Below, in pieces: positions 1-64,000 of a stretch of DNA of 64,000 nucleotides. The translations under genes were made by a program, and so were the position numbers. Where the stretch lies: positions 149,086 to 213,085 of the forward strand of contig NW_013657618.1 in assembly GCF_000142905.1 (NCBI RefSeq), given 5' to 3'. The notes beneath the pieces were generated by a model. The model saw only the letters and a list, made by a program, of their open reading frames with translations. It was not told the origin of the DNA and searched no databases. The first letter of the stretch is position 1. Every line of letters starts with the position of its first letter. Source of the stretch: Thecamonas trahens ATCC 50062 (lineage: Eukaryota > Protista > Apusomonadida).

Positions 1-11845: not shown

Positions 11846-13168
11846 CTACTCGTCGTCGTCGTCGTCGCCGCCGCCGCGGTTGCGCATGATCATGGAGGCG
11901 ACAAAGGCCGTGCCGGAGATGGCAAAGAGCGAGTGGTAGCCGGTGTGAAGTGCGCGGACAAACCAGCCGCGGAACCAGGTGGTGAGGCCTTCCTGGGCCA
12001 TGCGGGCGCGCATGACGGTCATGACGCTTTCGGACGACGAGGTGGCGCCCTGGATGACCGGGAGCAGGCGGTCGACAGGCATGGTGACCGAGACGGAGAG
12101 GACGCCGCCGAGGAATGTGATCATGCCGGACTCGGCATGGGTGAAGGGAGTGCCGTCCTCCTTGGCGAAGAACTTCTTGAGATAGAGGATGAGGGCAAAG
12201 CGCGAGCCCCAGTCGAGGGTCCGCTTGGCGACGCAGGCGGCCATGCCGGGCATGATGGCGCCGCGGATGAAGCCCTTGGCACGGACGTCCTCGTTCATGA
12301 CGCGGAACGAGAACTTGATCTCCTCCATTGGGCCCATGGGCGGGCGCGAGACGAGGGCCTTGTTGACCCGGGTCCGGGCGAGGAGGAGCGGCGAGATGAA
12401 GACACCCTGGGTGGCACCGGCGAGCGCGCCGGCCACCAGCTCGCCCTGATCCTTGGAGAGGAACGAGACATTGTCAAAGACGTTGTTGTAGAAGGTCTTG
12501 GCAAAGAGCAGGACGGCGCCCTTGGTGACACCGAGGACAACGCCCCAGGGAAGGAGGCCGGCCTCAAAGCCGATGATCTTGTCGGCGATGTTGCCCTTGA
12601 GCAGCTGGCGGACGAGGACCGGGTACGGGTTGGACGTCCGCTGCTTCTCCATCTTGAGGTTCTCGAGGAACAGGCCACCGGTGACCATCTCGGCTGCGTG
12701 AGCGGGTTAATGGGTGATCATGATGGCGGACGATGATGGTCATCCCGATGGCGTGCGGGGCGATGATCGACAGAGAACGTTGGTCGTCGAACAATTACCA
12801 CCATCCGCAGCGGGTGAGGCCGTGGCGGGGCATCCATGGGCGTAGCGGGAGAAAGGGGCCAGGGAATGGGATGAAAATAACATTAGCATGGAGATGAGTA
12901 AGTGATCATGACTAGTACCAAATATGGAAGCAAGTGGGCAGGTATTGCGTGTAGGGGAGGGCAAGAGGTGCAACGGCAAGGTGTGTGGTGGGCGGCAGGG
13001 TGGCTGCGGTTGGTGGCCGACGGACAGCAACGTACCGATGACCATTCCAGCGCCAATGGTGGCATTGAGCAGTGGCGAAGCACCGGCGACAGCAGCGGCA
13101 TGAGCGACCGGACGGCGGTACGAATCAGAGCCCTGACTCGGAGCAGCAGTGCCCGCAAGGTTAGACAT
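11846..13168 (-). CDS. Mitochondrial carrier family protein (Yhm2-like citrate/oxoglutarate carrier); intron 13035-12694; start may be upstream at 13216
   Basis: Carrier signatures PLLLARTRV and PVDRLLPVIQ. GTACGT donor and CAG acceptor (phase 1) join to give LLNATIGAGMVIAEMVTGGLFLENLK, resembling Yhm2 helix 1. Confidence 0.85.
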
Positions 13169-13659
13169 GGTCTGAGGAGGGCCCACACGCATCATCTCTT
13201 GCACAGTGCTCAGCATGATGCCTAAGGAGCGAGGCAGTGACGTGGACCGCTCTGAGTCTCTCTCTCCTCCTCCTCGCCGTTCGCCGCAAGGAGCATCGCT
13301 TGGCGCCATCAATATTAATGGTACCGCCATCGATTAATCTCAGTCGTCCTCGAACCAAATTTTTTGGTTTTCGCCGTCGTAGGTTGTCTTGGGCGGACAT
13401 TCTCTGCCCGAGACCGGGCGTAGGGATGTGGAAGCCGGAATACAAGGGATCGATGGATGGGAGGCAGAAGAGAGGCAGTGCGAGAATGATTAGGTGTCTG
13501 GAACCATGAAGAGGGGGAGGATATGGTGTGTGGCGGGCGTAGAAGGACGGCGAGGGTCTGGCTCTGCACGAGCACGTGGTCTTGCCGGCAGCCTTGCGGG
13601 CGCTGCTCAGCACATCAGAATCTGGGCTGAGATTGTTGCCAGTTGCGGACGATAGTCAA

Positions 13660-13965
13660 TTGTGATCACGACAACGATCACGATTATGGTCACCATCACG
13701 ATTATGACCACGATCACGATTGTGGTCACCATCACGATTACGACAACGATCACGATTGTGGTCACCATCACGATTATGACCACGATCTCGATTATGACCA
13801 CGATCACGATTATGACCGCGATCACGATTATGACCGCGATTATGACCACGATTGTCCTCGATTATGATCACGATTGTGGTCACGACAACGACCACGTTTG
13901 TAGTCACAATCACGATTACCACCGATTGCGACCACGATCACGATCACGATTACGACCACGATCAC
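13660..13965. repeat. Degenerate hexamer array (CACGAT/CACGAC/TATGAC) with about 54-bp higher-order repeats
   Basis: Read directly; lies between the divergent carrier and ATG12 genes. Confidence 0.9.
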
Positions 13966-14214
13966 CTACCCCTCGCCCCCACCACGCCAGACGACCTCCG
14001 TCCGTCCCGTGAGCTGTACCCCCCCCCTCCCCCCCCCTCCCCCCCCCTCCCCACCACCAACCACGATGACGACCACCTGACTCCCCCCCCTCCTTGTGTC
14101 CCCCCCGTACCCCCCTGCCCCCCTGCACCCCACACATTGTACCGTGTGCGTGTGCTTGACTGTGTGTGCTTGACTGTGTGTGGCTGTGCGTGTGTGTGTG
14201 TGTGTGTGTGGGGC

Positions 14215-15080
14215 ATGGCTTCCACAGGTCCTGCCGAAGGCATTGTGCCCCAGACACGGAGCATCACAGGTACGGACAAAGGAGAAGGGGGGAGGGGGGT
14301 AGGGAAGGGGGGGGGGGGGACTCACGGAGATGAGGATGTGTGGGACATGGATCAAACTGGACGGGCACTCTCTCGGTGGGACATGGATCAAACTGGACGG
14401 GCACTCTTTCGGTGGGACATGGATCAAACTGGACGGGCACTCTTTCGGTGGGACATGGATCAAACTGGACGGGCACTCTTTCGGTGGGACATGGATCAAA
14501 CTGGACGGGCACTCTTTCGGTGGGACATGGATCAAACTGGACGGGCACTCTTTCGGTGGGACATGGATCAAACTGGACGGACACTCTCTCGGTGGGACAT
14601 GGATCAAACTGGACGGGCACTCTTTCGGTGGGACATGGATCAAACTGGACGGGCACTCTTTCGGTGGGACATGGATCAAACTGGACGGGCACTCTCTCGG
14701 TGGGACATGGATCAAACTGGACGGGCACTCTCTCGGTGGGACATGGATCAAACTGGACGGGCACTCTCTCGGTGGGACATATCTCGGTGGAACATGGATT
14801 GGGGCGGATCTCAGACGACAAGGTGGTGATCAAGCTCAAGGCTGTCGGCTCAGCAAAGCTTCTCAAGCGCGACAAGTTCAAGGTCTCGGCGAGCAATGCA
14901 TTCTCACACGTCGTCGCCTTTCTCCGCAAGCAGCTGCATCTCGCGCCGGCCGACGCTCTGTTTGTATACGTTGACAAGTTTGCGCCGCCGCCTGATGCCA
15001 ACGTCGGCAAGCTGTTCCTCGCCTACGGTGACGTCAAGTACCTCGTCATCCACTACTGCAACAACCCCGCGTTTGGCTGA
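14215..15080 (+). CDS. ATG12: Ubiquitin-like autophagy protein ATG12; exons 14215-14269 and 14815-15080
   Basis: KVVIKLKAVG.A..LK..KFKV...FLRKQL...LFVYV..FAPPPD..VG.L...L.IHYC..PAFG with terminal Gly; GTACGG..CAG phase-1 intron. Confidence 0.95.
14341..14780 (+). repeat. Intronic 36-bp tandem repeat, 12 near-perfect copies (TGGGACATGGATCAAACTGGACGGGCACTCTYTCGG)
   Basis: 36-nt period read directly; no spacers. Confidence 0.98.
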
Positions 15081-15081
15081 T

Positions 15082-16161
15082 TCATTGAACGGATAGCACA
15101 TGGTACTTGGGCAGCCGCACCTCGTCCGACGCCACATGCGACGGCGACAGGCCAAGGAGGCCCACGCGGAGCCACCTGTCAATGAGGCCCCCCATCGCCT
15201 CGTCCTCGCAGTAGTTGGCGCTGCCGCGCGCGTGATGCAGCCAGTGGTACCGCCCGTCCACGCCCCACGGCAGCCACCACGGCGCAACATCGGCCGGAAT
15301 GTACAGCCCAGAGTGGTTGATCGCCGCCTGTACGTAGTTGGCCGCATACACCAACGTCACAGCCACCGGCGGAACAACTGGAAGAAATGCTAGCACGCCG
15401 ATGCGAAAGACAAGTCCCTCTACCACCACCCGCTCCACCCAGTGGTCGTCGATCGTCGCCGCGCACCATTGCGTGAGCGGAAGATGGTGGGTCTTGTGGA
15501 CCCAGACGTACATCTGCTTCCACGCGTGCATGCCCTCGTGCACCAGCGAGGCAAGCCCGTCATTCACCATTGCCACCACATACACCACCCCCACTACCAC
15601 CGCCCATCCCACAGCTTCATCCAGCACGCTCAGCAACCCGACCACCTCAACCCCACCCGCCATCGCCGCCGCCGTCGCCGTCTGCCCGTCCCAGCATTCG
15701 TCCAGCGCGCACCCGGCCAGCCTTCCCACCACCACTGTGGCATTGCGCCCGAGGCCAGCCAGCGCACACGCTGCCGATCCATCCGGCGGAACCTTGGCAA
15801 TGGTCTTCTCCATGGCCAGAGCCCAGAGCGCCGAGGCCGAGACCGCGCGCGTCATGGTCTCGCTCGCCAGAGCCCTCCAGGCGACCATCAGCGGAGCCTC
15901 CAGGAGCACCACATCGGCAACAACCGCCGGCAGTGGGCCGAGATACAGCGACCATCTGGGAGTTGTCGATGTCAACCGATACCGAGCCCATCGTCCGTCC
16001 ATGTCCACTACCGCCAGCACCAGCACTGTCGCCAGGTACGCCAAACACGGTCCGCCCGAGACAGCTGCCACAAAAGACGCCGAGCTCAACACGCTCTCGC
16101 TCCCACACCCGGCGACCACACACACAGCCAGCACCACACCAACCACTACGTTCTCGAGCAT
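15082..16161 (-). CDS. Fatty acid hydroxylase / sterol desaturase superfamily membrane di-iron enzyme
   Basis: His boxes HEGMH, HKTHH, NHSG, HWLHH plus hydrophobic segments. Confidence 0.9.
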   Translation of the reverse strand: MLENVVVGVVLAVCVVAGCGSESVLSSASFVAAVSGGPCLAYLATVLVLAVVDMDGRWARYRLTSTTPRWSLYLGPLPAVVADVVLLEAPLMVAWRALASETMTRAVSASALWALAMEKTIAKVPPDGSAACALAGLGRNATVVVGRLAGCALDECWDGQTATAAAMAGGVEVVGLLSVLDEAVGWAVVVGVVYVVAMVNDGLASLVHEGMHAWKQMYVWVHKTHHLPLTQWCAATIDDHWVERVVVEGLVFRIGVLAFLPVVPPVAVTLVYAANYVQAAINHSGLYIPADVAPWWLPWGVDGRYHWLHHARGSANYCEDEAMGGLIDRWLRVGLLGLSPSHVASDEVRLPKYHVLSVQ

Positions 16162-16731
16162 TGTCAGTCAGTCAAGTCTAACCCTCTTTCTGTCGTCTTC
16201 TCAGCTTCCTCTCCCCGCCAGCGGCTTGCAAAGCCACCTCTCGCTGCCGAGCCTCTCATCGCTGATTCGACCCGGTCCATGGCCACTGCCCAATTTGGCA
16301 GCTCGCTCTCCCGAGACCACAAGCATGCCACGTGCATCCGGACCTCTTCTCCCCACTCCCCTCCCTTACACCAATGGCCTCCACCGATGATGACTCTGCG
16401 GGCTGATACTCGTCGTGGTCCTGCCCGCAGTGCCATCGATCACCCTTATGCCCGCCCCGCCCCGTCTCCTCTCACCTCACCCTGCCATGAGAACCGCATT
16501 GGTAGCACATCGCGGCGGCTGGCACGGCGACCCGTGTGCACATGGGCGCCCATCGCAAACTCGCGCACACCCGAGATCAAGGTCGTCGACGTCGCGCACC
16601 GTTATCACGAGGGTGTGGATAGGTGGCTTCCTGCCCCTCTCGAGCCTGCCGTGTCAACGCCATCGGACGACCTCCTCCAGCCCTTGATCACACCTCTCTC
16701 TCCCGCTCTCCCGCTCTCCCGCTCTGCCACC

Positions 16732-17751
16732 ATGGATCGCCTCCCGGCCGAGCTCATCCATCGCATCGCCTACGCGAGCTCGGATGCCAAGACTGTTGTC
16801 GCCCTCGCTACCACCTGCCGCTCCTTTCACGCCATTCTCCTTGGCTCGCCGTATCTCCGTAACAAAGCCGCTGCGCTCATGGGCGCGTGTAGATGCGGGC
16901 GACTGGGGCTCTATTCCGCCGCCGCCCGCGCCCTCCGTCACATCGATGGTTCGCCCGACTCGGCGGCAACGCTCATCGCCGAGTGCATCTCGGAGCGAGG
17001 CCCCATCGATCCGGGCTGGCTCGACCTTGTCGCCGCCGCCGCCGACCTCTTTGCCTCTGGCCCTGCCGTCTCGGAGCGGAGCTTCTCGTTCCTTGTCCTG
17101 GAGATGATGAGCTGGGGCATCGAGTCCGAGGTGAGCACCATCGTTACGGCCATGACGCCGCATCTTGTTCCCCAGACCGCCTACAACCTTCTCCTCACCG
17201 CCGCCAGCCTGGGCTCTCCCAGCGGCATCTATGCTACGCTTCCTCTGGCTGCTCTCCCGGCCGCCGGCGACGATGCGGGCGACGAGCGGATGCTGGTCTC
17301 GCGTAAGCAACTCGAGATGGCGCTACGGGTGGCGGCGGAGGGCTCGTCGGAGGAGGTTGCGCTGGTCTTGCTGGATGCTTGCCTTCTCACGCTCTCACCC
17401 GCAGAGTGTACGCGGGTGCTGGCGGCGGCGGCTGGGTCGGACATGTCGGAGGTCGTCGCCATTCTGCTAGAGGACGGGAGGGCGGACCCGACGTACATCG
17501 ACAGCGCACCACTGCAGGTGGCGGCCGAACGCGGCTTTGTCGAGATTGTGGATTTGTTTCTGGCAGACTGTCGGGCTGACCCGGCGGCGGACGAGTCGGC
17601 GTCGCTGCGGTGGGCGACGCGGCGTGGGCACGTTGCTGTTGTCGCCGCCCTCATTGCCGACGGTCGGGTAGACGTCGGCGCGCGCAACGGAGAGGCGCTT
17701 GCGTCTGCGATTGAGCTCGGTAACACAGAGCTCATCGATCTCCTCACCTGA
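16732..17751 (+). CDS. Ankyrin-repeat protein with an N-terminal F-box-like motif
   Basis: MDRLPAELIHRIA...LATTCRSFHAI; C-terminal repeats such as APLQVAAERGFVEIVDLFLAD.RADP. Confidence 0.75.
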   Translation: MDRLPAELIHRIAYASSDAKTVVALATTCRSFHAILLGSPYLRNKAAALMGACRCGRLGLYSAAARALRHIDGSPDSAATLIAECISERGPIDPGWLDLVAAAADLFASGPAVSERSFSFLVLEMMSWGIESEVSTIVTAMTPHLVPQTAYNLLLTAASLGSPSGIYATLPLAALPAAGDDAGDERMLVSRKQLEMALRVAAEGSSEEVALVLLDACLLTLSPAECTRVLAAAAGSDMSEVVAILLEDGRADPTYIDSAPLQVAAERGFVEIVDLFLADCRADPAADESASLRWATRRGHVAVVAALIADGRVDVGARNGEALASAIELGNTELIDLLT

Positions 17752-17765
17752 GCTGCAATCTGCAT

Positions 17766-20700
17766 TTACTCGGCATGGGCCTGGACGGTGGCGACCCGGA
17801 AGGCGTCGCCAGAGAGGGCGACGTACATGCGCTGGCCGAGGGCGAGGCCGCCCTCCCACGGCAGGGCCTTGCGCTGGCGGATGATAAACTCGCGGGTGGC
17901 GGCGACAGCCTTGGCGCCGTTGTCCTCAAACACGGCGAGGACCGGGTCTCGGAGCGCGGTTGGCACGAGTCCGACCTCAGCAACGAGGACGTCGTCGAGG
18001 AGTGCCGCCATACCATCGGCGTCGCCCATCTTGTACAGCAGTGACGCCGCGAGCGCCACGTCGGCCTCGAGCTGGGAAAACGCAGCGAGAAAAGCGAGCG
18101 CCTGGGCCTCGAGCACGGCGCCTTGCGCATTGAGCTCAGCGGCGCGGGCCATGAGGCCCGGTCGCATGCTGCGCGACCCGCCGCTGTTCGCGGTGTAAGC
18201 GGCGCGGGCTTCAAAGGCCTGCGCGTTGACCGCATCGAGCTTGCGGAAGAGCTTGCGGCACTTTTTGACAACCGCCGCAAAGGTGGTGGCCGCGGCGCTG
18301 ACGTACGACAGCTGCGCGAGGCGGGCATCGGCAAAGAGGGCCTCGGCGGCGCGGGCCCAGAGGCACGGCAGGAGGAGCTGGACGAGGAGCGCCGGCGAGA
18401 GATGCTCCAGAAAAGCCAGCGCGTGCTCGGCCTGCTTCTCGCAGTCAAAGAGCGGCTCTTGCTCCCACATTGGTGCCGGCTGCGCCTTGTCCCACAGCCG
18501 CAGCCAGAGGTTGTCGCCGGCGTCACCGGCAAAGCGGACCGAGAGCGAACGGCTCTCCTCGTCAAAGTCGCGCGGCGAGTGCCATCGGACAAAGTCCTCC
18601 ACCACTGCACCCGGGTTTGCCGCCTTGAAGCCACACATGTCTGCATACAGTGACGCTGACTGCATCTCGGCCCGCTGATCAGCAGCCTTGGGCGAAGTTC
18701 CGAGCTGGAACAGCAGCTCCTCGAGCTCCTCCATCAGGTCCTCGGTCATAAAGTTGTGCACCGGTGCGAGCGGGACGTAGATGGCGGCATCGCCCGAGCC
18801 CGGCGCCGCGTGCAGCAACTCGCGCCGCGGCTCCATCGGCCACAGCGCGCCACGGCGAACAGCCGGCATGGGTGTGTCGGACGCGTCAAAGAACCCATCG
18901 CCGTCCGAGTCGGCACTGTCCCTGGCCCCGGCGTCAAGCGCGGCTGCAGAGGCGTTACCCTCAACAGAATACTCGACCGGGACCTCGTACTCGATGCCAG
19001 CAGTGTCGGCAAGGTGTGCGTAGAACTTGCGGGTGAGGATGGCAATGGCAACCATCTCAGTCTTCTGGGCGAGGACCGAGGCGCGGGTCTCGATGTGGAG
19101 GTTGGGCGGAAAGAGCGAGACCTGGACGTGGCCGCGGGCGGCGGCGGCGGCAGCTTGCGGAGTGGAGAACACGTCGTGGCGACAGAATGAGGGGAGGGCC
19201 GGGAGCCGCGGCATGCCCGGCAGCGGCTCGTCGGCCTCCCACGCGCGGCGAAGCTCGGCGGCAAACGCCTCCCAGACCATGGCCACACCCTTAACGCCGT
19301 AGTCGAGGACCGCGCCGGCAAGGTCGGCGACGAGCGAGCCGCGCGGGGCAGCCTTGAACGTCCCGGTGCCACACAGCGCCTCCAGAGGCGGCGGCAGTGG
19401 CGGGTCTGGCGACTGAGGCGCAACATTGGGCCGGTGCTGGAAAAGAGTCCGCATCAGCGAGCCGAGCTCGATCTGCGACGGGACGGTCGAAGGTGAGACG
19501 AGCTGCGAGGAGGAGGCACCGGCCATGGCAACAATGCGGTTGATGAGCGGTTTGGGCGTCCGGCGTGCGGCGGCAATAGCTGGCGGCGGCGGCGGCAGCA
19601 GCTCGGCAAGGGTGAGCACGGTCTGCGCGTCACGGAACGTGAGGAGCGCACCGTGGAGCGCGGCGGTCAGCCCACCGTCACTCTCGCGCGCTCGCTCCAG
19701 ACGCAGCGTCCACATCGGCGCCGCGCGCGGCTGGAGGTCCGAGTACCTCTCCGAGTCGACAAAGGTGTCGTGCGGAAACTGCGGCCAGGTGGTGAAGAGG
19801 TAGACGCCGAGGAGCGGGTCGGTGCCCGGCCCCCATAGCTGGAGCGAGGGCGCACCGTCGCCCCAGCCGCAGCGCCCAGGCACCGCAGCGCCGGGAGCGA
19901 CCGCACGCTTGGCCCGCCACGCCACCCACTCTGGGCCACGCACAAACGTGTACTGGATCGAGACAAGCGGGGCCGAGGCGTCGTCGCCGGCGGCACCCGG
20001 CGGGCGCGGCGGACGCGGGACGTTGGGCGGGAGGTGGCGCTGGGCAAAGAGCGCACCAAAAGCAGCGAGCAGGCCATCGAGATGCTGCGCAGCCGGCGGG
20101 ACGGTGGCCACCGCCGACGACTCCATGCGGAGGACGGCCGAGCCGTGGGCCATGTATCCAATGTACGCAGACTTGGCCGAGCCGTCGACGGGCACAAAGT
20201 GCGGGAGGGTACACGCAGCGTAGTCCATGGCGACTGTGAGCGCCGAGAGGAGCTCAGCAGCAAAGGCATAGTCCTTGACGGCATCATCGGGCTCGAGGAC
20301 GGCAAAGTCCTTGGTCCCAAACCACCGCGTAATGTCCGGCACGCGGTATGCAAAGTCGTCGCTCGGGTCCATGTACCCAATCATGGCCCGCGGAAAGTGC
20401 TCGGCCTCGGGCGGCGGGACCGGGAGCGAGCCCGGCGGTGAGCCAAAGACCACCGAGAGCGTCAGCATCTTGCCCTTGTACTCAACCGCGCCCGACGCCG
20501 TCGTGAGCGCGTCCGAGAGCTCCGAGAAGCCAAAGAGGCCCCACTCGCGGAGCAGCGCCTCGAGCTTGGCCACCAGCTTTTCAAACGGCGAGACGGTGGT
20601 AAAGTCGACGATCTCAAACGGCTCGTCGCCCACATCGCCAGAAGCAGCCATGGGGGATGCGGCACCACCGCTGTCGTCCGCGCTGTCGGCAGTCTGCGGG

Positions 20701-20927
20701 TGATTGGCAAGCAACTGTGACGTCGATGCCTTGTCATCATTTCCTTCATCTTTGATGGCAACAACCATCCTTTCATTCTCCTCGCTCAAGACGTCGATCA
20801 TGTCGTCCGTGCCCGTCTCCACCTCCAGCGACTGTCGCATTCCTTGTGTCGCCAAAGAACCCATGGCCAGGTCGTCACCACCGCCCAGGTCGTCGGCAGC
20901 CGCCACCGCATCCGCAGGCGCAGACAT
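17766..20927 (-). CDS. RAB3GAP1: Rab3 GTPase-activating protein catalytic subunit
   Basis: FEIVDFTTVSPFEKLV; MTED; L.ADMCGFKAANPGAVVEDFVRWHSPRD; LSVRF at the catalytic Arg position; REFI. Confidence 0.95.
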   Translation of the reverse strand: MSAPADAVAAADDLGGGDDLAMGSLATQGMRQSLEVETGTDDMIDVLSEENERMVVAIKDEGNDDKASTSQLLANHPQTADSADDSGGAASPMAASGDVGDEPFEIVDFTTVSPFEKLVAKLEALLREWGLFGFSELSDALTTASGAVEYKGKMLTLSVVFGSPPGSLPVPPPEAEHFPRAMIGYMDPSDDFAYRVPDITRWFGTKDFAVLEPDDAVKDYAFAAELLSALTVAMDYAACTLPHFVPVDGSAKSAYIGYMAHGSAVLRMESSAVATVPPAAQHLDGLLAAFGALFAQRHLPPNVPRPPRPPGAAGDDASAPLVSIQYTFVRGPEWVAWRAKRAVAPGAAVPGRCGWGDGAPSLQLWGPGTDPLLGVYLFTTWPQFPHDTFVDSERYSDLQPRAAPMWTLRLERARESDGGLTAALHGALLTFRDAQTVLTLAELLPPPPPAIAAARRTPKPLINRIVAMAGASSSQLVSPSTVPSQIELGSLMRTLFQHRPNVAPQSPDPPLPPPLEALCGTGTFKAAPRGSLVADLAGAVLDYGVKGVAMVWEAFAAELRRAWEADEPLPGMPRLPALPSFCRHDVFSTPQAAAAAARGHVQVSLFPPNLHIETRASVLAQKTEMVAIAILTRKFYAHLADTAGIEYEVPVEYSVEGNASAAALDAGARDSADSDGDGFFDASDTPMPAVRRGALWPMEPRRELLHAAPGSGDAAIYVPLAPVHNFMTEDLMEELEELLFQLGTSPKAADQRAEMQSASLYADMCGFKAANPGAVVEDFVRWHSPRDFDEESRSLSVRFAGDAGDNLWLRLWDKAQPAPMWEQEPLFDCEKQAEHALAFLEHLSPALLVQLLLPCLWARAAEALFADARLAQLSYVSAAATTFAAVVKKCRKLFRKLDAVNAQAFEARAAYTANSGGSRSMRPGLMARAAELNAQGAVLEAQALAFLAAFSQLEADVALAASLLYKMGDADGMAALLDDVLVAEVGLVPTALRDPVLAVFEDNGAKAVAATREFIIRQRKALPWEGGLALGQRMYVALSGDAFRVATVQAHAE

Positions 20928-20954
20928 GTATGTATGGATATCTGTGCGTATGTA

Positions 20955-20995
<41 letters not shown>

Positions 20996-21226
20996 GTGTG
21001 TATGTGGTGGAGGAGGGAGAGGTGGTGGTGGCGGTGTTGGTATGTGTGCGTGTGTGTCGTCGTCGTGGTCGTCGTGGCCGTGCCGCGATTGACACACGTT
21101 GCGACGTTTGCGGAGCGTCCCAGAGCGAGCGTGGCTTGCGCGATGGACGTATTTGTCCATTCCGCACCGCAAAGGGATACGGGATTCACTGTGTTGGGCA
21201 GTGCCTGGCTCGGCTCGGCATCATGT

Positions 21227-21835
21227 ACGGCATTATGTACGGCATCAATGACGGCATCAACGATGGTGTAAACGACGGGGGCAACGACGGCATTCTCCTA
21301 CGGCATCAGCTATATCATCAGCTACGGCAGCATCAAAAGCGTCATCTACGACATCAGCTATATCATCAGCTACGGCAGCATCAAAAGCGTCATCTACGAC
21401 ATCAGCTATATCATCAGCTACGGCAGCATCAAAAGCGTCATCTACGACATCAGCTATATCATCAGCTACGGCAGCATCAAAAGCGTCATCTACGACATCA
21501 GCTATATCATCAGCTACGGCAGCATCAAAAGCGTCATCTACGACATCAGCTATATCATCAGCTACGGCAGCATCAAAAGCGTCATCTACGACATCAGCTA
21601 TATCATCAGCTACGGCAGCATCAAAAGCGTCATCTACGACATCAGCTATATCATCAGCTACGGCAGCATCAATGACGGCATCAACGATGGTGTAAACGAC
21701 GGGGGCAACGACGGCATTCTCCTACGGCATCAGCTATATCATCAGCTACGGCAGCATCAAAAGCGTCATCTACGACATCAGCTATATCATCAGCTACGGC
21801 AGCATCAAAAGCGTCATCTACGACATCATCTACGG
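21227..21835. repeat. 48-bp minisatellite built from four 12-bp subunits (about 10 copies), interrupted by a duplicated ~62-bp block
   Basis: Unit CATCAGCTATAT-CATCAGCTACGG-CAGCATCAAAAG-CGTCATCTACGA; block repeated near 21242 and 21666. Confidence 0.97.
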
Positions 21836-21853
21836 CTCGCCGTTTTACTCGGA

Positions 21854-24800
21854 TCACCAGTACTTGGAGAGCGAGTGGCCGAGAACAGCCTCGATCATCT
21901 TGACCAGCTCTGCAGTCTTGCGTTCGACATCGGAATCGTCGTCCTCGGTAAGTTCGGCGAGGAAGGGGACGGTTTCCGGGAGGAGGATGAGGTAGTCGGA
22001 CTCGAGGAGGGCGTAGAGGCGGATGAGGACCTCGACGACGACGAGGCGGATGGCTGGGTTGGGCGAGCGGGTCTGCATGAGCAGCTCAAAGTTGAACGGC
22101 TTCCACCAGGCGTCGTTGGAGACGCAAACCATGAGCTCGCCGACGGCGTCGACAAAGAGGCGGTGAACGTCGCCGCGCTCGGACGCGACGCGCGGGACGA
22201 GGGCGACGAGCAGCGGGTAGAGCTCGTTGTACCGCTCGCGGTTCATCATGCCATCAGCGTCGTAGCGGAAGACCCGCTTGAGGAGGCGGAGGGCGAGCTC
22301 GAGCTCGCGGGCCGACGACGTGTCACCGCTACTGTGGACGACGGCCTTGGCCTTGGCTGCCGTCTTGCGGCGCTTTTTGCCGCGACTCGCCTCGTCGGCG
22401 TCGGCGTCGGCGTCGTTGCCGCGCTTGAGCACCTCGACGACGACAGCCATGAACGACGGGACGTAGGGGACAAAGATCGACTTGAGCGCACCGGCGAGGG
22501 CGGCGAGGAACGAGAGGAAGGTCTCGGTCCGGGCGCCGCGCTCGGCCCAAGTGCAGAGCTTGACAAAGAGCGGCTTGAAGGTCTTCTCGTTGAGGCGGAG
22601 GACGAGCCGAACGAGCGTGGCGAGGAGGCCTTCCCGGGTGTCGTCGGCGAGCGCGGGCGCGTCCGAGGCGTCGAGGACAAAGTCAAAGACGTCGGGAGCA
22701 ACCTCGAAGACCCGCTTCTTGGGCATGTGCTCGAGGGCAACGCCGAGGACCTCGAGGATGGCGACGGCGGCGGCCGGCGAGTCGGCGCGGGCAAAGGCGG
22801 CAAAGAGGGCTGGAATGAGCTGGCGCGGTGGGACCTGCTTGCCAAACACCCGCAGGACGCGGACGCCCTTGGAGCTGCCAAGATGGTAGTCCGAGGTGAG
22901 CGCGGTGAGCAGCGGGATGAGGTACGGGTTGAGGAAGGCATGCAGCTGGGCCACAACCATCTCCACGGCGGTGAGGAGCGCCTCCTGGAAGTGCTTGGCC
23001 ATGGCCGGCTCGGCGACGGCGTCCGGGCCAGCCTGCAGAGCGGCGACGAGCCACGGGAGGAGAACCGGGACCTGGGCGAGGACCTTGACGCCGAGGGTGG
23101 CGGTGAGCGAGGCGACGCAGAGGAGGGCCGACATGTGAACTCCGCCCGAGCTGCCGGCCTCGCCGGTCAGCTGGCCGACCACCAGCGGGAGGACCTCGCC
23201 AAAGGCCTCGCGCGAGACGTGGCCAAAGGCGCGAGTGACGATCGAGAGCGAGAAGAGCGCGTTCTGGACCGCCGACTCGGACGTCGACTGCGAGATTAGC
23301 TCGCCGAGCTGTGGGACGGTGGCCACAAAGCTCGCCTGCTCGTCCGAGGTAAACTCGCCCTTCTCGCGCTCGATCTTGGCGTTGAAGAGCTCGAGTGCAG
23401 ACTGCTGGATGAGCACGTCGTCCGAGGCAAAGAGCGCCGAGGTGACCTCAAGGAACTGCTCGACCGAGAGCAGCGAGTTGAGCTGGTCGAGCACGTTGAC
23501 TGCCCGGCCGTAGAGCTCGCTCCAGGTGACAGCGAGCGCCTTGTCGCCGGCCTTGGTCCCGCTCCGGGCCTGGTGAACAAGCTCGAGACCACGGCCAAAG
23601 AGCGAGCGATAGAGCGCCTGCAGTGCAGCCTCGAGCTCGTCGCGCGAGAGATCGCGGGCCTCGGCCGAGTCGACGACGTCGACCAGGGCCTCGAGGAACT
23701 CGTCGAGCGCCACAAACTCGCCCACAAACCGGGTCATGCCGAGCTTGAGCGCCAGGCCATCGTCAAAGCTGTGCTTGGTGTAGTCGAATGCGGCCGAGCC
23801 GCCACCGACCATAGCAACCTCGCCACGGTGGAGAGCGGCAGCGTCGTCGTCGGCCTCGGCCTCGGCCGCCATCCGGGCCGAGTTGTACTCGGCCTTGGTG
23901 GAGGGAAGCGCGTGGACAACGTCGAGAACTTGTGCGAGCGAGTTGAGAGCAGTGAGCGGGTGGAACTCGAGGAGCAGCGCCGATGTCATGTCCCAAAACG
24001 CGCCGGCCTCGTCGCCCGAGCCCGACGTGGCTTTGAGCACAAAGTAGAGGGCGAGGAAGGTGAGCGCCGAGCCGCCGATGGTCTCGACGAGGACGCGGTA
24101 GAGGAACCGCTGGCGGTGCTGCGGAATGTAGCCAAAAGCATCGCCAAAGATGACTAGGATACCCGAGGCGTCCAGGCCGACTTCGAGGAGCGGCGGGAGC
24201 ACCTGGCGGAGCGTGGCCTCGATGACCGAGTAGGTGTACGCGTCGTCGCGCTTGACCGCTGACGAGCCCATAAAGGCAAATACCGGCATGATGGTGTGGA
24301 GGACCCGCTCCGGCACAATGCGGGCGAGCTTGGCCAGGAGCTGCAGCGCATGAGTGTGAGTCGCTGGCGACGAGCTCTGCGATCGGAGGACGGCAACAAC
24401 GATCTGGATGTCAAAGTATTGTGCGAGCGCCGACAGAGCCGCCTCGTCGCCGACCACCTCATCCTGCTCCAGCGAGAGCCGGAGCGCGCGGAGGAGGAGC
24501 TGCTTGGTGTACTCGCCGTCGAACGAGGCACCCGAGCTCGCGCTGCTCGCTGAGCTGGACGAGAGTAGCGACGAGAGGTGGTGGAAGAGGACCGGAACAA
24601 GGTGCGAGAAGCCGCTCACACCGCGGATTTCAAAGATCCACTCGAGGACCTTGGCGAGGGTGACAACCCGCCACGAGCCGGCCGGCTGACTCAGCTGGGC
24701 CTCGGCGTGACCAGGCTCGGCGTCAGCGGAGCGGCGCGAGCGCTTGCGCGCCGAGCTCTCGGCGGCGTCATCATCGCCGTCGAGAGTGTCGAGAGCGGTC

Positions 24801-27800
24801 GAAGCGTCAGCAGCCGAGCGCTCGGCGGCCCGCATGAGCGCCTCGAGGAGCGGCGCGGAGAGGACGAGCGAGTGGAGGAGGGCGAGGATGGCGCGCGGGA
24901 CGACAATGTGCGCGTCGGCTGCGTCGAGTTGGCCGGCCTTGGCGCGCGAGTTGGCGATGATGAGGGCGTGAACAACGGCGACGCGCTGAGAGTCAGAGGG
25001 CAGCTCGTCAAGGACCTGCTGTGAGAGTACGTTGACGGCAGCGGCGACAACAGCGGCCGACGACGCGGCCGAGAAGAGAGTGACAAACGGCTCCGGGTCC
25101 GAGCCGAGAAGCTGTGGGACGCCGGGCGCGCCGAGCATGTCAAGCGACTCGACGAGGAGGAGCTCCGACGACGCGTCCCACTCGGTGTTCTGCGAGGCCT
25201 TGCCCGCAAGCTGGCCGAGGAGCTTGGAGCCACCCGAGGCATAGACGAGCGACGAGCGCGAGGCGATCATGATCCGGACCAGAACAGCCTGCGCGACAGG
25301 GTGGGCGACAGCCGGCTGAGAGCCGAGCATGGCCGAGAAGAGAGTGGTGATCCAAGCCTTGAGGCGAGCCTCGGCGGTCTTGCGGCCCTTCTTGCCGGCC
25401 GACTTGGCGACGGTGTTGGCGGCGGCGTCGGCAAAGATTCGCCCGAGGACGCCGCCGTCGGCGGCAATCTCGCCGGAGCGGGCAATGACCGCGTCGGCGA
25501 GGGCGGCGATGGGGGCAAGCGCCTTGGCTTGCTTGGCGGTGACTGCGGCACCCGCCGGCGGCTTTGCAATGGCAGCGGCGACTGCGGCAAAGGCCGAGAC
25601 AGCGAGGCTGCGGACCGGGGCAAAAGCTGAGGCGGCGGCAATGAGGAGATGCGCGACAAGGCCAGAGAGGAGCGACGGCGACTTGGGCGAGAACTTGGCC
25701 GAGACCAGACCAGCCGCGGCGGCCGGTGCCTGGAGAAGGGCGAGGACGTGGTTGACAGCGCGGATGTGGACGAGCTGGAGTGACGAGCGCGAGGCACGCG
25801 GGTCGATGCCGACAAGACTTGGTAGCTGAAGCGGCGCGTGGAGGAACGGAAGCGCATCAGCGAGAGCGCCGGAGGGCGCGGCGCGAGTGAGGAGGACGGC
25901 GACAAGAACGAGGTGGAGACGCGGAGGGAGGGTGGCGCAGACCACGACAAAGATTGGCGCGAGCGACGGGCCGTCGGCCACTTCGGCGACAGCGCGGAGG
26001 ACCGAGGCGGCGAGAAGAGCGCGGGCCTTGCGCCAGCCGGAGCGGTGGGAGGCAAGAGCAGTACGGACGAGGGCACCGAGGCGGCCAGTGGCCGAGCCGC
26101 GGGGCAGATCGTCTTCGGTCAGAGCATCAAGCGAGGCAAGCGCGAGGTTCGGGGTGACGGTCTCGCGGACGAGCGCGAGGACCTGCGGGAGGAGGGTGGT
26201 GGCAAGATGCGGGCGCGGGAGCGCTGCAGCCTCGGCGGGCGAGTCGGCGCTGAGGAGGGCGAGGCGGGTCCGCTCGAGGGTGACAATCGAGGCGGCAAGG
26301 AGAAGCGGGAGGGCCGACCAGGCTAGCGGCGAGGCAACGCCCGATGCCGCAGACGAGAGAGTAGCCGCGAGGCGCGGCGAGTCGGCGAGGCCGGACGCGA
26401 GACCAGCGAGGAGCACAGCGTAGACATCGTCGAGAGCGGCCGAGTCCGCCACCTTGGGCGGGGACTTGGCAGCCTTGCGGAGCGAGGCATGCGTGGTGAG
26501 GCCGGCAAACTCGGGGAGAGCGCCAGCATCGGCGAGAGCCATGGCGGCGGCAAGAGCAGCAGAAAACGAGGCCGGCGACTTGGTGGTGGCGGCGAGATGG
26601 GCGGCGACGAGCTGGAAAGCAACAAGCAGCGTGCCCTGCGACTCGTCCTCGGACTCGAGCTCAACAAGGGCATCGGGCGCGAGGCGCGAGGCCGAGTCGG
26701 CGAGGGCGGCAAGGGCGGCAACAACGACAGACCGGGTGTCGGCCGACGACCAGGCCGATGGCGGCGAGGCCAGAAGGGCGGCGATGGTTGCGACGAGCTC
26801 GGTGATGGGGACGAGGGCGGTGATCGGGGCGGCGGCGAGGGCGGCTGCGACGATGGACGGCTCCGGATCGGCGAGCGCGGAGCGGAGGGTGTCCTGCACA
26901 AAGGCGCGCTCCTTGGCGTCGGGTGAGTCGTCATCGGCGGCAAGGAGGTCGGCGAGGCGGTCGTCGGTGGTGAGGAGGTCAGCGAGCTGGACAAGGGCGT
27001 CGACGCGGAGCGAAGTCGAGCCGGAGTTGAGCGCGTAGTACAACGAGCCGGAGCCAACCTGGGAGACGCGGAGCGAGGACGGCATGGCAAGGTCGAGCCA
27101 GGCGGAGAGCGTCTGCGGAGCGGCGGCATCCGAGGAGCGGGCGCGGGCCATGGCGGCGTCGAGGGCAAGCTCAAAGGCGGAGCCGAAGCGGAGTGAGAAG
27201 AGCGAGATGACGGCGGTGAGGTCGGTGGCAAGCTTTGGCGCGACGGCTGACGGCGGCGCGGCGGCGAGGGCGTCAAAGAGCGGGTCGAGAAGCGAGGTGG
27301 TGGCCGCCGACGAGAGGGCCGGAAAGAGCGATGCGACGTCGGAGAGGAGCGGGGTGATTTGCGAGGCCAAGTCGGCGGCGTCGGGCATGGCGTTGGTGAG
27401 GGCGGCGGCGTAGACGTCGACGCACGAGGCGAGGAGCGGGAAGGCGAGGGCTGTGGCCAGCTCAAGCGAGCCGCCCGACGCCGAGGCGATGGCCACGAGG
27501 TGGGTGGCGACAGAGCCTGCGCCGATGGCGCGGTCGGCGTGGAGGAGGGCGCGGGTAGCGTCGAGAGGAAGGCGGCGGACGCCCTGAGTCCCACACACCA
27601 CAGCCAGGGTGTGCATGGCGTAGCGGGCGTGGGCCGAGGGCACCGCGGCAGCGAGGAGGGTGAGGAACGGCTCGAGGACGGTGAGAGCCAGCGTGGTTCG
27701 GGCCGAGATCTGGGCGAGGAGCATAAAGGCCGCGAGCTGCAGGTCCGGGACGGCCGAGGTGGCGGCGGTGACGACCGAGGGGAGGAGGACGCCGAGCTTG

Positions 27801-28555
27801 CGCTCCGAGAGGCGCTGCGACGAACCCGCAATGCCGGAGAGGAGCGAGAGGAAGAATGAGGCACCGATGGACCAATCGGGAACGAAAGAGAGGACGTGGG
27901 TGACGGCCGAGGCAATCCAGTTGAGGGTGGCGAGGTCCTTGACCAGCCACTTGAGCAGGTTAGCGCGCTGCAGCGGGACGCCGCTCCGCTTGACGCCAAC
28001 AAGCCAGGCAAAGTCGAGCGAGGCGTGATGAAGACGCAGCGGCGAGGCGGCCGAGGTCAGGTTGCCGGCCGAGCCCGATGAGCCACCCAGATTGAGGACC
28101 ATGACGAGGCGGGCAAAGAGCGGAGTGGCGTGATAGGGGAGATAGGCACCGACGAGGGCGGCGACGTTGTGGGTATGGATAGAGTAGCGACGGATGAGGA
28201 ACTCGAGGACTTTTCCGGTTGATTTGAGGAGAAAGTACGGCGCGGTGAGAGCGATAAACTCCTCGAGATGACCATCGAGTTCATCGGCTTGTTCCTGCGT
28301 CAGCAGCGAGCGACGAAGCGGGGTCAGCTCTCGGGGAAAGAGCACGGCTTCAAACTTTGCCAGACGAGGTTCAATGCGAACAAGTGCCGCGAGACCATTG
28401 GTGGCCAGAAAATGAAGCGAGGCGAGGTCCACATCAGCCGCCTGCCGCATGGTGAAGAGGAACGAGGTGTACACCGGCACGCCCGACTTGCCCTCCCGCG
28501 AGTGGAGGTCACGCGGCCGGAGCGCCTTGAGCTGCTTGGCGAGATTGGACGACAT
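21854..28555 (-). CDS. UTP10: U3 snoRNA-associated protein 10 / HEATR1 (single exon)
   Basis: MSSNLAKQL; SFLF..QAADVD; PYFLLK...KVLEFLIRRY.IH..N; LPYH.T..FAR; IMPVFAFMG; LRLNEKTFKPLF; LLPETVPFLAELTED. Confidence 0.97.
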   Translation of the reverse strand: MSSNLAKQLKALRPRDLHSREGKSGVPVYTSFLFTMRQAADVDLASLHFLATNGLAALVRIEPRLAKFEAVLFPRELTPLRRSLLTQEQADELDGHLEEFIALTAPYFLLKSTGKVLEFLIRRYSIHTHNVAALVGAYLPYHATPLFARLVMVLNLGGSSGSAGNLTSAASPLRLHHASLDFAWLVGVKRSGVPLQRANLLKWLVKDLATLNWIASAVTHVLSFVPDWSIGASFFLSLLSGIAGSSQRLSERKLGVLLPSVVTAATSAVPDLQLAAFMLLAQISARTTLALTVLEPFLTLLAAAVPSAHARYAMHTLAVVCGTQGVRRLPLDATRALLHADRAIGAGSVATHLVAIASASGGSLELATALAFPLLASCVDVYAAALTNAMPDAADLASQITPLLSDVASLFPALSSAATTSLLDPLFDALAAAPPSAVAPKLATDLTAVISLFSLRFGSAFELALDAAMARARSSDAAAPQTLSAWLDLAMPSSLRVSQVGSGSLYYALNSGSTSLRVDALVQLADLLTTDDRLADLLAADDDSPDAKERAFVQDTLRSALADPEPSIVAAALAAAPITALVPITELVATIAALLASPPSAWSSADTRSVVVAALAALADSASRLAPDALVELESEDESQGTLLVAFQLVAAHLAATTKSPASFSAALAAAMALADAGALPEFAGLTTHASLRKAAKSPPKVADSAALDDVYAVLLAGLASGLADSPRLAATLSSAASGVASPLAWSALPLLLAASIVTLERTRLALLSADSPAEAAALPRPHLATTLLPQVLALVRETVTPNLALASLDALTEDDLPRGSATGRLGALVRTALASHRSGWRKARALLAASVLRAVAEVADGPSLAPIFVVVCATLPPRLHLVLVAVLLTRAAPSGALADALPFLHAPLQLPSLVGIDPRASRSSLQLVHIRAVNHVLALLQAPAAAAGLVSAKFSPKSPSLLSGLVAHLLIAAASAFAPVRSLAVSAFAAVAAAIAKPPAGAAVTAKQAKALAPIAALADAVIARSGEIAADGGVLGRIFADAAANTVAKSAGKKGRKTAEARLKAWITTLFSAMLGSQPAVAHPVAQAVLVRIMIASRSSLVYASGGSKLLGQLAGKASQNTEWDASSELLLVESLDMLGAPGVPQLLGSDPEPFVTLFSAASSAAVVAAAVNVLSQQVLDELPSDSQRVAVVHALIIANSRAKAGQLDAADAHIVVPRAILALLHSLVLSAPLLEALMRAAERSAADASTALDTLDGDDDAAESSARKRSRRSADAEPGHAEAQLSQPAGSWRVVTLAKVLEWIFEIRGVSGFSHLVPVLFHHLSSLLSSSSASSASSGASFDGEYTKQLLLRALRLSLEQDEVVGDEAALSALAQYFDIQIVVAVLRSQSSSPATHTHALQLLAKLARIVPERVLHTIMPVFAFMGSSAVKRDDAYTYSVIEATLRQVLPPLLEVGLDASGILVIFGDAFGYIPQHRQRFLYRVLVETIGGSALTFLALYFVLKATSGSGDEAGAFWDMTSALLLEFHPLTALNSLAQVLDVVHALPSTKAEYNSARMAAEAEADDDAAALHRGEVAMVGGGSAAFDYTKHSFDDGLALKLGMTRFVGEFVALDEFLEALVDVVDSAEARDLSRDELEAALQALYRSLFGRGLELVHQARSGTKAGDKALAVTWSELYGRAVNVLDQLNSLLSVEQFLEVTSALFASDDVLIQQSALELFNAKIEREKGEFTSDEQASFVATVPQLGELISQSTSESAVQNALFSLSIVTRAFGHVSREAFGEVLPLVVGQLTGEAGSSGGVHMSALLCVASLTATLGVKVLAQVPVLLPWLVAALQAGPDAVAEPAMAKHFQEALLTAVEMVVAQLHAFLNPYLIPLLTALTSDYHLGSSKGVRVLRVFGKQVPPRQLIPALFAAFARADSPAAAVAILEVLGVALEHMPKKRVFEVAPDVFDFVLDASDAPALADDTREGLLATLVRLVLRLNEKTFKPLFVKLCTWAERGARTETFLSFLAALAGALKSIFVPYVPSFMAVVVEVLKRGNDADADADEASRGKKRRKTAAKAKAVVHSSGDTSSARELELALRLLKRVFRYDADGMMNRERYNELYPLLVALVPRVASERGDVHRLFVDAVGELMVCVSNDAWWKPFNFELLMQTRSPNPAIRLVVVEVLIRLYALLESDYLILLPETVPFLAELTEDDDSDVERKTAELVKMIEAVLGHSLSKYW

Positions 28556-28930
28556 GATGTTGGGTGGAGAGGTTCCCGGTGGTGGTGGGGTGGTTGGGCG
28601 GTGGTGGTGGTAGGAGGTGGAGGAGGGAGAGTGAGGTAGTGGTGGGGGAGGGTGTGGGTGGTGCGTTGATGGCGGATGCGGTGATGGATGGAGAGAAAGG
28701 GGTCGGTGTGGGGGGTGGGGGTGAAGGTGTAAAATTTGTAGATGGTGGTGGTAGCCAGACGGTGCAGAACATGGTAGCAGACTCAATGCTTCCGCTGGAT
28801 GTGGTGGGCGGAGGTCGGCACGGTGTGACGGTGGTATCAGACGGGGCGATGTAGTTGATCTCGGTGGCGGTGGGGACGTGAGCTACGGGACCGGCTTCTC
28901 GTTTACCGACGCAGCCGGAGACCGGCCAGC

Positions 28931-31051
28931 TCACATGGCGTTGCCGGCGCCGTCGCGGCCGGCCTTGGAGGTTACCATGACGCGGATGGCGCCTTCTGCG
29001 ACGAGGGCGATGGCAGCCGAGTTGTGGCCACCGGCGTAGTGGGAAGAGGAGAAGATGGTGATGACCTGGGCAGACTTGGCGTAGGAGACGCCAAGGCTCG
29101 GGGCTTGGTGGGCGCGGATGATGTGCGAGCAGCCCGAGGTGGCGAGGAAGGCGGCGACGGCGTCGTGACCAAAGACGGCGGTGCCGCCACCGCGATCGCT
29201 GGGCGCAAAGCCGTGCGGAAAGCCCGGGGCGGGCGCAGCGGCGAGCTCGGTCTCATCTTCGGCCGGGTCGGACCAGAGGAGGTCCATTGCGGCAACAAGG
29301 CCCGCAGCGGGCGCGTCGGCCGGAGAGTCGGCTGTCAGTTCGGCGGCGACGGTGTCGTCCATGATGGAGGCGATGGCATCGGCGGAGAGCGGGCGCGGGA
29401 GGGCGGCGATGGCAGCGAGCGGGTCGTCACCGCAGGTCCGCGGAATGCCGCCGTGGACAGCAAAGATGCGCGAGTTGATGACAGCGGCGAGCGGCATGGT
29501 CTCGCATACCGAGTTGAGCTCGGTCCAGAGAGCCTCGCCGCGCGACTCGGAGCCGAGAAGCTCGTGGCACTGGGCACGGAACGATCCGTCTTCGTAGACT
29601 TCGATGTCACCGTTGATGTCAGCGAGCTCGTGGTTGCCACGGAGGGCCACCACGTGCTGCGGATACGCGGTGGCGAGGGCGAGGACAAAGGCAAGGGTCT
29701 CGACCGAGTGCGGGCCGCGGTCAACGTAGTCGCCGAGAAACAGGATCTTGGCCGGGCACATGGGGACGCCGGCGCCCCAAAAGGTTCGTGCGAAAAAGGC
29801 AAGGTCCGAGTAGTTGCCGTGCAAGTCGCCGAGGACGTAGACCGGGTCCGGGAGCGAGACGAGCGACGGATGGGTGAGCATGGTGGCGCGCGCGCCGGGG
29901 ACGAGACGGCGGAGCATGAGGATAAAGGCCTCGCGTTCGCCGTCGGAGCGCCAGCCGTGCGACGGCTCGTCCCAGGCACCGCCGGTGCCACCGCCGTCGG
30001 CAAGCGGGAGAAAGGCGTCACCGAGGAGCGAGAGCACAGCCTCAGCCACCTCCTTGGCTGCGCTCAGCGCGTCGGGCTGGGCGCCGAGCGCCGATGAGGC
30101 AAACACTTCTTGTGTTGAGTGGGTAAAGTTGCGCGTGGGGAGGGTCCGGCGCTCACGGACCATGCCCGATGCCTCGAGCACATGGTAAGTTGGCGAGACC
30201 GAGTACTCGGCGGACGGGGCCGGGGCCGACTCAGCAGGCTCAGCAGGCTCGGACGCGGGCGGTGCAGGCTGCAGCGCCGGCAACGGCGACGACGCCATGA
30301 GCGCGTAGATGGCAAGCGTGTAGACGGTGAGGCCGGCGGTAGCGCCAAGCGCCATGGTGGGAGGATCAAGAGCATCGGTGACGTGACAGATGGCCAGCCA
30401 GGCGCCGAGCGCGCCGGCCACCGTCAGTGAGACCGTCAGCGGCAGCAAGGCTTTGACTGGTCGCACCGATGAAGCTAGCCGGTCCGGACCCAGGTGATGT
30501 TGACCTGCCTCTCCCGTCACCGCCGCATCGGACTTGCTCTGCTGCATCCGAACCGGCGAGTCGGCGATGGAGAGCTCGGACATGCGCATGGCCTCGAACG
30601 AGTGGCCCTCAAACGAGACCGATGCCTCTCGCAGGACGCTGTCATTGGGTGAGAGCGAGGTGGTGGTGTCGGTGGGGAGTGGCAGAGGTGGAGGCGATGA
30701 GGGAGATGATGACAGAGAAGAGCTCTCGGTAGAGCATGAGCTCTCGATCGACTCGTCGAGTGATGACAAGATTGGTTTGGTGGTTGTGGTTGTGGTTGTG
30801 GCGGCGGCTTCAGCTTCAGCTTCAGTGACTGCGTCATGGACAATGTCGATGAGGGTGGCCTTGCGGGCTTTGGAGGGGAAGGTGATCTGGGTGCGGGAGG
30901 AAGGAGGGGCGGTGAGCGGGGTTGAGCGGGGGGGGGGGGGGGGGGGGAGGGGGGAATGGGAGAGGGTGCGTACATGGTGCTTCTTCAACCATGTCTTCAG
31001 CTGCTTCACTGTGTGCTGCTCTGGTGCTCGTGCCACAGCTGTCTGCTCCAT
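28931..31051 (-). CDS. PPP-family Ser/Thr phosphatase with an N-terminal HeH/LEM-like domain and two transmembrane helices; 87-nt intron 30973-30887
   Basis: GDLHG, GDYVDRG, GNHE, HGG, DLLWSDP, IRAHQ motifs. Spliced N-terminus TVKQLKTWLKKHHITFPSKARKATLIDIV. Two hydrophobic stretches at about 30450-30300. Confidence 0.9.
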   Translation of the reverse strand: MEQTAVARAPEQHTVKQLKTWLKKHHVRTLSHSPLPPPPPPRSTPLTAPPSSRTQITFPSKARKATLIDIVHDAVTEAEAEAAATTTTTTTKPILSSLDESIESSCSTESSSLSSSPSSPPPLPLPTDTTTSLSPNDSVLREASVSFEGHSFEAMRMSELSIADSPVRMQQSKSDAAVTGEAGQHHLGPDRLASSVRPVKALLPLTVSLTVAGALGAWLAICHVTDALDPPTMALGATAGLTVYTLAIYALMASSPLPALQPAPPASEPAEPAESAPAPSAEYSVSPTYHVLEASGMVRERRTLPTRNFTHSTQEVFASSALGAQPDALSAAKEVAEAVLSLLGDAFLPLADGGGTGGAWDEPSHGWRSDGEREAFILMLRRLVPGARATMLTHPSLVSLPDPVYVLGDLHGNYSDLAFFARTFWGAGVPMCPAKILFLGDYVDRGPHSVETLAFVLALATAYPQHVVALRGNHELADINGDIEVYEDGSFRAQCHELLGSESRGEALWTELNSVCETMPLAAVINSRIFAVHGGIPRTCGDDPLAAIAALPRPLSADAIASIMDDTVAAELTADSPADAPAAGLVAAMDLLWSDPAEDETELAAAPAPGFPHGFAPSDRGGGTAVFGHDAVAAFLATSGCSHIIRAHQAPSLGVSYAKSAQVITIFSSSHYAGGHNSAAIALVAEGAIRVMVTSKAGRDGAGNAM

Positions 31052-31066
31052 GCCGGTGGCCAGTGG

Positions 31067-31082
31067 CTTTTGGCGCCAAAAG
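31067..31082. promoter_or_regulatory. Perfect 16-bp palindrome CTTTTGGCGCCAAAAG (double E2F-like site)
   Basis: Matches TTTSSCGC on both strands, 15 nt upstream of the phosphatase ATG; function is inferred. Confidence 0.4.
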
Positions 31083-31448
31083 TTCGCGCGACGAGTGTCT
31101 GTCCGGAATGGTGATTCGGACAATGGCGTGACCTGGGACAGCTCATGCCCGACTCGGCAACCGGTGGGCAGGCTTGGTTGGGTGTGGTCATGACGGCTGA
31201 TGTGCCTGGATCTGCGCGGTGGCGTGCAGGTGATCGTCGACATGATGCCGGGGATGTTCGGGCTCATAGTGTACAGCTCGGCCCAGAAAGGGACCGGACT
31301 CGGATCGGCCTGCGCATGACCCGCGCCTCGTCTGCGCCTCGTCTGGACATGTACAGAAGTGGCCTGACAGGGGGAGGACGGTGGGTGGGCGGCGGTGGTG
31401 GCGGTGGCGGCGGGCGGGCGGCAGGCGGGCGGCAGGCGGCGGGCGCTA

Positions 31449-32324
31449 CTATTTCTGCGACTGGTTGTAGACAACGAGGAGCATGACGAGGAAGACCATG
31501 AGGAGAATAAGATACATGCACATCTTGTCCTTGCCGACCTTCTTGAGGATCTTGGACAGGCGCTTGTTCGAGTTGCGGATGTGCTCTGTGACCTCGGCAG
31601 CACGACGGTTTGTCTCGTCGAGCATGATGTTCTGGCGGTCCAGCTCGCCACCCATCTCAACGGCAATGTCGCGGAGGGTGGCAACGCCGTCGGCAATGGC
31701 GTCGAGCTCCTGGTCGATGTCCTCGTTGCGGGCCTCAATCCGCATCAACGCCGCCTCGACTTCTTCATCATCGATGGGCGCCAGCTGCGACATGGTCGGG
31801 TCGTCCGGAAGCTCTGCCGCGCCGTTGCGGCCCGAGCGCGAGCCTGCAACGCCGACACCCGCGGCAGCAGCCCCCGCCATCAGGCGGGACCTGTTGTCGC
31901 GGTCGACCTTTGAGGTATACCTCCGCTTCTCTAGCCGCTTGCACTCGCGCAGGTGCTCCTTGACCACCTTGAGCTGATCGCCACGAAGGGCCAGCTCTTC
32001 GCGCTTGTCTTCGCTGGGAGACTTGCCAGCCTTCTTCTTCTCGGCCTTGAACAGCTCCTCTAGCTCATTGACCTCAGCCTCGACCTTGACCAGATCCCTT
32101 CGAATACGAGAACCAAGCTCAATGGTGCTCGGGGCAGCAGCAACGGCAGAGCCCAGCAGCTGGTCCCGCTCTTTGAGCGACTCGCGAATGGCTCTCAGCT
32201 CGTTGGCAATGGTCTTCTTCTTGCTCCGGAACGGGGTCGCCTGCGCCCGCTTGGCCTGCTTTCGTCGCAACTCTACAGAGCATTCCTCCTCTATGTACCG
32301 CAGCTTGCCAAGGAGGACGTTCAT
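31449..32324 (-). CDS. Qc-SNARE, SYP7 (syntaxin-of-plants 71)-like
   Basis: SNARE motif DQELDAIADGVATLRDIAVEMGGELDRQNIMLDE plus C-terminal TM; Habc region with EELALRGD. Confidence 0.85.
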   Translation of the reverse strand: MNVLLGKLRYIEEECSVELRRKQAKRAQATPFRSKKKTIANELRAIRESLKERDQLLGSAVAAAPSTIELGSRIRRDLVKVEAEVNELEELFKAEKKKAGKSPSEDKREELALRGDQLKVVKEHLRECKRLEKRRYTSKVDRDNRSRLMAGAAAAGVGVAGSRSGRNGAAELPDDPTMSQLAPIDDEEVEAALMRIEARNEDIDQELDAIADGVATLRDIAVEMGGELDRQNIMLDETNRRAAEVTEHIRNSNKRLSKILKKVGKDKMCMYLILLMVFLVMLLVVYNQSQK

Positions 32325-32339
32325 GGTGGAGGTGGAGGT

Positions 32340-32395
32340 GGGGTGGGGTGGGGTGGGGTGGGGTGGGGTGGGGTGGGGTGGGGTGGGGTGGGGTG
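32340..32395. repeat. (GGGGT)11 pentamer repeat
   Basis: Read directly, just upstream of the SNARE ATG. Confidence 0.97.
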
Positions 32396-32951
32396 CCATC
32401 GTGATCGACGGCAGCCGCAGCGAGCGGGGGCGTGACCGTTGGCAGTTGTCAGACGGGGGAGGTGCGTGGTGGACGTCGACGTGGCGATCAAGGAGATGGT
32501 GGACGGCTGGGTGCGGAGGGGTTGGCAGTCGGGGTAACAGGGTTGATCGGAGGTGATTGGTAAAGGGGCGGGGAAGGGGGAGGGAAGGGGAGGGGAGCGC
32601 GCGGTGGAGGTGGGACCGAGTGGATGGCTGGGTGTAGAGGGGCTGATCAGGCCGCCAGTCACAGTTCGCAAACCACGATCCTCAACTGTTTAGCCCCAAC
32701 GTACACCGATCCCCTCCCTCCCTTCCCCCCTCCCTTTCCCCCCTCTCCATCCCCTCCCCTCCCCCTTTCCCCCCCTCTCCATCCCCTGCCGCCCCAATGG
32801 AAGAAAACGAGGCGGCTGACAATTCCGACAACTTTCCATTGAGCGGCGACAGCAGCCGCCGCCGCAAAGACACAGGGACAGCACTCGACTCGGACAAAGG
32901 CGGCGAGCATAGGCAAGAGGAAGAGCAAGAGTGTGATCGGAAGTGACTACG

Positions 32952-35391
32952 ATGGGCAAGACTGGTGGTACTGGAGCTGTTGCGCGTGTGTACATTGTCA
33001 AGACACACTTCCTTGACAAGAATGAGCGCATGGCTCTGGCACGGGCTCTGGCTCGCGGCAAGCTCGAGCTTGTCCTTGGCCGGTCGGGCAGAGTGGATGT
33101 TGTTCTTTTCCGGCTTATCTTCATTCGCCTGCAATGCTCTCATCACGTACTCGAGCCGATGATGAGCGCATTGCTTCATGTGGCCATACTATGTGGAATC
33201 TCGACCACATCGAGTACGTGCTCGGCCTCCGTGGGGCTCGCTCGTCCCACGTCTCCGCCTGCTCTCTTCCATCTCGCTCGACAACCTCGCCGACGTCGCG
33301 CCAGAGATTAGAGAGACCGTCGGCATGGTCAAGCGAGTGGCCGACACTGCTCGTGGCTTTGCTCCCGAGCCAGGCTGCGACTACTCGCTCGCCGACCTGT
33401 TCGACAGATTTGCTCCCGCCATTCAGAAGAGGGCCAAGTCCAGCATTGGCACCTCGCAGGCTCCGACCCGGCGGATGGACAGCACTGACAAGGTCATGGA
33501 CGCGCCCGCCGACGCGCTCGTCATCCGCGACACACTGCAGATGACCAACATCAAGTCGAACAACAACAAGTTCTACATCCTCGAGCTGCTGCTCCTCGAC
33601 GACGGCGCCGCTGCCGTTGTGACCAACTACGGGCGGACCGGCGCTAGCGGCGGCGGCGTCCGCAAGGAGGCCCGCCTGTACCCGACCGTCGACGCCGGCT
33701 TTCGCGGCTACGCCTCCATCTTTGTCGCCAAGGTCAGCAAGGGCTATCGGCCGGTCACCCTCGCCGCTGCCAACCTCGGGTCACCCGCCGCTGACGCTCG
33801 CGCCGAGGCCGAGGCTAGGTTGGTCGCCGCCGGTCCAGTCCGCGGCGGTGCCGCCGTCGCTCGCCCCGCCGGCGCGCTGCCCGACGCCGACTCGGCCGTC
33901 CTTGGCTTTGTCGACGTCATCGCGCGCGAGGCCCTCGACCGTCTGTTGCAGGTCATTCCGGGCAAGATCACCGTCCGCGGTATCGAGACCCCGCTCGGCG
34001 TGCTCTCGGCCCAGCAGGTGGACGACGCTCGTGCCGCGCTCGAGGCCATCCGCGCCGCGCTCGAGGCCGACGCCAGCCACAACGAGCTCGCCACGGCCTC
34101 GTCGGCCTTCTACTCGATCGTCCCGCACGACCTTGCGCGGAGCTCGCTCCTCGAGCACATCATTGACACTCCAGCCAAGCTCCGCGCCAAGGTTGAGCTC
34201 GTCCAGCTGATGGATGACGTGGTCAACGTCGGCGCCGGCGCAGGCAGTGGCCCCTCGGGCCCTGCCGCCCTCATCGCCGACTCGCCGCAGGTCAAGTACG
34301 CCGCCCTCGGCGCCGACCTCCGGGCCGTGCCCGACGACTCGCCCGAGTACGTGCAGATAGCCAAACACGTCCACATCACCGACCTCAAGGACTTTGGCAT
34401 TACTATCAAGGGGTTGTACGCTGTGACGAGGCCGGGCGAGCCGTCCGACGACGACCTTGCCGGTCTCGTCGGTCCACGCGGCGTCCGCAGGCTCTTCCAC
34501 GGCTCGCGCGCCTCTAACTGGATGGGCCTCCTTTCGCGTGGCATCCTCCTCCCGCAGACCATTGTCTCGCGTGGCGGCCAGCGAACCGACGCCGGCGCGC
34601 TGGGCGCGGGCGTCTACTTTGGCTCGGACGCCTCCACGGCTGCCCAGTACTGCACCCCAGTTGCAGCCGCCGGCCGCCCGCCGCGCCGCTTCATGGCCAT
34701 CGCCGCCGTCGCCGTCGGCAACGCCGCTCGCCTCACAGAGCCGAATCCGCTGCTTCTCTCGCCGCCGCACGGTGCTGACTCTGTCCACGGCTCGCGCATT
34801 GACGAGCACGGCGAGCCGACGTCATTTACTGACGATGAGTTTGTCGTCTACGCTCCCGGCCGCTATGCGCTCCGTTACATTGTCGAGTTTGAGGCCAACG
34901 TCGTCGCCATGCAGACGCTCAAGCCCTCGCCCAAAGGCTTTGTCTCGATCAAGAGCGCACCCGCACCCGCGCCCTCGCCCGCGCTCATTTCTCTGCCTGC
35001 CGACGCCCCCAGTGGCGACGCCAGCCGCGATGGGCCGCACTTTCCCCCGCGCGTCTATGCCCATGGCTCGAGGGACAGCCTCGGGTTTGAGCCGGCTATG
35101 ATCCCGCGCCCGAACGGGCTTGTCATCGGGTCGATGCCGCAGCCGCCGCCGCTCTCGCGCGACGCGCTCATTGTCTCAGAGCTTCTCCGCCGCTGTAGGC
35201 AGCTCTACCGCGGAGGCACCATCTCTCGCGAATGCTACTCTGAGTTCAAGGACGCGATCCTCTCGGATGGCCCACTCTCCCAGGTCTGGACGAGGGTGCT
35301 CACCGTCCTCGGCCCGACATCACACCCTGTGCTTGGCCTCCAGCCCGCTGTTGCCACCACCATCCTGGAGTTTGCCGTCACCGCTATGTAA
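32952..35391 (+). CDS. Poly(ADP-ribose) polymerase, PARP4-like catalytic domain with WGR and regulatory domains; putative BRCT N-terminus in shifted frames (main ORF 33178-35391)
   Basis: NNNKFYILEL..YGRTG (WGR); PLGVLS..Q..FYSIVPH (regulatory); H-Y-E triad FHGS, GVYF, DEFVVY; RGILLP..RTDAGALGAGVYF resembles PARP4. Confidence 0.9.
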
Positions 35392-35587
35392 ACCATCGCC
35401 GTCTACTGTGTCGTGAGTGGCAAGAACTGAACGCGTGCGATGGTGTGTGCGATGGCGTGGCATGTCTCACAAAGGACACGCGACAGCGAGCGGCAGAGAG
35501 CGGCGGTTTCGCCCGACGCTCCCGCAGGCACCACCGCACTCGGGGCGGCTGCCAACAACGCAGCGACTGGTGTGGGTGGTTTCAGGA

Positions 35588-38500
35588 ATGTACCGACTTG
35601 TACGTTTGACAGCATGTTGCGCATGCATAGTACTTGATGTGTGCCGAGTTTGACTCACGTGGCTTTGTGCTTTCATCTTGGCGAGGCTGCTGAGTGTAGG
35701 CGGCTGTCGGCCCGCAGGGTGGCGGGAAGACGGCGCTGGCTGTTCGCTGGGCGAATGGCGACTTTGTGGCGGCGAGCGAACTGGCGCCGACCATCATTTC
35801 CGAGTTTGGTCCGCGTCCGATGCTCGCGCAGCAAGGGCATGGAAGAGGGGAGCAAGGTGATAGTGATCAAGACCAGGTCGTGGTTGTCGACATCTCGGGC
35901 GATCGCGCAACATGGCGGGCGGTGTACGCCGAGTGGCTCGGCGATGAGACCATCGATGGCTTTGTTCTTGTCTTTGACGTCTCGGACGAGGCCTCGTGGC
36001 GCGCACTACCAGAGTATTGGCATGCGGTGCTGGCTGCAGTCTCACGTGGCCATGTCCAGGCCGCGCGGAAGCTCGTTGCGCCGCAAGCTGGCCAGACCGT
36101 GCCTCGGGCTGACAAGGCCGGGCGGCAGGCGGCGGCCAAGTTGCGAAAGAAAGCTCTGGCCAAGCTCGGCAAGCAGCGCGGCGGCGGATCACTGTTCAAC
36201 GATCCGACGCGCGCTGCCATTGATGACTCGCAAGCGAGCCTCGCTGCGGCTGGCCACCACTCGCTGGTGGAGGAGCTCGCGCCACCGCCGATGCTGGTGG
36301 TTGGCACGCATGCTGATCGCCCGCAGCGGTTTGCAACCGTCGCCGACATGGCGGCCGAGGTCTGGGCCATCTTTGGCGCCCCATACATCGAGGTTTCTGC
36401 GCTCAGCGGAGCCAACATCGATGCCGCCGTTGCCAAAGCGGTTGGTCACGTCCGGGCGCGGCATGCTGCTGCGATCCGGCTTGGCGCACCGCTGCCGGTC
36501 GAAGCAATCACTCGCTCGGGGTGGGTGCATGTTGCGCGGGCCGGGGGCCGGCGAGCCAAAGCGTACACCCAGGCCAAGGCGACCAAGGACATGACGCCGC
36601 GGTGGGTGGTGTACACGGCGCCCGGGGTGTGGCGGATGTACGCGTCAGAGGCCGACGCCGCCGTCAACGTGAGGTCTGAGGTAGTCCTGCTGGAAGTTGC
36701 GCCGGCATCGCTACCTCTTGGCCGGCCACAGTGGGTGGCGCAGGGCGGGTTTGTGGTGGCGGGCGCCCTTGGTGCTCTCGACGTTGTTGCGCCATCAGCC
36801 GTCGACGCGGCAGCCTGGGTCGATGCGCTCAACGCAAGCGCTGGAGCTGAGGATGAGGGCCGGGTCACGTTTGATGCTGTTCAGGTTGTGAGCAGTGACG
36901 AGATGACACCTGCCAGGCAGCAGCGGCTGGATACGACGCGGGACCCGACAGTACGGCGTGCGCCGCGGATCGCGACTAGGCTCTTTCCCTCGGATGAAAG
37001 TATGTCGAGCTGCAGCGCGGAGCAGAAGCTGGCTCCTCTGGCCACGAGCGACAACGAGTCGACGAGCTCGAGTGGTGTGGGGCTTGAACCTGGTTCGTCG
37101 TTAGCTCCCAGATCTGAGAGTGAGGATCGAGCTGGGCCGGGTTCGAGTTGGCGGGTACAGCAGCAAGAGCGTAGCCAACTTCGGAGTCCGGGCCGCACTG
37201 AGCGAGAGAGGTTTGATCAGGCTGCGCATCGCGAGCGACGAACGGCGTCGAGGGAAAGTAGCAGGAGTCGGAGTTGTGGTCGCGATCAGAGTGGAGAGTC
37301 TGGCGGTGAACGTCGAGCGTTGGACGGAGCAGGCACGACAAGGCTGCGCATCGCGAGCGACGGACGGCGTCGAGGGGAAGTAGCAGGAGTCGGAGTTGTG
37401 GTCGCGATAAGAGTGGAGAGTTTGACAATGGCCAGGGTAATGCTGAGGGAGGGAGGCACGACAAGGCTGCGCATCGCGAGCGACGAACGGCGTCGAGGGA
37501 AAGTAGCAGGAGCCGGAGTTGTGGTCGCGATCAGAGTGGAGAGTTTGACGATGGCCAGGGTAATGCTGAGGGAGGGAGGCTCGACAAGGCTGCGCATCGC
37601 GAGCGACGAACGGCGTCGAGGGAAAGTAGCAGGAGTCGGAGCCTCAGTTCCCATCAGAGCAGCGGCTTTGGTCGGAGCTGTCCGACACAAAACGATTTCG
37701 ATTGTGCTGCTGTGCCGACCAGGCAGGGTCACGACCGCGTCGCAGCTCGCCGGACGGTGCGTCATGGTCCAAATCAGCACCAAAACAGCCCCCGATTCCG
37801 CGATCGCTCAGCAACGTCGCGCGATGGACGCCCAGACCAAAGCTGGGGCCGATCTGAGCGGAAGCACGACAGCTTTGGAGGCCGCTCTGCGAGACGCTTG
37901 TCCTCACCTGTGCTGACAGACCAAGGCAGAAGCCAAGACAGGCGTCGGGGTGAGCACGAGCGCGTCAATCGTGACAGTAGTGGATACCTCAAGTCATACA
38001 CCCGCATCGCTCGCGATGAACGCAGCCCCTACGTGGATATGGCTTGTCCCAAGCCGGACCTGGCGGTCCTTTCAACCGCAGCTGCACGCATCCTTCGATC
38101 GCGTGAGCTCGGTCACACTGCTGCTGCAAGCCGGTCGCTCTGGAACAGCCAGGACCCGCGTCCACTCTTCCGCAAGTCCCCGATGTCGGTTCCCGACAAC
38201 GGATCGAGTCGCCTCGACGGCGTTAGTCATCGACCGTCGGTTATGAGCCCGGACTTGAGCCCCATAGCACCCCGCGGGAGGCAGTCGAGCGTATCGGTGA
38301 CCATGCCGCGGGTGGCCGTTGTGGAGCCGTCGGTTCTTGATCTTGATGAGCTCGCCCTCCTTGAATCTGAGGCTTTCGTCGCTCTTCCCAATGTTGATCT
38401 CGGCTCAAGCGAGACCTCCAGCGGGCGGGCGGAGAGTGTCTGCCTTCCTAACGTGCACACATCGACGGACACCACCGGCGATGTGCTTTCTTCTGTTGAT

Positions 38501-39471
38501 GAGGATGCGACAAGGCCTACATCTACTGGTGTCCTTGTGGGTGTAGCTGGGTCTAGTGTCACCTCCGTCGCCATGCCTGCTTTGCCTACTGCAGGGCATG
38601 CTGATGCGCCTGCGGATCTCCATGCTGCGCACGGTACACCTGCATACGCCATTGCACCGACTACCGCACCTCCATTGCATGCACCTCCCGCCGCGACTGC
38701 TGCCACGCTTGCTGCGCCTGCTGCAGTGCATGCTGATGCGCCTGCAGATCTCCATGCTGCGCGCGCTACACCTGCATACGCCATTGCACCGACTGCTGCT
38801 GCTGCATTGCATGCACCTCCCGCCGCGACTGCTGCCACGCTTGCTGCGCCTGCTGCAGTGCATGCTGATGCGCCTGCGGATCTCCATGCTGCGCGCGCTA
38901 CACCTGCATCCGCCATCGCGCCCGTTGCTGCTGCTGCATTGCATGCACCTCCCGTCGCGACTGCTGCCACGCTTGCTGCGCCTGCTGCAGTGCATGCTGA
39001 TGATGCGCCTGCGAATCTCCATGCTACTGCCACGTTACCTGTGCCCACCATCGCACCCGTTGCTGCTGTTGCATTGTCTGCACCTGCCTCCATGCCACGC
39101 TCGCTACCCGGCCCGCCTGACCTCGCCCTCGCTCCCAATGTTTCTTGTGAACCATCGACAGCTCCGCCGCCAGCACCGGTTGCGCCCGGCCATCACCCGC
39201 GTATGCTCGGCTCGACGCTGTCCTCACCCTCGAGCACGCTGTTGTCCTCCGCTGGAGCTCACCATCGGCCACGGCCGTCCACGCGCTCTTCCGTGCCTCT
39301 CCGCCACACGGTGCGCACGTGGCCATCTACCGCGGTCGTGGGCACTCGTTCTACGACTCGGACCTCCCGCATGCCACCACATTCTTGTACTCGCTTCATT
39401 GCCTCGACGCACTCGGTCGTCCCGTCTGCCCGCCAACTGTGCTCCCAACAGCCACCGCTCATCGCGGATGA
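35588..39471 (+). CDS. Atypical Ras-like GTPase + PH domain + repeat linker + FN3-like C-terminus; intron 35600-35699; two apparent -1 frame breaks (about 37329 and 39187)
   Basis: Splicing gives MYRLAAVGPQGGGKT (P-loop); DISG, VGTHAD, EVSA; PH-like ITRSGWV..PRWVV..AAAWVDALN; frame 39151-39471 reads VVLRWS..IYRG...FYDSDLPHATTFLYSL. Confidence 0.7.
37215..37642 (+). repeat. Coding 123-bp tandem repeat, about 3.5 copies
   Basis: AGGCTGCGCATCGCGAGCGACG recurs at 37219, 37341, 37464 and 37587. Confidence 0.95.
38597..39085 (+). repeat. Coding 132-bp tandem repeat (44 aa, Ala/Pro/His-rich), about 3.6 copies
   Basis: CATGCTGATG unit starts at 38597, 38729, 38861 and 38993. Confidence 0.95.
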
Positions 39472-42400
39472 ACGTAAAACCGGACAGACTCGCCTAGCGC
39501 GACATGGTGCGGGCCGGCGACGAGCCCGATGCGCAGCGCCGCAGGTGATGACCACGGCTGAAGCTTGACTCGGACCGTGAGTCGCACCGCGAGCGACCGC
39601 CGCGTCGCCAGCCGGATCCGCTTCCGTGGCACGCGTGTGTACTGAACCTGCCCGTCCGGGAGCTCCACCCGAACCGCGAGAGCGTCGATGACTCCGGTGC
39701 CAGCCTCCACCCGCGCTTCGACGTTGATCGGGAGTGGAACAAGTGCAGATGCCGAGACTGCCGCGCCGGCGTTCTCTCGCGGAACAGCCACAACGCCGCG
39801 GACGCGCCGGACGCTGCGCAGTGTCCGCAGCGTCGCGCTGTCATCCACCAGCGTCGGGACCATCGCCTTCACCGCTGCGTGCGCCGCCGCGCACGTCTCC
39901 ACACCCGAGCTCGGCGTGCCCTGTGGAACCGTCGCCGCCACCGTCAGTGCATCAGCAAACGCCGGCGCGAGGCTCCGCCCGCTCTTGGAAAGGCTGCGCT
40001 TCACGGTGCGGATCTGCGCCCCAAGCTGTAGCACATACCGGCTCCGCCCCGCGCTCCCAGTCGCCGACGGATCTAGCGACGCGCCGACCAGCTCCAGCGC
40101 CGAGCCGAAGAGCTCGTACTCGGTCACCACACTTGCCAACGATGCTGGTAAGCCAGCGACACCTGTGCGGATCTCTTGTGTCGCCACGGTGACCTCCTTT
40201 GCCAGCTGCCGCCACAGCACGCCGTGCTCGGCATCCAAGCCCAGACCGTGCGCCTCGCGCTGTGCCCGGACAAGCACCACGAGCCGCCCCAGCAGATGGC
40301 CGGCGCCAAGCCCTGTCTCAGAGCGCTCCAGCGACTCGACCGCATGTGCGACGCCCGAAAGCTCGGTTCCGGAGCCCTCTCCGCGCGCGGTTGCAGCCAA
40401 ATCGCGTAGGAGCCGGCCCATGGTCGAGACGCCGACTGGCGCGGCGGAAGCAGCCGACGGCGGCGCTGCTGTCGGTGGCGGCAGACTTGCCGCCGGAGGG
40501 AAAAACCGCGGGAGCTTGTCGGCAAGGTAGCCGACGTGGCGAGCGGTGTACTTGGGCAGCAGCGCGTAGATGGCTGGGACCTGTGAGGCGGCGGCAAAGA
40601 CGAGAACCATGAGCGCAATGTACCGCGGGTCGTCAACCGGCGGCTCGCGCGATTCAAAGACAGCCGAGATGGCAAACAGCTCCGAGGTGAGAAAGTGGAC
40701 AAAGGCCGGGTGGGCACGGCCAAGCGCGGCAGCGAGGCCGTAAACTCGCGCCTCGTCGCCTGGGTACTTGAGAAGCGACGCGATGACACCCGAGACGGTG
40801 GCGTGGAGCGCCGACGCCGACGGCAGCTTGATCGACGCCAGAAGCGAGTACGTCGCGCCACGCAGCGCCGGCGACGCGTCGCCAACCAGGTCCAGCACCG
40901 TCTTGAGCGCCGAGTCGGAGAGCTGCACGCGGCCGCCCATCTTGGCCATCGACGTGAGGGCATTAAGTCGGACAGCGTCGATCTCGTCGTTGAACATGTC
41001 GACAAGAAAGTCTGCGGCAGCGTCGGCGAATCGCGGCGACGCCGCACCCACTGCCAGCTCGCACATGGCGTCGATGGTGGCAGAGCGGACGTGCCAGAAC
41101 TCGTCTTCCAGGCCGTGGACAAAAGCACCGACAGCGCCGGCCTCCAGCAGCCTGACATGCGGCGGTAGCTCAGCTTCGCCAAACACCCGCACCATATTGT
41201 TGTACTGCTTCGACCGCCGCTTCGGGTCCTGGTCCACCGTCAGAATCTTCTTGTCCAGCGTCTGGATAAGCAGAAAGTCGTCGACGCCCGAGAGCGCGCC
41301 GAGCCCGCGCGCCGCTGCCGCCCGCACGTGTCGGTCCGGATCGGTGACCCGGGTGCATAGGAGCGTAAAGCCGTGCTCGAGCAGCCGTGGTGTGTGCACC
41401 CGCTCCACCACTGCCTCGTCATCATGCGTACCGCTTGTCTTGCCTACCAGGTTCGTCGCCGCGTCCCGCGCCTCGATTCGGTGCTGCGGGTAGAGCAGCA
41501 CGATGCGCCAGACAACCGCCACGGCTGCCAGTCGGACCGCAGCGTATGGGTCGTCGAGCAGCCGCGTGCTACGAGAGTAGCTCGCAAGGAGGAAAGGTGA
41601 CGGCGGAAGCGCTTGCAGCCAAGCGAGCCCTGCCGCCCGCGTCGCAGGGTCGCCGTCGGCCAGTGCGTCGTCGAGCCAGCCGGCCTGGGCCTTGTCAAGC
41701 GCGCCCGAAGACTGCATCCGCGCGAGAGACGCCACGACCGCCGCCCGGTTGCCCTCGTCCAGCACGCCACGCAACGCCTCGCCCATCCATGCCATCACGC
41801 GCGGGCGATGGACGCTCCCGAAGCGGCAGCAATCACGCCGACGACCTTGTGGACGAGTCGGCGCGGGAACTTGTCCGCCGGCACGGCAAGCAGAACATCA
41901 ACCAGTTGACGTCGCATGCCGTCATCGCTTCCGATGGCAGCCACCACCGAAGAGGCCACCATCAGCGCGGCATCCATGCTCGCCACCACAGTAGAAGCCG
42001 ACGATGACGATGATGACGATGATGACGACGATGACGACGATGACGACGATGTTGTCGTCCACTGCTCGATGAGGTTGGCCATTGTGTGGACGATGACAGG
42101 AGCGACAGCCGTCCGCTGCTCGACATCCAGGGGAAGCATATCAATGACCAGAGACAGACCATGTGGTTGCGGATGGATGTGATGAGCAGCCGCTGCCAGA
42201 CGAGACGGAGCCCATAGCTCCAATGACTCTGCTGCCGTCCGCATACGAGCAACATCACCACTGGCTTGATCACTACCTTCATCACCTCCGTGCCTTCCTT
42301 CCACCAGTAGCCGCGCACGCTTCCTCTCCCTGCCATGACCATGACCATGACCATGACCATGACCACTGCTGGTCGTGGCGCTGCTGGTCGTCCTGGTCGT

Positions 42401-42475
42401 GCTTGCTGTCGTCGTCACCTCGGTCTGGGTGCCCGACCCACGGGTGGCGTCACGCCGAGAGGAGGCCATAGGCAT
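39459..42475 (-). CDS. INTS4: Integrator complex subunit 4; N-terminal part (42475-41795) is in a different frame from the main ORF (41798-39459)
   Basis: FLLIQTLDKK; GAFVHGLEDEFWHVRSA; DFLVDMFNDEIDAVRL; LLKYP.D; DDPRYIALMVLVF. Confidence 0.92.
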
Positions 42476-42790
42476 GGCGTGATGGGTGGGTGGTGGGGAT
42501 GGGGGGGGGGGGGGAGGTGAGGTGGTAGTGTGGTGTGTGGTGTGTGGTATGTGGTGGGTGGTGGGTGTGCGTGGTGGGGGGTGGCGGCTGGCAGTCGGCG
42601 GCCGTCGGCGGTAGTCAGTGGCGGATGGCTTGGGAAGCGGGTGGGCGGTTTGTGGGGGGGGGGGGGGGGGCTGGAGTGTGTGGATGGGGGCGATAGGAGA
42701 TCGGGGAGGGAGGGGGTGTGTTACACACGAATCACCCACAGCATGGCCTTCTCTGGCGGTAGCACGGCCTCATGGGGGCTGGTGTGCGAA

Positions 42791-43405
42791 TCAGGATTTG
42801 GTCCCCTTGGCAGAGTCGATGGCCTCGCGGAGGGCGCTGACCCAGCGGATCTTGTCTTCTTTGGTTTCGGCGTACAGCTGGTATGTCCGCTCGGTGACCG
42901 CCACGTTAAAGGTCCAGTTGTGGGTGTGGTGGGCCGGTGGGTTGGCCTCGAGCTCGGCGTCGGTCAGATCGATGGCGCCCTTGGCGCGCGACAACACATC
43001 GCCGCCACCCTGGTCGGCATACGCAAGGTCTGTGCCGATGATGCAGAACCAGCGTTTCTTCCAGTTGTGGCGCCAGCCGCCTTTCTTGTACAGATAGCCC
43101 TCGCACGATGCGGCGAGTGTGGGCTCGCGGACGCTCGGGCGCTCCTGCTGAATGCGCATCGAGCTCCGCTTTGCCTCCTTGGCTGCCTTTGTTGCTGCCG
43201 CGTCCGACGATGCCTGCTGGACGTAGCTGGCCGGTACCAAACCGGCCTCGCCTGTCGGCTTCACCGCCACATACCAGTGCTCATCGACCCGCTTGGCGTC
43301 GACCAGCAGATCGCCGACCATGAAGCCAAGCTCGTCCATCTCGGGCTGCCTGTTGTCCCGCACCGCCACCAGCGTCAGCAAGTTGTTCGACCTGTCCTTG
43401 TACAT
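42791..43405 (-). CDS. SH3 + PH domain adaptor protein
   Basis: SH3: DELGF..GD..DEHWY..GLVPASYV; PH: EGYLYKKGGWRHNWKKRWF..KGAIDL..RTYQLYAET..WVSALR. Confidence 0.92.
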   Translation of the reverse strand: MYKDRSNNLLTLVAVRDNRQPEMDELGFMVGDLLVDAKRVDEHWYVAVKPTGEAGLVPASYVQQASSDAAATKAAKEAKRSSMRIQQERPSVREPTLAASCEGYLYKKGGWRHNWKKRWFCIIGTDLAYADQGGGDVLSRAKGAIDLTDAELEANPPAHHTHNWTFNVAVTERTYQLYAETKEDKIRWVSALREAIDSAKGTKS

Positions 43406-43652
43406 CGCGTATTAGCGCTGACGTGAGTGAGTGCAGCAGTGAGCGATGGCCATGCCTCGACGGCACCTGTCGGCCATGTCGGCCATGACCGGGGCAGACA
43501 CACACACGCTCATACACATACATATATGTACATACATGCCCCCCCTAAACAAGCAGACCATGTTGGTGAACTCCACGTACATCTCTTCTTTCTCCCGGGA
43601 CGAGTGTGTGGGCATACGGATTGGCAGGGAGTGTGGCTAGCTGTTATCGAAT

Positions 43653-43963
43653 AATCATTGGCCCAACGATCACCAGCCAGACCACAACAACAATCATTGG
43701 CCCAACGATTACCCGCCAGACCACAACAACAACAATCATTGGCCCAACGATTACCCGCCAGACCACAACAACAACAATCATTGGCCCAACGATTACCAGC
43801 CAGACCACAACAACAACAATCATTGGCCCAACGATTACCCGCCAGACCACAACAACAACAATCATTGGCCCAACGATCACCAGCCAGACCACCACAACAA
43901 CAATCATTGGCCCAACGATTACCCGCCAGACCACAACAACAACAATCATTGGCCCAACGATTA
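43653..43963. repeat. 39-42-bp minisatellite (AATCATTGGCCCAACGATYACCMGCCAGACCAC(AAC)n), about 7.5 copies
   Basis: Read directly; lies between divergent genes. Confidence 0.97.
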
Positions 43964-44025
43964 TCCCCACTCCGCAACTGCCACCACCCCTCCCCGCCCC
44001 CCTCCCCCACCCACCCACCAACAGC

Positions 44026-45996
44026 ATGGGTAGAGAGACGCGAGGAAGGAATGGCGGGGAAGAGCTCGGCAGAGCAGGAGGCAGAGGTGGAGGCGGTGGA
44101 GGCGGACGGTTCGACCTGGCAGCAGCCAAGGAGACGGCGCGGCAGCACTTGGACGCGTTCATCGGGCCGACCTTCCTCGCCCTCTTCCACACATCGGCTC
44201 TGGACAAGTTCCTTATGCTCATCCTGAGATACTCGGTCGCCGTGGTGCAGGCTCCGCCCATGCCTGCCAAGGTCATGTCAGAGCTGCTTCGCATCGTCGG
44301 CATGCACTACGCAGAGCTGCTGCGCATGCCCAGATCGGCTCTGGAGGACCAACGCCGGGCTGCTGCCCATGCTCATCATCGCCGCTCGGCTATGTCCAGT
44401 CGCCTTCTCTCATCTCGCCCAGAAAGCGGTCGGAGAGGCCGGAGACCGGACCGTGGTGCGGCGTCGGGCTCGGCGCTGTCGTCGACGCGACGGACGACGT
44501 CGCCGTTGCCGCTGCTGCTGCGATCGAACATCACCCACAAGGCGCTGATGACACACGGCGGGGGCCGTAGCGGTGGCGCCGGTGGCAGCAGTGCTCGCCA
44601 CTTCTCGTCCGCCCGGGCTGATGGTGGACATGTTCGTGGCAAGGTTGTGTATGATGTCTACCGGTCGCCCATGCTCCCGCCGTTCTTCCAGAAGGCCGAG
44701 CAGGAGCGGGTCTTCTACGAGACACTGTACAACTTTGTGGTTCGGCTGGTGGTCTTTGTCTTCAATCCGGCGTACACGGCCTCGCTGGCGACCGAGCTCA
44801 ACCGGCTATTCCGGACCTCGATGTTCAACGCGCGCCAGCCAGCGCTTCCGCCGCCGGACGCCGACGATCCTGTGGCGACGGCGAAGCGGCTGCACTCGTG
44901 GCGCCAAGGCCGCGAGGCGCCGTTCCAGACTTTGTTGGAGAAGTTTGAGAGCACGGTAGTCAAGGGCTCGGGCGGGATGCCCTCGCTGGTGGCACCGTCG
45001 TCGCGCTTCCTCGACGCCGTTCCTGTCCGCAAGGTTATCCACATGCGGTCTCCACTGGTGGCGGCCTTCCTCCCCACCCGCGCTGAGCGCATCAAGGCCG
45101 CTGAGGCCGAGACGCGCGAGATCACCCGCCGCGAGGCCCGCGAGGCCCGCAAGCGCCGCCGCATTGCCCACGATCGCCGCCGCCGTCGCAAAAGGACAGC
45201 CCGCCTCGAGGCTGCCGCCCGCAAGGCCGCAGCCGTCAAAGCCCGCAAGGCCGCCGCCATCTCGGCGCTCACCGGCGGCGCCTCGGCCCGTGCGCCCGAT
45301 GCACACGACGCCGCCGACGGCGACGACCAGTACTCGTTCGACTCGCAGGTCAACGACTCGTCACTCTCCGGCTCGTCGTCGACCTCGTCGGCCTCGTCGT
45401 CGTCATGGTCCTCCTCCGAGTCGAGCCTCGCCTCGGCGGTCTGGGCCAAGGTTCCGTTCCGTGACGAGCTTGGCGACGCCTGGTACGATGGCCTGTACTC
45501 GACCGACGAGCTCAGCGTCCGCATCAACTACGTCAACTCGCGCGCCATAGACGTTCTCCTCGCTAGCCAGAAAGGCAAGCCCAAGTCTGGCGGGGCGAGC
45601 CTGACCTCTTCAAGCGCTGCCGCCGGAGCCGCTGCCACCGGAGCCGCTGCCTCGGCCAAAGACAGCTCGAGCGGCCGGCAGAGCTCTCTGCCGCGGCTTA
45701 CCGAGGTACGGACGGCCTCACTCCGTGGCTCGCGGTCGCGCCCGCTCCACAAGCGATCACTTGTCCGCGGACCGGCCGCGCGCAAGGTCTCCGGCTCTGG
45801 TCTGATCTCGGACGCGTCAATCGCCTCGCTCTCCCAGTCGCACGCCTCGCACGAGGAGCGCAAGCGCCGGACGTCATCAGCCGCCGCCGGCTCCATCGAG
45901 GTCGACCTCCTCGCCGCCCTCAAAAAGGCCAAGCTCAGGCGCGAGGAGACGCTTCGTACCTCAGCCATCGAAGAAGTCGCAGAATTGTATCTGTAG
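44026..45996 (+). CDS. PPP1R36 (PP1 regulatory subunit 36)-like protein
   Basis: LDKFLMLILRY; GMHYAELL; ERVFYETLYNF....VF......ELNRLFRTSMFN; RSPLVAAFLP resemble the PPP1R36 family. Confidence 0.7.
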   Translation: MGRETRGRNGGEELGRAGGRGGGGGGGRFDLAAAKETARQHLDAFIGPTFLALFHTSALDKFLMLILRYSVAVVQAPPMPAKVMSELLRIVGMHYAELLRMPRSALEDQRRAAAHAHHRRSAMSSRLLSSRPESGRRGRRPDRGAASGSALSSTRRTTSPLPLLLRSNITHKALMTHGGGRSGGAGGSSARHFSSARADGGHVRGKVVYDVYRSPMLPPFFQKAEQERVFYETLYNFVVRLVVFVFNPAYTASLATELNRLFRTSMFNARQPALPPPDADDPVATAKRLHSWRQGREAPFQTLLEKFESTVVKGSGGMPSLVAPSSRFLDAVPVRKVIHMRSPLVAAFLPTRAERIKAAEAETREITRREAREARKRRRIAHDRRRRRKRTARLEAAARKAAAVKARKAAAISALTGGASARAPDAHDAADGDDQYSFDSQVNDSSLSGSSSTSSASSSSWSSSESSLASAVWAKVPFRDELGDAWYDGLYSTDELSVRINYVNSRAIDVLLASQKGKPKSGGASLTSSSAAAGAAATGAAASAKDSSSGRQSSLPRLTEVRTASLRGSRSRPLHKRSLVRGPAARKVSGSGLISDASIASLSQSHASHEERKRRTSSAAAGSIEVDLLAALKKAKLRREETLRTSAIEEVAELYL

Positions 45997-46140
45997 CCGT
46001 CGCAGTGGCCTCGAATGAACAGCTTGGTGCCGATCGGGCGGGAGCAGCCGTAGGGCGGGCGGGAGCAGCCGCAGGGCAGGCAGAGTGGCGACGGAGACAT
46101 CGAGGTACGGAGACACCTCTCCTGAGCGGAAGACTCTGGC

Positions 46141-47562
46141 ATGAGAGCTGTCCACTCGCTAGCGATAAGCATGTTCACCTTGCTGGCTCTGGTTGTTACA
46201 GCGAGCTCGGGTGACGGCTCTACCGCTCCAAGGAGCTCGCCATGTGTGCGGTTCCCGTCGCGGGACGGCGTGCCGCTCTCGCCGGACCAGTGGCGGGCGG
46301 AGCTGGCGAGCGCGGCTGAGGCGGCGCTTGCGGCGGCGGCCGGGAGTGGGTATATGTTTGAGACCGACGGCGGCAAGAGTGCACATGCAGTACACGTGCC
46401 ATGCATCGACGGATCGAGCATTCCGACCGGTCTGGACGCACTTGACGTCGGCCGATCGCTCGGCTTCCCCATCAAGTTCACCTCGCTTCCGGTGGGCGCG
46501 CTCACGCCCGAGGCCATGGCGCCCGATGGCGGGTTTCCGGTTGCGGTCGGTGTGTACGAGGTGAACGAAGGCCAGAGCATCAAGTACTACTTCCCGGACG
46601 CGCCGCTGGCTAGTGAAGGGCTGGTCGATGGTGACACTGCGGCGCGGGCGGGTTTTATGACCGCGCGCAACGTGAGCAAGCGCGATGTGGCTCGCCGCGC
46701 GTTTTTCCATCCGCCCGAGCTGGAGCGAGCGCGGTATCTCGCAGTCCATCCGCGCGCGCTGGCGCTGGTGGGAGACGAGATGCCAGCGCTGGACGTGCTG
46801 GCGCCGGGCGAGAGTCGGGCGCGTGCGTTGCAGCAGGCAACGGTGTGGATGGGTTCTGCAGGCGTGGTGGCGCACAGCCACTACGACCTCGGCCACAACA
46901 TGTACGCACAGCTGTATGGATCCAAGACGTTTCATCTTGCGCCGCACAGCGCGGTGGATGCACTGGGCGGCGCGTACGCGGCACTGCATCCGGGCAAGCG
47001 CATCGCCCGCGGGCAGCCTGTTCTGGGGCAGTTCCCGCTCGTCGCCGCGCTCGCTGCCGCCGATGTGCTCTACATGCCGCCGATGTGGTGGCACTCTGTC
47101 CGTGCCGAGACCCCGTCGATCTCGGTCAACGTGTGGCATGCTGATGCGGGCGTGGGCGGGGCGCGCGTGGCGAGCGGGCCGCGCGGGCGGGCTGCGCTGC
47201 GCCAGTGGGTGCTCGAAGTTCTGGCCGGCGTCGGCGCGTCGCCTGCTCTCCTTCGAGCGCGGTACACCGAGCCGAGCGTGGGCGGCAGCGCGTGGCGGGA
47301 GATCGCGTGTCCGGAGACGCGTGCCTCTATCGTGGCGACAACAATGGCTGCGCAAACGGTCGCCGACTGCAAGGCTGTGGGCGGCGCCGCGGCTGCCGGC
47401 TCGCTCGTGAGCTCCGAGGCGATCCGAGCCGACATTGCGGCAGCGGCAGCGCGGACAACCGCGCTAGACGTCATCGAGCGCAGCATCTACGCTGTGATGG
47501 GTGACGCAGCTGCCGTCGGACCGTTTATCGCCTGCTTGGAGGCAGGTCATGACGAGTTGTAG
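46141..47562 (+). CDS. JmjC (cupin-like) 2-oxoglutarate dioxygenase with signal peptide and C-terminal HDEL
   Basis: VWMG..G..AHSHYD..HNMYAQLYGSKTF; DVLYMPPMWWHSV; SISVNVW; ends GHDEL*. Confidence 0.9.
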   Translation: MRAVHSLAISMFTLLALVVTASSGDGSTAPRSSPCVRFPSRDGVPLSPDQWRAELASAAEAALAAAAGSGYMFETDGGKSAHAVHVPCIDGSSIPTGLDALDVGRSLGFPIKFTSLPVGALTPEAMAPDGGFPVAVGVYEVNEGQSIKYYFPDAPLASEGLVDGDTAARAGFMTARNVSKRDVARRAFFHPPELERARYLAVHPRALALVGDEMPALDVLAPGESRARALQQATVWMGSAGVVAHSHYDLGHNMYAQLYGSKTFHLAPHSAVDALGGAYAALHPGKRIARGQPVLGQFPLVAALAAADVLYMPPMWWHSVRAETPSISVNVWHADAGVGGARVASGPRGRAALRQWVLEVLAGVGASPALLRARYTEPSVGGSAWREIACPETRASIVATTMAAQTVADCKAVGGAAAAGSLVSSEAIRADIAAAAARTTALDVIERSIYAVMGDAAAVGPFIACLEAGHDEL

Positions 47563-47772
47563 CAAACATGCGCAGAGCGATCACAGCATCGGCATCGGTC
47601 TGTGTCTCGAGTGGTCGAGTGGGCGAGGCTGGCACGGACAGGCAGAGCGACATGGCGAACGGCGGACAAGTGGTGCCGCCGTGGGAAGATGGGACGGTCG
47701 CGGTCTCTGGTGAGCGGCTTGCACTTGACTGAAGGGCAAGCCAGGAAGGAGAAGAAACTCGCCGCGCCAGTC

Positions 47773-48912
47773 ATGTTTATGGCACACTTTGGCATGGGCT
47801 TTGTACGGACGGGGGGGTTGGGCAGGGAGGGAGTGAGGGAGCGAGGGAGGGGAGGAGGGGAGGGGAGGGGAGGGGAAGGGGAAGGGGAAGGGGAAGGGGG
47901 ACTGACTGGTTTGGTGTTGTGGACATGGGCGTGGGCATGGACATGGGTATGGGTATGTTCTTGATGTGTGCGATGGTGTTTGTCGTCGTGGTGCTGGTCG
48001 TCGTCGTGGTGCTGGTTGTCGTTGTGGTGCTGGTCGTCGACGTGGTGCTGGTCGTCGTCGTGGTGCTGGTCGTCGTCGTGGTGCTGGTCGTCGTCGTGGT
48101 GCTGGTCGTCGTCGTGGTGCTGGTCGTCGTCGTGGTGCTGGTCGTCGTCGTGGTGCTGGTCGTCGTCGACACCTCCGCTTGATCTCGGGGTGCTTTCTCG
48201 CTCTCTACAGCTGGCCAAAGTGATGCATCAGAAGCTGAGTCTCGGTCAGTGCATGGCTGTAGCCATCGCCCCGGACATGCTGTTCTATCTTGCGGTGATG
48301 GCTACGTCACGGGAGTCGCTGGTATACAACGGGTCGCTAGCCGGCAAGTCGCTGCCTTTCACCTACACGTTTCCGGTCTCGCACTCGCTGGGCGTCATGA
48401 TGGCACTGGCGCTGACGCTGGCGGTGCTCGCCAAGCGGTACAGCGCCCGTGATTTGACAGTCGCACTCGGCCTCGCACTCTCGCACTTTATCCTCGACGG
48501 GCTCTCGCATCGCGACCCGCTACCGCTGGTGCCGTGGGCGCACTCGCCCGGACTCGACGTGCTTGGCTGGGGGCTGGTGGACAAGCGCCTACCGCTGTTC
48601 TTTGGCGAGCTCACGCTGTTCTTTGCCGGCTACATGGCGTACGACTCGATCACCCATGTACACCACTCGTCGGTCCGGTCGCTCGCCTTGCACAAGCCGA
48701 GCGGCTATCCCCCGCTGCACTACCTCATCGCCGCGGTTCTTTTCATCCACTGTTTCCTCATGTCTGGCCCTGTGAGCGAGCATGTCGATCCACGCCTCTA
48801 CACCTTTGTCCTCGGCCTCCTCACCATTCTCCCCATTTTCCTCGCTACTCTCGTCGACCAAGGGCGCGTCTCTGATATCGTGCTCTCCGAGGCCGACCAC
48901 AAGATCAGATGA
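47773..48912 (+). CDS. Bacterial-type membrane-bound metal-dependent hydrolase-like protein (YdjM-like motifs); intron 47803-48210
   Basis: Spliced MFMAHFGMGFLAK; APD, SHSL and SHFILD motifs; multiple TM segments; GTACGG..CAG phase-0 intron. Confidence 0.75.
47983..48170 (+). repeat. Intronic 18-bp tandem repeat (GTGGTGCTGGTCGTCGTC), about 10 copies
   Basis: Read directly. Confidence 0.95.
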
Positions 48913-49493
48913 CCGATCGCGGTCTGCCGCGCTGCTACTTTTGCAAACGCTAAAGAGTGTTGATCGATTGAGAAGGAGGGCTCGTCCCCTCTGTGTGTGT
49001 GCTTGCAACTGCCGAAAAACGCTGATCATCCGTCGCGACATTTCTGCACCGTTTGAATCACCTCCCAGCGGACACGCAAGCCCCCGTCATCCCCTCCCCT
49101 CCCCTCTACCCTTGCAAACCCACCCACTCACCCCTTGAGCCGCCCGTTTTGAGCCTGGCCAACTGCGATGCACCCGTTTCTCGCCATCTCATCTGATCAC
49201 GATCACAATCACTCACGATCATGATCGTGATCAGGATCACGATCAAGAGCGCGATTGTGATATCGCCCACGTCCAAGTCCAAGATGACCGCCACAATAGC
49301 GATCAACCTCCCCCGACGCCCCCCCCCCCTCCTCCCCCCCCTCCTCTCTCCCCCCCTTCCCCGCCCCTCCCCTCCCCCCTCCCCTCCCCCCCCTCGCCCG
49401 CCCCTTTGGTATCGACTTCTCAACGACCCGCTACGATCGCCAGCGAGGGCGACCACCTCGGCCCGTCGCACACCGCACTCGCCCAAACTCAGC

Positions 49494-50190
49494 ATGGACG
49501 CTGTTGTGGACTTTGCCACCGAGTACTACGCCGACGCCAAGCGGCTGGTGAACAAGTGCGAGAAGCCCGACACTCGCGGTACGTGAGCACGATAGCTTTG
49601 ACCACGTCATGGTATACTTTTTGAATGGTCTGGTCTCTTTGCAGAGGGTGTGGGCGTGAGTATGGCCATGGTCAACTCGCTGGTGACAATGTGACCTCCA
49701 AATTTCATTGCCGTTTGCCCTCGCCCTCCCCCGCCCTCCCTCCCTCCCCCCCTCCCCCATGGCCATACCACAGCCACCCCCACCCACCCCCCACCCACAT
49801 ATCCATAAGGTATAACTCCCATGTGTAACCATGAGTATATGTCATCCGTGTCATCCCCCTCCCCCCTCCCCCCCACCCCGCTCTCCACAAAGGCATCCCC
49901 CCCCCCCACCGCCCACCTCTGCCAAAGCCCCGTCTGTCTGTCTGTCTGTCTGCCCAAGAGTCATGGGCTGGGAAGACTTCCCCCCCCCCCACCCCACCCC
50001 ACCCCTCCCCACGGGCATGGATGACAGAACAACCACCACCACCTCAACCACTTCCATCACTCACCTGCTGTGTACAGAGCTCAAGAAGGTGTTTGTTGCC
50101 ACCGGCATTGGCTTTGCTGCCCTCGGCGCCATCGGCTTTGTTTGCAAGCTTGTCTTCATTCCCATCAACAACATCATTGTCGGTTCGTAG
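49494..50190 (+). CDS. SEC61G: Protein transport protein Sec61 subunit gamma; exons 49494-49578 and 50078-50190
   Basis: [46 protein letters not shown]; GTACGT..CAG phase-1 intron. Confidence 0.97.
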
Positions 50191-50740
50191 ATGGATGGCG
50201 TGGCTCTCGGATGAGATTGATGCACGTTGTTGTGTGTGGTCTGGTCTAGTCTGGTCTGGTTTGGTCTGGAATGGTGTGGTTTGATTTGGGATGGTGTGAT
50301 CTCGGTAGCGGCCCTGGTCGGGTTTGGCGGGCTTGGCTTGACTTGACTTGTCTTGCCCTGTCCTACCTCGCCCTTCCCTGCCCTGCCCTTTCCTGCTCTC
50401 CTCCGCCCCGCCCTACTCTCGCTCCTGGTCTCTCTAGACACGCACTCGCGCACACATATGCTTGCACACGCGCTCGTGTCATGTCTAGGCAGACCCCCAT
50501 CACCCCCCACCACCCCAACCCTCCCTCCTCCCCATCCATCCTCGCACTCTGAACCTGTATCAAACTCGATGAAGCCCCCTCTCCCCCCTCCCTCCATCTC
50601 CCCTTGCCCTCCTCCTCGCCCTCCACAATCGTTCGTTCTGTCGTTGTAAGACACCTGTCTGACACCCACGCGGCCACCTTCTCTCTCTCTCGCCCCCTCC
50701 CCCCCCCCCTCCCCCCTCCCCCCCCCCTCCTCTCCCTCAT

Positions 50741-53700
50741 ATGTGGGCACGAGTCGAAGTCGCAGTCCTCCGGGCTCGCAACCTTCCTGCCATGGACCGG
50801 TCGGGAACGTCTGACGCGTTCATGGCTGCGCATTGGTCGACGTGTCGCTGTGGGGTGCAGCAGACAGGACTTCGCTCGTTGGCGAACATGGTGGCCGACT
50901 CAAGTTCAATTGATGGAATTCGCTCACGATCAGCAAGCCTCTCAACTGGATCGTCGGGCTTGCTAGCGGGCTCGGCAGCTGTTGGCTCGCCAGAGAAGGA
51001 GAAGAAGGACAAGAAGAAGAAGAAGAAGAGGAATCGCGGACGGACGCTGTTTGAGCTCTCCAAGAAAGAGCGGAAGAAAGCGCTAAAAAAGTGGAGAGCG
51101 GCGCAGGCTCCACCTTGCCGGCCGGCCGCTCGTCGACCATCAGCAAGTCGCTCTGCCCTGTGTGGGACGATGCCATTTTTGTTCCACTCGCCGAGGGCGG
51201 CGAGCTCCCGTTCTCGCCCTGGATTGACGGGTCGGCCTCGGCGGAGCGCCACTCGTGCGGCAAGATTGCGCTCGAGTGCTGGGATGCGGATCGGATGTCC
51301 AACGGGCTCATCGGTGTGGTCGAGCTCGACACGCTCCACTACCCGGTCTCGGACTTTGGCGCCATCACGCGCTGGATGCCGCTCAAGACGAGAACGGTGG
51401 TCGGCGAGGGCGAGGAAGCGCACGAGGTCCTTCGCCGCGGCCAGGGCGAGATCCTTGTTCGGGTCCAGCGGTTCCGCGGCTCGCCGGTGACGCCCGAGAC
51501 TGGCGCGCTCGCCGAGTGGCTCTTTACCCAGCGACCGGCGACGCTGCCGAACCTCGCTGTCGACATTGCCGCTCATTCGGATGTGGTCTTTGACGTCGAG
51601 CCGGAGGCCGGCAAGGCCTCGCTGCAGCTGCGGTTTGATCCGCACGCCGGCGGCAAGCGGGTTCGCAAGGCCGATCTTGCGCTGCTAACCTCGGTCCTCC
51701 TCCCACGCGCCGCCGCTCCGCGCCTCCTCCACGCCTTTGACCAGTACTTTACGGGGCTCGATGAGGGCGACGTGGGCTCTGTGGCGCGCGGCGTGGCGCA
51801 CCTCCTGGGCGCCGGCGTCCTGCCCGAGTCTGGCGCCATTGTCTCGCTCTTCAAGACCCTTTCGGTTGACATGGCGTTTCCGGCGCTCAAGGAGCTGTTT
51901 GACGCCGTCTACGAGTCTTTCCCCTTTGTGGTGGCGCCCGAGTGGGATGTTGAGGTCTCTTTTGATCGCCATGCCGTCGTCGTCTTGCGAACGTTCCGGG
52001 CCAGCTCTGCCGCACCCGACACACTCCCGTTCTCTTTTGCGGCGACGCAGGAGGTTGTCTTTGACCAGTCGGTCTCGCGGCGGGTGTCGACCAAGGTCTC
52101 GGTCGACCCGGCGTCGATGGAGCTTGACGGCATTGGCTCCAAGTCGCTGCGGATGTCGCTTGCCAACGTGCTTGCCGAGTTTGTCGACCCGGTCGCCATC
52201 TTTATGCCCATCTGGGCCCGCTCGTTTGCAGATCCGTCGTCGCTGGTGGCGCGCGACATTCCACGGCTTGTCGACAACATCTCGGTGGCGGTCAGCGAGG
52301 ATATGGTCTGGTCGCGGGCTGCCGTGAGCGAGGACGGCGCACACGGGTTGTCCGGCAACGCGGCATGTGTGTACTCGCTCATCAAGACACTGGCGACTGC
52401 GCTCGACGGCGAGGCCGCTGGTCTCCGCGGCGCCGAAGCGTTGGCGATCGAGCTCGCCCACCCGTCGCGGCAGCTGGCCGACTCACTCCTGGCGTGGCTG
52501 GTGAGCGAGGAGGCGCGCGGCGCGCTGCCGCGGAGCCTGGCGGTGCTAGCTACGCTGACGCAGGACATTCTCATTCCTGGCGTGCGGATGATGCGCGACG
52601 CGGTGTATGAGGCCTTTCCGTACCGTGACTACCGCGGCAGCGAGCACCGGGCGTGGGCCATCAGCATCGAGCTGCCTGCGGCCAACGGCCCGGCTGCGCC
52701 TGTGACGGTTGTTCATCAGCGACGCGAGCAGTCGCATGCCGCTGACGATGGCGAGTACTTTGAGCTCGCGTGGTCGCTCCGGCTGGAGCTCGCCGGCGAT
52801 GGGCTGCGGACTAGCCTTCGACCGGAGCTCCGGGTGTACGACGTGGTGTTCACGGAGCGGACCCACGGCGAGGTCTCGCGCAAGCTCCTCGACGTCGTCC
52901 GGCCGCTCTGCTCGCTCACTGATCTGCAGCGGCAGGTCTTCTCCCGCGAGCGGTCGTCGTTCATTGACTTGCTCTACATCCTTGACGGGCTGCGGGTGGT
53001 CGACATCCACGGGCGCGAGCTGTTCGAGTTCCCCATGCCGGGCTTTGGCGGCTCGACCTCGCTCGAGTCGCTGCGGCGGCTGCTGCGAATCCTCCTGCAG
53101 CGGCTCGACGGAAGGTCAGCCAACGAGCTGGCCGCTGTCGACGCCGCCGTGGCGAGCGTCTCGCATCTAGAGGCGCTCAAGGCTGTCGACGAACTGGTCG
53201 TTGGCTCGCCGCTTCTTGCGAGTACAAAGACGTACGACGTGCTCAAGCTCCTCCTCGCACCGAATCTCGTGCACTGCGCCATGACGCTCCGGGCCCAGCT
53301 CTACGACGCGCACCCGTACATGGATGCCAAGGGCTCGAATGGGTATGCCATCACGGTGGTGCTCGCGCCCAACGAGGTGGTCCATGTCATCCAGGCCAAG
53401 AAGCAGCGCGCGTATGACGCCGACGAGAGCCAGTTCTTTGAGTTTGGCTGGGCGCTCTCGCTGCGGCTTGCCGGCACCGACCTTCGCGCCGCGTTTTCGC
53501 TCCTCGACATCACCTTTTCGCCGCACACCTCGACCCACGTCCGACAGTCGCTCAAGTCGCGGTTGCGGCGGATCGCCAAGACCCGCCCGTTTGGCTGCTC
53601 GCAGTCTGACGATGGCCACATCGATCCACGGACGTATCTCACGCCGGTCGCCGACCACCTCGGCGTATCGTCGGTCCGGCCTTTTCCGCTCCTTTACGTC

Positions 53701-54153
53701 CTCCGCTCGCTCCGCGACTGCCTCCCCGACTCGTTTGCGCTTGACGGCGACGAGCCGTTCCATCCCATCGGCGGGCGCGCACTGCTCGACGTCGTCACCG
53801 ACGCGCTCGAGGGCCTCCGGTTCATCCCCTCGGTCTACCTCGACACCGGCGCCGACTCGGCGAGCGACCTCGGCTCGATGTTCTCGGCGCTCCGCGAAGC
53901 GCTAGCAGCGTCGGCCTCCAGCGACGACGCCCCGGTCCATGCCAACAGCCTCGGCGATCCCCCCACAGCGTCGACGGTCTCAGCCGCCTCGTCTACCGCC
54001 TCGACACACTCTGCATATTCGTCTGCCACAGACCCGGGCTCGGCCGCGTCGTCCGGCTCAGCCGCGTCGTCGGCCTCGTCCTCGGGCACCAGCTCAGACT
54101 CGGACTCGTCGCTATCAGGCTCATCGCCGCAGATCAAGAGCCGCCAAATGTGA
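50741..54153 (+). CDS. C2-domain protein with three divergent copies of an alpha/beta domain; -1 frame break at the A run 51085-51090
   Basis: First half of C2 (VEVAVLRARNLPAMDRSGTSDAF) is in the 50741 frame; second half (RSSTISKSLCPVWDD...LECWDADRMSNGLIG) is in the 51091 frame. Confidence 0.8.
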
Positions 54154-54382
54154 TTTCATGGTGTCCATACGGCCCTTGCCATCTTTCTCTCTCGCATTTT
54201 TTCCCCCTTCCCTCCCTCCCTTCCCTCCCTGCCAGGCGTGCCCGTGATGACGCCACCATTAGCGACCGATGCTCCGCCGCAAACTGCCGCATTTCTGATT
54301 TTGGACCACCGGCGGCGCCCAACCACCGGGGACGACGACCAAAGCCCAAGACACGCGACTCTACAGATCAAGGCCCCTAGAG

Positions 54383-56023
54383 ATGACCAAGATGAGCGCT
54401 GGCATGTTTGCGGCAGTTGTGGCGATGGCGGTGGTCCTCGCCTCTTCGGCGGACGGCTTTGAGGAGCTGACACTGACACTGCACGGATCAGGGACGACCA
54501 ACCCGTCGCGGCTGCTGTGGCTGACCGACTCGCTGGTGACGGCGCGGTCCAAGGTTCCCATCCACGCCACGTACCGTGCGGTGGGCTCGTCTGCAGGACG
54601 GAGCGAGTTTGTGAACAACTTGAACGATTACGCTGCGTCTGAGCTCCCGCTCTCGCCGAGCCAGTCCTCCGATGTGGCGAGCGACGGTGATGTTGCGCTG
54701 CACTTTCCGCTCCACATCGGAGCCATCGGCGTGTTTGTCAACCTTCCGACCGGGAGCAGCATTGCGCCGGGCGCGGCGGTTAACCTGACGGCAGCTGCAG
54801 CTGCGGGCATTTTCTCGCGAACCATCACCACGTGGGACGATGCTGCCATTGTGGGCGTCAACCCGGGGCTGACGGTGCCTGCCGGCGCGGCGATCACGGT
54901 TGTGCATCGTGTCTTTGGCTCGTCGTCGACCTCGCTGCTTGCGGAGTTCCTCAACGCCGCGGCGCCCTCGCAGTGGCTTGTCCGCTCGTCGGGCGGCGAT
55001 GCCGTTGCTGCTGTCCTCGACTGGCCGGCCGACACGGTCGGCGTCGAGGGCTCGAGCCAGATGGCGGCCAAGGTGGGTTCCACGCCCGGCTCTATCGGGT
55101 ACATGGACGCTGGCCACGGGATCGACGCTGGCCTCGCCGAAGTTGCGTTGCAGAACGCGGCCGGCCTGTTCCTCACCTCGGCCAAGGCCGACATTGCCGC
55201 CGCAGCCTCGGTGGCGCCGCTTCCGGCCAGCTCGGCCGACGCCTGGGACTCGGTCACGCTCGTCAATCAGCCGGGCACCACGACCTGGCCCATTGTCTCG
55301 TTCACATACCTTCTGCTGCGGCAGAACCAGACGCGGGGCGATACCAGCGGCGATGTGGTGTACGGCCAGCACCGCCAACAGCCGGACTCGGGCGCGCTGC
55401 TCAAGGCATACGCCGAGTTTCTCTTCTCCACTGAGGGCCAGGAGCTCGCGGCCAAGTTTGGGTTCACCAAGCTCCCGCAGACGGTCATCGACCTCAATGC
55501 TGCCGGCCTCGCCACCATCAGGCTCCATCCGGACGTCCCTGTCTTTGCCTTTGAGGAGTCGACCGACACCGTCAACGGTGCCAAGGAGCGGACCATCTCG
55601 GTCAAGCGGAAGAGCTACGAGCTGGTGGCGCTCGACGACCACGACGCCCAGCTGACGGCGGCGGCTGCGTCAATCGATGCCCTCACCACCAAGGTCGCTG
55701 CTCTCGAGGCGTCGGCTAGCTCGGGCTCGGGCACGGCGGCTATGGCCTCGTCATCGGGCTCGTCGTCGGACGACTCGACCACCGCCAACGTCGCCCTTGC
55801 CGTTGCCGCCATCGCCATCATCTTTGCCCTCGCCGCAGGCATCGTTGCCGCGCTCACCCTCCGCAAGCTCAGCGAGCTGCGGGCGGTCATCGATGCCGTC
55901 AACGACTCGCTCGTCCCAGGCAAGCGCTCGAACAAAGCCTCGCACAAGTACGTCAAGAACGAGCTCTCGCGCTCGGCCTCATCGGTCTACTCGGACGTCG
56001 AGCTCCGCAACGTCAACGTCTAA
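54383..56023 (+). CDS. PstS-like phosphate-binding protein with signal peptide, coiled-coil stalk, C-terminal TM and cytosolic tail
   Basis: LHGSGTT, YRAVGSSAG, DYAASE, IFSRTITTWDD.AI..NP, VHRVFGSSST, PGSIGY, WPIVSFTYLL. Confidence 0.9.
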   Translation: MTKMSAGMFAAVVAMAVVLASSADGFEELTLTLHGSGTTNPSRLLWLTDSLVTARSKVPIHATYRAVGSSAGRSEFVNNLNDYAASELPLSPSQSSDVASDGDVALHFPLHIGAIGVFVNLPTGSSIAPGAAVNLTAAAAAGIFSRTITTWDDAAIVGVNPGLTVPAGAAITVVHRVFGSSSTSLLAEFLNAAAPSQWLVRSSGGDAVAAVLDWPADTVGVEGSSQMAAKVGSTPGSIGYMDAGHGIDAGLAEVALQNAAGLFLTSAKADIAAAASVAPLPASSADAWDSVTLVNQPGTTTWPIVSFTYLLLRQNQTRGDTSGDVVYGQHRQQPDSGALLKAYAEFLFSTEGQELAAKFGFTKLPQTVIDLNAAGLATIRLHPDVPVFAFEESTDTVNGAKERTISVKRKSYELVALDDHDAQLTAAAASIDALTTKVAALEASASSGSGTAAMASSSGSSSDDSTTANVALAVAAIAIIFALAAGIVAALTLRKLSELRAVIDAVNDSLVPGKRSNKASHKYVKNELSRSASSVYSDVELRNVNV

Positions 56024-56583
56024 CCATTGAATGACGGCGCGCCGTTGATCCGCCACAGCAAAACGTGCCCCCCTCCCCCCGTATTGCCCGCCATCGTTCA
56101 CTGTTCACCTGACAGATTGTCTGCCGTCATCAGCCGCAGGCTGGCCGAGTCGCGGTTCGCCATGCTGGAGCCAACCGCGTTTCGCCACATTGGCCTCTCT
56201 TGACCAACGGGAGCCATACCTGACGCCAGCCGCAAACCCCTCACCTTTGTTGCGTGTGTGTGTCTGTGTGTGTTGACTCTCCACCTGTGTGTCACCCCTC
56301 CTCCTCTCCTCCTCCCCTCCCCCCCCCCCCCTCCCCGTCCCTACTCTTCCGCCTTGGTGGTGGTGGTGGTGGTGGTGCGAAAGCGTGACAAAGTCGCGAA
56401 GGCTTTTTTTTCCCCGCCAATTCTCGATTATTGTCAACGACACATAATCGTTGGCGAACAAGTTCTCCTGCATTGTGAGTGGAAACATTGTCATTAGGCG
56501 CCAACCTTCATTGTTGGCGGCTCACTTTCAACCAAGCTCTCTAGCCACAGCCATTCTCTATGCCGATCAACGCTTGCTCCCGC

Positions 56584-59500
56584 ATGCGTCTCGCGGTGCT
56601 GATGGCCGTGGTCGCCCTAGTCACACTCGCTGCTGGTGTGCAAGTGCCGTGCGACTCGGCGTTGCAGCCGTCGCAGCAGGTCATCTCGGGCTCAATCGAC
56701 TCGGCTGCGAGCATGGCTGTCATTGATTGCGACAAGGATGTGCCGCCGCCGCCTGGCCCGCTCGGTGCCGGGCTCGATTTCAACGACGTTGTCGTCGCGG
56801 GCTACGACTCGTGGCAAGTCGAGTGGATCCAGAACACAGGCGTCGGACTCGGCTGGGTCAAGAGGCCCAACTCGAAGATTGCCGACATGAGGAATGCTCG
56901 CTTCGTGTACGCCATCGCCACCTCGACCCTCAGCGCAGTGCCAAGTCTGGTGGCGTGCAACGGGTACCTTGGCGAGCAAGTTGGCGACTTTGCCCACTGG
57001 TGCTCGCACTTTGTCGGCGACAACAGCGGCAACTTTGCCGAGACGGTCTTTGCGTCGAACATGCGGCGACTGCTGCATGTCGACCACGCTGATGTGAGCG
57101 GCGACAGTTTCAGCGACGTGGTGACACTAGAAGGACCGTCACTCTCCCCGTATGGCACTAGTTTTCGGTTCACGGCCTTTACCGACAACGGCGCTGGCGG
57201 CTATAGCACGACTAAGAACGTGCTCGGCGATTCGGGATCGGTGCCGGGGCTTTTTGGCGCGACGACGTTTGCGCTTGGTGACGTGACCGGCGACTCACAG
57301 ACTGACATTGTGTACGGCACGTATGGCGGCGCCAACTTGCTCGCGTACCTGCCATGGAGCTCATCGCTCACCTTTGGCGCACCAGTGCCGATCCTCGGCT
57401 CTGGCGTCGGACTCACACTCTCGGTGCAGGTTGGCGATTTCGACGGCGACGGAGATACCGATGTTGTTCATTGCAACGCGGCGAGCGAGCTGCGGTGGTT
57501 TGAGAACACCGCCGGCGACGGAACGACGTGGACGGCGCGGGCCTTCCCGTTCGAGCTCCCAGTCTCGTACATGTACGTCAACGACGTCGACAACGACGGC
57601 GACCTGGACCTGGTGCTGTCGTCGCAGAACGTGAACAATCTGTTCTGGGTGGCGAACCGGTACGACAGCGGGGGAGCAGGGCGGACCAAGGACGAGGCGT
57701 GGGGCGTGCTCCGCTCGATTGCGCTCTGCAACGGGTGCGGAACTGTGACAATGGGCGACCTCGATACCGATGGCGACGACGACATTGTGGCCGCGGCTTC
57801 GTTTGTCGACACGGTTTCCGGCTACCTTCTCAACCCGCTCGACCCGCTGCAGTACTCGTTTGTGGCGGCCGGGCTTGGGGCACCGGGCATGATCCGCCCG
57901 TTCGACGCCGACGGTGATGGCGACACCGACGTTGTGGCTGCGATTGGTTCGCCGGACAACGGCGTGTTTCTCTTCCAGAACAGCGACGGGCTTGGTGGCG
58001 CATGGGCAACGCCAACTCGTGTCGGCGGTCCCCTTTTCGAGCCTGAGACGGCGATCGCGGTCGACCTTGACCTGGATGGCGACGCCGATGTTGTTGCCTC
58101 GTCTGCTACCAACAGCACCCTGGTCTACGCCGTCAACAACGGCGGAATCTTTGAGATCAGCTCGTGGAGCGGTGAGATCTCGACGTCGACTGCCGCGTTG
58201 GTGGTCGCCGCAGTCGACGTCGAGATTGATGGCGACATGGACTTGGTCGGCATCGACGAGCCGGATGCCGTCTTTCTCGTCAAGAACATGTTTGTCGAGA
58301 CGGGGACGCTCTCGTTTGGCCCTGTGACGACATTGTACTCCAACGCCGGAAGCGACCTGGTGTACATGCTGGTGCGCGATCTTAACGACGACGGCTACGG
58401 CGATGTGGTGTTCTCGGACACGGGGACTAGCTCGATCAAGTGGCTGGTCAATGACAACGGCGGGTACCCTTCTCCGCCGCTGACGCTGCGGACCAGTGCG
58501 CAACAGGTTGGCGAGTTTGTGCTTGGCGACCTCACTGGCGACGGGCTGCTCGACCTTGTGTTCCACACGCGCGGGACGCCAAATCCATTTGCGAGCAAGT
58601 ACTCGCTGTCGCGGGCGAACAACGTCGGAAGCGCGTCGTCGCCGGTCTTCCTCACTCCCCAACCTGTTGACTCACAGATCTCACTGTTTGTCGAGTCGGA
58701 CCAGACCAATGTTGGACTCACGATTGCTGACATCGACGGCGACAACGTGATGGACATTGTGGTGGAGGGCTCGTTTGCATCTGTCATTGTGTACTTTCCT
58801 GGTCCCACCTACGCGCCTCGCCCTGTGTCAGTGACTAACCCCGACGTGAGCATGCGGTTTGTGCTCAGCGACTTTAATCTCGACGGCGCGGTCGACTTTC
58901 TCATCGGCCTCTCCTCGCAGATTGGGTGGATTCCGGGCCTCTCGATCTTTTCGCCCGAGCTCCCACGACCTGGGGTGACACGAACGGTCCAGGTTGCAAA
59001 GTGCGGGTACACTATGTCGTGCGTGGCCGCGACACTGCTGGAGGCGTCGGGATGTGCGACAACGACGGTGGTGATGCCTACCGGTCTGTACCGCGGATGC
59101 TTCTCAGCGAAGCTGTTCCCGCTCTTCAAGTCTGTGACGATCCTCGGGATGGACTCAACGATTGACTGCAGCGCCGACGGCGGCGGTGGCCTGTTTGACA
59201 TCCGCGAGGGTGCCGTGGTGTCACTGCAGGACCTGACGATCATTGGGGCGGTGTCTATCCCGTCGGACGCCGAGTCGGTGGCGGCCATTCGTGTGACCGG
59301 CACCGGCTCATCGCTAGCGCTGAGCGACGTGACGCTGCGTGGATGCTCGAATAGGCTGGCTGAAGACCGGACAGTGTTCCAGGTCAATGCCGGCATGGGC
59401 GGCGCGGTGCTTGTTGAGCTTGGGGCGTCGATCACCGCTCTGCGGACGGTGTTTGAGCAGAACGTGGCCGGTGACTCTGGCGGTGGGCTGGCGGTCATTG

Positions 59501-62500
59501 GATCGGCGTCGAGTGTGAGCCTGACAGACGTCACCTTTGATTCCAACACGGCGACGGGCTCGGGCGGCGGCTTGCTGATTCTTGGATCGGGCTCGGGGAG
59601 CGTTGCGGTGACGATGTCAGGCGTAACACTGACCAACAATGTGGCAAACGGCGGGACCGAGGGCTACGGCTCGGGCTCGGGCGGCGGCGCGCTGCTCATA
59701 TCCGAGTCGACCACACTTGTGCTTGATGTCGACTGGAGTGGTGGATCGAGCACAATCTCGGGCAACTCGGCGAGCGGAGCTGGAGGCGGACTGGCGGTGG
59801 TCGGGCCAGCGGTGGATGTGACTGTTGACGCACCGGTTGTGGTGAGCGGCAATACCGGTGTGTGGGGTGGTGGCGTGACTGTGTTTGCGACAGTCGATGC
59901 GCTACCGAGCCCGGCGGCATCTTCCAGCCTGGCGGCGGCGCCGGCGGCGGGTGACGTGTCCGGAGCCGCGGTCTTTAACGGAGCGATGACAATGACCGAC
60001 AACAGCGCGAGCTACGGCGGCTCGTTGGCACTTTGCGGAGTGCCTGTCAGCTTGAGCGCAGCCGCAAGCTCGAGCGTGAGCGGCAGCAGCGCGAGCCGCA
60101 GCGGCGGTGGCGTGTTTGTCTGCTTGCCAGCGGGCACGCTGCCACTTGCGGACGCGGACAACCCTCCGGCGGCGCGTTCGATTGAGGATATACCGTGGCT
60201 TGCACTTGGCGGCGGGGTGCTGCCGTCGGCGCTGTTCAGCGGGTCAGTTGCGAGTGGGTTTGGCCCCATTGTTGCTTCGCCGCCGCGGACACTGGCGTGG
60301 AGCGGGAGCGGGGCGCGGAGTCTCGGCCCGCTCGACCGCGCGACAGGCTTCAGCCTCGGTACCGAGGCCGCCGTCGGCCTTGCGGACGTGTTCGGACAGA
60401 CGGTAATTGATGCCGGTATTCGCCTCTCGATGGGCGTGCCGTTGAGTGCCCCGGGCGGCGTGGTGCTTGCCGGCGGCGATCGGTCGCGGCTGATGGACGG
60501 GGCGGTAGTCTCGTTTGCAACGGTCAAGGCACTCGCGGTCGACAGCAACGCGCTGGACGGACTCAGCTCGGTGACGTACCCGCTCGAAGTGAGTGTGGCC
60601 AACGCACCGACCGTGGCAAAGGTGACGCTGACGGTGCAGATCCGGTCGTGCGGACTCGGCGAGGGCCTTGTCTCGCCTAGCGGGCTCCCGCTCGAGTGCA
60701 CCGTGTGCTCGGAAGGCACGTTCTCGAATGCGGTATCGCTGGAGGCATGCGTGGCGTGTCCGGTGGGTGCGTTCAACCTCAAGAAGGGGGCAACGTCGTG
60801 CGAGTCATGTCCAGCGAACGCGTTCCGCGATGTCGAGAGCAACAACGCGACGTCTGCGGGGAGCACTGTGCCGTGCGTGTGCAAGGTAGGATTCTTTGCG
60901 CTAGGTGGGTTGACGAATGTGGCGTGTCGGGCGTGTCCCCAAGGTGCATTGTGTGCGGGTGGGACGGAGGCGCCCAGGGCGTTGCCAGGTTTCTACCCCG
61001 ATGCGACTGGGACAACTTTCATGGAGTGCGCGAATCGGGACGCATGTCTCGCTGGCGGGCAGTGTGCGACAGGGTACGGCAAGCGCGGGTGCGCCGAGTG
61101 CGTGAGCGGGTACTTTAGGCTAGGCGAGCGATGCCTCAAGTGCGCCAATACGAGCGAGCTTGTGCTGCTGCTGATGGTTGTGGCGGCATTTGCGCTTGTG
61201 GCCTTGTTGGTGTATCTCAACACGCGGACGTCGCTGTCGTACAAGTTTGCAGCGGCAATGATTGGGCTCAACTCGCTGCAGATCACGGCTATCTACGCAA
61301 ACCTATCGCTGGACTGGGGTAAGTTTGCTCAGACGTACTTTGGCATCATCTCGTTTGTCAACCTCAACTTTGACCTCGCGTCGCCCGAGTGCACGTCGTC
61401 GTCTATGGACGTGTACATGTTCAAGTGGTGGACAACGATGCTGCTGCCTGTCCTGTTCTTGGTGCCGTTTGGGGTTGTGGGCGGGGTGGCGGCAATGATC
61501 ATCTCGATGCGGAACAAGAAGGCCGAGGCGCGGGCACTGGCGAATGAGAGCTGCGAAATGGACGAGGCGAGTGGGAGCGAGCCGCTGACGATTGGGGCGC
61601 TGAAGGATGCGATTGTGCGGTCGTACTACCAGCTGTTGGTGCTGCTGTACCTGCCACTTACATCGATGGCGCTGACGTACTTTGGGTGCCGCAAGGAGCG
61701 TGACGGGACGTGGGTCCTCGACACGGCGCCGTCGCGAACATGCTTCAACTCACCGTATTGGGCGGTCTTTCCTTTTGCAGTCGTCTTTTTCGTCATCTAC
61801 TGCATGGCGATTCCGCTGGGAGTGTTCTGGCTCCTGCGGCGGAAGCACTCTGACGCCAGCGAGGGCGACGGAATGGGCCTGGTGGTCTTCCAGCTCCGGT
61901 ACGGGTTCCTTGTGGGCCGGTTCCGCGACGAGCAGTACTACTTTGAGTGCAACATCATGCTACGCAAGTTTGCGGTTGTATTTGTGACGACGTTCTTCTT
62001 TGCGGCCGAGGCCAAGGCGAACGCGGCAGTGTTTGCGCTCGCCGGCTCGCTTGTCCAGCTTGTACTCACACAGCCGTACCTGGCCAAGTTCCACAATGTG
62101 CTCGCGGTGACATGCCTCACATCGTGTTTGGCAGTGCTGGAAGGAGGCACATTCCGCAACGGGACGATGCGTGCGCTGGTTGTTGTGACGGCGATCCTCA
62201 TCAACATCCTCGCCATCTTTGTGGGCAACGCTATTGACCTCTGGCGGATCCGGGGCAAAGAGGCAAAGGCCGATGATGAGTTCTACACGACAGGTACGTT
62301 CCGCATGGCATCCGACGCCTCACTAGTCGACGACGTGGCACGGTCGCGCGAGGCCGAAGCGTCGATGGAGATGGACACGATGCTGTCGATCCAGGGCGGT
62401 GCGGGGAGCCTGCAGACGGTCGGGACTGGGCCAGTCGGATCGGCTCGCACGGATGACTTGCCGACAGCGACGTCGTCGGCCGGCGCGCAGAGCATGATGA

Positions 62501-62943
62501 TGTCGTCGGACCTGTCGACAATGGGGTACTCGTCGATGATTGGGTCGCAGCAGCAGCCCGATTCGGTGATGCTCACGCCGCCGCCGCCGGTGCCGGCGCA
62601 GCCAGCCAGCTCGACGCAGCCGCGGCGTGTGTCGGCGGCGCCCATACCCGCGCCGCCGGTGCCGTCTGTGACGGCGGCGACGCCGATGCCGATGCCGGCA
62701 GCGGCAGCACCGGCCCGGCCGGCGAAGAAGCCACAGCTCCCGCCGGCGCGTCCGAGCCACAAGCCGCAGCTCCCGCCGAGCGAGGTGCCGGCGCCCGCGT
62801 CCGTACCCACGCCCGCGCCCACGCCCGCGCCCGCGCCCGCACCTCCACCGGTGCGGCCGGCGCGGCCGGCGCGGCCTGGCGCGGCGCCATCGCGGCCTGT
62901 CCGGCCGTCGCACATCAACGTTAACGTAGAGAAGGAGGAGTAA
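56584..62943 (+). CDS. Giant surface receptor-like protein: signal peptide, FG-GAP/VCBS repeats, beta-helix (GG-rich repeats), Cys-rich repeats, multi-pass TM region, Pro-rich tail
   Basis: Many DxDxDGDxD motifs; N.A...GGG repeats; C..C..G.F repeats; TM region with RYGFLVGRFR...YYFE...LRK; PxxP-rich C-terminus. Confidence 0.9.
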   Translation: MRLAVLMAVVALVTLAAGVQVPCDSALQPSQQVISGSIDSAASMAVIDCDKDVPPPPGPLGAGLDFNDVVVAGYDSWQVEWIQNTGVGLGWVKRPNSKIADMRNARFVYAIATSTLSAVPSLVACNGYLGEQVGDFAHWCSHFVGDNSGNFAETVFASNMRRLLHVDHADVSGDSFSDVVTLEGPSLSPYGTSFRFTAFTDNGAGGYSTTKNVLGDSGSVPGLFGATTFALGDVTGDSQTDIVYGTYGGANLLAYLPWSSSLTFGAPVPILGSGVGLTLSVQVGDFDGDGDTDVVHCNAASELRWFENTAGDGTTWTARAFPFELPVSYMYVNDVDNDGDLDLVLSSQNVNNLFWVANRYDSGGAGRTKDEAWGVLRSIALCNGCGTVTMGDLDTDGDDDIVAAASFVDTVSGYLLNPLDPLQYSFVAAGLGAPGMIRPFDADGDGDTDVVAAIGSPDNGVFLFQNSDGLGGAWATPTRVGGPLFEPETAIAVDLDLDGDADVVASSATNSTLVYAVNNGGIFEISSWSGEISTSTAALVVAAVDVEIDGDMDLVGIDEPDAVFLVKNMFVETGTLSFGPVTTLYSNAGSDLVYMLVRDLNDDGYGDVVFSDTGTSSIKWLVNDNGGYPSPPLTLRTSAQQVGEFVLGDLTGDGLLDLVFHTRGTPNPFASKYSLSRANNVGSASSPVFLTPQPVDSQISLFVESDQTNVGLTIADIDGDNVMDIVVEGSFASVIVYFPGPTYAPRPVSVTNPDVSMRFVLSDFNLDGAVDFLIGLSSQIGWIPGLSIFSPELPRPGVTRTVQVAKCGYTMSCVAATLLEASGCATTTVVMPTGLYRGCFSAKLFPLFKSVTILGMDSTIDCSADGGGGLFDIREGAVVSLQDLTIIGAVSIPSDAESVAAIRVTGTGSSLALSDVTLRGCSNRLAEDRTVFQVNAGMGGAVLVELGASITALRTVFEQNVAGDSGGGLAVIGSASSVSLTDVTFDSNTATGSGGGLLILGSGSGSVAVTMSGVTLTNNVANGGTEGYGSGSGGGALLISESTTLVLDVDWSGGSSTISGNSASGAGGGLAVVGPAVDVTVDAPVVVSGNTGVWGGGVTVFATVDALPSPAASSSLAAAPAAGDVSGAAVFNGAMTMTDNSASYGGSLALCGVPVSLSAAASSSVSGSSASRSGGGVFVCLPAGTLPLADADNPPAARSIEDIPWLALGGGVLPSALFSGSVASGFGPIVASPPRTLAWSGSGARSLGPLDRATGFSLGTEAAVGLADVFGQTVIDAGIRLSMGVPLSAPGGVVLAGGDRSRLMDGAVVSFATVKALAVDSNALDGLSSVTYPLEVSVANAPTVAKVTLTVQIRSCGLGEGLVSPSGLPLECTVCSEGTFSNAVSLEACVACPVGAFNLKKGATSCESCPANAFRDVESNNATSAGSTVPCVCKVGFFALGGLTNVACRACPQGALCAGGTEAPRALPGFYPDATGTTFMECANRDACLAGGQCATGYGKRGCAECVSGYFRLGERCLKCANTSELVLLLMVVAAFALVALLVYLNTRTSLSYKFAAAMIGLNSLQITAIYANLSLDWGKFAQTYFGIISFVNLNFDLASPECTSSSMDVYMFKWWTTMLLPVLFLVPFGVVGGVAAMIISMRNKKAEARALANESCEMDEASGSEPLTIGALKDAIVRSYYQLLVLLYLPLTSMALTYFGCRKERDGTWVLDTAPSRTCFNSPYWAVFPFAVVFFVIYCMAIPLGVFWLLRRKHSDASEGDGMGLVVFQLRYGFLVGRFRDEQYYFECNIMLRKFAVVFVTTFFFAAEAKANAAVFALAGSLVQLVLTQPYLAKFHNVLAVTCLTSCLAVLEGGTFRNGTMRALVVVTAILINILAIFVGNAIDLWRIRGKEAKADDEFYTTGTFRMASDASLVDDVARSREAEASMEMDTMLSIQGGAGSLQTVGTGPVGSARTDDLPTATSSAGAQSMMMSSDLSTMGYSSMIGSQQQPDSVMLTPPPPVPAQPASSTQPRRVSAAPIPAPPVPSVTAATPMPMPAAAAPARPAKKPQLPPARPSHKPQLPPSEVPAPASVPTPAPTPAPAPAPPPVRPARPARPGAAPSRPVRPSHINVNVEKEE

Positions 62944-63117
62944 CACTAGTTGCGGCCAGGGCGAACAAGCACAGCAGTAGTCCGACAGAGCAGGAGCCCA
63001 TCCGCCCACCCATGTGACAACGATGCGCCAGCAGGAACGGCTGGCGATGAACGGACCGGCGGAGGCTGTGTTGGGCAAGGCCAGGGAAGGGAGGGGAGGA
63101 GAGGGTTGGAGGGCAGA

Positions 63118-63284
63118 CTAGTAGTAGTTTTCATTGGTGTGGCTATCCGGATGCATCGTCTCCAAGGCCCTGTCGATGGCTAGCTTCCTCTCGGTGGTGT
63201 TCGAGTTGGTCAGTCGGCGGCGGGCGGCGGTCAGCGGCGAGCAGCCGGCGGTCGGCAGCGATGCTGTTGACGGGTTGGCGTCGG
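63118..63284 (-). CDS. Putative terminal exon of an unidentified gene whose start lies to the right
   Basis: TACTCAC branch-like motif (about 63342-63336), AG-free tract, CAG acceptor, then 55 codons with GC-rich third positions ending in TAG. Confidence 0.4.
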
Positions 63285-64000
63285 CTGATGTGCGTATCGG
63301 CGGGCAGGGAGTGGATGGTTATGTTTGCAGGGATAGTGAGTACGTGTGGTGTGAGTGTGGTGGTTATGGGTGAGAATGGTGGGGAGTGGGAGTCGGAGAT
63401 GGGCCCGGGGAGGGGGGGTGAGCAGCTTCGAAGGGACACAGGGCCAACAACTTGGGCCTCGGGTGGCAGAACTCGGATTCTGGAAAACTGCAACTGTGGA
63501 TTGGAGACTGTGCAAGGGGGTAGTGTGGGCGTGCAGTAGGGTAGTAGTGAAATCAGATTGGGCATATCTTGTAATGAGTGTAGTGGGGGCATGTGCGGGG
63601 TCGGGCGGTCGAGGACGTGCTCAACCGCCTAGGGCAAACAAGTCGACGCGGAAATGAGCCGAGGTCGATGGGTATGGACGACAGCGATATTTGTACTGGT
63701 AATAGTATGCGGCGGGTGATGACCTTGAGCGTGAACGCGGGTTGCGTAGCTGATGGTGGGTGGGAGCTAGGTGGTGATGAAGGTGGGCTGATCGGGCGAG
63801 CGGGCGGCGGCTGGCGGCTGGTGGTCGGCGAGGCCGGGGCAGCAGAGGGGGCTGGGTCGGGGCTGGATGGCTTGAGATTGCCGTTGGTTGGTAGATGGGC
63901 AGTATGGCATGTGATGGTTGGGGGGTGTGAGTGTCGGGGTCGGGGATGAGGATGTAGCAACTGGAGCGGGGAGAGGAGGAGGATGAGGAGGAAGAGGAAG

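What the first reader, a model, noticed from the sequence alone, without database searches (positions are those of the whole stretch)
14270..14814. ATG12 intron: branch-like motif about 490 nt from the acceptor, bridged by an AG-free 36-bp tandem array
The only ACTCAC in this intron is at 14320-14325. After two adjacent GAGs there is no AG until the frame-restoring CAG at 14812-14814, because the 36-bp unit (12 copies) has no AG on the sense strand. This is the signature of a distal branch point with a long AG-exclusion zone and scanning to the first YAG. Such branch points are rare, often regulated exceptions in mammals. Here the distance seems to come from minisatellite expansion, so it may vary freely with copy number.
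Basis: partly seen in the sequence, partly recalled or inferred. Interest (0 to 1): 0.8.

Follow-up and report, generated by a model that had tools for sequence, protein, structure and literature searches.

The report
Distant branch site in ATG12 intron
The autophagy gene ATG12 of the protist Thecamonas trahens has a 545-base intron whose only good branch signal lies about 490 bases before the intron's end, across a 12-copy repeat with no competing splice signal, which would be one of the longest such distances known if RNA data confirm it.

Summary
The window is Thecamonas trahens. The deposited 106-aa ATG12 protein equals exon 1 (14215-14269) plus exon 2 (14815-15080), so the annotation uses intron 14270-14814. 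The 36-bp x 12.2 array (14340-14780) is real. ACTCAC (14320-14325) is the only yUnAy match in the intron. After GAGs at +5 and +10 there is no AG until CAG 14812-14814.

In a 264-kb sample of this genome, non-coding ACTCAC is followed by a first YAG that lands on a coding start in 31% of cases, against 6% for any position. AGs are depleted from the motif to the acceptor. GAG/AAG at +11 to +14 are bypassed. Four introns have ACTCAC as their sole branch candidate 60-101 nt from the acceptor. A marine relative has the same intron, same phase, with its branch motif 14 nt from the acceptor.

Caveats: an AG-free array is not rare by chance (16-28%), no RNA or lariat data exist here, and 490 nt is five times the next clean case in my sample. 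A rival reading, a 65-nt intron with an in-frame coding array, is disfavoured.

The scan had already noted similar AG-free distal-branch introns elsewhere in this genome. I did not test those.

The parts
14215..14269 (+). ATG12 exon 1: ATG, 18 codons (MASTGPAEGIVPQTRSIT) and the first base of a split Asp codon
   Evidence: Its translation equals the N-terminus of deposited protein P0001. Codon score is near zero. The end of the exon weakly resembles the relative's exon 1.
14270..14275 (+). 5' splice site CAG|GTACGG
   Evidence: It is a GTAYG-type donor. A preference for C at intron position 4 in T. trahens is reported in bioRxiv 10.1101/2022.06.08.495308.
14276..14319 (+). Purine-rich 5' segment of the intron, holding six AGs including one TAG
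   Evidence: AGs occur at normal or high frequency upstream of the motif.
14320..14325 (+). ACTCAC, the candidate branch site (branch A at 14324), 54 nt after the donor and 490 nt before the acceptor G
   Evidence: It is the only yUnAy match in the intron. ACTCAC is the motif most enriched before acceptors in this genome. The 54-nt distance from the donor falls in the 54-64 nt cluster of compact introns.
14327..14334 (+). Two GAGs, at +5 and +10 from the branch A, presumed to be bypassed
   Evidence: Elsewhere, GAG at +11 and +14 and AAG at +12 are bypassed, with an in-frame stop behind each.
14340..14780 (+). 36-bp minisatellite, 12.2 copies, 98% identical; AG-free on the sense strand, with 41 AGs on the other strand
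   Evidence: It was found only at this locus in the genome. Codon score is negative in all three frames.
14781..14811 (+). Unique AG-free tail of the intron, with no yUnAy and no pyrimidine tract
14812..14814 (+). 3' splice site CAG, the first YAG after ACTCAC
   Evidence: The relative's intron has the same position and phase.
14815..15080 (+). ATG12 exon 2: the ubiquitin-like domain ending in Gly, then TGA
   Evidence: Pfam APG12 PF04110, E 1.6e-25. It is 100% identical to P0001. Codon score is +0.57 per codon.

Best explanation
Intron 14270-14814 of Thecamonas trahens ATG12 is a distant-branch-point intron. U2 snRNP recognises ACUCAC at 14320-14325, 54 nt after the GUACGG donor. The first step therefore makes a lariat with a very small loop and a tail of about 490 nt. 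In the second step the two GAGs at +5 and +10 are passed over, being too close and having a disfavoured -3 purine. The next AG on the RNA, CAG 14812-14814, is used. The distance arose because a 36-bp unit with no AG on the sense strand expanded to 12 copies inside the spacer between branch and acceptor of what was otherwise a standard compact intron. Shown: the sequence facts, the exon model, the genome-wide link between ACTCAC and the first downstream YAG, and the conserved intron position. Inferred: the branch nucleotide, the bypass of the GAGs in this intron, the way the acceptor is found, and the origin by expansion.
For: 1. The deposited protein P0001 uses exactly this intron.
2. ACTCAC is the sole yUnAy in 545 nt, and its place 54 nt from the donor matches the compact-intron module.
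3. Leaving this intron out, 17 of 55 non-coding ACTCAC in 264 kb have their first YAG within -20 to +10 nt of a coding-segment start, against 5.9% for any position.
4. From motif to acceptor, purine-AGs are 3.5 times rarer than in the 50 nt upstream (16 per 1081 against 68 per 1323, p 5e-7, ATG12 excluded).
5. GAG at +11, GAG at +14 and AAG at +12 are followed by in-frame stops, so they are bypassed.
6. Four introns have ACTCAC as their only yUnAy 60-101 nt from the acceptor with an AG-free zone. One is in a NEDD8-like gene whose acceptor is fixed by the TLTGK motif.
7. A marine relative has the intron at the same codon and phase.
8. The motifs present in the array (ACTGGAC, ATCAAAC, TCAAA) show no enrichment before acceptors.
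Against: There is no transcript or lariat evidence. At 490 nt the distance is about five times the longest clean case in my sample (101 nt). An AG-free array is expected by chance in 16-28% of cases. The array has no exceptional fold to shorten the distance (z -0.18), and there is no pyrimidine tract after the motif. My intron set rests on a home-made codon-score method applied to only 264 kb. Part of its statistics is conditioned on the first-YAG rule.
Confidence: 0.68

Rival explanations
1. The intron is the same, but the branch is proximal and non-consensus. One candidate is the A at 14750 of GAUCAAAC in the last full repeat copy, 64 nt from the acceptor. Another is an A in the tail (14794 or 14798). 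ACTCAC would then be a bystander and the AG-free array a coincidence.
For: A distance of 64 nt lies inside the range seen in this genome. AG-free arrays are common by chance. A few T. trahens introns lack CTCAY and must use weaker sites such as TTGAC or GTCAT.
Against: There is no yUnAy anywhere in the last 490 nt. Outside this intron, ATCAAAC (0 of 8), TCAAA (1 of 43) and ACTGGAC (0 of 6) show no association with acceptors. By my hand alignment, AUCAA would form about one Watson-Crick pair and one wobble pair with the canonical U2 GUAGUA, against four for ACUCAC. A chance ACTCAC at the typical 54 nt from the donor has an expectation of about 1-2%.
Confidence: 0.17
2. The real intron is only 65 nt (14270-14334), with ACTCAC as a normal proximal branch and GAG 14332-14334 as acceptor. 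The array would then encode 12 copies of GHGSNWTGTLSV as an N-terminal extension of ATG12, possibly as a minor isoform.
For: A 65-nt intron has the same phase as the 545-nt one, and the ATG12 frame is open from 14334 to the stop at 15078-15080 (ORF listed from 14340). N-termini of ATG12 proteins vary in length, and the relative has a coding EGV repeat in exon 1.
Against: All three forward frames are open across the array, so openness carries no information. The codon score in that frame is -0.15 per codon (-26 over 160 codons), against +0.57 in exon 2. I found no purine-AG acceptor, and GAG at +11 and +14 are bypassed elsewhere. The relative's exon 2 starts at the same codon as 14815. The deposited model is the long intron.
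Confidence: 0.04
3. The branch is at ACTCAC, but the acceptor is found through folding of the repeat RNA rather than by linear search. Folding would bring the two sites together, as in the distant-branch introns of budding yeasts.
For: Any 500-nt G+C-rich RNA folds compactly; the MFE here is -153 kcal/mol. In yeasts, long branch-to-acceptor spacers depend on structure (PMC3239191).
Against: The fold is no better than shuffles (z -0.18; 36 of 100 shuffles fold at least as well). The predicted pairs do not join the motif to the acceptor. Yeast structures mask internal AGs, whereas here there are none to mask.
Confidence: 0.06

Closest known systems
Human exons with distant branch points and AG exclusion zones (Gooding et al. 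2006, PMC1431707; scanning model of Smith et al. 1989, as cited there)
   Same: A long AG-free stretch ends at the acceptor. The branch sequence sits at its 5' edge and AGs are at normal frequency upstream. AGs very close to the branch are bypassed.
   Different: No pyrimidine tract follows the branch motif. The branch motif is strict, as in yeast. The zone is filled by one minisatellite. The host is an intron-poor apusomonad. There is no evidence of regulation or alternative splicing.
Distant-branch introns of Saccharomycotina (COF1 and UBC13 in S. cerevisiae; distances up to 166, 471 and 185 nt in Saccharomyces, C. glabrata and K. lactis; PMC3239191)
   Same: A strict branch motif, an intron-poor genome with introns near gene 5' ends, and a distance of the same order as the C. 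glabrata maximum.
   Different: The yeast cases need a stable stem that shortens the distance and hides internal AGs. Here there are no internal AGs and no fold better than shuffles.
Orthologous ATG12 intron of an uncultured marine relative (metagenome contigs L025-L029)
   Same: Same codon, same phase 1, a GTACG donor and a CAG acceptor, with exon 2 starting D-S/D-K-V-V.
   Different: It is 212-218 nt long, and its only yUnAy (ACTGAC) lies 14 nt from the acceptor. The low-complexity, length-variable part lies upstream of the branch and contains TAGs.

Membership tests
Distant-branch-point / AG-exclusion-zone intron | An AG-free zone before the acceptor far longer than typical for the genome | tested here: met
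   There is no AG for 478 nt (14335-14812), or 490 nt from the branch A to the acceptor G. The median distance from motif to acceptor in the sample is 35 nt.
Distant-branch-point / AG-exclusion-zone intron | A branch-site consensus at the 5' edge of the zone, with AGs at normal frequency upstream of it | tested here: met
   ACTCAC is the only yUnAy in the intron, and six AGs lie in the 50 nt before it.
Distant-branch-point / AG-exclusion-zone intron | A pyrimidine tract next to the distant branch site | tested here: not met
   The sequence after the motif is GGAGATGAGGATGTGTGGG. Other introns in the sample also lack a tract.
Distant-branch-point / AG-exclusion-zone intron | The branch nucleotide mapped on RNA (lariat) | not testable with these tools
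   No transcript or lariat data could be reached.
Yeast-type structured distant-branch intron | A stable helix between branch and acceptor that shortens the effective distance | tested here: not met
   MFE -153.2 kcal/mol against a shuffle mean of -152.2, z -0.18.
ATG12 ubiquitin-like protein (Pfam PF04110) | A full-length APG12 domain ending in a C-terminal glycine | tested here: met
   E 1.6e-25, profile positions 1-87 of 87; the protein ends ...NPAFG before the stop.
Coding tandem repeat (N-terminal extension of ATG12) | Codon usage of the host genome in the frame joined to the domain | tested here: not met
   -0.15 per codon in the ATG12 frame and similar in the other frames, against +0.57 in exon 2.

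The most novel reading that the evidence does not exclude
The Thecamonas trahens spliceosome may fix the branch on a strict ACUCAC and then take the first YAG at almost any distance, with no pyrimidine tract and no bridging structure. Minisatellites could then expand freely between branch and acceptor provided they carry no YAG on the sense strand. The organism would be a natural test bed for how the second step of splicing finds its acceptor. ATG12 and the other AG-free zones of 130-600 nt noted by the scan would be instances of this.
Probability: 0.4. Interest if true: 0.65.

Novelty: new variant of a known kind. Interest (0 to 1): 0.5.

Why it matters
How the spliceosome finds the 3' splice site after branching is still debated: linear search, diffusion, or help from RNA structure. 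It has been studied almost only in yeast and mammals. An organism that combines a yeast-like strict branch motif with mammal-like AG exclusion zones of hundreds of bases would separate these models. It has neither a pyrimidine tract nor a bridging structure. It would also show a simple rule for which repeats can grow inside introns. For genome annotation, the rule 'first YAG after ACTCAC, purine-AGs skipped' is a practical aid for gene models in apusomonads.

Tried and rejected
1. More genome sampling. I did not try to get more letters by other tools, so all genome statistics rest on 264 kb.

2. Intron discovery by joining strongly coding open segments. This gave only 4 high-confidence internal introns, because most introns lie near gene 5' ends behind tiny first exons. 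I switched to a motif-anchored test with controls.

3. Genome-wide count of GTACGG-N20-50-ACTCAC. There were 61 matches against 181 for the backward pattern. This is not informative, because the control has a different dinucleotide content.

4. U2 snRNA search (RF00004) in the own genome. There was no hit, and the tool's controls did not ring either, so the result is uninformative. The branch-binding sequence of U2 remains unchecked.

5. Purine-AG acceptors. The three apparent cases turned out to be ATG starts or a 5'-UTR intron.

6. Synteny of the relative's downstream gene with the fatty-acid hydroxylase gene next to ATG12. There is no similarity, so orthology rests on 66% protein identity and the shared intron position.

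7. CTGAC as a branch motif in T. trahens. Its first YAG met a coding start in only 1 of 91 non-coding cases. This weakens the second 'distal-branch' case at 47803-48210.

8. The joined step. I searched the spliced model exon by exon, by reference. I did not build or search the joined protein. I checked the match to P0001 by prefix and suffix only.

Full report
**What is there**

The window is from Thecamonas trahens ATCC 50062. The 87 codons at 14817-15077 are 100% identical to a deposited 106-aa protein, P0001 (NCBI name 'hyosophorin', UniRef 'ubiquitin-like protein ATG12'). They carry a full Pfam APG12 domain (E 1.6e-25).

P0001 begins with the translation of 14215-14268 and ends with that of 14817-15077. 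One Asp lies between them, made from G14269 plus A14815-C14816. The deposited model therefore removes 14270-14814, which is 545 nt, CAG|GTACGG ... TCTCAG|AC, phase 1.

I searched the model exon by exon, by reference. I left out the joined step and checked the match by prefix and suffix only.

**Check of the observation**

- TRF reports a 36-bp unit, 12.2 copies, 98% matches, at 14340-14780. The array was found only at this locus in the genome.
- The intron has six AGs in the 50 nt before ACTCAC (14320-14325). It then has GAG at +5 and GAG at +10 from the branch A, and no AG until CAG 14812-14814.
- ACTCAC is the only match to yUnAy in the whole intron.

So the facts hold. Their weight needs care, for two reasons:

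- 16% of 36-mers of this genome are AG-free as a circular unit, and 47% are YAG-free.
- About 10 of the 36 strands of the 18 long arrays in my sample are AG-free.

The 'signature' is therefore not the AG-free array as such. It is the combination of three things: a strong motif at a typical distance from the donor, AGs up to that motif, and none after it.

**A rival that had to be examined**

All three forward frames are open across the array. An intron of only 65 nt (14270-14334, ending at the second GAG) has the same phase as the long one. ATG12 would then carry 12 copies of GHGSNWTGTLSV at its N-terminus. Four results speak against this:

- The codon score in that frame is -0.15 per codon, no better than the other frames, against +0.57 in exon 2.
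- I found no purine-AG acceptor in the sample.
- Elsewhere, GAG at +11, GAG at +14 and AAG at +12 from a branch motif are followed by in-frame stops, so they must be bypassed.
- The ortholog described below starts exon 2 at the same codon.

**The splice code of this genome**

Only 264 kb could be sampled: the window plus C1:100001-300000. I trained a codon log-odds model on long open frames. For each non-coding occurrence of a motif I then asked whether the first YAG at least 8 nt after the putative branch A falls within -20 to +10 nt of the start of a coding segment on the same strand.

| Motif or position | Cases meeting a coding start | Share |
|---|---|---|
| ACTCAC (ATG12 intron left out) | 17 of 55 | 31% |
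| ACTCAT | 7 of 23 | 30% |
| CTCAC, any context | 44 of 201 | 22% |
| Any position | - | 5.9% |
| CCATCA (non-overlapping control) | 4 of 70 | 5.7% |
| CTGAC | 1 of 91 | 1.1% |
| ACTGGAC (present in the array) | 0 of 6 | - |
| ATCAAAC (present in the array) | 0 of 8 | - |
| TCAAA (present in the array) | 1 of 43 | 2.3% |

In the 28 introns anchored in this way, the median distance from branch A to acceptor is 35 nt. In the 50 nt upstream of the motif, purine-AGs number 68 per 1323 positions. From the motif to the acceptor they number 16 per 1081 (p 5e-7, ATG12 excluded). YAGs are absent from that zone by construction, so this test uses purine-AGs only.

**Long distances elsewhere**

Four introns have ACTCAC as their only yUnAy 60-101 nt before the acceptor:

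- window 1087: 60 nt
- L008:2054 (+): 63 nt
- L010:8549 (-): 63 nt
- a NEDD8-like gene at L020:5250 (-): 101 nt

The last three zones are fully AG-free. The window 1087 zone holds only two GAGs, 3 and 5 nt before the CAG. In the NEDD8-like gene the acceptor is fixed by the conserved TLTGK start of exon 2. In three of the four (not L008:2054, which has one upstream AG) the upstream 70 nt hold 7-9 AGs, mostly in GGGAGGG runs, while two of those zones (window 1087 and the NEDD8-like gene) read GGGTGGG-type sequence.

Apparent distances of 149 and 201 nt dissolve, because closer CTCAC or TTAAC motifs exist there. ATG12 at 490 nt is thus about five times the longest clean case in my sample.

The donor-to-branch distance of 54 nt lies in a cluster of 54-64 nt (7 of 22 introns). 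The 5' half of the ATG12 intron therefore looks like that of a standard compact intron.

**Comparative evidence**

The only other hit, P0002 (66% identity), comes from five marine metagenome contigs. Its called start is a GTG inside exon 2. Reading the DNA gives this structure:

- Exon 1 encodes MADPQSSEGV(EGV)n...GILATDRVVK.
- The donor is AGG|GTACGA, and the intron is 212-218 nt.
- The acceptor is CTGCAG|AC, followed by SKVVVKLKAVG.

The intron lies at the same codon and in the same phase as in T. trahens. Its only yUnAy is ACTGAC, 14 nt from the acceptor. Its low-complexity CA-rich part lies upstream of that motif, varies in length between contigs and contains three TAGs.

This fixes the acceptor at 14814. 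It also shows the contrast. In the relative, the variable filler sits before the branch and is free to hold YAGs. In T. trahens it sits after the only motif and holds none.

The downstream genes are unrelated, so orthology rests on the protein and the intron position.

**Mechanism**

The best reading is that U2 pairs with ACUCAC 54 nt after the donor. The lariat then has a loop of about 55 nt and a tail of 490 nt, the GAGs at +5 and +10 are skipped, and the first YAG is used.

The array does not fold better than shuffles (z -0.18). This resembles the mammalian AG-exclusion-zone class (PMC1431707) more than the structure-dependent yeast class. In the yeast class, distances reach 166, 471 and 185 nt in Saccharomyces, C. 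glabrata and K. lactis (PMC3239191). Unlike the mammalian cases, no pyrimidine tract follows the branch motif.

The main rival is a weak proximal branch (AUCAA, A14750, 64 nt from the acceptor). I give it about 0.17, because nothing in the array resembles the motifs that mark acceptors in this genome. I give the main reading 0.68.

**Novelty and score**

Distant branch points and AG exclusion zones are known. Published work on T. trahens that I could find mentions only the C at donor position 4 and a high share of non-canonical introns. The new points would be:

- a branch-to-acceptor distance at the top of the known range;
- a distance created by a minisatellite;
- an organism with a strict branch motif, no pyrimidine tract and no bridging structure.

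First-stage notes of this scan list similar AG-free zones of 130-600 nt elsewhere in the genome. I could not fetch or test them. They are leads, not support.

Without RNA evidence the case stays inferential. My interest score is 0.5.

Noticed in passing
L029:292-406 and L025:1-116: In the marine relative, ATG12 exon 1 holds an in-frame 9-bp repeat (GAGGGAGTG, coding EGV). The copy number seems to differ between metagenome contigs. Its intron also differs by indels in CA-rich low-complexity DNA, while the last 40 nt or so (ACTGAC...CAG) are invariant.
   Followed up: partly
window 47803-48210: This is the second 'distal-branch' intron noted by the scan. It has 14 AGs in the 70 nt before ACTGAC (47901), then none for 305 nt across an 18-bp GTC/GTG array. 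However, CTGAC is not associated with acceptors in my sample (1 of 91). A TTGAT with a pyrimidine-rich tail lies 27 nt before the acceptor, so a proximal branch is a serious alternative there.
   Followed up: partly
L020:5145-5446 (-), which is G000:C1:255145-255446: A NEDD8-like gene has a 302-nt intron after a 6-codon first exon. ACTCAC is its only yUnAy, 101 nt before the acceptor. There are nine AGs in the 70 nt before the motif and none after it, apart from a CAG at +3.
   Followed up: partly
window 13659-13965 and 14019-14210: Just upstream of ATG12 lie an 18/36/72-bp tandem array (GACCACGATCACGATTAT), C-rich runs and (TG)n. The exon-1 frame stays open back to 13852 and has an earlier in-frame ATG about 350 nt upstream of the annotated start.
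   Followed up: no
window 12690-13035 (-): The gene with its ATG at 12688 (-) appears to have a 5'-UTR intron. It has an AG-free zone of about 200 nt and TTAAC/GCTCAC motifs 5-13 nt before a CAG that lies 5 nt upstream of the start codon.
   Followed up: partly
window 14340-14780, both strands: Five of the six reading frames are open across the whole array. ORF lists therefore suggest several spurious proteins of 210-330 aa here.
   Followed up: yes
C1:100001-300000 (L005-L024): The 200 kb sampled holds 300 N. The runs seen lie next to G- or C-homopolymer tracts inside candidate introns. Some intron lengths in this assembly are therefore uncertain.
   Followed up: no
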